Assembly (NCBI RefSeq): GCF_018350175.1
Contig: NC_058376.1
Location: 115,196,001 to 115,260,000, forward strand
DNA length: 64,000 bases
From: Felis catus
Taxonomy: Eukaryota
Direction of reading: 5' to 3'
Shown here: positions 1-64,000 of the stretch, in pieces
Layout: each line of letters begins with the position of its first letter
Numbering within the stretch: the first letter of the stretch is position 1
Program-made: the position numbers and the translations under genes
Notes under the pieces: generated by a model
The model's input: the letters and a program-made list of their open reading frames with translations, nothing else
What the model was told of the DNA's origin: nothing
The model's database searches: none

Positions 1-438
1 GATCATCAACAAGGCACATCATGGTCAAATTCACAAAATACACAGACAAGAAAAGAGTTATGAAAGCAACAAGGGGAAAAAAAAGTCCTTATCCTATAAG
101 GGACGGCAGATCAGGTTCACAGCAGATCTATCCACAGAAACTTGGCAGGCCAGAAAGGAGAGGCACAGGATATATTCAACATGCTGAATCAGAAAAATAT
201 GCAGCCAAGAATTCTTTATCCAGCAAGGTTTCATTCAAAATAGAAGGAGAGATAAAGAGTTTCTGAGGCAAACAAAAACTAAAGGAGTTTGTGACCACTA
301 AACCAGTCTTGCAAGAAATTTTAGGGGGGACTCTCTGAGGGGAGAAAAGATGAAACAAAACAAAAGAAGGCCAAAAGCAACAAAGACTAGAAAGGACCAA
401 AGAACACCATGAGGAACTCCAACACTACGGGCAACACA

Positions 439-3400
439 ATGGCACTAAATTCATATCTTTCAGTACTCACTGTAAATGTCAATGGGCTAAACACTCCAAT
501 CAAAAGACATAGTGTATCAGAATGGATAAGGAAACAAAATCCATCTATATGCTGTTTACAAGAGACCCATTTTAGACCTAAAGACACCTTCAGGTTGAAA
601 GTAAGGGGATGGAGAACCATCTATCATGCTAATGGTCACCAAAAGAAAGCAGGAGTAGCCATACTTACATCAGACAATGTAGATTTTAAAATAAAGATGT
701 AACAAGAGATGAAGGACATTTATCATAATTAAGGGGTCTCTTCACCATGAAGATCTAACCGTTATAGACATTTATGCCCCCAAACATATAAATCAATCAC
801 AAACATAAACTCATTGATAATAATGCCATAATAGTAGGGGACTTCAACACTCCACTTACAACAAGGGACAGATCATCTAAGTAGAAAACCAACAAGGAAC
901 CAATGGCTTTGAATGAAACTCTGGACCAGATGGACTTAACAGATATATTCAGAACATTTCATCCTAAAGCAGCAGAATAAATATTCTTCTAGAGTGCACA
1001 TGGAGCATTCTCCAGAATAGATCACATACTGGGACACAAATCAGCCCTTAACAAGTATGAAAAGATCAAGATCATACCATGCAATTTTCAGACCACAATG
1101 CTATGAAACTTGAAATCAACCACAAGAAAAAATTTGGAAAGACCATGAATAATTGGAGATTAAAGAACATCCTACTAAGGAATGAATGGGTTAACCAGAA
1201 ATTAAAGAGGAAATGAAAAAGTACATGGAAGCCAATGAAAATGAAAGCACAGCAGCCCCAAACTTCTGGGATGCAGCAAAGGCTGTCATAAGAGGGAAAT
1301 ATATAGCAATCCAGGCCTTCCTAAAGAAGGAAGAAAGGTCTCCGATACATAACCTACAAAAAATCAATGATATTGAAATCAAAAAACAGTAGAACAGATC
1401 AATGAAACCAAGAGCTGGTTCTTTTTTTTTTTTTCAACGTTTATTTATTTTTGGGACAGAGAGAGAGAGACAGAGCATGAATGGGGGAGGGGCAGAGAGA
1501 GAGGGAGACACAGAATCGGAAACAGGCTCCAGGCTCTGAGCCATCAGCCCAGAGCCTGACGCGGGGCTCGAACTCACAGACCGCGAGATCATGACCTGGC
1601 TGAAGTCGGACGCTTAACCGACTGCACCACCCAGGCGCCCCAAGAGCTGGTTCTTTGAAAGAATTAACAAAATTGATAAACCCCTAGCCAGATTGATCAA
1701 AAATAAAAGGAAAGGACCCAAATAAATAAGATAAATAATGAAAGAGGAGAGATAACAACCAACACTGCAGAAATATAAACAATAATAAAAGAATATTATG
1801 AGCAATTATATGCCAATAAATTGGGCAATTTGGAAGAAATGGACAGATTCTTAGAAACATATAAACTATCAAAACTGAAAGAGGAAGAAATAAAAAATTT
1901 GAACAGACCCATAACCAGTAAAGAAATTAAATAAGTAACAAAAAATCTCCCAAAAAACATGAGTCCACGGCTGGATGGCTTCCCAGGGGAATTCTACCAA
2001 ACTTTTAAAGAAGAGTTAACACCTATTCTTTTGAATCTTCTCCAAAAAATAGAAATGGAAGGAAAACTTCTAAACTCATTCTACAAGGCCAGCATTACCT
2101 TGATTCTAAAACCAGAGACCCCACTAAAAAGGGGAACTACAGACCAATTTCCCTGATGAACATGGATGCAAAAATTCTCAACAAAATACTAGCCAATTGG
2201 ATCCAACAATACATTAAAAGAATTATTCACCACAAACAAGTGGGGTTTATACCTGGGATGCAGNNNNNNNNNNNNNNNNNNNNNNNNNNNNNNNNNNNNN
2301 NNNNNNNNNNNNNNNNNNNNNNNNNNNNNNNNNNNNNNNNNNNNNNNNNNNNNNNNNNNNNNNNNNNNNNNNNNNNNNNNNNNNNNNNNNNNNNNCCCTC
2401 AAGAAAGTAGGGATAGAAGGATCATACCTCAAGATCATAAAGGGCATATATGAAAGACCCACCCCTAATATCATCCTCAATGGGGAAAAACTGAGAGCTT
2501 TTTCCCTAAGGTCAGGAACACAACAAGGATGTCCACTCTCAACACTGTTATTCAACATAGTGTTGGAAGTCCTAGCCTCCTCAATCAGATAACACAAAGA
2601 AATAAAAGGCATCCAAATTGGCCAGGAGGAAGTCAAACTGTCACTCTTCACAGACGACATGATACTCTATGTGGAAAACCCAAAAGATTCCACAAAAAAA
2701 CTTCTAGAACAGATCTGTGAATTCAGCAAAGTCACAGGATATAAAATCAATGTACCGAAATCGGTTGCATTTCTATATACCAATAATGAAGCAGCAGAAA
2801 GAGAAATTAAGGAATGTATCCCATTTACAANNNNNNNNNNNNNNNNNNNNNNNNNNNNNNNNNNNNNNNNNNNNNNNNNNNNNNNNNNNNNNNNNNNNNN
2901 NNNNNNNNNNNNNNNNNNNNNNNNNNNNNNNNNNNNNNNNNNNNNNNNNNNNNNNNNNNNNNNNNNNNNNNNNNNNNNNNNNNNNNNNNNNNNNNNNNNN
3001 NNNNNNNNNNNNNNNNNNNNNNNNNNNNNNNNNNNNNNNNNNNNNNNNNNNNNNNNNNNNNNNNCAGAGCTAGAACAAACAATTCTAAAATTTGTATGGA
3101 ACCAGAAAAGACCCCAAATAGCCAAAGCAATCCTGAAAAAGAAACCAAAGCTTGAGGTATCACAATTCCTTACTTCAAGCTGTATTACAAAGCTGTAATC
3201 ATCAAGACATTTGGTATGGCACAAAAACAGACACATAGATTAATGGAACAGAATAGAGAACCAAGGGACTCACAAACATATGGCCAGCTAATCTTTGACA
3301 AAGCAGGAAGGAATATCCTATGGAATAAAGTAAATGGTGCTGGGAAAGCTGGACAGCGACATGCAGAAGAATGAACCTGGACCACTTTCTTACACTATAC

Positions 3401-4340
3401 ACAAAAATAAACTCAAAATAGATGAAAGACCTAAACGTAAGACAGGAAGCCATCAAAATCCCAGAGGGGAGTGCAGACAAAAACCTCTTTGACCTCAGTC
3501 GCAGCAACTGCCTTACCAGAGACAAGGGAAACAAAAGCAAAAATGAACTATTGGGACCTCATCAAGATAAAAAGCTTCTGCACAGCGAAGGAAACAATCA
3601 GCAACACTAAAAGGCAATTGATGGAATGGGAGAAGATATTTGCAAATGACACATCAGATAAAGGGTTAGTATCCAAAATCTATAAAGAACTTAACAAACT
3701 CAACACCCAAAAAACAAATAATCCAGTGAAGGAATGGACAAAAGACATGAATAGAGACTTTTCTAAAGAAGACATCCAGATGGCTAACAGACACATGAAA
3801 AGAAGCTCAACATTGCTCATCATCAGGGAAATACAAATCAAAACCACAATGAGGTACTACCACACATCTGTCAGAATGGTTAAAATGAACAACTTAAGCA
3901 ACAACAGATGTTGGAGAGGATGCAGAGAAAGAAGAACCCCTTTGCACTGCTGGCGGGAATGCAAACTGGTGCAGCCACTCCAGAAAACAATATGGAGGTT
4001 CCTCAAAAAATTAAAAATAGACCCAGATATTGCACTACTAGGTATTTATCTAAAGGATACTGGCTGGTCCTTTAGCACTGGTGTGCTATTTCGAAGGGGC
4101 ACATGCACCCTGATGTTTATAGCACCAGTATCAACAATAGCCAAAGTATGAAAAGAGCCCAAATGCCCATCTACTAATGAATGGGTAAAGAAGATGTGGT
4201 ATTTTTATATACAGTGGAATATTACTTGGCAATGAAAAATGAAATCTTGCCATTTGCAACAATGTGGATGGAACTAGAATGTATTATGCTAAGTGAAATT
4301 CATCAGTCAGAGAAAGACAAATATCATATGACTTTACTCA
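439..4340 (+). pseudogene. Inactivated L1 ORF2 (endonuclease/reverse transcriptase)
   Basis: ORF-track fragments 409-702, 1959-2156, 2156-2410, 2659-3198 and 3471-4151 are consecutive ORF2 pieces in different frames. Confidence 0.93.
1425..1641 (-). mobile_element. Young Can-SINE (SINEC_Fc) inserted in L1 ORF2
   Basis: Reverse complement of GGGGCGCCTGGGTGG...; (CT)n tract and poly(A); 15-bp TSD aagagctggttcttt at 1410-1424 and 1642-1656. Confidence 0.97.
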
Positions 4341-4625
4341 TATGTGGAATTTAAGATACAAACAGATGAACATAAGGGAAGGGAAGCAAAAATAACATAA
4401 AAATAGGGAGGGGGACAAAACACAGGAGACTCTTAAATACAGAGAACAAATTGAGGGTTGTTGGAGGGGTTTTGGATGAGGGGATGGGCTAAATGGGCAA
4501 AGAGCATTAAGGAGGACACTTGTTGGGATGAGCAATGGGTGTTCTATATAAGGGATGAATCACTGGATTGTTTGTTCTCGCTCTGTAAAGAATGCTGGTG
4601 TCATTTTGATAACATTTCAATTTTT

Positions 4626-4661
4626 AACTTTTTAAAAACTTTTTTTAAATGTTAATTTATT

Positions 4662-4710
<49 letters not shown>

Positions 4711-4876
4711 GTTGGGGAGAGACAGAGAGAGAGAGAGGGAGACACAGAATCTGAAGCAGGTTCCATGCTGTGAGCTGTCAACACAGAACCCGATGCAGGG
4801 CTTGAGCTCATGAACCATGAGATCATGGCCTGAGCCAAAGTTGGATGCTTAACCAACTAAGCCATCCAGGCACTCC
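4626..4876 (-). mobile_element. Can-SINE (SINEC_Fc2-like) with expanded (GA)n
   Basis: SINE body; TSD aacatttcaattttt at 4611-4625 and 4877-4891. Confidence 0.95.
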
Positions 4877-5142
4877 AACATTTCAATTTTTTAAATAAGA
4901 AATAACTTCAAAACTAGGGAAAATTTTTAAGAATAGGATAAGGAACTTTTTTTCCTGACACATTTACGAGTAAGTGATACCGTATTACATGATTATTTCA
5001 ATGTGTAATTCTTATAGACAAGAAAATTCTCCTCCATAATCACAAGCAACCCAACCATCAAAATCAGGAAATTAACATAGATGCATTACTACCATCTAAT
5101 CAGACTCCATTCCAGTTTTGCCAGTTGTCTCAATAATGCCCT

Positions 5143-5352
5143 TAAAAAAAAAAGTTTATTTTTGAGAGAGAGGGAGAGAGAGCAAATGCGAGCAGGGAGG
5201 GCCAAGGAGGGAAGGAGACAGAGAATCCCAAGCAGGCTTCATGCTGTCAGCACAGAGTCCGATGCGGGCTTCAAACCCACACTCCATGAGATCATGACCT
5301 GAGCTGAAATCAAGAGTCAGGATCTCAACCAACTGACCCACCCAGGTGCCCC
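5143..5352 (-). mobile_element. Can-SINE (older subfamily)
   Basis: 'gagaatcccaagcaggct...gagatcatgacctgagctgaaatcaagagt...cccaggtgcccc'. Confidence 0.93.
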
Positions 5353-6287
5353 GATAATTGCTCTTTATAGTAAAAGGGTTGAATGTGCAGTCATGTACTG
5401 TGTACAGTTTTCAGATCCCTTTAGCCTTCTTGAGGTGGAACAGTGCCTCAGTCTCGCTGGACTTTCATGTTGAAACTTTTGAAGCTTCTAGTCCAGCTAT
5501 TTTGTGTAATGTCTTTCAGTTTTGTTTCTCTGATGTTTCATCATGGTCAGGCTCATATGTATTTTGATAGGAGTATCACAGAAGTAATACCATATTCTTC
5601 TCATTGCATCTTATCGGGTAGCAAGTGGTTTTGATTTGTCCTGTTATTAGTGAATCATGATCATGATTAAGGTGGTATCTATCAGGATTTTCCACTGTTA
5701 AGGTACTGTTTATCTCTTTGTAATTAATAGGGATTTTGAGGAGAAATACTTTGAAACTATATACATACCCCATTCTTCATTAAACTTCCACCCAGTAGCT
5801 TTAGCCATTGATGTTTCTTGGCTGAATTAATTATTACTCTGATGGTTATGAAATTGTAGCTTGCTGATTTGTTTATTCTATCTCCATTTATTCATTGGAT
5901 GTCTACTGTAAGGAAAAGCTTTATTTTTTTCCACATTTAGATATTCAATTATTTATAGCAGTATAGACTCATGAATTCTTATTTTATTCTGTGGACTATA
6001 ATCCACTGCAATAATTCTTTATTTTGATGTCAAAATTGTCCAAAATTTGGCTAGGAATTTCTTTACACTGATGTCTCTGTCTTTGTTATTTCCCCATGAT
6101 TCTTTGAGCCTTTTCTTACTTTCTGTCCTAAAGATGTTCCAGACTCACCTTATACTGTTTTTTGCCATTATCCTTGAAGCAGCCATTTTTCCAAGGAACC
6201 CTGGCTCCTTTCAGTGGAGAGTGGTTATTTAGAAACTAAGATCTGAGTGTTAGGTATAATCATTGCCACTATTCCCAAGTTCTATTA

Positions 6288-6290
<3 letters not shown>

Positions 6291-6330
<40 letters not shown>
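6291..6330. repeat. (TC)n microsatellite
   Basis: About 20 TC units. Confidence 0.95.
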
Positions 6331-6335
<5 letters not shown>

Positions 6336-7356
6336 TCATTCTCTGTCTTTCCATGTACATAAATCAACATACGTATACATACTTCTATATTTACTTCCCA
6401 AATTGTCTATATTGACACCAAAGAGTTTCACTGATACCTTCATTTTCAATACATTTTATTTTATTCTCTTTCCGCATTTGCCACTACATTCTCCAACAGT
6501 GAGGAAACGGACTCCCATTATCCTCAATATATTTATTTATTGCACCAGTCTTACCTGTATGTAGCCCATTTCTCATTGTAACTGTGCTCTCCACTCAGTG
6601 ACCTTTCACAGACACCCATTTGCTCAGCTGCACTGACTTTTGAACTGAAACATTAGCACTTAAAAAAATTACATTCATCATATATTTTTATTCCTAGAAT
6701 CTCTTTTAAAAAAATCTCTTAAAAAATCTGTGTGTGTGTGCATTTAGTTTATTTAAAGAAGGGATTCTTGGGAATGGGTGTGGGGGCACTGGGGAGACCA
6801 ACAGGCAGAATGGGCAAGCCAATCAGAATGAATCATCTGTTTTTGACAGTTTCTATTGTTTTCTCTATTTCTTTGATCATTTGAAACTTACTTTCATATT
6901 GATTTGCAAGTTTATTATGGACTATTGTCATCTGTTCTTAGGGTTCAGATTATCCCATTAGTTGCATCTACCCATTCTGCTTCAGCGTAGCTCATTTCTG
7001 TTTAGGGCTTATCATTTTTACTGTCAGCAGTTCTTTAATACATTTTGTTCACACAGAAGTCCTAGTGTCCTGGGTTGTGGACTTGTTCCTGTGGAGTCAT
7101 TCCTATGGAATGATTTTGTATTTGTCTCTTCCAAGAATTTATGAGTTTTACAGGTTGGGACAAAGTATTCTAGTTATTTCTCATATTGGGATTTCCATAC
7201 CCTGAGAATATGACCCTCATACCCATGAGTGACACAGCTTTGGTGTTCTGCTTTCCTGCCAGTGGTTCCTTTTCACCCTTATTCTACATGCATGACAAAC
7301 TTCCTTATAGCTCTCTGAGGCTGGCAGGCAGAACTTGTAGAATAGAAAGCACAGCT

Positions 7357-7458
7357 GGGGTGGCTGGGTGGCTCAGTGGTTAAGCATCCTACTCTTGATT
7401 TCAGCTCAGGTCATGATCTCATCATGGTTGGTGAGATCGAGCTCTGCACTGACAGCAT
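7357..7458 (+). mobile_element. Can-SINE 5' part (remainder in N-gap)
   Basis: 'ggggtggctgggtggctcagtggttaagcatcctactcttgatttcagctcaggtcatgatctc'. Confidence 0.88.
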
Positions 7459-8237
7459 NNNNNNNNNNNNNNNNNNNNNNNNNNNNNNNNNNNNNNNNNN
7501 NNNNNNNNNNNNNNNNNNNNNNNNNNNNNNNNNNNNNNNNNNNNNNNNNNNNNNNNNNNNNNNNNNNNNNNNNNNNNNNNNNNNNNNNNNTCCTGGTTTT
7601 ATGCAAAGCTTAGTTCTGACTCTTGTGGGTTTGACTTCTCCTCTCCTATCTCCTAACATGTTAAATTCCAGCTTCCAGCCCCTATAGCCTATATCTGATT
7701 CTGATACCCCTGGTGAGTGGTTTCATCTCCTCTTTATTCTTAGTAGTTTTAGTTTTCTCTTTGGTTCTGGCACCTAGGAATTTTCCTATCTTGTACACTT
7801 GACTATGTATTAAAATAGCTTTATATTTTGATTTTTTGTTATGTATTAGTACACATTTTAATGTTTTGAGTAGGGAAGTCTGTATTGTTTTCAGTAATGA
7901 AATATTATAAATGGCTGTAAAATGTTTAACAGTAGTGGACTACTGAAATAAATTATAATGTAGTTGTAAGATGAACTAATGCATAACTTACAAATAATGT
8001 AGTTGAAATACAATAAAGTAGATAGGAAATGCTTATAATATTAGGTTAGGAAGCATGATATAAAATTATAGGATGTTAATTATGTAAAACAATAAAAATG
8101 TGTAAGACAAATATGAATAAGAACATACTAGAATGTTAGTATGGTTTTTGGGATTTTTATTGAATTAACTTTATTTTACGTAGAAATAACAGAAAAGTAA
8201 CTTTGACAAACATTCCTAAAAATTCCATAGAATTCCT

Positions 8238-8256
8238 TAATAATAATAATAATAAT

Positions 8257-8288
<32 letters not shown>

Positions 8289-8297
8289 CGACAACAA
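8238..8297. repeat. Compound (AAT)n(AAC)n microsatellite
   Basis: Read directly from the sequence. Confidence 0.95.
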
Positions 8298-9930
8298 TAC
8301 TGGTGGTACTTTATGACTCTAATATTAGCTAATCATCTGGATATTGGTTAAAATAAAATACTCTGATGTTGAGAACTAGGGAAAACTAAGCAATTAAAAT
8401 TGTGATTTCGGAACTAACTGATTTTATTCTTTCAGTTTTGATATTACTTTAAAAATAAAGAAATGCAAAGAGTATTCAAGGACTGTGAAGACTTTATGTC
8501 TTGACTGGCTATACCTTAAAAGTAAAAATAGTTTTTAGGAGGTTTAATTGAATGATTTTCCCTATACATCTGGGATTGAATAAAAAGTTTTGAAAATGAG
8601 GAAAGTACTTTGATTTCCAACCATTGTAAACATTCTCAAAGGTATTTTGCTGTTTGAATTAGAATTGAATATTAATAAGAAATAACCTTCATATGATTAT
8701 CTAAATTAAGTGTAAATAAAAGTCTGTAACTTAGCCAATCTTTTGTTTTCCTTAGTGCCCCAAGGACTAAAATTTGAATTTTATACTCACTAAAATAATA
8801 AATACTACTAATTATCAGTTCATAGAATAGTATATATATTTGTATTCAAGCAGATTTTTATAGTTACCAATAAAAAATAATGCATTTTAAAATCTGGCTG
8901 TGTATATAATTAAAATCTGGTTAACTGAGGTCCGGTTAGTGGTTTCATCTTAGGGTACCTTGAAATATATGCAGTTTTGAGTTGTGTAGTTGCAAGAAAA
9001 AGATCCAAACTGAGCCAAACCAAAATATGCATCTGCATGTATCCCAGATGCAGACTTTATAATAAAGTTGTTGTTTCAGGCACTTTACCATCATTAGACC
9101 ATTTGATGTGCTTTTATGCCTGTTTAACTCTTCACCCCATTATTTTGTCTGGAAATGCTCACAACTATAAGTTATATTTCTAATCGTTGTGTTCTTTTGA
9201 ATTGGCTACATCTCTATCATTACTTGCAACTGGTTTTCCAATGACTTTTTCTGCCTTCTATTTCAAATCATTCTTCTCATCAATGTTTCTTCCGTCTCCA
9301 CTGTTGTTGTTTTGATGCTTTCCCATCCTTTCTCATTCCTAGAAAATTATAGAATTTTTACACGTTGGGGAAACCAGCGAGGTTGCTTGGTCCAGTAGCC
9401 TTGAGGCTGAGAGGCCACTATCTCAGATCACCTGTGCCCTGCTGGCACACCTGTACCCTTGGAAGTGGCATGCCAATTGGGCAGCCTTGCATTATTCTAT
9501 CTTGTCTCTGTTTCATTAGGATTTCATCTATAGGGTCTGAAATTCTCATATACTTCAGCCCTTTTTGCATTTATTAAAACTTTTGAGTGAGTGAACCAAC
9601 ACTTAAAATGTATAAAATTATTTGATTAAGTACTGAAATCCTCAAATGCGTATAGCTCTTAAGAATGGTCACAGCCTGCATGTCACTAGTCCTCATCCAT
9701 GTTTATAGGTAAATAAGTGTGGCTTTCCTGCAGTCTCTGGGTGCTTGTGGGTGAATTGTCTTGAGTAGTTAGGGGGAAAATATTGTCAACTGAATCTTGA
9801 GATCTTGAGGAAATTTATGTACAATTTTATAAATATGCACACAGGTGCTGATTTTATATAATTATATTCTACTGTCCTCTCCTTCCATTCCTTTCTCTCC
9901 TTTTCTCTTCCTTTCCTCTTTCTCTTCTTA

Positions 9931-10160
9931 TTTAAAAAAATTTTTTTTTCTAACATGTATTCATTTTTGAGAGTCGGAGAGAGACAGCATGAGTTAGAGG
10001 GGTGAGGAGTGCAGAGAGAGTGAGACAAAGAATCGGAAGCAGGTTCCAGGCTCTGAGCTGTTAGCACAGTGACCAATGTGGGGCTTGAACTCACTGACCT
10101 AGAGATTATGACCTGAGCTGAAGTTAGATGCTTAACCAACTGACCCACCCAGGTGGCCCA
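9931..10160 (-). mobile_element. Can-SINE
   Basis: SINE body; near-perfect TSD tcctctttct(c/t)ttctta on both sides. Confidence 0.94.
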
Positions 10161-11269
10161 TCCTCTTTCTTTTCTTAAATCTAGTCCTTTGAGCAATTTA
10201 AGGTTATTAGGAATTTATCCCTTATTTTTTGAATTTTGTCTTACATATAGGAGTTAATTTACTTATTTTAAGGAAAGAACTGTGTTCAGGAACAATTCCC
10301 TGGAGAAAATAGTCTCAAAACCATATTATTTGAGAAAGGGATAGTACTCTTTAATCTTGAATTGGTGTGAAATAAAGAAAAAAGACTCTTTTAAGGGGAG
10401 GCAGGAAGAAGTTAAACGTTTACCAAGCAACTCATTTTATGTTAGGCACTACCTTAGCCTTTCATATATATAATATTGAACCATATATGTTATATATAGG
10501 CTCTTCTCTTCACATTATTATATAAGATAAATTGTTATATGCAAATAACACTTTCTATTTTTGCCTTTGCTGCCAAAATGGAGCCAATAAACAAGTACAA
10601 TTATGATCTTTTCTTTAGTCTCCCGATGATCTCTTACCTTCCTCTATGTGGTTCTTATTTATCTCTTTATCTTTAGTGTTCTAGTTCATCTGTCTTTTTT
10701 GTATGTTCTTTCTTTCAAATCCTTTTTCTGAATAAACAAGCATGTATCAATAAAATAAGGATTGGGGTAGATGATTGTGAAGGTACCTTTGGACCAGGAG
10801 TATTCTGTTCCTTTTTAGTGAGAGTAAAAAAAGTTACCAGATATTCAAAATTCTCATCTTCATCTTTCAAATTGAGGGTGATTTCTCCAGTTCCTTATAT
10901 CTGAATCAAAATACCTACCAAATTTCTGTTCCTGTGAGATAATTTCACTTCAACCTAGAGAACATCTAATTTAAGATTTTGGCATATAATGAGCATTTCA
11001 CAAATTCCAAGATCTGTGGGCGCATTTTCTTCTGAAGGAAAAATATAGTAATTTGTAAGAAATAATGCTAGATACAATTTGATAAAGGAAAAAAAAGTCT
11101 TAGAGAAGATCTTTGTTCCTTGCAATGTTTTTGTTCCATCTTAAAAAAACCTGTGCATACCCTGGCTGTGAAATAAGATCTTGGGAAATAAATTATTTCT
11201 TTTTGGGTAAAAGCAATAAATTATAAATGTGGAGAGAACAATAGACTGAGTGAGGCACAGGGAATAATC

Positions 11270-11920
11270 TGAGGTGTTTGGAAGAACATGGACTTTGGAG
11301 ATAGAAATATATGGGTTCAAATCCCAAATTCCCAGTTTACTGGCTACCTGGCTTCATGTAATTTCCATAACTATTGACTCTGATTTTCTTATCTATGAAA
11401 AAAAGAAAATAATACTCATTTGGTTGGGTTGTTCTGAGACATCAAGTACCTACTTCTGTGCCTGGCATCTGGTAGGCGCCCTGTAAATAGTACCTGTTAT
11501 TATTAATAATCAACAAAGCCCTGGTTTAAGTTCTGGTCTTGGTGCTATGTGATCTTGGGCAAATCATTTTGTTTCCCTAATGAAGTTTATAATTCTTGGC
11601 CATATCTCCCAGGGAGAATGTTGTATGATGAATGTTGAGAATCATGGCTCTGTCTGGTACATCCATCTTTAGTTATGGTCAAGAACACCTTGGATGAAAC
11701 TTGAAGCTTGGCTGTCTGGATTTGAATTTGAACCTTGATGCTCACCAGTCATTTGACCTTGGGCAAAACTGTTGGTTAACTTGTTGGGTCTCAGTGTTCA
11801 CATTTGTGTTATGAGGATGACAATAGCACCTATTCCACAGATTGTTGTAGGAAATATATAAGTTAATGTATGAAAACAGCTGGCATATTATAAATACTTA
11901 GTAAATATTAGGTATTAGTG
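11270..11920 (+). mobile_element. Cluster of degenerate MIR SINE fragments
   Basis: 'gggttcaaatccca', 'tgaccttgggcaa', 'ctcagtgttcacatttgt...gttgtaggaaat'. Confidence 0.65.
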
Positions 11921-12389
11921 ATATTTGGGTCATTTTCAGAATAATATTAATGCTGATATTGAAATGAATCACAAAGAAGTATGGTTTAGAGGAGGGGGGC
12001 ATGAGCTTTGGCATGAGACACAGTACAGTTCAAGTTTTTACTGTTTTCCAACCTTTCAGAGTTTCAGTCTTTTAAATGTAAATACTATTATTCACCTCTT
12101 ATGGCAGTTGTGAAGGTTAAGTAACCTCTTGACTTCTTATTATTAGTGGCGAGAAACTTAGTAGGGGGTAATTCCATTTTCCTGGTACTGGAAGAGTGCA
12201 ATGGGGATAGTAAATCAACTAGGAACTCATGGTGACGGGGGCTGTTTATAACCCAGGATTGATCTTTAAGCTCCATAAGACCACCCAGGGCTGGACATTT
12301 TATTCTCCCATTTTCTCAAGTTGAGGAACCAGGAAGATACTCTCTTTTGAATTTCCCCTCTGGCACTCTTGCTTGAAACAGACAGCTAT

Positions 12390-12600
12390 CATTGATATTA
12401 CTAACATTTACTGAGGGCCTGATACCTACCACGTTCTTTGCTACACATTACTTCGCTCTACCTTTCTGATAACTCTGAGGTTGAGCCAGTATTTCTGTTT
12501 GACAGATGATTAAATTGAGGCTCAGAGAGATGAAGTGACTTGCTTTAAGAGTACATGACTCATGGCAATTGAACAAAGACTTAAATGACCCATTCCGCTG
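12390..12600 (-). mobile_element. MIR
   Basis: 'acagatga...aaattgaggctcagagagatgaagtgacttgc'. Confidence 0.7.
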
Positions 12601-13355
12601 CACCCAGAGTCCTCCCTGTGAACCAAACATGAACCTCTCACTGTACCTGTGGGAAGACTGTGTCCATCAGTTGAGCCTGCCAGGATAGAAAAATGGAACT
12701 CTGGCAATCCACTCTAGCTTGAAGTACACAAAATTGCCCTTTAAGCTTGGAATCTAGACAGCAGGTTTGCAGAGGCAGACCCTTGATCTGGTAACATTTT
12801 TTACCTTGACCTATTTCAATCTGTTCCCATCTGGTTCTGGAATAGAACTAATGGCAAGAGTAATCTCCATGGGGGCTGCATGCCTCTGTGGTAACCAAAC
12901 CAATGGCTGATGAGATAGTGGAAATAGAGGTTACAAATTCTTGATTTATACAGTCAGATGTCTTCCCTTTAGGATAATTCTGTTAAGTTTTACCATAATA
13001 TACTGTTGATACTGTTTTCCGAAGCAAAACTTGCATTTTGTGCATGTGTATTGGTTAACTGATTCTTTATCTGCTCAATTTGCATACTGGCATTTTTATG
13101 TGTAATAGACATGACTGGCATACTCAAGAATACTCACGCAATTTCATAATATGGGATTATGATAATAACACAAATGGTAGACCTTTTTTGGCTATGCACA
13201 GAGTTTTGCAAATAGTGACTTAGGAAAACGTGTGACTTTCAATGACTTATTATTGGTTGAGACATCTTCCACAGAAATATTAGAGTAGAATATTGGTGAT
13301 TTATCTTATGTTTTCTGATCTACAGATTCCTGAATGCATATTTGTGATATTATTT

Positions 13356-13574
13356 TTTTTAAATACAGTTTTATTTATTTTAGGAAAGAGAGAGAATGAG
13401 AATGGGGAAGGGGCAGAGAAAGAGAAAGGGAGAGAGAGAATCCCAAGCAGGCTCCATGCTGTCTGCATGGAGCCCAACATGGGGCTCAGGGCTCAATCCC
13501 ACAAACTGCGAGATCACGACCTAAGCTGAAACCAAGAGTCACATGCTTAACTGACTGAGCCACCCAGGTGCCCC
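13356..13574 (-). mobile_element. Can-SINE
   Basis: SINE body; TSD tgtgatattattt at 13343-13355 and 13575-13587. Confidence 0.95.
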
Positions 13575-13869
13575 TGTGATATTATTTCTTAATAAGACTA
13601 TAGGTATATTCATGTGTACTAAGACAGGCATAATGAGGAATGCATTTATGAGACAGGTTTACCTTATGTCCCATTACTGGATTCCTTGAAGTATACTCTA
13701 AATTCATGTGTTCATAGTTTATGTCATTATTTTGTGAATAATGTAATTACTGCATTTCCTTGTTCTTGTAAGGATTCATTTACTAAATATAATGCTTTAA
13801 AATATACCACAAACAAAAAGTCTGGTTTGGCATTTTTAAATTTCAAAAATTAGGTGTCCTGGATTCCTG

Positions 13870-14361
13870 AATCCTGGATCCACATCCTAGTTTCCAGAAC
13901 CTATATTCTTATATGACAAATATATTACCTTACATAGCAGGGGACTTAGGATAGCAGATAGAATTAAGGTTGTTTATAAGCTGATGCTGACATGGAGATA
14001 CAGGATTATCTGGGTGGGCACCATGTAAACATATAGGCCCTGAAGAGTGGGAGAGAAAGACAGAAGAGGTCAGAGTGATGCAGTGTGAGAAAGACTCCAC
14101 CTGTCTGCTAGCTTTGAATACAGAGGAGGGGGCTACAAGCCAAGGAATGCAAACACCCTCTAGAAGCTGGAAAAGGCCAGGAAACAGATCCTTCACAGCT
14201 CTCATAGAAGAATGCAGACTTGCTGACTCCTAGATTTTAATTTTAGCCCAGTGAGACCTGTGTCAGACTTCTGACCTACAGAGCTGTAACATAATAAATG
14301 TGTGTGGTTAGAGCACCAAGTTCATGGTAATTTATTACAGCAGCAGCAGAAAACCAATACA
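13870..14361 (+). mobile_element. MaLR solo LTR (MLT1D-like)
   Basis: 'agccaaggaatgc...ctctagaagctggaaaaggccaggaaacagat...ttttagcccagtgagacc...cttctgacctacagagctgtaa..ataataaat...aaccaataca' with terminal CA. Confidence 0.88.
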
Positions 14362-14369
14362 GCATTTAA

Positions 14370-16570
14370 TGTAATTATTGACAGGTGAGGGCTTGTTTTA
14401 TTTATTTTTCTTCTGTTGGTTCTATGTTTTTTATTTCTGCTTTCCTTGACTTCTGTGGACTATTTGCACAGTTTTTAAGAGTTGTATCTTATTTATGTAT
14501 AGTGTTTTTGAGTATATCATATTGTTTAGTTTTTTTTTTAGTGGTTGCTGTAGGTACTATATTATGTGTACATAAGTGCTCACAGTCTACGCTAATGTCC
14601 TTTTACCTTCCTCCATTTATAATTGGCTTAATATTTCCTCTATATACATTTAGGGCCACATCAGACAGTTTTATACGTTTTCCTTCAACAGTCAAACATA
14701 ATTCAGAAACCTTAATAGAAGGAGAAACTATATTGTATTTACTTACTGTGTTTTTTTTCTTTTTTTTTTCTTACTATGTTTTTTTCTTCTTTTATGAGAT
14801 TCCAAGTTTGTTCCTTTTGCCATTTCCTTTCTGTTCAGAGAACCTCCTGGAGCCATTCTTTTAGGATAGGTTTGCTGGTGTCTATAAGTTTATCACTCTT
14901 GCCAAAATTTGGAAAGTGTTAAGCCATTTTGTCTTTGAGTACATTTTCAGCTTTGCCCTCTCTCTGGAGCTCTGGTGACACGAATGTGAAGTTTTTTTTT
15001 TTTTTTTTTTTTTTCAACGTTTATTTACTTTTGGGACAGAGAGAGACAGAGCATGAACGGGGGAGGGGCAGAGAGAGAGGGAGACACAGAATCGGAAACA
15101 GGCTCCAGGCTCCGAGCCATCAGCCCAGAGCCCGACGCGGGGCTCGAACTCACGGACCGCGAGATCGTGACCTGGCTGAAGTCGGACGCTTAACCGACTG
15201 CGCCACCCAGGCGCCCCATATGTGAAGTTTTTTTAATAGTCTCCCAGGCCCCTGAGGCTCGGTTTGTTTGTTTGTTTGTTTGTTTATTACCATCTGTTTT
15301 CTCACTTTTTCATATTGGGTAAGTTCTATTCTTTCATTTCTCTGATGCATTCTTATGCCCCCTTCATTTTGTTGTTGAGATTATTTGCTGAGACTTTTAT
15401 TTTGGTTATTTTCTGCTTCTAAAATTTCCATTTGGTTCTCCTTTATATCTTCTATTCATTTGCTGAGACTTTGTTCCTTTGCTGATGCTTCTAATTTTTT
15501 TGTTTTGTTTTGTTTTAGGAGTGTTCATAATTACTCAATGAAACGTTTCTATACAAACTGCTTTAAAATCATTGCCAGATAATTCTAACATCTTTGTCAT
15601 CTCAGTGATTTTCTTTTTCATTCAATTTCAAATTTCCTGGTTCTTGGTGTGATGAGTGATTTTATATTGGAACCTGGACATTTTGAACATTATATTGTGA
15701 CACTGTGGATCTTACTTAAGCCTTCTGATTTACCTGGCTCTCTCTGACACTACTCTGTCAGGGGAGGGGACAGTGCTACCTCATTGCTGCCAGAGGGAGT
15801 TAGAAGTTCAGGTTTCCCACTTAACCTCTTCTGGCACCTCAGTGGAGGGGTTGTTCTAACCTTACTGCAGGGAGGGATGGGAGTTCTGGCATACCATGTG
15901 GTCTCTACTGAGACCACAGTGTAGGTATAGTGAAATTCCTTACTTTCTGCCAGGCCTTCTGATGCTACCCCAGTGGGGAGGAAGTGAAGGGGTGCCTTGT
16001 TACTATTGGAAGAAGGTAGAATTCCAAGCCTTCCAGCGGTCTTTACTGACCTTATGGGAGGAACTTATTTCTGGCCAGAGGAGATGAAAGTCCCAGCTCA
16101 CTACTTGATTCTCACTGACTCCACCCTGGCAGGGCTGTTGGGGCACCTCATTTACAGCCTCATGAAGCTGGAAGTCTGGTGCTCTGTATTGTCCTTTGCC
16201 TGGTGGGTATGGGAGTGAGGCCATAGTTTTTTCTGTGGTATTTATCTGGAGTAGAGCAGTTATTATCTAAAAGTGTTATTTCTAGGCTGCCCTTTTCCTA
16301 GTCCTTTGATTAGGGAGAGCGAGCTTTCATTGGGGCTTATTTTGTTTGTGTCCACGGATGTTTTTGGGTTGTCATATTATTCAACTTCAGAAAGAGAACC
16401 CAGGGACTCACCGTCCTATCTTTCTAGGGTCCTGAAGTCCTTGTGTAGTCTGCTGCCTCTCTCCATCTTTCAGTCTTCTTGTTTTTATCTTATATATAAT
16501 GTCCATGGTTTTAGTTGCACTTAGTGGGAGTGATAGGGAAAAGCACCCCTATTCCATCTTCCCTGAAGTG
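14370..16570 (-). mobile_element. Ancient L1M internal/5' fragments, interrupted by a young SINE
   Basis: T-rich antisense L1-like text, e.g. 'aaaatttggaaagtgttaagccatt', 'tctaaaatttccatttggttctcctttatatcttct'. Confidence 0.6.
14999..15217 (-). mobile_element. Very young SINEC_Fc
   Basis: CpGs intact (cccgacgcgggg, cacggaccgcgagatcgtg); long pure poly(A); TSD atgtgaagttttttt at 14984-14998 and 15220-15234. Confidence 0.97.
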
Positions 16571-16769
16571 AATATCCTCAGGGGCTATATTTTTATTATT
16601 CCTTTGGTATCTCCAACTGTTCCAAATGCATATATAGAGTGCCAGACACTTTTAGGAAAAAAAAATATATTTAGGAAATAATTTTTAAGAAACAATATTT
16701 GATCTCTTGTGAAGCACTTAGCTATGTTCATTCATTGATTTGACAGATATTTTTCTAGGTATAGGGGCC

Positions 16770-17710
16770 ACCACAGCAGCTTCCTAACTGGTCTCTCTGT
16801 GTCTACCCGTGCCCTCCCTCACATTTATTCTCCACATAGTTGCCAGAGTGAGCCTTTACAAAAGTAAAGCAGATCATGAACTCTTCTCCTTAAACTGCTC
16901 ATGATTTCCCACCATAGTCAGAATGAATTGAGAGTGTTTATTATGATTAATTCAAGTAAGAGAAAAATTCCAGAGTGAGGACCCCTGGAGTTCTGACCTT
17001 GGCTCTGCCACCCAGATAAGGGTGTGACCTTGAGAAAGCATTTGATCCCTTTAGGGCTCCTTTCTTGGACTTAAAAATCAGGGAGTTTGGTGACCCATCC
17101 CAAACTTCCCACTATCCTTTAATATTCTGTGAAGGTAACAGACATGAACACTTATGTACTTATGTATATAGGATTTTTCATATTTGTGTAGATGTATATC
17201 TCTTCTTGTTTCAGAAGGAGTCCAGGAAGATTGTACTCTGATGTCACTAAGAATATAACCCTTAAATAACCTACATAACCATTGCAGACTTTGCACATCT
17301 TCCCCACTTTGATTTGCCATTCTTTCTGCCTGGAAGTCTTCTCTCCCAGATATTACTGTGACTGACTTCTCATTACCTTTGTTCAAGGTCACCATCACAA
17401 TGAGGTCTTCCCTGATACTACCCTATTTGCAGCAGAATCCCTGCCCTACCTCTAACCCTGGCAATCACTATCTTTTTGTCTCCTTTATTTTTCTCATAGT
17501 ACTTACCACCTATATGTTCTATGTATTTTATTATTTACTTATATTCTACTTATTTTACTTACCTATCCCATTGGTTATCTTCTTACTTCTTCTAAAATGT
17601 AATTTCTATGATAACAAAGGTTGTTTATTATTTTTTAATGTTTCTTAAGTTCTATATATCCAACAATTTTAGGAGTGCTAGGTGCTCAAAAATATTTGTT
17701 GAATGAATAT
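16770..17710 (+). mobile_element. L2 (L2a-like) 3' fragments with an embedded MIR-like piece
   Basis: 'cttcctaactggtctc', 'gccagagtgagc...aaagcagatcatg', and the L2 terminus 'aaatatttgttgaatgaat'. Confidence 0.75.
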
Positions 17711-18498
17711 TAACTTCATGTCTGGTTGTGCAGTTTAACTCTACTTTGTCATTAACAGTGACAGAGAGAAAAAGAGTTGACACTCTCAGATTTTTCTTTT
17801 TGTCAGCCTTCAGCTTTGCTTTCATAGATCAGTTGCCCAGTACGCTGAACCAGGCTTCTAAAGGTACATTTCATTTAAGTGCAATATCAAATTATTGTAA
17901 GGAATCAGATTTCAGCACCACTTGGAACATGTGAGAACAATATTTAGGCCAACAAAATGCACAACATACTAATTGTCTACTGAACCTATCAAGATTGTGT
18001 ATGTTGGAGTGTGGTCTCACACAAACAAAGGCATTGATTGACACGGTGCATAGTATTGTGATCAAGACTGACTCAGCTATGTGGATATTTCAGCTTGTGA
18101 TTACTTTGCTAAGTGCAGATGCTGAGCTATGGCTGGAGATGTGGGTGGGCTTGTAGAGTCCTTTACAGCATGTACATACACACCTGCATTTTTATGGACC
18201 CCGTCACCTTAGGTGGTGTCCTATCTGCTCTTTTGCATCTCCCCTTAGAAATGATTTTCTGGTCTGGGGAACAAGAATGGCTCAGAGGAAACGTTGGAAC
18301 TATTATCTTCTTAATTTGCTTTGAGGTGACATTAATCTTTCTATTAATAATGCTAAAATGCCAAATGAAAAGGAGCATTTTGTTTAAAAAACTGAAGACA
18401 TACGTGTTCAAGTTTTCAGTTTGGCCACCAACTTTGAGTGTGGTGAACATCTAGCTTAAGAGTGTAAGGAAAAAATCGCTTTTAAAATAATAAATCTT

Positions 18499-18722
18499 GG
18501 GGCGCCTGGGTGGCGCAGTCGGTTAAGCGTCCGACTTCAGCCAGGTCACGATCTCGCGGTCTGGGAGTTCGAGCCCCGCGTCAGGCTCTGGGCTGATGGC
18601 TCAGAGCCTGGAGCCTGTTTCCGATTCTGTGTCTCCCTCTCTCTCTGACCCTCCCCCGTTCATGCTCTGTCTCTCTCTGTCCCAAAAATAAATAAACATT
18701 GAGAAAAAAAAATTAAAAAAAA
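18499..18722 (+). mobile_element. Very young SINEC_Fc
   Basis: GGGGCGCCTGGGTGGCGCAGTCGGTTAAGCGTCCGAC; B-box GAGTTCGAGCC; A-tail; TSD aataaatctt. Confidence 0.97.
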
Positions 18723-21700
18723 ATAAATAAATCTTGATTTTTTTTTATGCCAGTATTTTTTATGGGCTTAACAGTCTTATTTAGCATTGACTAGCCAAAT
18801 CCTGGGTCTTATTCTGAAGATGCGTAGAAAAAATAAACAAGCCTGAAGGAGAATCTTCAGTTTATTTGGCGCCTGCACCTTTGGCCTCCTTCCAGTTATT
18901 CTGGGCCTGTGTAGGTTTCTGCCGAGTTTTCAGTAACAAGTGGGGCCTGACATTTCCTTAGCTTATTCATGAGGTCAGTTTTATTTCTCAGGCGGACTAT
19001 TTATCTTGTTCATTACATTAACAAACTATTGGGATAAGAAACAAACTGGCCTGGACAGAGGTGACTTTCTTAATTCATGTTAGTTTATGAGACCAAGATT
19101 GCAGCATCGCCACTCTACAAAAAAACACAAAAAACAAAACGAAAAAGCTCCAACCACCCACCCAACCAACCAAGAAAACTAAAAGTCTTCTCTTACGGAT
19201 TTTGCAGAATCTCCCAAGTTGTTTTATGCTCTCCCTCAGTCAGAATGATTTTGCTCATTATGCATTGTAGATGGTGAAGCTGTTGGTAAGATTTACCTTC
19301 TTAGGTTTTTTTATTTTATTGAGAACCAGGGTCTGCACAAAATGCTATACATCATTTGAAAGAAGATAGATTGGAAATGGAAGCCATGGAAGATAGATTG
19401 GAAATGGAAGTCGGACGCTTAACGCTTAAGTCCTGAAACATGAGATCCCGAGCCTGAATGGTGGCTTAAAAATTCATTCCCTCCAAGATAACCTGACTTG
19501 ATAAAGCTAGATTGGTGAGAATCTCATGTACGATACGGTGTGTTTATAAAGTTACAGATCATTTCCTTTACTTTCCTGAACATGTTTTTCACATTGGTTT
19601 CAAGTTGGTCCAGCTGCCTCTAGCAGAGTATCTCAAAGGCATAACTGCCCTAAATATGATAGATAGCTAGCAGCTGTTGTTGCAAAACTGACACTGCATT
19701 GGAATGGGCTCCACAGTGAAGCTGTGCTTTTGCAGAAGCCACACACTCTGAAATACTTGTCTTTGTGATAAGCTTTTGCATGAAGTCTGTCTTGATGGTA
19801 ACAGTGAGAAGGTGCATCCTGCCCTCTTCGGATTTTGTTATAAATCTTTCCAAAAGAGCTAAGTAAACAAAGATGTTACATACATTTATCAACTGAGATT
19901 CAACATTTTCTACGCTGATTTCACACGTATTTTTGTTTCCTATACCCTACACCACAAATTGGACTCTCTCCCCCTTAGCCATTAACTATGTACATTTGGA
20001 TTTACTTTATGATTTTTGCACTGATGAATGCATTATTTCCATGTAGGTAGAGAATATGACAATACATAATGTTAAGTGGGTCTTTGGGGAGGAAATGGAA
20101 TTTGTAAAAATCATCCAATCCATGTGGGTATTTTCCAGCTCATCTTGGTACTCTTTTAATTCAGGCTTTTTCTTAAATACTGTATTTGCAATTTAAGCAC
20201 TGCCACATGCTGCCACTGCCGTTACAAAGATACATTAGATCGATAGAATGATGCTGCATTCTTTATGACTGAAGAAAATAATGACTTCCTCTGTTCTCTC
20301 TAATCATGCTTTTATGGTTCGTTTTCCAANNNNNNNNNNNNNNNNNNNNNNNNNNNNNNNNNNNNNNNNNNNNNNNNNNNNNNNNNNNNNNNNNNNNNNN
20401 NNNNNNNNNNNNNNNNNNNNNNNNNNNNNNNNNNNNNNNNNNNNNNNNNNNNNNNNNNNNNTCTCTAGGTCTCAGGCAATTCTGGCTGACTCTGACTGTT
20501 TGAGGACTGTATGTCTCAATAATTGAAAATAGAGGCAGTGGACTTTGACCTATTTTACTTTCTGTGTTTCTAAGTTGAAAACTACTTTTCAGTCTTCCAT
20601 GATATTTTAGGAAGCCACTCTTTTTAAGTAAAAGGAAAGAAGAAAACAAAACTCAAACTTTATCCTCTCTTCTTCATCATGAACATTTTAATGGTGCTTC
20701 TGTTACAAATTCTAAAATAAAGGGTGATAATGATATTATCTGTCGCACCTTATTTAAAAGGCAGAGCGCTTCTTACATGCTCCTCTGAGAGAAGTACATT
20801 ATTTGAACACTTTTCTGATTTAAAGAATACATTTAAGAAATCTGTTCTCCACCAAAGCTTTAGATTTCTTACATCAGGAAATATGTGTCCACCATCATTT
20901 ACATAAATGGGAAGAACCCCCAAAGAACACTAAATATAGTTAAAACTATTTCAAACATAATAAAAAGTGTAACTACTGCTTTCCTTTGGAAATGAAATAG
21001 CATTGTAGATAAGACAGAAAATTAAATTGGGACTTTCCCTTTAGTTGGCTAAGAACCCAAACTCCCCCAATTTTGGTTACATAGACCTTACTCTGAAGTT
21101 ATGAGGTTAAGGAATAGCATAAGTCTTTTTGGCAGTTTCACAAAATTTCTACCTGTCAGTTTGGGCCAGAGAATTTAAATAAAAGTGTATACTACTTGTG
21201 TAATGCAGTGTCGAAAGTACTTCAGTAATGCTGGTTAATTTAGTAAACTGCAAAATTACTCATGACGCTGATAATCCATATAGTTTAGAATTTTTACTTT
21301 TGTTATTGATAATTATACAATATTCATCTTTAAGAAGTCTTTGGAAATTTCAAGTAATATATTTTAGAGAGTACATTTCAGGGAATCTGTATGCTTTATT
21401 TTATTCTGACCAGCACTAAGTGAGTAGCAATTTGACAAATCTATTTGTTTTCTCTTGGGCTAATTGGAGAAAGATGCTCAGAGATTCTGTTAGTCTCATT
21501 ATGCTTCTCTAAGCTTCAGTAGAGTATTGAATCCATGTTCCGTAGCCTCCTTTCAGAATGAGTTATTAGTTTCAGTGAAACATAAAATATTCACTTAATT
21601 CATTTACTGATCATTCAAGAATTTGGTGTTCTGTTGCTAACACAGGGTAGAAAACATGTTTCACTTATCATTAGGATTTATTTGATGAATGTCAACTTGC

Positions 21701-22891
21701 AAAATGTCCAAGTGAATCGGCATTAAAATTTAATCAGAAATTAGTGGCTAAATTGTCAGTCTATACATAATCCAGACAATTTACTGCCACTTGCTAAATA
21801 AGTTTTTCAGATTTGTTATTTTCAGTCTTTATAATTGACACTCGTAATTACAGACATTCACTCCATAAAGGAAGGCAAACAGCAAAACTTGCTTGGAGGT
21901 TTATGTGTATATAGGAGTGGCAATGGTGGGGGGTGATTTTGCTGAGTGTCTGCTCTGCACTGAACATGCTAAGTAATTACACAGGTCTCATTTTTGTGCA
22001 ATTGTATGTTTGGAAAGTGAATCACACCTTGACCATTGTGCAAATTTTAGTTCCTCAGCTCTGTCTACTGGTTTCTTTGTCCTTGCTTGCAGTAAAATCG
22101 GAGTGGGAAGCCATTCAGACTTTCTTATTCATCAGATCTTAGAGCTGTTAGAGACTTTGGAGCTCATCTAATTCAATCCCTTAATTTTATGGGGGAGGAA
22201 ACTGGAACATGGGAGGTTAAACAACTTTCTCAATATCCCACAGTCACTAAGTTGTGGGCTTATTGTACTTCTGGACCATTTCCATGCATTCCAAGTCTGT
22301 GGTATGTGGATGGGCTTTCTTAGGCCTCGAATCTCTGAATTAGATGGATTCCCTTATCTGGTTTTATCTTACTGTTTATTTTATTGTATATTTATTTTAT
22401 TTCATTGTCTACCTCTGCTTTCAGTGCCATCTTGTTCCATCTCTTTTTGTGGTATCTGGATCTTTGCAAGTATCTTACTATTGCTGTGTTGGGCTTGGGG
22501 ATTCTGAGAAATCATGGCAGAGTCCGACATTATGGGGCTTGAGTGAAAGTAAATTAAGACTTATCGAGATGTATATCAGGAAGCTCAGTCGCAAAGCTGA
22601 TGGAAAGACTAAGCCTGAACATACAGCTCTTCCCATGTGTTACATGATGCATTCTTTGGTGCCTGCATTACCTATTAAACTTTTATAAGCGTTTTGTTGT
22701 TGTTGTTGTTGTTCAAGCCAGTACTAGAAGAATGAGAAGTTTACGGAAGGATCAAAGCATTTATTCCTCAATTTCCTTGAGCTGTAGTACGAATCCCTTG
22801 ACATTTGTGAATCTATTCATAGAAACATGTGTTTGTCAGAGAAAAAGAAGTCACTCAGTATCCGGTCAGTGAAATACTCATTCAATGAGTG

Positions 22892-22901
22892 GTGTGTGTG
22901 T

Positions 22902-22933
<32 letters not shown>
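22892..22933. repeat. (GT)n microsatellite
   Basis: Read directly from the sequence. Confidence 0.95.
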
Positions 22934-22935
<2 letters not shown>

Positions 22936-25900
22936 CAGGGTGTGAAAGATTATTATTTCCACAAACCTATGTTTTCTTTGGGCTGGCAAGGGGATATTAC
23001 TCAACAAGTTGCTTTGAATTCATTGTGAAAATAATTTTCCCCAAACTCTCTAACAACTTCGGTTTGCAAGTTTTTCTTCAATAATTATAAATGTTGAAGA
23101 TATAAGATATTTGTTACAATAATTGAAAATAACCTTCCTGGCTCCCAGTTTTCATCTTCTTGAAGCTCTTTTCTCAATGATAGTCTCAGCCATGTTTGCA
23201 CCATGGTAAGGAGCGCTGCCCTCTAAAGTGTGTATTGATATACTCAGAGATGGTTTTGGTTGACACAAATTAATTAGAATTGTAAATTATTACATAACAC
23301 TTCCATTCTTCATTGGGAGCTGTAGTTAAAAGGCTGGCACTGCCTAATTAACCGGCTCGATCCTGCCTTGTCAGTGAGGCTGGTCCATAAAGAATTTGAT
23401 GCTTTCTTTCCTGAAACAAACAAAAATAGCTTTGGAACTGTCAGGAAAAAACAGCAGCTCTTGAAGGCTAATCATTACCAGCTTTTGTCATGTGGTTGTA
23501 ATTGTTGCATGAATTCTGCTTCAATCAGGGAAAAATATGCTTAAGTGCCAGTAAAAGTTTTTATGCTGCTATGAAATTTTGCAATTTATGGCTTTGTACA
23601 GATCAGCCTGTGTTACTAGGCAACACTGTATGTGTCGTTGACTCAAATTATTCCTTAATCCCCGGCATTGCTACAAACTCCAGCTAAAAAAACAAAAAAC
23701 TATAATAAACTATTGTAACATAGGGTTAAATGTGATGACAGAATTGAAGTGGAAGTTATGATGCTGAAAAAGAAGCAGTATTTTTTTTTTTTAAATACAC
23801 TGGATGGGAAACAATAAGAATATTTAGAGCTTAACCGTAGTCACCTCAGGAAAAAAAAAATAGTAGTTCAAATGGATTTAATGATTATGTAGTTCTCTGA
23901 TTGGCCATTAAGCCGGCCAGGTTTTTGGCACTTAAGCAATCATATTTGTGATGCTGGTTTTAATTAAGAAGTACACTGCAGGATATTCAATGACCAGGGA
24001 AGTGTGGTATTGCTGCTTGCTTGCTGTGCATCCATATGCATTTGAGAGAAGATAAAACCCTGAAAGAGATATAATGGCTCTTTCTCGCCATCTTTAAATA
24101 GACAGTCTGCTTGAGACATTGCTGTGCAGACTGAGTCTTATAATTTACATGAAGTCTAAGCATTGCCACTTAACAGGCAAGAAATCTCAACTTGTTCCTC
24201 GAAGTAATACCAAATTAAATGGCAAGGACAGAGTCATAGACACTTCAGAGATGTTTGATGACTCAGAACAAGATGAGGGAAACTGGAGAATCCATGTGGG
24301 AGAAGCCGTAGTAACCTTAGTTTGTGGTTTGAAGTGTTTTCTGATTTGAATGCATTTAGTGTTTTGAGTTTCTCCTGTTTTATTTCCCAAACAGCCTAAA
24401 TGACACTTCATAGATAGTTACTATGTCAAAAGTAACAAAAGTCCAGTTTCAAGCAGAAGCTCCCCAAGGTTCATTTTTGTACGCTCTCACAATGTAGGAA
24501 ATGCTTCCTAGATGACAGCATGTGGCTTAAAGACCTAGGAAATAGGAAATTTAAGCTCAAACTCTGGCTGAACTCTGACCTCCCATGGTGGATCTTCACC
24601 TACAGTTTGAGAAGATAACACTTCTAAAGTAAGGTTGGATTCCTCCCTGTCACAGTCCCTTTGCTTTGCAGGTTCAGGGTCTCAGGAGCTGGGAATCATG
24701 ACCCTGGGGCATGTGGAAGTTGTCACTATGAAGAAATAATGACAAGCTGCTGCTGAGCTGGGTTTGGCTTATTTGAGCAGCTTCCACATGAACCTAGGCT
24801 TCTCCTTCCTAATTACCTGCAAACCTAACTTACCTTTTCCCCCTTCCCCAGATTCCCTGGGGGGTGACTTGTCATTTCCTCTAATTGCCTTTTCCTATTA
24901 TCAGGGTTGACCTATGGTGTGATTTTAAGAGTCCTAGAAACATCTTCTCCAAAGTTCTCTCCCTTCTGTCTGATATTTAAGAGTTGGAATTGCATTTTCA
25001 AATCCCATTTCTTGTAAGGCGTTGTCCTGTGTTAAAGCAGAAAGCCTCCAGGAGGGCTAGGTTTACCTTTTAGGTAATGAGGGGTTGCAGAAGATCATAT
25101 TCAATGACTTTTCCTTTCCTAAAGTTGATAATGTGTGAAACTTTATTAGATCCTTTATGGTGAAACTGATAATGGACAGGGGAAGAAAATTTATAAGAGT
25201 GTAAGGTATTTGGGAAGTAAGACATTAGCCCTGGAGGTTATGAAAATAACATATAGTTCAAGGGGACAAAAATTAATCTTTAACTTCAGTAAAATTAATC
25301 ACCTGCCACCAGTATTTTTTTAAAACGTGAGGTTGTATTAACACTGATAATTTTTAAGCTCACATATGGTAAATTGAGACTATTTTACTTAGAATGTGTA
25401 CATTTAGGTATTAGCTACGTAATGATTTATATTTTAAAATAAAGATGATGTCATTTAAAAATTTTCAAGCAATTGTAGAATATGAGAGAGCTTAGAAACT
25501 AAGCCCAGTAGATATGTTAAATGGATATAAGGGGAAAAAGCTTGAGAAGCTGGTTCTACTTAAAAATCCACCGGATGAACCCCAGGAGTGTACCTTCATG
25601 AGTGGATGTCCACACAGATCGTGAGGGCACTTCCATATACAAAACAGTAGATAGTCCCTGGCAGGTAGGAATAGCAAGAAGTGACATATCAGACTGGCAG
25701 AAAAATATGAAGGTTGGTGGAGGATGAATCCTGAATAAATAAAATTATGAGACCCTCTGTTCCATGAGGAGTTTTTCTGCTTTCCACCATTTCAGACTGG
25801 TGCTGATATTGAGCGTCATTAAACTATCAGTAATGGGTGAACAATTGTCTTAGTTGTATGTGTTAGAATTTCTCTAAGGAAGTATTCTGACGATCTGCTT

Positions 25901-27492
25901 TGGGGAGAAGACGACTCTCTGCTTCAGGTCTGGTTGATATTCAGCAGTGGGGAGCTGTTGGGATGAATGGCTAGGCTGCTTTATGTGAGAAAATAAGGGC
26001 AACTGGGTTTGCTTTCTCAAGGGAGGTGGTAAGAATAGAGGAAAGTGCAGAGAAAGAGAGGGTTGTGGGTGAGATGGCATGAGGCTGCGGACTACATGGG
26101 GTCTCGGGAGAAATGTCCAGAGGGACGGAAGGCTCTTTGAATCAAAGGTGTCCTTTAATGCCTATGAATGTGGTGCGTGTGTGTAATTGGAGCTGTTTTA
26201 CATGTGTATCACATGGAACAGGGGCATCCTACAGCCTGTATGGAATAGTGAGATGATGTCTAAACTGAACTGGGGGAAGCAGGTGGATAGAATGAGACTA
26301 TGGAAATGTAAACTCCACAGACTTCTGCAGAAAATTTTGGAGATCTTGAACTTCCTCATGGAATGAGTCAATCTTATCTCACATTTTAATGGACCCAGAG
26401 GTCCCCACTGACATCACAAATCCATCACTACTCCTGACAAGCACACCATTGGCTGACTCATACCACAGTATGGATACCCTCATGTCACCACCTTCCTTGA
26501 ATTGCTGGTGTCATGCTCTTGCTCTTTATGGAAACGGTACAAGACCAATCACATAAAACTCAGGCCTAAATGAAAGATGCTGCTTGAAAATGATCCATCA
26601 TGTGGCTTTTTATCTGCATCAACAATCCTCTGTGAGAGAGTCCCTTAAGGATTCTAGTGTCAGGAAGACTCCGCTCCATTTGGGAACCTGGTCTGCTGTG
26701 AATAACAAGAACTGGAGGTGTTGTAATGTTCTTCCTTTCATCCCAGCTGTGAGAAGTTCAGAACCCAGTGTTTTCTTTTTCAGTCACAACTACTCTGTTA
26801 GCCTGCATTGTCAGTGGTTTTGCTTTTTCTCTTCTGTGGCCCTTATTTCTGGTTTCTGTAATATCACCCTGTTTTACTGTGCTGTTTATTGGAAGCTGCT
26901 CAAATCCTCTGTGGAAATATTTAGAGTAAAAATAAAATACACCTTTGATTTTGTTCAATAAAAATTTTCATTAGAATCACATCAAATGCTAGAAATCCTA
27001 TAGAGTGCCCTGGAAGAGCTACCAGCTGTCCTGTCGTGCCCACGTCTTTCATTTTTGCACTTGGTGTCTTCTCTGAGGATTAGCTGCTCAGTGGGACCCA
27101 CACCTTCATTTTGTCTCCCATGGAAGTGGAAGTGCAACCACAGGCTTTACATCTTGCTACCGGCTGCCTTTGTTCCCCACATTCATGAATGAATTTAAAA
27201 TATAAAACATTTTGCACAAGCCTAGTAGATTTACCTACTTAGCCCCGGAAATGATGCTGCATTTTCTATTACAGTTTTTCCACCAAATAGATTGTTTGGA
27301 TGAAGTTCATGTGCAGTGCAGTTTAAAAGGTGAGTGGGAGCACATAAAAGAGGGGGCGGGGAGAGGAGGGGAGAAGCATGTAAAAGAGAGGGGGTCATAA
27401 AACCTGGGAGACCAAATGCTTTCTTATTTACCCCCATATATGGCTGCTAATACACACTGCTTGAATGGTGCTCTTCCCTTCCTTCTTGATCC

Positions 27493-27703
27493 CAGGGGTT
27501 CTCAACCTTGGCCCTAGTGACATTTTGGAGTAGATAATTCTTTCTTTTTGGACTGTCCTGGGTGTTATGTAGCAGCATCTCTAGCCTCTCCCCACTGGAT
27601 GCCAGTAGCAGTTTCCTCACCTGAGTTGTGATAACCAAAAGTTTTTCCAGACATTGCCAAATATGCCCTGGAGCACAAAATCATCCCCAGGTGAGAATCA
27701 GTG
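27493..27703 (+). mobile_element. MER20 (hAT-Charlie DNA transposon)
   Basis: 'caggggttctcaacctt...gacatttt...cccactggatgccagtagca...ttgtgataaccaaaa...ccagacattgccaaat...gtgagaatcagtg'. Confidence 0.88.
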
Positions 27704-28389
27704 ATCTACCTCTATGCCCTCCTTTCCTATCATGATAGGTTTCATCATTACTTTCTGATTCATCTCGGCTGCTGGAACTTTCATCATGTCATGGTCATTC
27801 TTTCAGCCTGCGGCCGAATTGCCTTGTTTTTTAATGTTTCGTATGTAGCCACTGCTTTCTGTCTGTCCTGCAGCTAGAAGCAAAAGGTGGAGTGGTGAGC
27901 GTGTTTTGCCTGAACAGTTGCAACTCTCTTCTTATCTCTCAGTTTTAAGTACTATCCACTTTGTGGCGATTTTCTGTCATCCTCTTAGAACTGTCCTCCC
28001 GACTCATGGCTGTGATCTTATCACCTTTATCCTCCCATTTTCTGGGCATAGTTGAAATAAATCATACTTTGTTTTTATCCAGGTGTATTCTTCATCTAAA
28101 TTTATTGTCAAATCTTAACTGTATACCTTAAAAGAAAATCTGTCTCAGAATGTAANNNNNNNNNNNNNNNNNNNNNNNNNNNNNNNNNNNNNNNNNNNNN
28201 NNNNNNNNNNNNNNNNNNNNNNNNNNNNNNNNNNNNNNNNNNNNNNNNNNNNNNNNNNNNNNNNNNNNNNNNNNNNNNNNNNNNNNNNNNNNNNNNNNNN
28301 NNNNNNNNNNNNNNNNNNNNNNNNNNNNNNNNNNNNNNNNNNNNNNNNNNNNNNNNNNNNNNNNNNNNNNNNNNNNNNNNNNNNNNNNN

Positions 28390-28566
28390 AGCGAGTGTGC
28401 AGGCACACATGGGGGTGGGACAGAAGAAGAGAGAGAGAGAATCCCAAGCAGGCTCCACACCCAATGTGGAACTCAATGCAGGGCCCAATCCCATGACCCT
28501 GGGATCATGATTGGGGCTGAAATCAAGCATTGGGCACTTCAGCGACTGGGACACCCAGGTACCCCC
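28390..28566 (-). mobile_element. Can-SINE (tail in N-gap)
   Basis: 'gagaatcccaagcaggctccacac...gggatcatga...ctgaaatcaag...cacccaggtacccc'. Confidence 0.88.
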
Positions 28567-29039
28567 ATAATGTTTTTTTTAAACATCATTCCATTAGGTT
28601 GTAAGAAGGTGAAATTTGTGATGAAAATTATTTTAGGAATTTCCTTACCCCTCCCATTTAGGAAATGCTATCTAAAATCTTGGATACAGAGAGGACCAGA
28701 GAGCACTGAACGAATTACTGTGACGGTTAGCAGTCATAGCCTGCTTATTTGCTAGACCCAGGATAAGCTCATCCAAAATCATATTACAATAAATGTAAAA
28801 TCCAGTGTTATATTGTATAAGGTCAATTAGTACTTTCCATTAATGAGCCCAACTTTCAAGGACAAAGACTATTGAAATTCTAGCCTGAAACCCAGTAAGT
28901 ATGGGTTTAAGACAAAGTAAAATATTACTTACATTGATTTTGAATAAGTAGATGTGGGCAATATTTTGGAAGGTACCTATATGATTTGTGTTTATGATGC
29001 CCCCCCCCTTTTTTTTGGAGGGATGCCACATAGTTTAGT

Positions 29040-29275
29040 AAATATGAGCATAGATGGTGAAGTCAAAATGACTGTCTTCAAATTTCAGCTCTAACAGTTA
29101 ACAGTCATGTTATCTTGCACTGACTGATTATACAAAATATCTAAGCCTCTTTTTGTCTCATTGGATAATGATAGAACTGATAAGATTGGTTGTTGTGAGG
29201 ATTAAATAATATAATACATATAAGCAGAGATCTCTGACGGTCCTGTGTAAGCATTTGATAAATGGTGGCTGTCAT
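29040..29275 (+). mobile_element. MIR
   Basis: 'gttgttgtgaggattaaataatataatacatataagc'. Confidence 0.65.
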
Positions 29276-31444
29276 TTCGATTTTGCTGAAGATTGGATTT
29301 TGGTGGATAATTGTGACAGCAGTCCCATTCTCAGCTGGTTTAAGAGAAAAGAGAAGTCTGTAGGGTAATGCTATCTCCTGGAACAGATAGCGAATTTTAA
29401 AATGATGTCATCAGGACTTGGTTTCTCTCCATTTCTTGGTCTACACTTTCATATGTTGGTTTCATATATGAACTTTGTTCTTAGGCTTCCTGTGAAAATG
29501 CCAAGAAATTCTCACCTCTCCCTTTGGAATAATCAAATGGTTACAACCACTCCTCAGGCATTTTGTCTCCTAGCCCCTTTGAAAATCAGGAAATTGACCT
29601 TGATTGAGATTATTTAGGTTATGTGCCCATCCCATTGCAATCAGAGGAATATGATGGGCAGATTTGGTTAGGCCTTCTCACATTCCCCATTAGATATACT
29701 GGCAATGGGAGTAGAGCCCTAACCATACTCTGGACTAACTGTGGGAAGGGGCAGACACTGAATGGAGATAGGGGGCTGTTTTTCTGGAAGAAGGTGGAAC
29801 AGATAGGGGGACTCAAGGAACAGCCATAAAAGTGNNNNNNNNNNNNNNNNNNNNNNNNNNNNNNNNNNNNNNNNNNNNNNNNNNNNNNNNNNNNNNNNNN
29901 NNNNNNNNNNNNNNNNNNNNNNNNNNNNNNNNNNNNNNNNNNNNNNNNNNNNNNNNNNNNNNNNNNNNNNNNNNNNNNNNNNNNNNNNNNNNNNNNNNNN
30001 NNNNNNNNNNNNNNNNNNNNNNNNNNNNNNNNNNNNNNNNNNNNNNNNNNNNNNNNNNNNNNNNNNNNNNNNNNNNTCCACTTGCTACATGAATGAGTGA
30101 AAAACACAGTTACTTATTTGTAAGGGCATCAGATTATGTATCTGGGGACTCTCTTCTTCTTTGTTGGTGCATATCTTCAATGATTGAAATTGAGATACAG
30201 TTTTAAAGAAATGCTCACATGTCCTCTGGCTAATATACTTTGCTTTGTGTCCATTCAATATTACTTAGAAATGTGGCTATAACAATAGCAGCCAGGAGAA
30301 TGCCAGATCAAAGAGAATCCAGATCTGTGGTCTTTCCCATCATACAGTGCTGGCTGATTCATAGCAACTCTGCCTGGGAGTCTGCATATATGATGTTCTC
30401 CTCTCTATGGTGAACTCTATGAGGGCTTCTTTCTGTTGGTGAACCCCAGCATGCTTTCAATCTACCATTTAGTAGAATTGAAGCTTATTTTGTGAAAATT
30501 ATCATTTAGCAACTCTGTATACTGATATGGTACAGCAGAACTTCGTCAGGCATAGAGGTTCTGTGAGATAGATCCCAACTCATTGGGAGGGTCAGCTAGG
30601 ATTACTATTTGTCATTTTGTTCAGTTTTTCAAAGGAAGCTTACTAGGACATCGAAAGAATGAAGAAATGGGCTCAGAGGCATATATGGCTCCTTACCGTT
30701 TTGATATTTGAAGCAAAATAATTATAGTAGCAAACTGGCTTTTAATAGTTTCAAAATTAACATTCATCAAATTTACATCTCTTGTGCACATAGATAAGTA
30801 TTTTTCAATCATTCTGCTTGAAGGGCAAAACTTAGGGTATTTAAACTCGTAGAGGGTTATTATGCAGAGCTTAGTTGCGTATGAGTGATTTAGAATTAAA
30901 CACTATTAAAGCTGAATTCTCTTATTCTAACTTATAGTCTTTTGAAAAAAAGATAGTAATCTAATTCTGGCTCTTTCTGATTGTGGAAATTTATTCCTTT
31001 GGACCTCATTTACCTTATTTCTCAAGTAACGTAGATCAACTCACTGAACGAAGGTCTTGTCCATTCATTGGATTTAGGCAGGGTAGGAAGTGGTACTCAC
31101 AGGTTCGATGAGATTTAGAGAACATGCAGGTTATTTGAGCTCTCGGGTGATATGGGGTGCTCGTTTCCTCTCTGTACTTACCATTTCATATGGTCTAGAT
31201 CATATAATTGTTTTGGCAACACAAGAGTGTTTTATCAGTGTGCCACCTCAGGGGGAGATCTCCATTTACAATAATGTATAATAGTAAGTACTATCAATAA
31301 GTACCCTTAGTTCCATCCAACTGCAAATCCTTCCATGTCACCACACCTCTTTCCCTCTAACATACACACTATGCTGGATGTCCTGTCCCCACCCTGTCAT
31401 GAGGAGACCTATGAAAGAGGGACAGCCCATATGACCCCTTACTT

Positions 31445-31667
31445 TTTAAAATGTTTTTAAAGTTTATAAATGTTTTTTAAGCCTGTTTATTTTGAGAGAG
31501 AGGGAGAGAGCAGGGGAGGGGCAGAGAGAGAGAGAGAGAGAATCGTAAGCAGACACCACACTGTCAGCACAGAGCCCCACGTGGGGCTTGAACTCATAAA
31601 CTGTGAGATCATGACCTGAGCCGAAATCAAGACCAGATGCTTAACCAACTGAGCCACCTAGGTGCCC
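31445..31667 (-). mobile_element. Can-SINE
   Basis: SINE body; TSD atatgaccc(c/t)tt on both sides. Confidence 0.94.
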
Positions 31668-31804
31668 TATATGACCCTTTAAGTTAGGGACCAAGAATAT
31701 ATTTTGGGACCTAGACTGGTATCATTCCTGCTGGATGGCAAATGAATGATGTCCTGGCTGCTAAAAAAAAAGAAAAAAATACATTTTTTCAATTAAGCAT
31801 TTTT

Positions 31805-32279
31805 TTAATTTTTAAAATTTATTTATTAATTGAAGTATAGTTGACACACAATGTTACATTAGTTTCAAGTGTACAACATAGTGATTCAATAAGTGTATAT
31901 GTTATACTGTGCTCACCACAAGTGTAGTTACCATCTATTACCATACAACATTATTACAGTATCATTGACTATATTCCCTATGCTGTACCTTTTATTCCTC
32001 TGACTTATTCCATCACTAGAAACCTGTATCTTCCACTCCACTTCACCCATTTTGCCCATCCCCCTACCTACCCCCCTCTGGCAGCCATCAGTTTATTCTC
32101 TGTATTTATGGGTCTGTTTTTCCTTTTTGTTTGTTATTTTTTAGATTCCACATATAAGTGAAATCACATAGTATTTGTCTTTCTCTGTCTGACATATTTC
32201 TCTTCGCATAATACCTTCAAGGTTTGTCCATGTTGTTGCAAATAGCAAGGTTCATTCTTTTATGGCTGAATAGTATTCC

Positions 32280-32316
<37 letters not shown>

Positions 32317-32735
32317 ACACATATATCAAATCATCTTATCCATATCACTGGACACTTGGGTTGCTACCATATCTTGGCTATTGTAAATAATGCTGCTGTA
32401 AACATAGGGGTGCATATATCTTTTTGAATTAGTTTTTTTTTATTCCTTTGGGTAAATTCCCAGGGGTTTAATTAGTGGATCATTTGGTATTTCTATTTTT
32501 AACTTTCTGAGGAACCTCCCTGCTGTTTTCATCAGTGGCCACACCAATTCACATATCCATCAGTGGTACATGAGGGATCCTTGTTCTCCACATCCTTGTC
32601 AACACTTGTTATTTCTAGAATCAAAAAGATTCTAGCCATTCTGATAGGTTTAAGGTGATATTTCATTGTGGTTTTGATTTGCATTTTCCTAATAATGAGT
32701 AATGTTGAGTATCTTTTCATGTGTCTCTTGGCCAC
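31805..32735 (-). mobile_element. 5'-truncated carnivore L1 3' end with internal (GT)n at 32282-32314
   Basis: Antisense ORF2 C-terminus 'MAKRHMKRYSTLLIIRKMQIKTTMKYHL' (32532-32735), 3'UTR and A-rich tail. Confidence 0.92.
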
Positions 32736-35454
32736 CAGAGAGGAAATTCTTATTGGTCAAGCAGGAAGGAGCACATATAGATATTAGCTATGCACGCTGG
32801 TTCTGAAGTATGACATGGGCATCAGACACAGGTAGAATCAAGGACTCAAGCATCTCAGGACTTTTTGTCTTTTCTGTTAACTTCACTCTCACTGGGGATG
32901 TGGTTACTAATAGATTCCAAACTTACATTTCACAACTTTCAGCAGTGGGGAAGGACCAACTGTTCATCAGTATCTGTTTGAAGGATTCTTAGGGGAAAAT
33001 ATATGTAATTGGTTCACTTCAAGCCTGGGCCAATAAATAGTGGTGGTCCTGTCCTTGGGTGAGGTGGGGAAATTCCTATGATAAAGGGTGAAGGCACCCT
33101 GTGTAGATAGTTGCGCAGGTGTTCACTACACAAATATATCAGACAATGGTGAATATAGTTACAGAATCATATTTTAACTTTCAAATTTTTAAATTTTAAA
33201 AATCTGACTCTCTGACCACTAGCTCAAATATTCCACCTCTTCCATTTTCTTATTCCCATTACATTTATTTTTCAGTCTTATCAAAGCCTCCAGTGTGGTT
33301 CTAGAGAGGACCTTTTCCTTCCTAACATGCAGCCTGAAATAAATAAAAATCATACAGTTGAGTGTTGCCCCATACCATTGTCTACTGTTTATAACTTGCT
33401 TCCCTCCTTAATATTTAGGTCTCATCTTCTGGTTGGTCCGGGTCCAGGGGATACAACATGGCTCTGGGGGCCTAAACATCCCTATGCACCTCTTTTATGA
33501 GGGTTGCATCCTGACCATTGAGGCAGTGGGTGGCTGCCTCCAGACTTCTTTTCATTCCTCAGTCTCATCTGCTCCTGATTTACTTCCTTCTCTACCCTCA
33601 GGGAAATCACCTTTTGTTCCAATATCCAAAATTCCCTGGGACTCATTTGCTTCATTCACTTCACTTTTGTGATTTGTCTGAATCTGTTTTCTCTTGTCTG
33701 GTTCCCCATTTTGGCATGTTTTCTTGGGGGAAGAAAAGTGGCCCAGTGTATAGAGTTATAAAACTGAGACTGTGGTATCAGATCTCTGTGAGCCTTTCCA
33801 TGGCTGCCAATCAGGGTACTTCACACTTGGCTCGATCTCATACTGCCCATGGAAGCTGATTGAAACGTTTACTGGTGGACTGTACGTGGGGATGGGTGGG
33901 CACCTGTCTTTCTGCATAGTTTTATTCCTTTATGCTTAAATTTTAAAATATCCCAGAATATGTCCATGAAGTGTAAATTATGGCATCTCATCCTAACATT
34001 TTGGTAAGTAGAGTCTCCACTTCAATATTAAGTTGTTCTTACTGAAGAAGCAAGATTAATCACTGAAGTTACCAATGTCCATTTCACAAAATGGGATTAG
34101 GAAAAAAATCACAATATAATTTGATGAAATTGAAGTGAATATGAGGCTTGGAACATGTTATTCATGCCAGTTAATAAATACATGAGATAGAGGGTATCTA
34201 AATATAGTTATCTGCCAGAAATCTTATCAACTGTAATTTATCAAATGGTTCTGCAAGTTTGAAGTACTTGTAATCACTTAGTTTGGGATGACTATTGAAT
34301 AAAAAAAATGAACAGTCATATGTTTGATTTGGAGGGAATTCAAATAGGATAAGTTTACACTATAATTTGGGATGAGCTAGAATTTGTCTTTTAGAGGTAA
34401 TACTTTGTGAAAATAGTAACAGAACTTTGGAGAGTTAGCGGCTGGTATTATATTAATGAAATTAAAAACAATGTAAAGGGAAAATAATATGAGACATATG
34501 TAACCACATTTATTCTCAAAATAAATTCTCTGTCCTTTGGAATGTGAATGTAATAGGCTGCTTTGTGGAGATTCTGGCCGGCCCACTAAGGGCTCTCTGA
34601 ATGCCCCCCCTTGCCTGTAGCTTCCATCAACTATTTCATACATCACCCCAGTCTTTTGATCACTGTTCATTGAGTCAGATAATCACATCAGCCTGTTCCA
34701 GGTGGACTCTAAAGCCAATAATGCCTCCAGTGAGAAAAAGTAGGCAACTTCCCAAGGGGAGCAGAAATGTTACTGTACTTTCTTTAGGGCAGGTGCATCC
34801 CTGTTTGTGCGTGTAGAATGTGGATCCTTACAGTAAATTTTACTTTTGTGTTTAAATCTAGTAAATATTTCATGCTGCTGGGACTGTGGTGAGATATGTT
34901 CAGACATATAACAATTGTAAATTGTTATAAGGTTTCTGTAAAATATTTGATAACACGTATTAAGAGTATTAAAAATGTTCATAAAGTTGTACCACATCTA
35001 GAACAATATGAGGAATTTATCACGTTCATTACTTGAACATTTACCACAGTGCAATTTATAGTACCAAAAAATCAGAAAAAGCTAAATGTCCCAATTTGAG
35101 GACTAGCTAACTGTATCAGAATGTGTCTTTCTCTATTTTGTAATGTTATACAATTATTAAAATATCTTAGGAAAATATTTACGGTGTAGCAAGCTACTAT
35201 GCTATGACATTATGAGAAAAATCTGTATACAAAGTACATAGTCTGACTCCAATATCACAATTTATGTATGGATGTGTGTATAATGAATACAAAAATGTAG
35301 AAGAAAATGCACCCAAATGTTAAAAATGGTAATTTTTAATAAGGAGAACTAAATATAACTTATTTTTTAATACTTTCCTTATATCTTCTACATTTCCTAC
35401 AATGATCATTCATGTATGTAATCAGAAAAGTCCTACTATTAAAAATATTATGTG

Positions 35455-35668
35455 GGGGTGCCTGGGTGGCTCAGTTGGTTAAGCGTCTGCCTTCGGCTCA
35501 GATCATGATCTGACAGTTCATGGGTTCGAGCCCTGTGTCAGGCTCTGTGCTGACAGCTTGAAGCCTGGAGGCCTGCTTTGGATTGTTTCTCCCCTTCTCT
35601 CTGCCCCTCCCCCATTTGTGTTCTGTCTGTCTGTCTCTCTCAAAAATAAACATGAAAAAATTTAAAAA
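35455..35668 (+). mobile_element. Can-SINE inside an old L1ME-like 3' fragment
   Basis: 'ggggtgcctgggtggctcagttggttaagcgtc...gggttcgagccc'; TSD aaaaata(a)ttatgt. Confidence 0.94.
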
Positions 35669-35909
35669 TAATTATGTGTAAAATAATGTTTTATTTTAGT
35701 GTTGTAAAAATTAATTTTTTCTTTGTTGTATGAAAAGCTTTGAAAAACTCAAAAGGGTGTATTTATTCCATGCTGTAGATATAAAACCTATAAGCAATAG
35801 TATTAAACTATCTGTTGTATTAAAAATTTGAATGGAATTGGGTTAATAATTACACTTGTTTGAAAAATAAATCAGCATATATTTTAAGCATTGAAGATTA
35901 AACACATTA

Positions 35910-36786
35910 CAATAACAGTATTTTAATGTAAATATAACTTTGCCAGATTTTAATCAAGTGCAACAGTTTAGAGATATAGAATACATATACAAGTGGAACA
36001 TACACTTTCTAAAACATAAGGCATACTTTACGGTATACAATATTTTTTTTACCACAAAATATATATACTTCTCAGATATGAAACAAAACTGATATGACTG
36101 GGAAGACACTACTTCCTGGGACCAGAGTAACACTTTTACAAGTAGTTTAACTTTAATATATGACTTTAGTAATATCCGTATACAAATAGGCCAATTAGCT
36201 GGCGTGTTTCGGCCGTGTGAATCTATAAGACACTAGCTGAATTTCGCAAAAGTATCTGAAAGTTGACAAGTACTGCTTAGCAAGTCTCTGCACAAAAAGT
36301 GCAGTGGCAGGTCCAGGTGGGCCACAGCTGCTAGTAACTCCATAGGCACAAAAAAGCTTTACTGCCCCTTGGAAACTGGGCAGAGCAATCTTAAGCTCTG
36401 ACCTCCTGTCGCTCCTCTCAAGGTTGAACACATTCCAAATACCTTCATGTGGAAGAGTCAAAAATAACAGAACAGGAGCCGGCTGCGGAGACGGCATTTC
36501 TGCCAGTAAAATTTTCCCAGTGAACACATTCATCTAGCTTCTGACATCGTTCTTGGAGTGGCCGTCGTCTGTCTGATGCAAAATGTGGCAAAATGTGGCT
36601 TCACTTTATGTTTTGTTGCACAGGGAAAGAAAAGGTTTTGTTCAGAGCTTTAGAAAGGTTTGTTGAGACCACATAACCTTTTCTTCTTAAATTCTGGAAA
36701 GTAGCTAATGTTCCTTTGGTAGTGAGGTGCTGTAGAGGAATGTGTTTCTTGCTTCTCCTTTCACAGGATTACTTCACAGATAGGCT
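35910..36786 (-). other. AGTR1: AGTR1 3'UTR
   Basis: Contiguous with the stop codon; similar to the recalled human 3'UTR ('cactaccaaa...cattagctacttt', 'ctctgaacaaaa', 'gccacattttgca'); AU-rich distal part. Confidence 0.85.
35922..35954 (-). terminator. AGTR1: AGTR1 polyadenylation signals (two ATTAAA at 35949-35954 and 35922-35927)
   Basis: Minus-strand ATTAAA hexamers inside the 'ctctaaactg...gattaaaatctggcaaagttatattta' block that, as recalled, ends the human AGTR1 mRNA. Confidence 0.6.
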
Positions 36787-37960
<1,174 letters not shown>

Positions 37961-38852
37961 AGAACTTTCAGTTATAAACAAATAGTTTTATTTTTCAATC
38001 ATAAATACAGTAACTCCACTTTAGTCTTAGGAAAAAAAACAGATCATATTTTCTGGAGAAAAACTGAACCGAGAAAGGGTAGGATTACACATTTAAATTA
38101 ATTCTTAGAACATATCGCTTTTCTAGAAAGTAATAAATATCCTCCAGGTAAACAGAAATGGGGGTGCTATGTGAATAAACTTATCTAGGTTCTTTGCATT
38201 TTTTCTAGAAGTAAATCCCAGCTTCCACATTGATTAAAAAAGCATAGTCTAAATCTCAGAAAATGCTACTGAATTAAATTAGTTATTCAGGAAGACTTGA
38301 GTTTTTCCAGAAGCTTCTGCAAATATTTGCTTCAATATTTTACATAGTCAGTAAACAAGCTATTCACTTACATGATTTAGAAAATCAACATACTCTTCCC
38401 TAGCAGAGTCCATCAGAAAACCCTTGGGAGGGAGGCTGAGGATGCTGTGGGGGTAACATCACAGGATGAGGTACAGGCATACTCTGAGGTAAAAAGCTCA
38501 GCGTATGGCATAGGCAAGTCTGTCTGGGCAGGGCGCGAGTGCTGGGTAAAGATCCTCTTGCTACCCCAGGAGCAGGTCCCTAGATGAGCATGGCTGTGCG
38601 TTCTTTTTGTAGCAAAGTGTCCTGGGCAAGATGAGGAACAGGAATAAGACTTCCCAGGATAGCTATGCTTGGCATCCAGGAGAGCTGTATGAACACACAC
38701 ACCTAAGGTAGTGTCCATCTTGGTGTGAAGTGGTGCCGTGAGAGGGATGAGACTCAGGCAGCCAGGTTTTAAGAGAGAACACTAGAAAGAAAAAGTTTCT
38801 TAAGTGGCCTCTTTGCCTTCCCCAAGGAGGTAGTTATTCTCCTCATCCAAGA

Positions 38853-39137
38853 TTTTTTTAAATATAATTTATTGTCAAATTGGCTTCCATACAACACCCA
38901 GTGCTCCTCCCAACAAGTGCCCTCCTCAGTGCCCATCACCCACTTTCCCCTCTCCCCCACCCCTCATAAACCCTCAGTTTCTTCTCTGTATTTAAGAGTC
39001 TTATGGTTTGCCTCCCTCTGTCTCTGTTTGTAACTTTCCACCACCACCTGTCCCCCCATGTTCTTCTGTTAAGTTTCTCAAGATCCACATATGAGTGAAA
39101 ACATATGGTATCTGTCTTTCTCTGACTGACTTATTTC
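38853..39137 (-). mobile_element. Short 5'-truncated feline-type L1 3' end in the last AGTR1 intron
   Basis: L1 3'UTR reads 'GERGKWVMGTEEGTCWEEHWVLYGSQFDNKL'; AATAAA at 38868-38873; possible TSD caag(a/g)tt. Confidence 0.9.
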
Positions 39138-39239
39138 AAGGTTCTGGCTTCAAGTCCCCATTATCTTCTCCTTTTGTGCTCAGCCTTATATAATTTAATT
39201 TCTTCCCTCTCTTTTTGTTCATGGGGACATTAGCATCCA

Positions 39240-39510
39240 CAAACAAGCAAATGTCACATCCTCTGTGGAGCCTTCCTGACTTATCTGGGCCATTGACTGT
39301 TCCATTTGCCAAGCCACTTCAGCACTTTGGATGTAGCTTTTGACACTATATCATAGTGCTGTTGACCTGTCTTCTCTATTGGTATGTCAGCTGCTTGAAG
39401 GTAGGGCTTGTTTCGAATAATCTTGTTTACTAATGTAGGCCCCAGCCAATTCCAGGGGACAGATGATACATGTCTGATGAATAAGACAGCCAATGGATGA
39501 ATGAATGAGT
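39240..39510 (+). mobile_element. L2 3' fragment
   Basis: 'cagctgcttgaaggtagggc', terminus 'atggatgaatgaatga'. Confidence 0.6.
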
Positions 39511-40779
39511 AAATAGCATATAACTTAAAAGCTAGGAGTATAGCATAATGAGACTAGTTTCTGTGGGGCTAATAACACAATTTACATTTTGCTCCTGAGA
39601 GGATCAAGATAGAAAATAGTCATTGTTAACCTAGGCTTCACCTTGGATTAAAAAATCGAAACCAAAACTAAACAAAACAGACAGAAAAATCCTTGGTACT
39701 TTTAGAAATATGTGGTTTCTAAAACAGAAGATGAAAAGAGGGAATAATATAATGGAAACTAGGGCTAGGCTCTCAGGGAGATATGACCTATTTCTTTCTC
39801 ACCCAGAAGGATTTCCCTACATTTTGCTGATTTTTCAGTTTATTTTATTATAGTTATTGAAATTATGCCAGTTTAGAAGTATAAATTCCTTTAGGTAAAC
39901 AAATATTCTCTATTAAAAATTAAATACTTCATGAAAGGTTTATGTGCTAGCAGTCATTTACACCTTAATGTGTATTAATTTACTTATTCTTCTTCTAACA
40001 TCTGGTTGATTTCAGTTGGATTTTGCCTAGGAAAAAAGTGGAAATGTCAAGGTTAAAGAATCTCAAAGATTAAAAAGCAGCCTGGGTGAACTCCATAACT
40101 GAAAACCAGAGCAGAGGTAAATATTTGTTTCAGCTTGGGCACAAGGACACTACTAACAGATAGGAAGGGATAAACTTAATGCATTGGAATCCCTTTGGTG
40201 CCCTGAGCTTGAGTGCTTGAAAGCAGGGAGGAAATTCTCCTCTTTTTCTTCTTTTCTCTCTTGAGCCTAACTCTAAGACTATATATCTCAGGCTGGTTCC
40301 ACTAATACTGTATCTGGAATGAGTACAATTTTATTGACAAGGTGAGAATTGTAACCATCATTTATTAAAAAAAAATCTATGGGAAAAAGTTTGCATTTGA
40401 AAGGACCAACTTTTAAACATAGTTTTGGACTCCAATTCCATCACAATCTGAGGTCAGTTTCTTATTCAGTTCCCATTGATCCATATCGACTAATATGTAA
40501 TACATAAAAGGTTGCTCTGAACATCCTGGAAATTTTAGTAAGGAATTTATTATTTAAATGAGAATATCACTGGAGAAACTCTGGACATCACATTAAATAT
40601 ACTAATAATACTTTACATAAATGTTTATATAAGTAATGACTAAGACTTCCTGCCAGGAAAGGAAACAAATTCTCACATACTGGAGGGTAGAAGAAAGGGG
40701 AGAGGAATTTTAGGTTATAGGACGAGTGGGAACAAGCACAGGGAAGCATATAAATGAAAATAGTGCATCCAGTGGGCTG

Positions 40780-41070
40780 TCATCCATTTATCCCATATTC
40801 ATTGAACATCTACTAGGTGCTGGAGTTAGGGATGCAAAGTGAAAAAGTTCACAGTCCTTCTCCTCCTTTGAGGCATTTGAGTCTAGTTGTGGGGGGACAA
40901 GAGCTTTAAAGACAGAATTACCTCCAGTGTTGAATACTATACCATAACAGGGTCGTGTGGAATGTTCTGTATTTATCATTGACCCAGTTTGTTGGTGGGG
41001 GACTTGGGTAGTGATCAGGGGCACTTCCCAAAGAAGATGGCATTTGGACTTTGGAGGATACATGGAAAAC
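40780..41070 (-). mobile_element. L2 fragment
   Basis: 'tattcattgaacatctactaggtgctggagttagggatgcaaagtgaa...agtctagttgtggggg'. Confidence 0.65.
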
Positions 41071-41559
41071 AAAGTGGTTAGAACTTAAAGGCAACAGCTG
41101 GCCAGCCGAGGTAGAGTAGAAATTGTCATCACTTGAACTTCTCTCTCCTTACAGATGTCTGCAGCATCAGCTATGGGAGGTTGCTCTTGTAAATTTACAG
41201 ACAACCCTCTTGGCAGTGGTGTGGGGAAAATGGAACCTTTGTGACTGGTAGGCACCTATGATTGATGCTAAGTGAGTGGGAAAGAGTAGGGTTCTTTTCC
41301 CTTTGAAGCTGAAAGGATGCTGTTTTGATGAGGAGCTGAAGGAAAGAGATGTGATCTATTAGGAACAGCAAACTTATGAGTCCCAGAAAGCAGCTACATT
41401 TCATTCTTCTCCCAGTCGAGTTTTAGGCAGGGAGGATATACTGATCAAAAACACAGGAGGATCCACCTCTCCCTATTTTTGGGTCTCACCATAGCTTTTA
41501 CATAAACTCTGTGGCTTATATGAATTCCATAGCACCATTTCTTCTTGGGGGAAAGAAGA

Positions 41560-41780
41560 TGGGATTTGGACTCAAAATACTTATAATAGACTCTTTCTTT
41601 GCCAGTTACAACTATGTATGGCTCTGGGTAAATCACCCCATTTCTCTGAACATGAGCCTCAGTTTCCTTATCTGTAAGAAATGGGAACAGTGATTTTTAT
41701 TGCACATGATTGTTGTAGGAATTAAATGAGATAGTATGAAAGTATTGGGCATATCTTTCAAAAAGTAAGTGTTTAATTAG
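41560..41780 (+). mobile_element. MIR
   Basis: 'gagcctcagtttccttatctgtaagaaatggga...gttgtaggaattaaatgagata'. Confidence 0.8.
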
Positions 41781-42142
41781 ATGTGTTTTTAAAAAATCTC
41801 TACTATTATTTTTTGAATGCAAGTTAAACATTGACTTAGCCATGGCTTAAAAAAACATGAAAGATTTTTTTTTAAGGTTTATCATTGGTAAGCTCCTTCT
41901 TGTGCCATTAAAGGCTAAAAATACCAGGATGTTGTTCTTTCAAACTGTGAGTAAAAAAATCATCTTAAGCAGCTGAATACATTGGCCATGAGTCAGGTGG
42001 GAACTTTCAGTCTGCTGTAAACACAAGGTTGGCTCCTGGTGGCTGCACTATTTATCCACAGATTGCTTTCATACCAGATACCTTGTATTTCTTGACAGCT
42101 TCCCTCATTCTTAAAAACAAGCCTAAGAAAGAAGATTCCTCC

Positions 42143-42199
42143 ATCCCTCCCTCCCTTCCTTCCTTCCTTCCTTCCTTCCTTCCTTCCTTCCTTCCTTCC
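42143..42199. repeat. (TTCC)n/(TCCC)n microsatellite
   Basis: Read directly from the sequence. Confidence 0.95.
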
Positions 42200-42299
42200 A
42201 TCCATTCTTCCAAGAATATTTCGCCAAGACTTTTGATTAGAATATTAATACCTTCTTAAGCTTTTAGGCAAGCCAAAACCAATCTAATTAAATTGTTCA

Positions 42300-42369
42300 T
42301 TACATGCTCCTTTTTTAATGAGTTTGCAATTCTAAGGAAAAAAATACCACATAGTTTCCTATGATAATA
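42300..42369 (+). repeat. Copy 1 of a perfect 70-bp dispersed direct repeat (copy 2 at 44397-44466)
   Basis: ttacatgctccttttttaatgagtttgcaattctaaggaaaaaaataccacatagtttcctatgataata is identical at both sites. Confidence 0.95.
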
Positions 42370-43699
42370 AAGAGAGAACTAAAAGACAAAGTAATTATAT
42401 TTTAGAATAATCTTCTATCAAAGTATCTTTCTCAAATATCTAAAAGAGTAGACTAGTGTTTGTAGGTCATTTGCTTGTAGTGCTGGGCAGCGCAATAAAC
42501 CATCCTGTTCAAAAGTCATTGTCTTTATTGCTTTTATTTTATAATTCAGACTTCAGAAAGCAAGTGTTTCCGTTCCTGTGTGTTTTTCCCCCTCAGTAAT
42601 GAATGAGGCATTCTACAGGGAGCAACTGTTAGTATCCATTTGTGAATTCATTGAATCATAGAAGTTGGCAGTAAAATTTTTATGGTTTCTACTTGTTTCT
42701 TTTTCAAATTCACTTCTTATTTCTTAACCTTCTGTTCTTATTTTATGGGGTCTATTTGTACCCTTTTCTCTTTAAACATGTTGAACATCTGTATGTTAAG
42801 AGCCCCTATCAATTGCTTTACTATTTGTAGGTTGTAGTTCTTGTATGAATTCTATTTGTTTCATCTGTGGACACTCCTTCTTGGCATTTGCTTTCATCTT
42901 GGGTTTTATAATCTTTGACTACGAGTTAATCTGTAGTGGGAATTAACTTCTTTAGGAGGCCTGGCATCTGGATGGTGGTGGCTTGTGAAATTTCTGCTTG
43001 GGCATACAACACTCACTTGATCTGGAAAAGTCTTTAATGCTAGTTCTCAGCCTAGTTTCCAATGCTGTATTTTTTCTTCAGATACTGCAAATGAGGCCCC
43101 CACCCATTCTCAAATTTTTGTTGGTCTGCAGAAATTATCTAGTCTTTGGTCACAATAGGCAGTGATTTTCCAGTTTCTGGCTTTAACCAAGAAAGCCAGT
43201 TTCATTTGTCTTCAGTATGCGCGTCTAATGATCTTGACTTCCATCCTGGTAGACTTGTTGAAACTGTATCTTGGCTGTGTAACTGGTATTGGTTCTTTTC
43301 TGGCCCATGTGGTCTCAATTCTTATTCAGAGCTGTGATTTTCTATTTTATGTGTTTTGAGAAAGAAGGGTAGTGTTCATTATGCTTACGTTCATTGTCTT
43401 CATCTTGACTGGAATTTGTCCTACACATTATTTGGAGATAATGGTTAAATTGCTTGGACCCCCAAATCTTTAGATTATAGTCTTGCCCCTATTCATGCCC
43501 ACCCCAACCCCCATCATGCCTTTCCATGAATAATCCAAGGCCTTCTGGTGGTACTCTCCTCCATGGTGGTAATCCTGTCAGCCATGAAGAAGAGAGCATG
43601 GCAGAGAGCTTGGCACCATGGGGTAAATGACCAGAACTGCTTTTAAATCAGATGCATGAGAAAATGGCTGGCAATCCCAACCTAACTTCTCTATGTTGT

Positions 43700-43935
43700 T
43701 TTATTTTTAATTATTTTTTCATGTTTACTTATTTTGAGAGAGACAGGCAGAGAGTCAGAGAGAGGGAGAGGGAGAGGGAGGGAGGGAGGGAGGAAGGGGC
43801 AGAATGAGAGGGAGAGAGAGAATCCCAAGCAAGCTCCACGCTGTCAGCACAGAGCCCAATGAGGGGCTGGATCCCATGAACCTGAGCCGAAATCAAGAGT
43901 TGGACGCTTAACCAATTGAGCCACCCAGGTGCCCC
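43700..43935 (-). mobile_element. Can-SINE
   Basis: SINE body with (GGGA)n; TSD tctctatgtt. Confidence 0.93.
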
Positions 43936-44396
43936 TAATCTCTCTATGTTAAATACTTTTCTTGGAGCTGATTTTGCTCACCTGTGCAATTCCTAGGTGA
44001 ATGTTTCTCTTAGCACACACAATATATTTGATTACAATTACTAATGCCACACTAAATAGGTACTCAAGATTCAGTGTCCTTAATGAATGGCTACATGATA
44101 TGTGTAAGTGGTAAACGGTGGTTTCTGGCCCTCTTCCCAAGTCGACAGCATCCACTATGGCCTGCCCTCACAGGAAATGAGAACAGCACAAGCTGCCATC
44201 TTATTTCTACACACACCAATTGTAACCACCTGTGGTGATGGTGGTTAAATGTCCTGTCATCCTCAACTAGCCCTCCCCTTTGCTTTCCAAAATATCCCCC
44301 AAGAATAGGAAGAACTTAGCTTTATGAAAGGAAATTCAGTAGTTTCTTCCAAGTTAGGGTATACATTTCAAGGAAAGTAAATTGTGATCCTAAATT

Positions 44397-44482
44397 TTAC
44401 ATGCTCCTTTTTTAATGAGTTTGCAATTCTAAGGAAAAAAATACCACATAGTTTCCTATGATAATAGAATTATCATAGGAAA
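44397..44482 (+). repeat. Copy 2 of the 70-bp repeat plus a 14-bp perfect inverted repeat
   Basis: tttcctatgataat (44452-44465), loop aga, attatcataggaaa (44469-44482). Confidence 0.93.
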
Positions 44483-45446
44483 TAGATAGAGAATAGAATA
44501 GAATTGTTAGAAATTATTCAATACTTTAATATCTAGTAATGTAACACTAAATTACAATTAAATTTCTCTCTGCTTCAGAAGCTTCTACTTATCATAAGTT
44601 ATAGTTTAAGCACCCTACTTGTCATGAATATCCCAAGCCCCCAAAGAGCTCCTTTCATTCCTATGATATTTCTTCCCATTCTTTTCTATTCTAAACTCTT
44701 GGCTGTTTTTGTTGTATGCTTTTTTTTTTTTTTCCAAAAAGAAAAGAGAGGCAGGGATGAGATATATGTCATTAACTCTAATCATATGCTAGAAATCTTC
44801 CTCTGACATATTGGTGTTAGTAGAAAATATTATGTCCAATATAGAGGCCCATTGAAGGCTTTAGTGAGCCTCAAAAGAGCTGTGCTCTGCAGACTAGGAG
44901 AAAAATAAAATAAATATAACTTGGAAAAAAGCTTGTATATAAATAAACTCTTGTCCTCTTATACTCCCAAATTCCTCAAACTTAGGGACTTGGAGAATTT
45001 TCTCAAGGGAATTATAACCACATTTTAAAGAATCAGCATCTCGGCCATTCATCAAAGGGGAGGAAACATAATTTTTAATAATATGGCTCTTGGAGACGGT
45101 TCACAAGCTTTTCTTTTTCAACAGATGAAAAAGGCAGCTTCTATGTGGGCATCTCAGTCAACAGCTGTTTTATATGACTTGTGAGCAAAACCCACAATTT
45201 CATATGTTAAGCCACTGCATATTTGCTTCTCTGAGACTCTAGATCAGCAGCATAAACTGCTTATCTCATTTCAGATTCCACTTTAAGGGGTATGAGGGAA
45301 GTTACTGGGAAGGAGAGGAAGCACCAATTAATTTATATTTTTAAGAAATTATGAAATTTTTATAGAATTTCTATGTGTTATCAGCTTTATGTTAGAAATT
45401 ACTGGCCACATGACAATTCATTTCAGATTAAAGTTTTTAACATTTT

Positions 45447-45615
45447 GGAGCCCCTGGGTGGCTCAGTCAGGTACGTGTCCGACTGTAGCTCAGGTCATGA
45501 TCTCGTGGTTCATGAGTTCGAGCCCCACCTTGGACTCTATCCTGACAGCTCAGAGCCTGGAGCCTGCTTCAGATTCTGTGTCTCTTTCTCTCTGCCCCTC
45601 CCCTGCTCATGCTCG

Positions 45616-45648
<33 letters not shown>

Positions 45649-45679
45649 AAAAATAAACATTGAAAGAGTTTTAAAAAAT
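45447..45679 (+). mobile_element. Can-SINE (antisense to AGTR1)
   Basis: SINE body, B-box gagttcgagccc; TSD aaagtttttaacatt. Confidence 0.94.
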
Positions 45680-46274
45680 AAAGTTTTTAACATTATAGAA
45701 ATCGCATAATCATAAATTTTAAGTGAAGCTAGAAGGATCAAATATTCCCTGTATTATACATGTTTCCCCCAATTGCCCAACGTTCAAATTGGTCCTACGC
45801 AATGTATAAGGAGACTAGGGTTCTAATTTTGGTTTTCTTATTCACTAGCAAGGTGACCTTGAACCAGTCACTTAGCTTTTCTACACCTCTGCATTCTCAG
45901 GGAGCTGACACATGGCTAAAGAAATCTCCTGAAACACTGAAATTTTATAATCTTTTTTTTTGGAATAGGTATTTATCTTTTGAAGATAAAGGCAATGATG
46001 GCTTGACAAGTAGAAATGACCTGATAAATCATTAAATCAGCCAAAATCTATCGATTGATATAGATATTATTGATGCCACAATGATTTAATAACATTCTCT
46101 AGTTAGATACAAGAAGTCTTTTTCTTAAAAACGAAATGAATTTTACCTTTTACTGGGGATAAATAAACTCCACATAAGAGTATTATATTACAGTGATATT
46201 CCCCCCCCCCCCCATTTTTTAGATTATCTACTCAAAGAAATGTTTTCCCAGCACAGCATTTGGATAGCTGGTTG

Positions 46275-46311
46275 TGACCCTAGGTTATCGAGGTCAAGGT
46301 TATAGAGGTCA
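46275..46311 (+). promoter_or_regulatory. Putative nuclear-receptor half-site array (two DR3 elements)
   Basis: TGACCC-t-AGGTTA-tcg-AGGTCA-AGGTTA-tag-AGGTCA; motif match only. Confidence 0.35.
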
Positions 46312-47859
46312 ACTATCTAGACTAGCTAGATTAGTTTCTAGACTGTGAGTCTCTCAGGCATCCCCTGTGTTATTCATTGGCCATTCCACATGAAAAGGTA
46401 GAGACAGATTGTTTCATGGCTGCAAATCAAAATTAGAAGCAGGCCCTGCAGTTAGGGAGTCGGGATTATGTTATTTTATGAAGAAGGTGGCAGAATGTGT
46501 TATTGTTAAAATAACTCCTACAAAACAAACCTACTTTCAGGTAATTTTTTTTTTTTTTTTGGTGGGGAAAATACAACTTTTTAAAGTTTAGTAAATAGTT
46601 AATGTGATTCATTTGCCCAAATAAAAACGCACAGATGAGGACAGAGAATTATAAAAGAACCCACGGTAATATATTATTTAGAATAACATTTTCAAGTATT
46701 TTATTAGTCAATATTTTGAAGTGCTAAGTGGACTTTTGTCCTAAGAAAATGAATTCTGTAAGGTAATGTTTGATTTTATCATAGAGTTACTTTTTGTTTT
46801 TTGAAACACAGTTTCATATGCTTCATTTTGTTTTAAACATTAAAATGTTATAAAAACTGAGAGCAGAATAGTCTGGCAGAGAAAGCACTGGACTAGAGTC
46901 CGGTCAAAGAGCCTGCTCTGTCACTAACCAGTGACACAATCAGACACAGGTAATTTAATCTCTTACTTTGTTATCTCTTAAATATTACAAAATACTTAGA
47001 ATGGAAATACTAACACTTGTTCTCACCTCTATTTCATAGGTTGTTAAAGGTAAACAGTGAGGTCTTAGGAAAAGATAAAAGCACTTTGAAAATATAAATT
47101 TTATAATATCATTTATGTAATGCAAGGGTAAGTAAAATTTAATGAAAGAAAGCTCAGAACTTCAAAAATAAATAGAATTATTTTCATTCAAAAATTCAGC
47201 AGAAGTATTTTTCATTATTTTCATCTAATGCATTTATTTCAAGCATTATAATGAGGCACTTGATGAATGTGGAAAGAAAGGTAAAATGGTAGATCTTGCA
47301 TGGCTTCCACAGTTAATACTTGCGGCAACAAATGTTTAGGTACAAAGTGGAGCCCTAAGGTTAAATCTGACCAACACATATATTTTCCTTGGCCCCCAAA
47401 AACTCTATAATATATCTTCTGGAATTCGAATTTTCTGTCGTTTACTAACCGCTGCCACTCTCTATTTTCTGATTCTGTTGGTCAGTGCTGTCTAAAAGAA
47501 ACTTAATGTGAACCACATACATAATTAAAAATTTCCTAGTAGCCACACTAAAAAAGTCAAATTAAACTCCTAAATAGTAGACTCCTGAAATACAGCTTGG
47601 GAATTATTCATTAGACTGTGTATTTCTTTCAAACATTCAGGACTGGTATAGTTAAGGGGTGCCCAACAGGATGTTATCTAGTAAAATACTCCTTGCGCTC
47701 ACTCATAAATGTCTAGAATTTCTTTAACTGGGATTGGGTTGGCAATACCCACTTCCATGCCTCCAAGATCTACCTGAGGAAGGAGATACACTGACTCAGA
47801 TGAAAGCCAGACTAGCAGTAGAAGGGCATGGTGATGGTAACCAAAAAATCTGAAGCAGT

Positions 47860-48090
47860 ATGTGATTTACCTCTTCTGACCTATGGGGTCTCTTGCTTTT
47901 CTCTTAACCTGTGACTCGTTTTCTTCATCTGGAAAATTATAATAATAATAATGAAGTTAATGATAATGATGAAGTAAAAAAATATCTGTCTTGTCAGGCT
48001 CACAACGTTGTTGGGAACATGATGAGGTGATACATGTGGAGATATCATAAGATCCTGTAGATTTGAGACTTTTGTTAGTGTTCTTAACTT
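47860..48090 (+). mobile_element. MIR that hosts the exon-3 orthologue
   Basis: 'tgtgactcgttttcttcatctggaaaattataataata...gttgttgggaacatgatgaggtgatacatgt' resembles the MIR core. Confidence 0.65.
47871..47928 (-). other. AGTR1: Orthologue of human AGTR1 alternative 5' exon 3 (58 bp), derived from an antisense MIR
   Basis: ttttccag|ATGAAGAAAACGAGTCACAGG...CAGAAGAG|gtaaat; 58 nt with AG/GT ends; aligns without gaps to the recalled human exon ATGAAGAAAATGAATCACAAG...CAGAGGAG; about 10 kb upstream of the coding exon. Confidence 0.8.
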
Positions 48091-49435
48091 CATACTATGG
48101 TGTAAATGACTAACTTCCCCTGTACCAGCAAATCTGGATAAGGAGAATTGGGAAATTGCACTCAGTGCTGGAAGTGGAAGAAGAGGCTAATGTACCAGAA
48201 AGAGGTAGAGAGGCTCAGAGAGGGAGGCTGATGCACTGACAAGCTACTTGGATTGGACACCTCTGCTAGCTCTAATCGTTCTCTTCAATACCTATATGAT
48301 TTTTAAGTATAAATTTACAATGATACTACAGCACTGATTATAATGAAAAGTTTAGACCATTCTGTCTGCTGTTATATTACCACTCCATTCATTTCTATGT
48401 GGGACTACTTGTGTTTTCTAACGAAACAGCCTGTGGTGAGCGGCACAAATGCTGGGCCAATAAAAGGTAACAACACTTTGCCGATTGAAAACTACGATGA
48501 GATACTGGTGACTGCTGCTTCCTGTGAAAACTTCATTAGCAATAAATGGGTTACCAGATGTCACATGTCAGATTTGAAATTAAAATATATTCCCAGTATT
48601 TTCGGCGGGAAAAAAACGAACTCTTCCCAAGAGAGCTGCATAAGATACTGTACCACTTTTGCCTTTGATTGTTTGTTTCTCCTCTAAATGTAAAACGAAA
48701 GCATCCCTTGGTTTGTAAAGTGGAAATACAGCATTTCTGCATAGAGGGGCTATGTACTGAAGTGGCACATTACCCGTGCAGCAACAACTCTTTAAGGACA
48801 AGGAGAGTATTTTTGAATATTCTCTGCCACACCAAGACCACCATCTCCTCTTGTTTTGCCATAGCAATTTCTCCTTTTCTTGGCTTCCCTTTCATCCAGC
48901 CATTTCTGCTTTTATTACTGACAACAAAACTGTTTAAGTCAGCAGCTGTCAACGTTGACTCCACTCTTCCTGAACCTGCTGTAACAGCAATGCTTCCCCC
49001 CTTCGTGATAGTAAAACTCTCTTCTTGTTCTTCGAGCTAGCTAAGTCACTCTGTTCTGGTCCTCAAAGTTGCAAGCCTCCAATCCGAAATCAACTGTGGT
49101 TAGGGAGGGAACCCCACAATTGGAAATAGGACAGCACAATTGCACTTGAACCAGCAGAAATTTCAAATGCTAAGCCGGTGTGACAGAAGTATCTAACACC
49201 CTCTAGTTTTTATAAACAAGTATTTTTGGCTAAAGAGGGTCCATGTTCCTTTGCAATTTCAAAATCTCCAGTTATTCAGTTCCAGCTGAAGACCATGGAT
49301 GTTTGAAACTATTTATTGTTTTTTTCCCCAATTTATTTTTGTTTTGTCTTCTGTTAGATAGATGAAGCTTATAAATCAAATTAAGAGGGTAAAAGTGAAT
49401 TATCACTCTTAAGCATCTTCTTGGAGAAATATTTA

Positions 49436-49921
49436 CAGTACTCCTCCCTTATTTGTTGGGATACATTCCAAGACCCCCAGTAGATTCCTGAAACCACAGA
49501 TAGTATCAAACCCTACATATAGTGTGTTTTTTCCTCTACAAAATTACTTATGTTTCCTCTANNNNNNNNNNNNNNNNNNNNNNNNNNNNNNNNNNNNNNN
49601 NNNNNNNNNNNNNNNNNNNNNNNNNNNNNNNNNNNNNNNNNNNNNNNNNNNNNNNNNNNNNNNNNNNNNNNNNNNNNNNNNNNNNNNNNNNNNNNNNNNN
49701 NNNNNNNNTCTATTGAGTTTTCTTCTAATGATGGGAGATGGTCAAGTACCCATGTGGTAAGATGAAATGACGTGAATGACATAGGCATTGTGACCTAGCA
49801 TCAGGCCACTCTGGACCTTCTGATGGTATGTCAGGAGGAAGATCACTCGCTTCTGAACCATGGCTGACTGCAGGTAACTGAACTGCAGAAAGCGAATCCA
49901 CATGTAAAGGGGGAACTACTG
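49436..49921 (-). mobile_element. MER44-like (TcMar-Tigger) non-autonomous DNA transposon
   Basis: Imperfect TIRs cagtactcctccctta... / ...taaagggggaactactg; TA TSDs at 49434-49435 and 49922-49923; 'gatacattccaagacccccagtag...cctgaaacc'. Confidence 0.85.
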
Positions 49922-50330
49922 TACCTAGAATTTCTTTACACACAGAAATTCCCCAAAGTACTTACAAGTTTGTTTCTGGAACATTAATTACTCATCAGAT
50001 GCTGGGGATGCAAGAGCTACTGCCCTTTGACCTTCGCATAAAGGAAGACAGAGCACCCATTAAGTGATTAGCTATGTCGGTGGGGAAAATGTCAGTTTCA
50101 ACTTTTCAGTTACATAACTTCAGCACAGAGTGATACACAAGAGTTCAAATAAGCTTATTTAATGTACAGTTGTTTTATGCTCCTCTAGGATTTTACTGGT
50201 ATCTGTTTCACAAAGAGGACTTATAAAAGTGGCTTAGTATTAACATCAGTAATATTTATGAGTTGTGATTAATTGAATGTTTATTATGTGCCAAGCATTG
50301 TGATAATTGCTTTCATATCTGCAAGAATCC

Positions 50331-50527
50331 TGTTATGGACTGGATTGTGTCCTTTCAAAAGCCATAGTACCCAATGCGACTGTAATAGATATAGATGTAA
50401 TTATGGGTAAATGAGATCATGAGGTTGGGGTCCTAATCCAATGTGACAGGTGTCTTCATAAGAGGAAGAACACATCATGAATGTGCTTATACAGAGCAGA
50501 AGCTATGTGAGGTTAATGAGAAGGTGG
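50331..50527 (+). mobile_element. MaLR LTR (MLT1A-like) 5' part inserted in a MIR; rest in N-gap
   Basis: 'tgttatggactggattgtgtcc...aaatgagatcatgaggttggggtcctaatccaat.tgacaggtgtcttcataagagga'; MIR halves at ~50250-50330 and ~50680-50750. Confidence 0.8.
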
Positions 50528-50856
50528 NNNNNNNNNNNNNNNNNNNNNNNNNNNNNNNNNNNNNNNNNNNNNNNNNNNNNNNNNNNNNNNNNNNNNNNNN
50601 NNNNNNNNNNNNNNNNNNNNNNNNNNNNNNNNNNNNNNNNNNNNNNNNNNNNNNNNNNNNNNNNNNNNNNNNAACAAACTACCACAAGGCCTATGAGGAT
50701 AAGCACAATTATTCCTATTCTTCAGATGAGGAAACTGAGGCTTAGAGAACAGGTCCTTTTTTTTTATCAAAAATAGAATCTGTATTTTTGAGATTTTAAA
50801 GTTTCAAGGTTCAGTTATTTTTTTGAGGGGTAAGGTCATCATTTCATATTCTAGTT

Positions 50857-51082
50857 CAATGCTTCTCAATGGGGGATAATTTTTCCCTCCAGGGACATTT
50901 GGCAATGTCTGGAGACACTTTTGGTTCTTACAACAGGGGGGAGTTGGGAGGGGACAACGTTACTTGCATTTAGTAACTGCTTAGATGAGATACTGCTACT
51001 CATCTTACAAGGCACAACGCATGACCCCACAACAAAAAATTATCTGGTCTAAGATGTTAATTGTGCTGCTTGAGAAACCTTA
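50857..51082 (-). mobile_element. MER20 (hAT-Charlie)
   Basis: 'caatgcttctcaa...gggacatttggcaatgtctggagacac...ttgagaaacc'; 8-bp hAT-type TSD attctagt at 50848-50855 and 51082-51089. Confidence 0.88.
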
Positions 51083-51484
51083 TTCTAGTCCCTACTTTTT
51101 TTTTTTTTTAATTCTTGATAATCTGTAGTTCTTGTCTTTTATGGCATAAGTTAACTGTATACTATATTGGTAGTGCTTTTTTCGTGTATTATATTCATAT
51201 CATCCCAGGGAAACTACAGATCAAAAGATAAAATCCTGTTGAGTAACCTTCAGATATCCAAGACCATGTTGAGTACTTAGTAGGAGCTCTGAAACTGCGA
51301 GTTGACTAAATATTTGTTGTGTCAGATCATTCTAGAAATTACCCTCTCTAAGCATTTTCCAGAACTCTAGGATTCTGCACCAGAAAAGAGAATTTGAGCT
51401 TGGATTCGTTATAAGGTCTTTAACGGGTTTGATGGCTATTGTAGCGGCCCTAAAGTTGCTTCTAGAAATAGGAAGCCACCATGT

Positions 51485-51514
51485 CCGGAAGTCAAACCCT
51501 GCCCTCTGGTGGCA
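51485..51514 (-). promoter_or_regulatory. Putative CTCF site with adjacent ETS (CCGGAAGT) motif
   Basis: Minus strand TGCCACCAGAGGGCAG (51499-51514); plus strand CCGGAAGT (51485-51492). Confidence 0.5.
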
Positions 51515-52869
51515 TCACTGCCATAGACACTGCTGGGAATCTGACAGGGCCAGAGTCAATCTGCAGTGTTAGGTTCTAAACTGACTGCAATATTTAAATG
51601 GAAATTTAACTTTATATTCACATGAGGGCTTTTCTCCCCCCTGCAGAATAACATATTAAGTGTAGTCTGTCATCGAGGCTCTCATTAGAATAAAACAAGT
51701 ACACTCATTTTTGTGAGAGAGGATGAACATACCATTAGTTACAAGCCATAGTGTGCAAGTTTGGCAACCCGAGAGTTTCAGTTACTTAGTTTGTCTCTCT
51801 TACTTGCCTTCTCTACCCAACTGCTTTTCTGATCCATAAAGGCACTAAGTAATTGTTTTTGTAGCCAAAGAAGAACATTTCTGGAAAAAGGATTTCTAAA
51901 GGAGTAATATTGATAGAGTCCCATGACCAGAATTTTAAGTATTGGTTCATGTGGTATTGTCTTTACAAATTCCTTATAGGTTAGTTCTAGAAGACAAGTA
52001 CCATTGTGTTTGAAATACCAGCTAAATCTGAGGAAATTATATTGCCCCCTTTTCCCATGAAGAACTCTATTCTCTCACTAGGAAAACACCACTGTACTTC
52101 TTATCACAGAGTGCAGCCTTTTCTGTATACTGATGCCAAACGGGTAACATTTTAGTGAGGCATTTGAAGTTGTGATATGCAACTCCATGGGAGACAAACA
52201 AGGTCATTTAGAAGGTCTTTTCATTGAGAACATCAGAGCTTTAAAAAGATGTAGGCAGCCTTTCCTGGATAATTGGGGTAAAGTAAATAAAAAAACCCAA
52301 CAAAGTACAAAAATAAACAATCAGATGGAAACATTCAGAATTAAGAGTGAAATGATAGCAAATGCTAATGTCAGATCTTAATAATACATATAACCAAAAG
52401 CCATAAGTGAAAAAGCAACATAATTTAAGAAGTTGAAGAGTAGAATCAGATGATTGCAGGATTTAGCAAGGGTAAAAAAAGACTTAGTACAAACACTAAT
52501 CTAGAACTGGGGGTAGGGGATTTGGAGGCTTTTTCTTTGTCTCTCTAGAGATTGAAACCTCAGGCAAATTATTAAACCTTCATTCAACGTTGATCTGACA
52601 AATGGGAATGAGACCATAAAGCCTCTACCTTGCCCTCGGAAGAATGTTGTTAAGATGATATGTTTAACATAATTTCCTCAAAACACAGTATATCATACCC
52701 ATTCATTATGAATAGACTAGATACAGTAAAAACAAGTTTAACACATGGCTGAAGTGGAAAGCTAATGGTTATATCAAGAGGCATATATTCAACATTTAGA
52801 ATTTTAAAAGGAAGCATTAACTTTAGCAGAGTCTGTTGGCTATCAAGCACCATAGAAAATAACCCAGAA

Positions 52870-53100
52870 GCTTTGCAGTCACAAAGTCAGTTAAGATCCT
52901 GGCTTCACCTCTGACTAATCATGTAAATGGTTAAAATACTTACCCTCTTTGAGCCTTAGTCTTCTCATCTTTAAAATGGGATAAAAACTTAGTATATACT
53001 GTTACTGCGAGGATTAAATAAAACATGGTGGGGTGGGGTGGGGTGGAAGATTCCCATATAGTAAACAGTAAATGTTATCTGTTGTTACCATTATTTATAT
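52870..53100 (+). mobile_element. MIR
   Basis: 'ctctttgagccttagtcttctcatctttaaaatgggataa...gaggattaaat'. Confidence 0.75.
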
Positions 53101-54541
53101 TCTCAATATATATTCATATGTCCCCACACTAAGTAAATTACCCCATAAAATTCTACTTTACATATGTGTAATTTGTCACATAACCTATGGTTTATTACAC
53201 GTAGCCAAGAAGCAGATTGGAATGATGTGAGGAGCCCTGTCCATACAATACAATATGGTGATACAATCTGTTATTAATACCATAAAGCAATATAAAGGAC
53301 CCAGGAAGGACCCAGTTTTTAAAAGAAGTGAAAGTATGAACATCTGAAGGGCAGATGATTTTAACATTACTTTAAGTTGGAGGACGAAAAAATATCACAC
53401 TATAGACCTTTGGTTGGTGAATCAAACCTCAACTAATTAGATGGGAAAATTTTTCCTCAAAATGAAGAATTCAGAGAAAAAAATTTCTTTGCCAGCAACT
53501 CCCCTAGTATTCATATAAGTCTCTTCCTTGAATTATCTGACTTAACATGTGGTAATTGTTGTTCTTTAATANNNNNNNNNNNNNNNNNNNNNNNNNNNNN
53601 NNNNNNNNNNNNNNNNNNNNNNNNNNNNNNNNNNNNNNNNNNNNNNNNNNNNNNNNNNNNNNNNNNNNNNNNNNNNNNNNNNNNNNNNNNNNNNNNNNNN
53701 NNNNNNNNNNNNNNNNNNNNNNNNNNNNNNNNNNNNNNNGAGAATAACGTAATGTGCTAATAATTTTGGTTATATTGATATGAAGACATCTAATTCAAAG
53801 GAAGTGTTTAGAAATCAGTCTGTTTCAGTAGGCATAGTTGTACACAGGTCAGTGATCAGTTTAAAGCCATTGTCTAGATAAACTACACGATTTATGTTAT
53901 ACCAACAAATTAAAATGTTCTCTTTACATAAAAAGTCATTCTGCTGTGGTCTTTCAGCAGCTTTATCTCAATGTGGATCAGAAAGTCACAGAAATTTCTG
54001 CTATAGAAGGAAATTGATAAGTCATATTTATTCCTTTTCTTCTTCAGAAAAATACAGAAAATACAGAAAAATATATATGTATGCCCTTTGTCCCTGTAAA
54101 AATGCACAATTACTATACTCTAAATGGTGTTTTTGTTGTCAGGTTCTTCAAGCCAAGTCTATTTTCACCTATAATGTAGTTGAACTGTTATTATCTACAG
54201 TCTTGCTTTTATTGAAACAACTTAAGTCAGAGATTCATAACATTTTATTGCTGGAATAGTCTCTAGAAATTACATGCTCCAAGGTTCACATATGCAAATA
54301 CTTACAGGGGCTGGGAATAACAGAGTTGAGTGAAGCAGTCGTGTTGGTGAATGGAGGATCCTTCCTTTTTCTCAGAGGAGGTGGGGGTTGGGGAGCCTCA
54401 CTTCTCAGGTGTAGCCACTTATGCTAATTATGATATGGGGAGACGCAAGCCGATTTTTTAAAAAGATGAAGCTGGAAATTTCAAATTTTATTTGAAATCT
54501 CCTATTTTGAAATGTTTTCAGTTAATGCAAATAATGATAAT

Positions 54542-54588
54542 TAGTAGTAGTAGTAGTAGTAGTAATAATAATAATAATAATAATAATA
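54542..54588. repeat. Compound (TAG)n(TAA)n microsatellite
   Basis: Read directly from the sequence. Confidence 0.95.
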
Positions 54589-55397
54589 GCAGCACTGTAG
54601 AACTAAGTAGAACTCTTTTGCAGATCAAGTTGGGTCCAAGGGCTGTCAATTTATAACCTAGGATCCAGGCCAACTACTTAATTTTACAACTGAGTAAACA
54701 GACTCCAACCACCAGCAAGATTCTGCAGACCCCCATATTGCAGTGTTTTTATATTACACTAAATATTTGAAGCATACCTTTTTTAGAAATCCCCCCTTCC
54801 ATTTCCACATTCAACAACAATCTGTGATGGAGGAATGAGAGATAGTGGGAAAGCAGAGATGCGATGGGCTGAGGTTATTGTTCATCCTTGCTCTCTTGCA
54901 GCCAGGCTGCCCCACCTGGGTGTGCAGGAGGGTAGTCCAGCTCAGAGTATGCGAGCTGTCTCAGAATGTCTAGATGTCACTACCTGCTACACTGTTCCAG
55001 ACAGAAACTTATTTTTCCCTTTTAATTGTTCCATATTGTTTAAGGTACTATTAGCCTTTTAGAGCTGTTGGTGCATTTCGCCAAAGTGATGTCTCCAGAT
55101 GGGTGAATACAACATTGAATCTGCGCTATGTGGGTATTCTTGAATATTACTTTAACATTTATTCAAAAAAATATCATCTAGTACCAAAAGGATGATCAAT
55201 AATGAAAGGGACTGATGTTATTTCATAGAGCCATATTGACCTAATGACCCTGGTTACATAACTAGTAATGAGGTTAAATTTTAAAATATTTTTAATAAGT
55301 GCTGAAAAATATTTATCTTCATTGTCAAGTAAAGTGTTTCTAAAGTGAACTGTGATGCTCCAAGCATGGAATTATCTACACACTGGGTGTATGTGTG

Positions 55398-55595
55398 GTT
55401 TTAATGTTTATTTATTTTTTGAGAGAGAGAGCATGAGCAGAGGAGGGGGAGAGAGAGAGGGAGACAGAATCCGAAGCAGGCTCTGGGCTCTGAGGTGTCA
55501 GCACAGAGCCCTAGCAGGGCTTGAACTCACAAACTGTGAGATCATGACCTGAGCTGAAGTCAGACGCTTAACCGACCGAGCCACCCAGGCGCCCC
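55398..55595 (-). mobile_element. Can-SINE
   Basis: 'gagacagaatccgaagcaggct...gagatcatgacctgagctgaagtcagacgcttaaccgaccgagccacccaggcgcccc'. Confidence 0.95.
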
Positions 55596-56469
55596 TACAC
55601 ATTTATGTTTTTGATACTAATATATTTTCTAAATTAATTCAATACAGGTTTAAAAATACATATAAAAAGTACATAAAAAGAATACATCTGGCATTAACTG
55701 AGGGTGTTATACAGGATTAATAATGAACATGGAGTATTTCTGGTGAGTGGTAACACTTGGCTAGCAGATACATTTCTTTGGCTTCTAGCCCTAATATAAC
55801 TTCCTGGACAAGCTGATTTTTCACTTTTGTTGGAAAAGTAGTTTAGTTCTAGTGAGCATGTTTTGCATTCTGTAATAAAAGGACAGCATGTGCATTTTGG
55901 GTAATTGCTTGGTTAGCTGGAAGAACACAGTTTGTGATTTTATACATAAGACCTTAGATGGGTAGAGTGAGAAGTTGGAAAAATACTAACCTGTGTTTTA
56001 ATTTTATTTTGTGTGAAAAGATCAAACTTCATGCTTTTTCAAACTGTATAGTTTTCAAGGTAAGACAGAAAACAAATATAGAAAATGTTGGTCTGATAAT
56101 GTAAACTTCCTTATAACTCAGGAGATGTCATGCTAAGGACTGTTAGCAGTTATTTTTTTGATAAATCTCTTTGCTAGAATGAAGGAGTAGCAGTCCCTGG
56201 AAGGTAGTGGAATTTGCTCCACAGGCAGAGACAGGCAGGGAAGTAGGGGGATCAAAGTGAGGCGGGAAAGGGCCACATGGCCCATGAAGGCTCTATGCCT
56301 TCAGGAATGCTGCTGTCTTTAGCTGGTAATGACTTCTTAAAGGAAACATTCACCTAAGAATTTTAGTAAATAAGCAAGCATTCAGTATTAGGCTGCTGGG
56401 ATCAAACTCAGGGTCCAGGAAAGAGTATTGTGGGTACAGTGGAAGGAACATCTTAGTATCTTGAGTCTT

Positions 56470-57585
56470 GATGTTTGTTTTCGTCTGAGATACTGTAGGT
56501 TTCATCTCCAGAAATGCAATTGCTGTCTTTTTTATATCTTCCATGTCTCTACCTTTGGTGTTCAAATTTTCTTCTAGCTTCTTGAACATATGAAGTACAG
56601 TTATAATAACCACTTAATATCCTTGTGCACTAATTCTATCATCTGTATCATTACTGAGTCTGTTTCCATGGATTGATTTTTTTTCTCTTTATGGATTGTA
56701 CTTTCCTGCTTCTTTGCTTGCCTGGTAATTTTTGAATGGGATGCTAAACACTGTGAATTTTGCCTTGTTGGTTATTGGACGTTTTGTATCTTATTAAAAT
56801 TTTCCATCTTTGTTCTGGGAAGTAGTTAAATTACTCGCAAACAGTTTGATCCCCTCAGATCTGGCTTTTATGCTTTGTCAGGTGGGACCAGAGCAGCATC
56901 TAGTCTAGGGCCATTTTTTTTTTTCTTATTCTGGAGGCAAAAAACCCTTCTGAGTATACTACCCGATGCCCCATGAATTATACATATGCGCTGAAATGCA
57001 AGGGGGATACTTTGCAGATTATCGGGCTCTTCCTTTGCAAAGCTCTCTACTCTCTGGTGCTCTGCCCTGTGAACTCTAGCTCCTTACCTCTCTGGACTCC
57101 CAGTTCCATCTCCTCAACTCAGGGAGACCTGGGAGCTTCTTCTTAATTCTTCTTTGTGCCATGGCTGGAAACTACCCCCAGGTAGTGAGCTCGGACAATC
57201 ATAGGTTTTATTTCATTTGTTTCTTATCCCTCAGAGATTACTGCCCTTTGTTGCCTGATGTATACTGTCTTGGAAACCATTGTNNNNNNNNNNNNNNNNN
57301 NNNNNNNNNNNNNNNNNNNNNNNNNNNNNNNNNNNNNNNNNNNNNNNNNNNNNNNNNNNNNNNNNNNNNNNNNNNNNNNNNNNNNNNNNNNNNNNNNNNN
57401 NNNNNNNNNNNNNNNNNNNNNNNNNNNNNNNNNNNNNNNNNNNNNNNNNNNNNNNNNNNNNNNNNNNNNNNNNNNNNNNNNNNNNNNNNNNNNNNNNNNN
57501 NNNNNNNNNNNNNNNNNNNNNNNNNNNNNNNNNNNNNNNNNNNNNNNNNNNNNNNNNNATGTGTGTCTGTTAGACTCTATCATCC

Positions 57586-57622
<37 letters not shown>

Positions 57623-57680
57623 GTTGTAGTTTTAGGTAAGAAGATAAGTCTCTTTTACTCTATCTTGATTGGAAGCAGAA
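56470..57680 (-). mobile_element. Ancient L1M 5'/ORF1-region fragment
   Basis: The antisense ORF 56350-56613 'MVIITVLHMFKKLEENLNTKGRDMEDIKKT..FLEMK' resembles the L1M ORF1 N-terminus. Confidence 0.7.
57587..57622. repeat. (TCTA)n microsatellite
   Basis: Read directly from the sequence. Confidence 0.95.
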
Positions 57681-59247
57681 GTTTCTGGGTTTGAGTTTTG
57701 ACCCTACATCTTGTATGCTATTTGATTTTGGAAGAATGCTCAACCTCTTCCTCTTCTTTGTCTATTTATGACATGACGATAATAATATAATGATTAACCA
57801 ATGGAATTCTATACGGGAGAATATGTCATAGTCTATGAGATTAGGCAAAGGAGTATCTATCCATACACTGAAAGTGAACTAAAAAAACAAAACAAAGCAA
57901 AAAAACACTTCAGTGGGATGAACTTTCTCTCTAGCACAAATCACCTGAACCTTTTTCTCTTGCCCGAACACTTGCCTTATTTTTTGCCCTCACTCCAACT
58001 TAATGACCCTGCCCTTTATCTTGCAGACCTACTGGTAAGGGGTCTAAAGGCCAAAAGGCAACATGTCTCCTCTGAGAACCCATGGGTCAAAAAACAGGTT
58101 TATCTGAAACATTTTGCCAAAACTACACCACCATATAATTATAGTACCATTAAGAGAGTCTGTGTAATTTGTGGTTAAAAAATTGATTTTTTTTCTTATT
58201 TCACATTAAAGTAATCACCAAATTCCTGTGAAGTAAAATGCATAACTATAAATTGAGAACATCTGCCCACAATTATAAATATGTAGAACTCATTCAGCTT
58301 ATGATCAGTACGTTGACATTTGAAAAGAAAGTGATTTTTTTTAAAGAAAAGATATCTTTTTCTGACATATTAAAATTCCAACTCAGTAAAGTAATGTGAG
58401 GCAATAATAAAATTGTATGGTTTTCTTTATTGCATGTTTATTTAGGCCAAACCAGTATGAGGCAGCTAGATTAATTACTTTTTTTACCGTTAAGTACTGT
58501 ACATAGTTAATTATTTCATCTAAGTCATGTCTGAGCCAAACCTGTGAATTACTGTTCATGCAGGGCAATGATGATAATTTATGTACTCCCTCCATGCTAT
58601 GGCTTGTTAGTATATTATTTTTGATTTGAAACTAGATGTTAAAAGTTTGCAAGAGGCTTTTAAAGACTACTCTGTGACTTAAGTTCTAAAATTATGGATT
58701 TCAAAATTAAGGTTGACAACATGCTATAATAGGAAGTTATTTAGATGATGGAATTATAATACATTCTGTCTGAAAAATATATTTTCCTGTTTTCTGCTCT
58801 GATCTGTTGACTCTTATGGTTTCAGCTTGTGCTTTTTTTTTCTGCCTGATTTTATGATCTAGATATTACGTTGGGCCCTTAGTAGTTTTTCAACATGCAC
58901 AAAACCTGATCTCACCCACTGTCCCAATATAGCTAATCAGATATTTAACTGTGGCTACATGTGCCCAGTGACTACCAGTGCTTAGAAAGGTGCCCATAAC
59001 CACCACGAACCAACTGAGCTAAACAGATGACATGGAATCCATTTTTAAAATGTATGATCATCTTTATGAAACTTGAGTAACAGGTTCCCAGTGATAATTG
59101 TACATAGTCAAGTGAAAGAGAACTTTAAAAAGTTTTATAAATTCAAAAATTAATTTTTAACATGCCATTAAAGTAAAAAAAAAAAAGATAAAGCATCAGT
59201 AAAAATAAAAACTATAATTAAAAAAAATAAAAGAGATGTTATAAAGT

Positions 59248-59411
59248 CTCCTTGCTACTCCCAGAATAGTTCTGGATGAGCCACATTAGCACCACTGGGA
59301 GTTCACTAGGAAAGCAATCTCAGGTTCCATCCACCCCTACTGAGCCAGAATCTGCATTTCGACAAGATTCTGCAGGTGATTTGTGCATTTATTCAAGTTT
59401 GAGAAACCTAG
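59248..59411. mobile_element. MER5A (hAT-Charlie)
   Basis: 'aatctcagg...cccctactgagccagaatctgcattt..caagat...caggtgattt...aagtttgagaaacc'. Confidence 0.82.
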
Positions 59412-61689
59412 TCTAGAGGGACATTTAATAATCCTTTAAGTTTGTGCATGGGTCCAGTACCTTGCCCTTCACGTAGACTGGAGAGCACCCCAATCAGTGA
59501 GCCCATTCCAGTGGAGTGTGGCTGCCCTTGAAGAGACCTGGGAACATCAAGGTAAGTTTCAGCTGTGTGAGGGTTTCTTGCATTTTCATGGGAACTTTAG
59601 AGGAAGAAGAGTCCCAGTGAGCAAAACTGTGTACCAAGGAAAAGAAATCTTTTTCACATGACACAAATATCTGTCAGGGCCATTCATATAAGAAATGAAT
59701 TGTATGTTAATCTTTTAGAGGAAAATCAATACCAATCCAGACTTCTTGCTGGGACTTTGGTGGGAAGGTCCTTGCTTATTTTAGGAGAACCAAGGAGCAC
59801 CGATAAGGATGGAAGGTGCCTCACGTTTCCTTGGAGCTATGCTTACCTTTTTATTGTTTGTGTGAAATATATGAATTTCATGAGTAATTTTACCTACCAG
59901 CTGTTTGTTTTCTCCTCAAAATGCCTGCACTTGCCTTGCAATTTCCTTTCCTTGCAGAGGCTTTCAAACTGTTCAACCACTAGAGGTCTGTATTACCTAT
60001 TTAAAAAATCATACCCAACTGGCTGAACAGTTCAGTTCTCAATTTCAGTATATGTTTCTATTTTTTAAACTTTAAAATCTTTTTAAGACATAACACCTGG
60101 GAATTAAAAAATCACAACATTTTAGGAAATGAAGGGGAAAACCTAATAGGAACCCTTCCATTTGGAAGGGTATTGAGTCTCCCCCTGTATTTCTAATAGA
60201 CAGCTGAGCACACCTTCATACTCTGAAACTCAGAACTCCATGGCCAGTCACAAATCAGAGGAACACCATTTATTTTCTGCAAAATAGTTTCCCTGATTTA
60301 TTTGAAGATGTCTGTGTTTTGTAACTTTAAATTTTAAAGCATTTATTTTTCTCTTTCAACAAAAGTTATTCTCAGATTTAAGACACTGATTTTGCATCTT
60401 TTATGAAGGTTTTGAAAATAAGATTTTCTTTTATTGGTCACCCGAGATTAGATGAAGAATTAATGTTCTTTCAGACATACTTGATAAAGTTCTGCTGCAA
60501 TCTTCTAAACTAACACATCAGCCTGGGTTTGCATGGTTCAAGCTGTAATAGAGGTGATGACTGTTAGTGGTACCTAGTGCAGATTGGGTCCCCCAGGTTT
60601 TCATGTGTTCCATGTTTACCCAGGGATTTTCACTAGAATAGCCCATTTGGGTCTGCCCTCTGCCAGTAGCAGTACAGGCTCTGAACCTTCCAGAAATCTA
60701 AAAATGAGGCGTCCTGTTTACAAGACACCTGATTAATAATAGTAAAACCTTTCCATAGCCTCATAGAACAGGCCTCCTGAAACAGAGTGCATTCATATAT
60801 TCACATATTTAAATGGAGTGGTTGAAAATATTACAGACATAAAAGCTGTAATTTACAGTGTATTGCACCAGGGGTTTGGGATTCTGATGCTAGATTTTCA
60901 TAGCTTCTAATTATGTCTACATTTGGAGTAAGTGGCTACATTTGTTGCCAGGCAAGGTGTAATGCTAAGAGGCTCCCTTCTTTTAAAAGGCATTATTGCA
61001 TAATGTTCCTGGCCTGCACTGCTTCCAGAAGCATAAGCAGGTCTAGTGTGGCTTCTCTCTCAGTCTGTCACTTTATTAAAACACAACAATTTGCAAGTGT
61101 TATTTAGCAGATCAGCTGGGTTCATTTCAAAGGCTAATATTTAACAGAGAGGGAAATAACCCATCCCAATCCTTTTAAAAAGTATTTTCTGTGTATTCTT
61201 AGGCAAATTGCCTAGTGTCTTACATAGATCTCAAAGCTAGGATTCAAGGATAATTTTAGTAATGTCTTACCCTGCTTGCCAACATAATTCAAATGATCAA
61301 TTCTATAGCAGAAGGAATCTAATTCACAGAGCACTCATTTGTACTACAGACCACATTATTTAAAGTAGTTAAATTTTTCTTCATTTCCTGTTGCATTTCT
61401 GTGTATGGCTGGTGGCATGTGAATTCACAATTAATTTCCTCACTGAAATGTGACAGAAAAATATCTGCTTTACCTTGTCTTCAGCATTCCTGTAAGAGCT
61501 TTGGACTCTCGTATTCAATATGATGCTAGCTTAAACAGGCACCTGGTATCACTATAAACAAATATTGACACGGTGTTCACTTATATACATATATGTAAAA
61601 AAAGTGCTGATGGTGTAGCAGTTAATTAAAAGCAACAGCAGGAAGAACTCAGCCTCTGGAGAATTTGATGAGTTACATCTGGAAAAAAA

Positions 61690-61920
61690 ATGGTCAGAAC
61701 CAGGGTGTTGGAGTCAGTCCCAAATTCCAGTTCTGTTCCTGACATTGGTTAGCAAAGCGGGCCCCTTAGGCTCAGTGTCTGTGAAGAAATGAAGCCAATA
61801 AGACCACCTGGCCTATGGGGTTTGTTTGTTGGCGGATTAAGTAACAAAATGCGGATGAAGTGCGTGACCCAGGGCCTGATCCAGTAAGTGTCCAGTTAAT
61901 GGATGTTAACTATTATTTTC
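61690..61920 (+). mobile_element. Degenerate MIR
   Basis: 'ttggagtcagtcccaaattccagttctg...ggattaagtaacaaaatgcggatgaagtgcgtgacccagggcctg'. Confidence 0.55.
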
Positions 61921-64000
61921 TCTGCTTCTTTGGGTCCACATTTATAAAATAGCAATATAATACTATGGCAACAATCATAGTTATCTCTTAAGTGTTGCTC
62001 TGAGAAGTAAGATTATGTACATGAAATAGTACCTGGCATGGTTGCTTCCCCAAACTGGTCTCCCAAAGTTTTCACCCATAAAACTAAATTGCAAGTTGGG
62101 AGAATTTCAAGGATGATTCATTCCTGAATTTGAGACTTTTTTTTTTTTTTTAACTTTTTTGAGTGAGAAGATTTGTCATTTAGATTCTTTAAGTTTTACC
62201 TACTTTTTCTGATCTGGATGATGACTTAAATTTGTGAGCCTACCAGATTAGAAGATAAAATACTGCATTGAAACAATAGTTAACTAGAGACAGAAATTAT
62301 TTTCAGGGAAGTTAAAAAACTGAAATTAAGAATCTGTTCAACTTCAGGGAATGGAAAGGAAAAACATGATGGTGCTTAAAATACTATTTTCAAACCTTTC
62401 ATTATTCTGGCCCTAGCAATTGAGGAAACTTTGTTTTCCCCTAAATGCTGTATAGTAAGTATCTCCTTTCAGGAGAGAAATCTGTGGGAGAGGGATTTGA
62501 TGGAAGCTGTGACTAACTAGCTTTTTATTAGGGACCGAATACTGATTAAATTACAGGCATTATTTTAACTCAACTTGTCTTCCCAATACTATTGGGATTT
62601 AGAATTAGAATTGCTGTATTTTGCAATGAGTGCTGAAGAGAACAAAGACCAGCTACTGACATACAACTGAAAAGGTTTTTCTCAGCAAAGGACTAGACTT
62701 GGCAGTTTGGCCTTTATGCAGCGATTTCCAAGGACACACTGGAGTTACAAAAGAGGTACATGCTTTCTGAAATCAGAGGCACTCACCTGGGCAGAAGTCC
62801 ACATCAGTTCAAACTGACTTTCATGTTTTTGTGTGAGAAAAGGAAAACCTCTCATTTAAAGTTATGTATTGGATATTCTTAAAATGTTCTAGTTCCTTGC
62901 CAGGCTGATTTTATGGGATGTCATTGACACGAGGGGTACTGGGAAATAAATTCCTGTACTGTTATAAATAAATAACTATTTGTACTATTAACTAGCCTTA
63001 GGACCTGAAATTATACCAGAAGTTCTTTTTGGATCATATTTCAGTTTAGAGAGCCAGCCACACATCAGCAGTTAAGGGCTGAACCCCCATATCTTTCTGT
63101 CAACTCAGCACCACCCCATTTCCAGGAATCTCCTGAAATTACCGCCACTTTGGAAATCAAATCATCATTTCCACTTCTGAGTACATTAAAACTCTCCACA
63201 TGTGCAGGAGAATATACAGAAACATTCACTGTAGCGTTGTTAACCAGCCATTGAGTACTGCTTTTCTAGAATAAAGGAAGTTGCATTTTTTTTTTTTTTC
63301 TCATTCTGGTCATGATCACTTTAATTTATTACTCTTGGGGAAGTCTCTAATGGAGACCTATAGAGCAGCTGGCCCATTTGGGAGAAGCGTGACATCAGAG
63401 ATGCTTGTCTCTTCCTTGGCTTCATCTGCTAGAAATAGTAACTAAGTCCTTTGCCTATGCTGGTAGGAGAGGAGCTGTAGAAAATCAAATTAGCAGGAAA
63501 GAAACTATTAGTCTTCATTTTCTTGTTTCCAACCTGCAAATACAGATTGTTAAATACACTTGTTCCCTAATGCTCATTAGGAAATCTTGAAGAATAGCCG
63601 GACAGGAAAAAAGCATGGGGATTATGAGCAAACAATACCACTAAAATATAATGCAAAGTCAGGATCGTTGCTTCTCATTCAGACGATCTCACATGTTTAA
63701 GGTTGGTTGAATTTGAAATTTTCCATTAGATAATTTCATACCTAGTTATATGTAGACTAATGTCACATTTACAATCCCAAATGTATCTTTTTATTTAGAG
63801 TTTTCTTTTTGTTGGACTTGAAGTTAAAATAGCTGAAATGGGATTATCAATATATGAAATCATTTTCCATCTGGTAGTATCCCTAGGACTTGTTAAGTTC
63901 ACTGGTGTTAAGTTCACTGGAATATTTGTTTGTCTAAGAATGCAGAGCTTTTACTAAAAATAATCTAATGGCAATGTTGTGTAGCTCCAACTCTTTATTG

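What the first reader, a model, noticed from the sequence alone, without database searches (positions are those of the whole stretch)
47871..47928. MIR-derived AGTR1 exon 3 keeps its splice sites but encodes a uORF, not the human long-isoform N-terminus
Seen: a 58-nt minus-strand segment with AG/GT ends that starts with ATG and reads MKKTSHRLREKQETP* (TAG at 47881-47883). Spliced to the 46-nt leader of the coding exon it gives 104 nt, which is out of frame, and the leader has two TAA stops in the AT1R frame. Recalled for human: exon 3 is 58 nt and the leader 47 nt (105 nt, in frame), giving an N-terminally extended AT1R; the second human ATG is ACG here and a human CAG is TAG. Inference: the exonised MIR predates the carnivore/primate split, and here inclusion would add a 15-codon uORF that dampens translation. 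The same ancient exon would then have different functions in the two lineages.
Basis: partly seen in the sequence, partly recalled or inferred. Interest (0 to 1): 0.7.

Follow-up and report, generated by a model that had tools for sequence, protein, structure and literature searches.

The report
Decayed MIR exon in carnivore AGTR1
This 58-base piece of an old repeat in the angiotensin-receptor gene lines up codon for codon with the optional exon that lengthens the receptor in primates, but here a stop codon and a one-base-shorter leader block that extension, and it is likely a drifting leftover rather than a selected control switch.

Summary
It is the orthologue of the segment encoding residues 1-19 of the primate 394-aa AT1R: best of 65,042 positions for 4 of 4 primate proteins. 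It lies in an antisense MIR (E 1.8e-7, profile trained without the locus).

The functional reading is weak. AG|ATG belongs to the MIR consensus: 38 of 148 other copies keep it, and 26 of those 38 stop within 19 codons, so a short ORF is the default. The exon body is at most 72-75% identical to primates, a neutral-like distance, whereas AT1R codons 1-19 need no change. The acceptor is mediocre and the predicted start context weak. The two TAAs follow from a single 1-nt deletion.

Best reading: an ancestrally in-frame MIR cassette, disabled and drifting in this lineage. Splicing here was not tested, so a used uORF exon stays open. The scan noted similar MIR exons in other genes, not in AGTR1.

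The parts
47871..47928 (-). 58-nt segment orthologous to the primate AGTR1 cassette that encodes residues 1-19 of the 394-aa form
   Evidence: 14-16 minimum base differences of 57, rank 1 of 65,042 positions for 4 of 4 primate proteins
47881..47928 (-). 15-codon ORF plus TAG; would be a uORF ending 10 nt before the splice junction and 56 nt before the AT1R ATG
47822..47950 (-). MIR-family SINE remnant, antisense to the gene, 61% identical to a genome-derived consensus; supplies AG|ATG
   Evidence: 18.7 bits, E 1.8e-7 in 700 nt; E 3.3e-4 in 1.304 Mb
47929..47968 (-). candidate acceptor: CAG, 11 of 16 pyrimidines, TAT-repeat-rich, branch-like motif 32 nt upstream, no other AG within 58 nt
47865..47873 (-). 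candidate donor GAG|GTAAAT, 7 of 9 consensus positions; likely the MIR's own major donor (alignment here is ambiguous)
37876..37921 (-). 46-nt leader of the coding exon; one base shorter than the primate leader, best gap between 37892 and 37891
   Evidence: single best gap after leader base 30 for 3 of 3 primate proteins; among three tied positions for the 385-aa protein P0004
36787..37875 (-). AT1R coding sequence, 362 aa, 7tm_1
   Evidence: (96% identical to the gorilla protein)

Best explanation
The segment is the orthologue of the primate AGTR1 extension exon and lies in an antisense MIR repeat, and in this carnivore it is likely a neutrally drifting relic that is mostly skipped, its 15-codon ORF being a likely by-product of decay rather than a selected brake. 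Shown: the repeat supplies AG|ATG, and the 58-nt length is shared with primates. The leader is 47 nt in primates and in protein P0004 (which clusters with squirrels and rabbit), so the ancestral join was likely 105 nt and in frame. A stop at codon 16 and a 1-nt deletion in the leader each block the extension here; both are inferred to be derived. Inferred: any transcript that includes the segment would gain a short uORF with a weak start (C at -3 if joined to the predicted exon 1, A at +4) ending 56 nt before the AT1R ATG. Leaky scanning and re-initiation would then make the loss of receptor modest.
For: AG|ATG sits at positions 55-59 of a consensus built without the locus, and that consensus frame itself stops after 10 codons. 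Of 148 other copies, 76 keep AG and 38 keep AG+ATG, and 26 of those 38 stop within 19 codons. The exon body needs at least 14-16 changes in 57 nt to give the primate peptides. Simulation puts this at about 0.3-0.6 substitutions per site (P of 14 or more is 0.006 at 0.2 and 0.19 at 0.35), while AT1R codons 1-19 need 0. The acceptor has 11 of 16 pyrimidines, against 14 of 16 for the coding exon and a median of 12 of 16 among AG-bearing MIR copies. 26 segments in 43,149 intronic bases meet the same thresholds, 23 of them with an ATG. Annotated leader lengths vary: 47 (primates, P0004), 46 (here), 44 (meerkat model). The other primate extension (388-aa form) is also broken here. Only 0.06-0.1% of intronic MIRs were found exonised in human and mouse, and exapted ones become highly conserved (PMC2394776, passages).
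Against: The full package (AG, ATG and a donor of at least 7 of 9 at 48-68 nt) occurs in only 5 of 148 other MIR copies, so this copy is unusually exon-ready. It has kept both ends and the exact 58-nt length since the split. The orthologue is annotated as spliced in 4 catarrhine primates, which raises the prior far above the genome-wide MIR rate. A uORF needs only a start and a stop, so a diverged body does not exclude function. MIR retention counts are biased upward because the detecting profile includes those columns. The pseudo-exon thresholds were set at this locus's own values. No RNA evidence either way.
Confidence: 0.6

Rival explanations
1. The segment is a real cassette exon in this lineage, included in some tissues, and its uORF lowers AT1R translation.
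For: Intact AG and GT, a donor at 7 of 9, a branch-like motif and an AG-free zone. The same 58-nt bounds as in primates. Only 5 of 148 other MIR copies are as complete. A 5'-leader ORF of rat AT1a (PEP7) is a precedent in this gene (PMC7949122 and PMC5703645, passages).
Against: Neutral-like divergence, a mediocre acceptor, and a weak predicted start context. The predicted exon 1 already carries its own 10-codon uORF in every transcript. A short ORF is the default for this repeat.
Confidence: 0.28
2. The long AT1R form was a functional isoform in the common ancestor of carnivores and primates and was lost in this lineage.
For: A 47-nt leader in primates and in P0004, and an elephant fragment in frame over its last 8 codons, make the ancestral join 105 nt. 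The MIR consensus has no TAG at the place of codon 16.
Against: The extension changes fast even within primates: 4 of 19 residues differ between gorilla and mandrill, 7 of 19 between gorilla and colobus. No non-primate protein with this N-terminus was among the rows listed (only cluster representatives and at most 15 members per cluster are shown). Leader length also shifts in meerkat.
Confidence: 0.1
3. The match is a chance resemblance between unrelated MIR copies.
For: MIR copies share AG|ATG and the first few codons by descent.
Against: Rank 1 of 65,042 positions, a range that includes other same-strand MIR copies. The match is gapless over 19 codons and ends one base before a GT donor, exactly as the primate frame requires.
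Confidence: 0.02

Closest known systems
Primate AGTR1 extension exon ('exon 3') and the 394-aa AT1R form (UniRef100_A0A2I2ZC48 gorilla; XP_003256286.1 gibbon; XP_011828189.1 mandrill; XP_011814305.1 colobus). The label 'exon 3' and the human long-isoform studies are recalled; those papers were not held.
   Same: Collinear 19 codons plus one base, ATG at the first base, same host gene and strand.
   Different: Here codon 16 is a stop, the leader is 46 nt, the ape-type second start (residue 4) is ACG, and splicing is unproven.
Exonised antisense MIR elements (Sela et al. 2007, PMC2394776; passages read)
   Same: Antisense orientation, 5' UTR position, splice signals from the repeat; the paper describes one major MIR donor.
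   Different: Its exapted example (DMWD) is highly conserved across mammals; this segment is not. AGTR1 does not occur in the main text or in the one supplement held.
PEP7 uORF in the rat AT1a 5' leader (as cited in PMC7949122 and PMC5703645; passages only, primary paper not held)
   Same: Short ORF in an AT1 receptor leader.
   Different: PEP7 has 7 residues with reported signalling activity and is listed as conserved across mammals. Nothing tested links it to this segment.

Membership tests
MIR SINE | Similarity to a dispersed, old repeat family carrying the MIR core motif | tested here: met
   Profile from 125 copies, seeded on a recalled 20-nt core motif and trained without the locus, hits 47950-47822 at E 1.8e-7. 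The name MIR rests on that recalled motif; no Dfam or RepeatMasker library was available.
MIR SINE | tRNA-type internal promoter box on the element's sense strand | tested here: inconclusive
   A B-box-like 11-mer is in the family consensus on the strand opposite the gene. In this copy the matching stretch is decayed.
MIR SINE | Subfamily assignment (MIR, MIRb, MIRc, MIR3) | not testable with these tools
   No repeat library.
Orthologue of the primate AGTR1 extension exon | Collinear sequence at the matching place in the gene | tested here: met
   at codon level against four primate proteins; 9,950 nt upstream of the coding exon.
Orthologue of the primate AGTR1 extension exon | Open frame continuous with AT1R | tested here: not met
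   TAG at codon 16 and 104 nt.
Exonised MIR (spliced in this species) | Canonical AG/GT ends supplied by the repeat | tested here: met
   donor origin likely, not certain.
Exonised MIR (spliced in this species) | Inclusion in mRNA | not tested
   No reads were laid on the junction.
Exonised MIR (spliced in this species) | Conservation above neutral after exaptation | tested here: not met
   At most 72-75% identity to primates; indirect, from proteins, with a recalled neutral distance of about 0.3-0.4.
Regulatory uORF | AUG-to-stop frame ending upstream of the main start | tested here: met
   15 codons, 56-nt gap, in the predicted join.
Regulatory uORF | Ribosome initiation and effect on main-ORF output | not testable with these tools
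   Needs Ribo-seq or reporters; predicted context is weak (Kozak rule recalled).

The most novel reading that the evidence does not exclude
One MIR-derived AGTR1 cassette has been spliced since the common ancestor of carnivores and primates and flips, through single-base changes in the exon and in the 44-47-nt leader, between an N-terminal receptor extension and a repressive uORF. In felids it would be a tissue-regulated brake on angiotensin receptor level.
Probability: 0.12. Interest if true: 0.5.

Novelty: new member of a known kind. Interest (0 to 1): 0.2.

Why it matters
If the relic reading holds, the value is modest. It dates the MIR and its exon bounds to before the carnivore/primate split, shows that this carnivore cannot make the primate long AT1R, and warns that intact splice sites plus a uORF in an antisense MIR are expected by default. 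If the exon is used, it would be a neat case of one repeat-born exon switching between protein extension and translational control in a major blood-pressure drug target.

Tried and rejected
Expression: the run search listed 24 runs, all contig-only, with no RNA holder listed. No reads were laid, so inclusion is untested.

Exon 2: not located. The 388-aa primate N-terminus, first used as a probe for it, maps instead to 38504-38463. A donor-bearing site at L002 8163-8124 scored 11 against 9 for that place and was dropped as likely chance.

First MIR profile: 29 copies; missed the locus. The 125-copy profile found it.

Amino-acid scoring alone: ranked the segment 1, 2, 8 and 52 of 203,085 for the four primates, weaker than the codon-distance test.

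Other searches: residues 1-42 of the gorilla protein returned only itself. Rfam gave nothing real in 47000-49000 (one hit at E 0.74). AGTR1 is absent from the 6 supplements of PMC10032668. PMC2949081 has no exon description.

Literature: ten searches listed no paper on this exon in any species by title or abstract. Eight recalled papers (nine look-ups) were not held, among them the human long-isoform study and the MIR surveys. A prior report of the MIR origin cannot be excluded; most of Sela 2007's additional files were not seen.

Rejected: the two TAAs as independent lesions; splice-site retention as evidence of selection.

Full report
Observation. On the minus strand, 47928-47871 is 58 nt, follows AG, begins with ATG and is followed by GTAAAT. 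It encodes MKKTSHRLREKQETP and a TAG at 47883-47881. The AGTR1 coding exon begins at 37921 and its ATG is at 37875. The 362-aa product is 96% identical to gorilla AT1R. The leader is 46 nt, the join 104 nt, and the leader has two TAA in the AT1R frame. The genome is a feliform carnivore by inference: the leader fits the meerkat model with one difference after a 2-nt gap, and an earlier scan note calls it cat.

Orthology. Four catarrhine 394-aa AT1R entries carry 35 extra residues. For each I counted the fewest base changes that turn 19 consecutive codons into residues 1-19, at every minus-strand position from 38,000 to 104,000 (window plus 40 kb fetched). The segment ranked first of 65,042 in 4 of 4, with 14-16 changes against a background near 32-33 (SD 3). 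The 19 codons end one base before the GT. The rest of the extension matches the leader once a single base is allowed missing after leader base 30. No human DNA was aligned; the exon number and the human functional work are recalled.

Two lesions, not four. Residue 16 is Q in all four primates and TAG here. The leader deletion shifts the frame. The two TAAs lie upstream of it, where the AT1R frame is no longer the primate frame, and the deletion also creates a stop in the exon's own frame. The second start (residue 4) is M in gorilla and gibbon, V in mandrill and colobus, and ACG here, so it may be an ape gain rather than a carnivore loss. The leader is 47 nt in primates and in P0004, and the elephant fragment is in frame over 8 codons, which makes 105 nt the likely ancestral join. 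The meerkat model implies 44 nt, though such models are automated.

MIR origin. A recalled 20-nt core motif found 3 copies in the window against 0.01 expected. From two of them I built a profile over 1.304 Mb of the same contig with the locus held out. With 125 copies it hit 47950-47822 at E 1.8e-7; a first 29-copy profile had missed it. The consensus has AG at 55-56, ATG at 57, a frame that stops after 10 codons, and a B-box-like motif on the other strand. Sela et al. 2007 (PMC2394776, passages) report an antisense bias and one major MIR donor. 19 of 94 copies have a donor like it at about this place, so the donor is likely the repeat's too.

Is retention informative? Of 176 hits, 149 span the acceptor. 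Among the 148 others, 76 keep AG, 38 keep AG+ATG and 59 have AG plus some GT 48-68 nt on. Only 5 have AG, ATG and a donor of at least 7 of 9 in that range. But that state was inherited from an ancestor shared with primates. Keeping 4 bases since then has P 0.37-0.67, and keeping 7 bases P 0.17-0.50, for assumed branches of 0.10-0.25. Of the 38 AG|ATG copies, 26 stop within 19 codons. A second antisense copy 5 kb upstream on the same strand (52968-52909) has AG|ATG, 17 codons and a weaker GT donor. The counts are biased upward by the detecting profile.

Constraint. The 14-16 changes cap identity at 72-75%. Simulation gives a mean of 7.3 at 0.2 substitutions per site, 11.1 at 0.35 and 14.1 at 0.5. 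AT1R codons 1-19 need none. The neutral primate-carnivore distance of about 0.3-0.4 is recalled. Within primates 4-7 of 19 residues differ between gorilla and Old World monkeys. Exapted MIR exons such as DMWD's are described as highly conserved. A uORF could tolerate such drift, so this lowers but does not exclude function.

If included. A CpG island, TATA box and strong donor mark a predicted exon 1 in L003 (donor after base 7071). Joined to it, the ATG has C at -3 and A at +4, a weak context by the recalled Kozak rule. The ORF ends 56 nt before the main ATG and 10 nt before the last junction, so re-initiation is plausible and junction-triggered decay is not expected (recalled rules). The predicted exon 1 already holds a 10-codon uORF. 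The acceptor has 11 of 16 pyrimidines against 14 of 16 for the coding exon. 26 segments in 43,149 intronic bases score as well by thresholds set at this locus's values. Inclusion itself was not tested.

Comparison and novelty. It works like, and is the orthologue of, the primate extension exon, but fails the open-frame test. As an exonised MIR in this species it is unproven. Leader ORFs in AT1 receptor genes are known (rat PEP7; passages in PMC7949122 and PMC5703645). Ten searches listed no paper on this exon, but the main recalled papers were not held, so novelty of the MIR link is not claimed. Scan look-ups found nothing at this place or by sequence. By words they found MIR exon cases in NUMB, CREM and CAB39L and unrelated exon cases.

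Verdict. A real, correctly described orthologous segment. Relic 0.60, used uORF exon 0.28, lost functional long isoform 0.10, chance 0.02. Interest 0.2.

Noticed in passing
window 36787-36798 (-): AT1R runs 3 residues (SHT) past the end seen in 5 of 5 mammals compared; TCA stands where they stop. The 362-aa protein is in the public collection on 8 contigs.
   Followed up: partly
window 38463-38504 (-): Orthologue of the N-terminus of the primate 388-aa AT1R form. Here it starts with ACG, has 2 extra bases and a weak GT donor, so this second extension is also disabled; a meerkat model has it open.
   Followed up: partly
L003 7165-7197 (-): 10-codon uORF inside the predicted exon 1 (TATA box near 7311, donor after 7071), with G at +4; would be in every transcript.
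   Followed up: partly
window 52909-52968 (-): Second antisense MIR upstream of the finding with AG|ATG, a 17-codon ORF and GT donors; a natural control.
   Followed up: partly
window 42300-42369 and 44397-44466: Perfect 70-nt direct repeat 2,097 nt apart with unrelated flanks; recent local duplication or assembly quirk.
   Followed up: no
window 2659-4151 (+): ORF fragments resembling LINE-1 ORF2 (label from recall).
   Followed up: no
window 43700-43938 and 45444-45682: Two oppositely oriented copies of a likely carnivore SINE in the last intron (label from recall).
   Followed up: no
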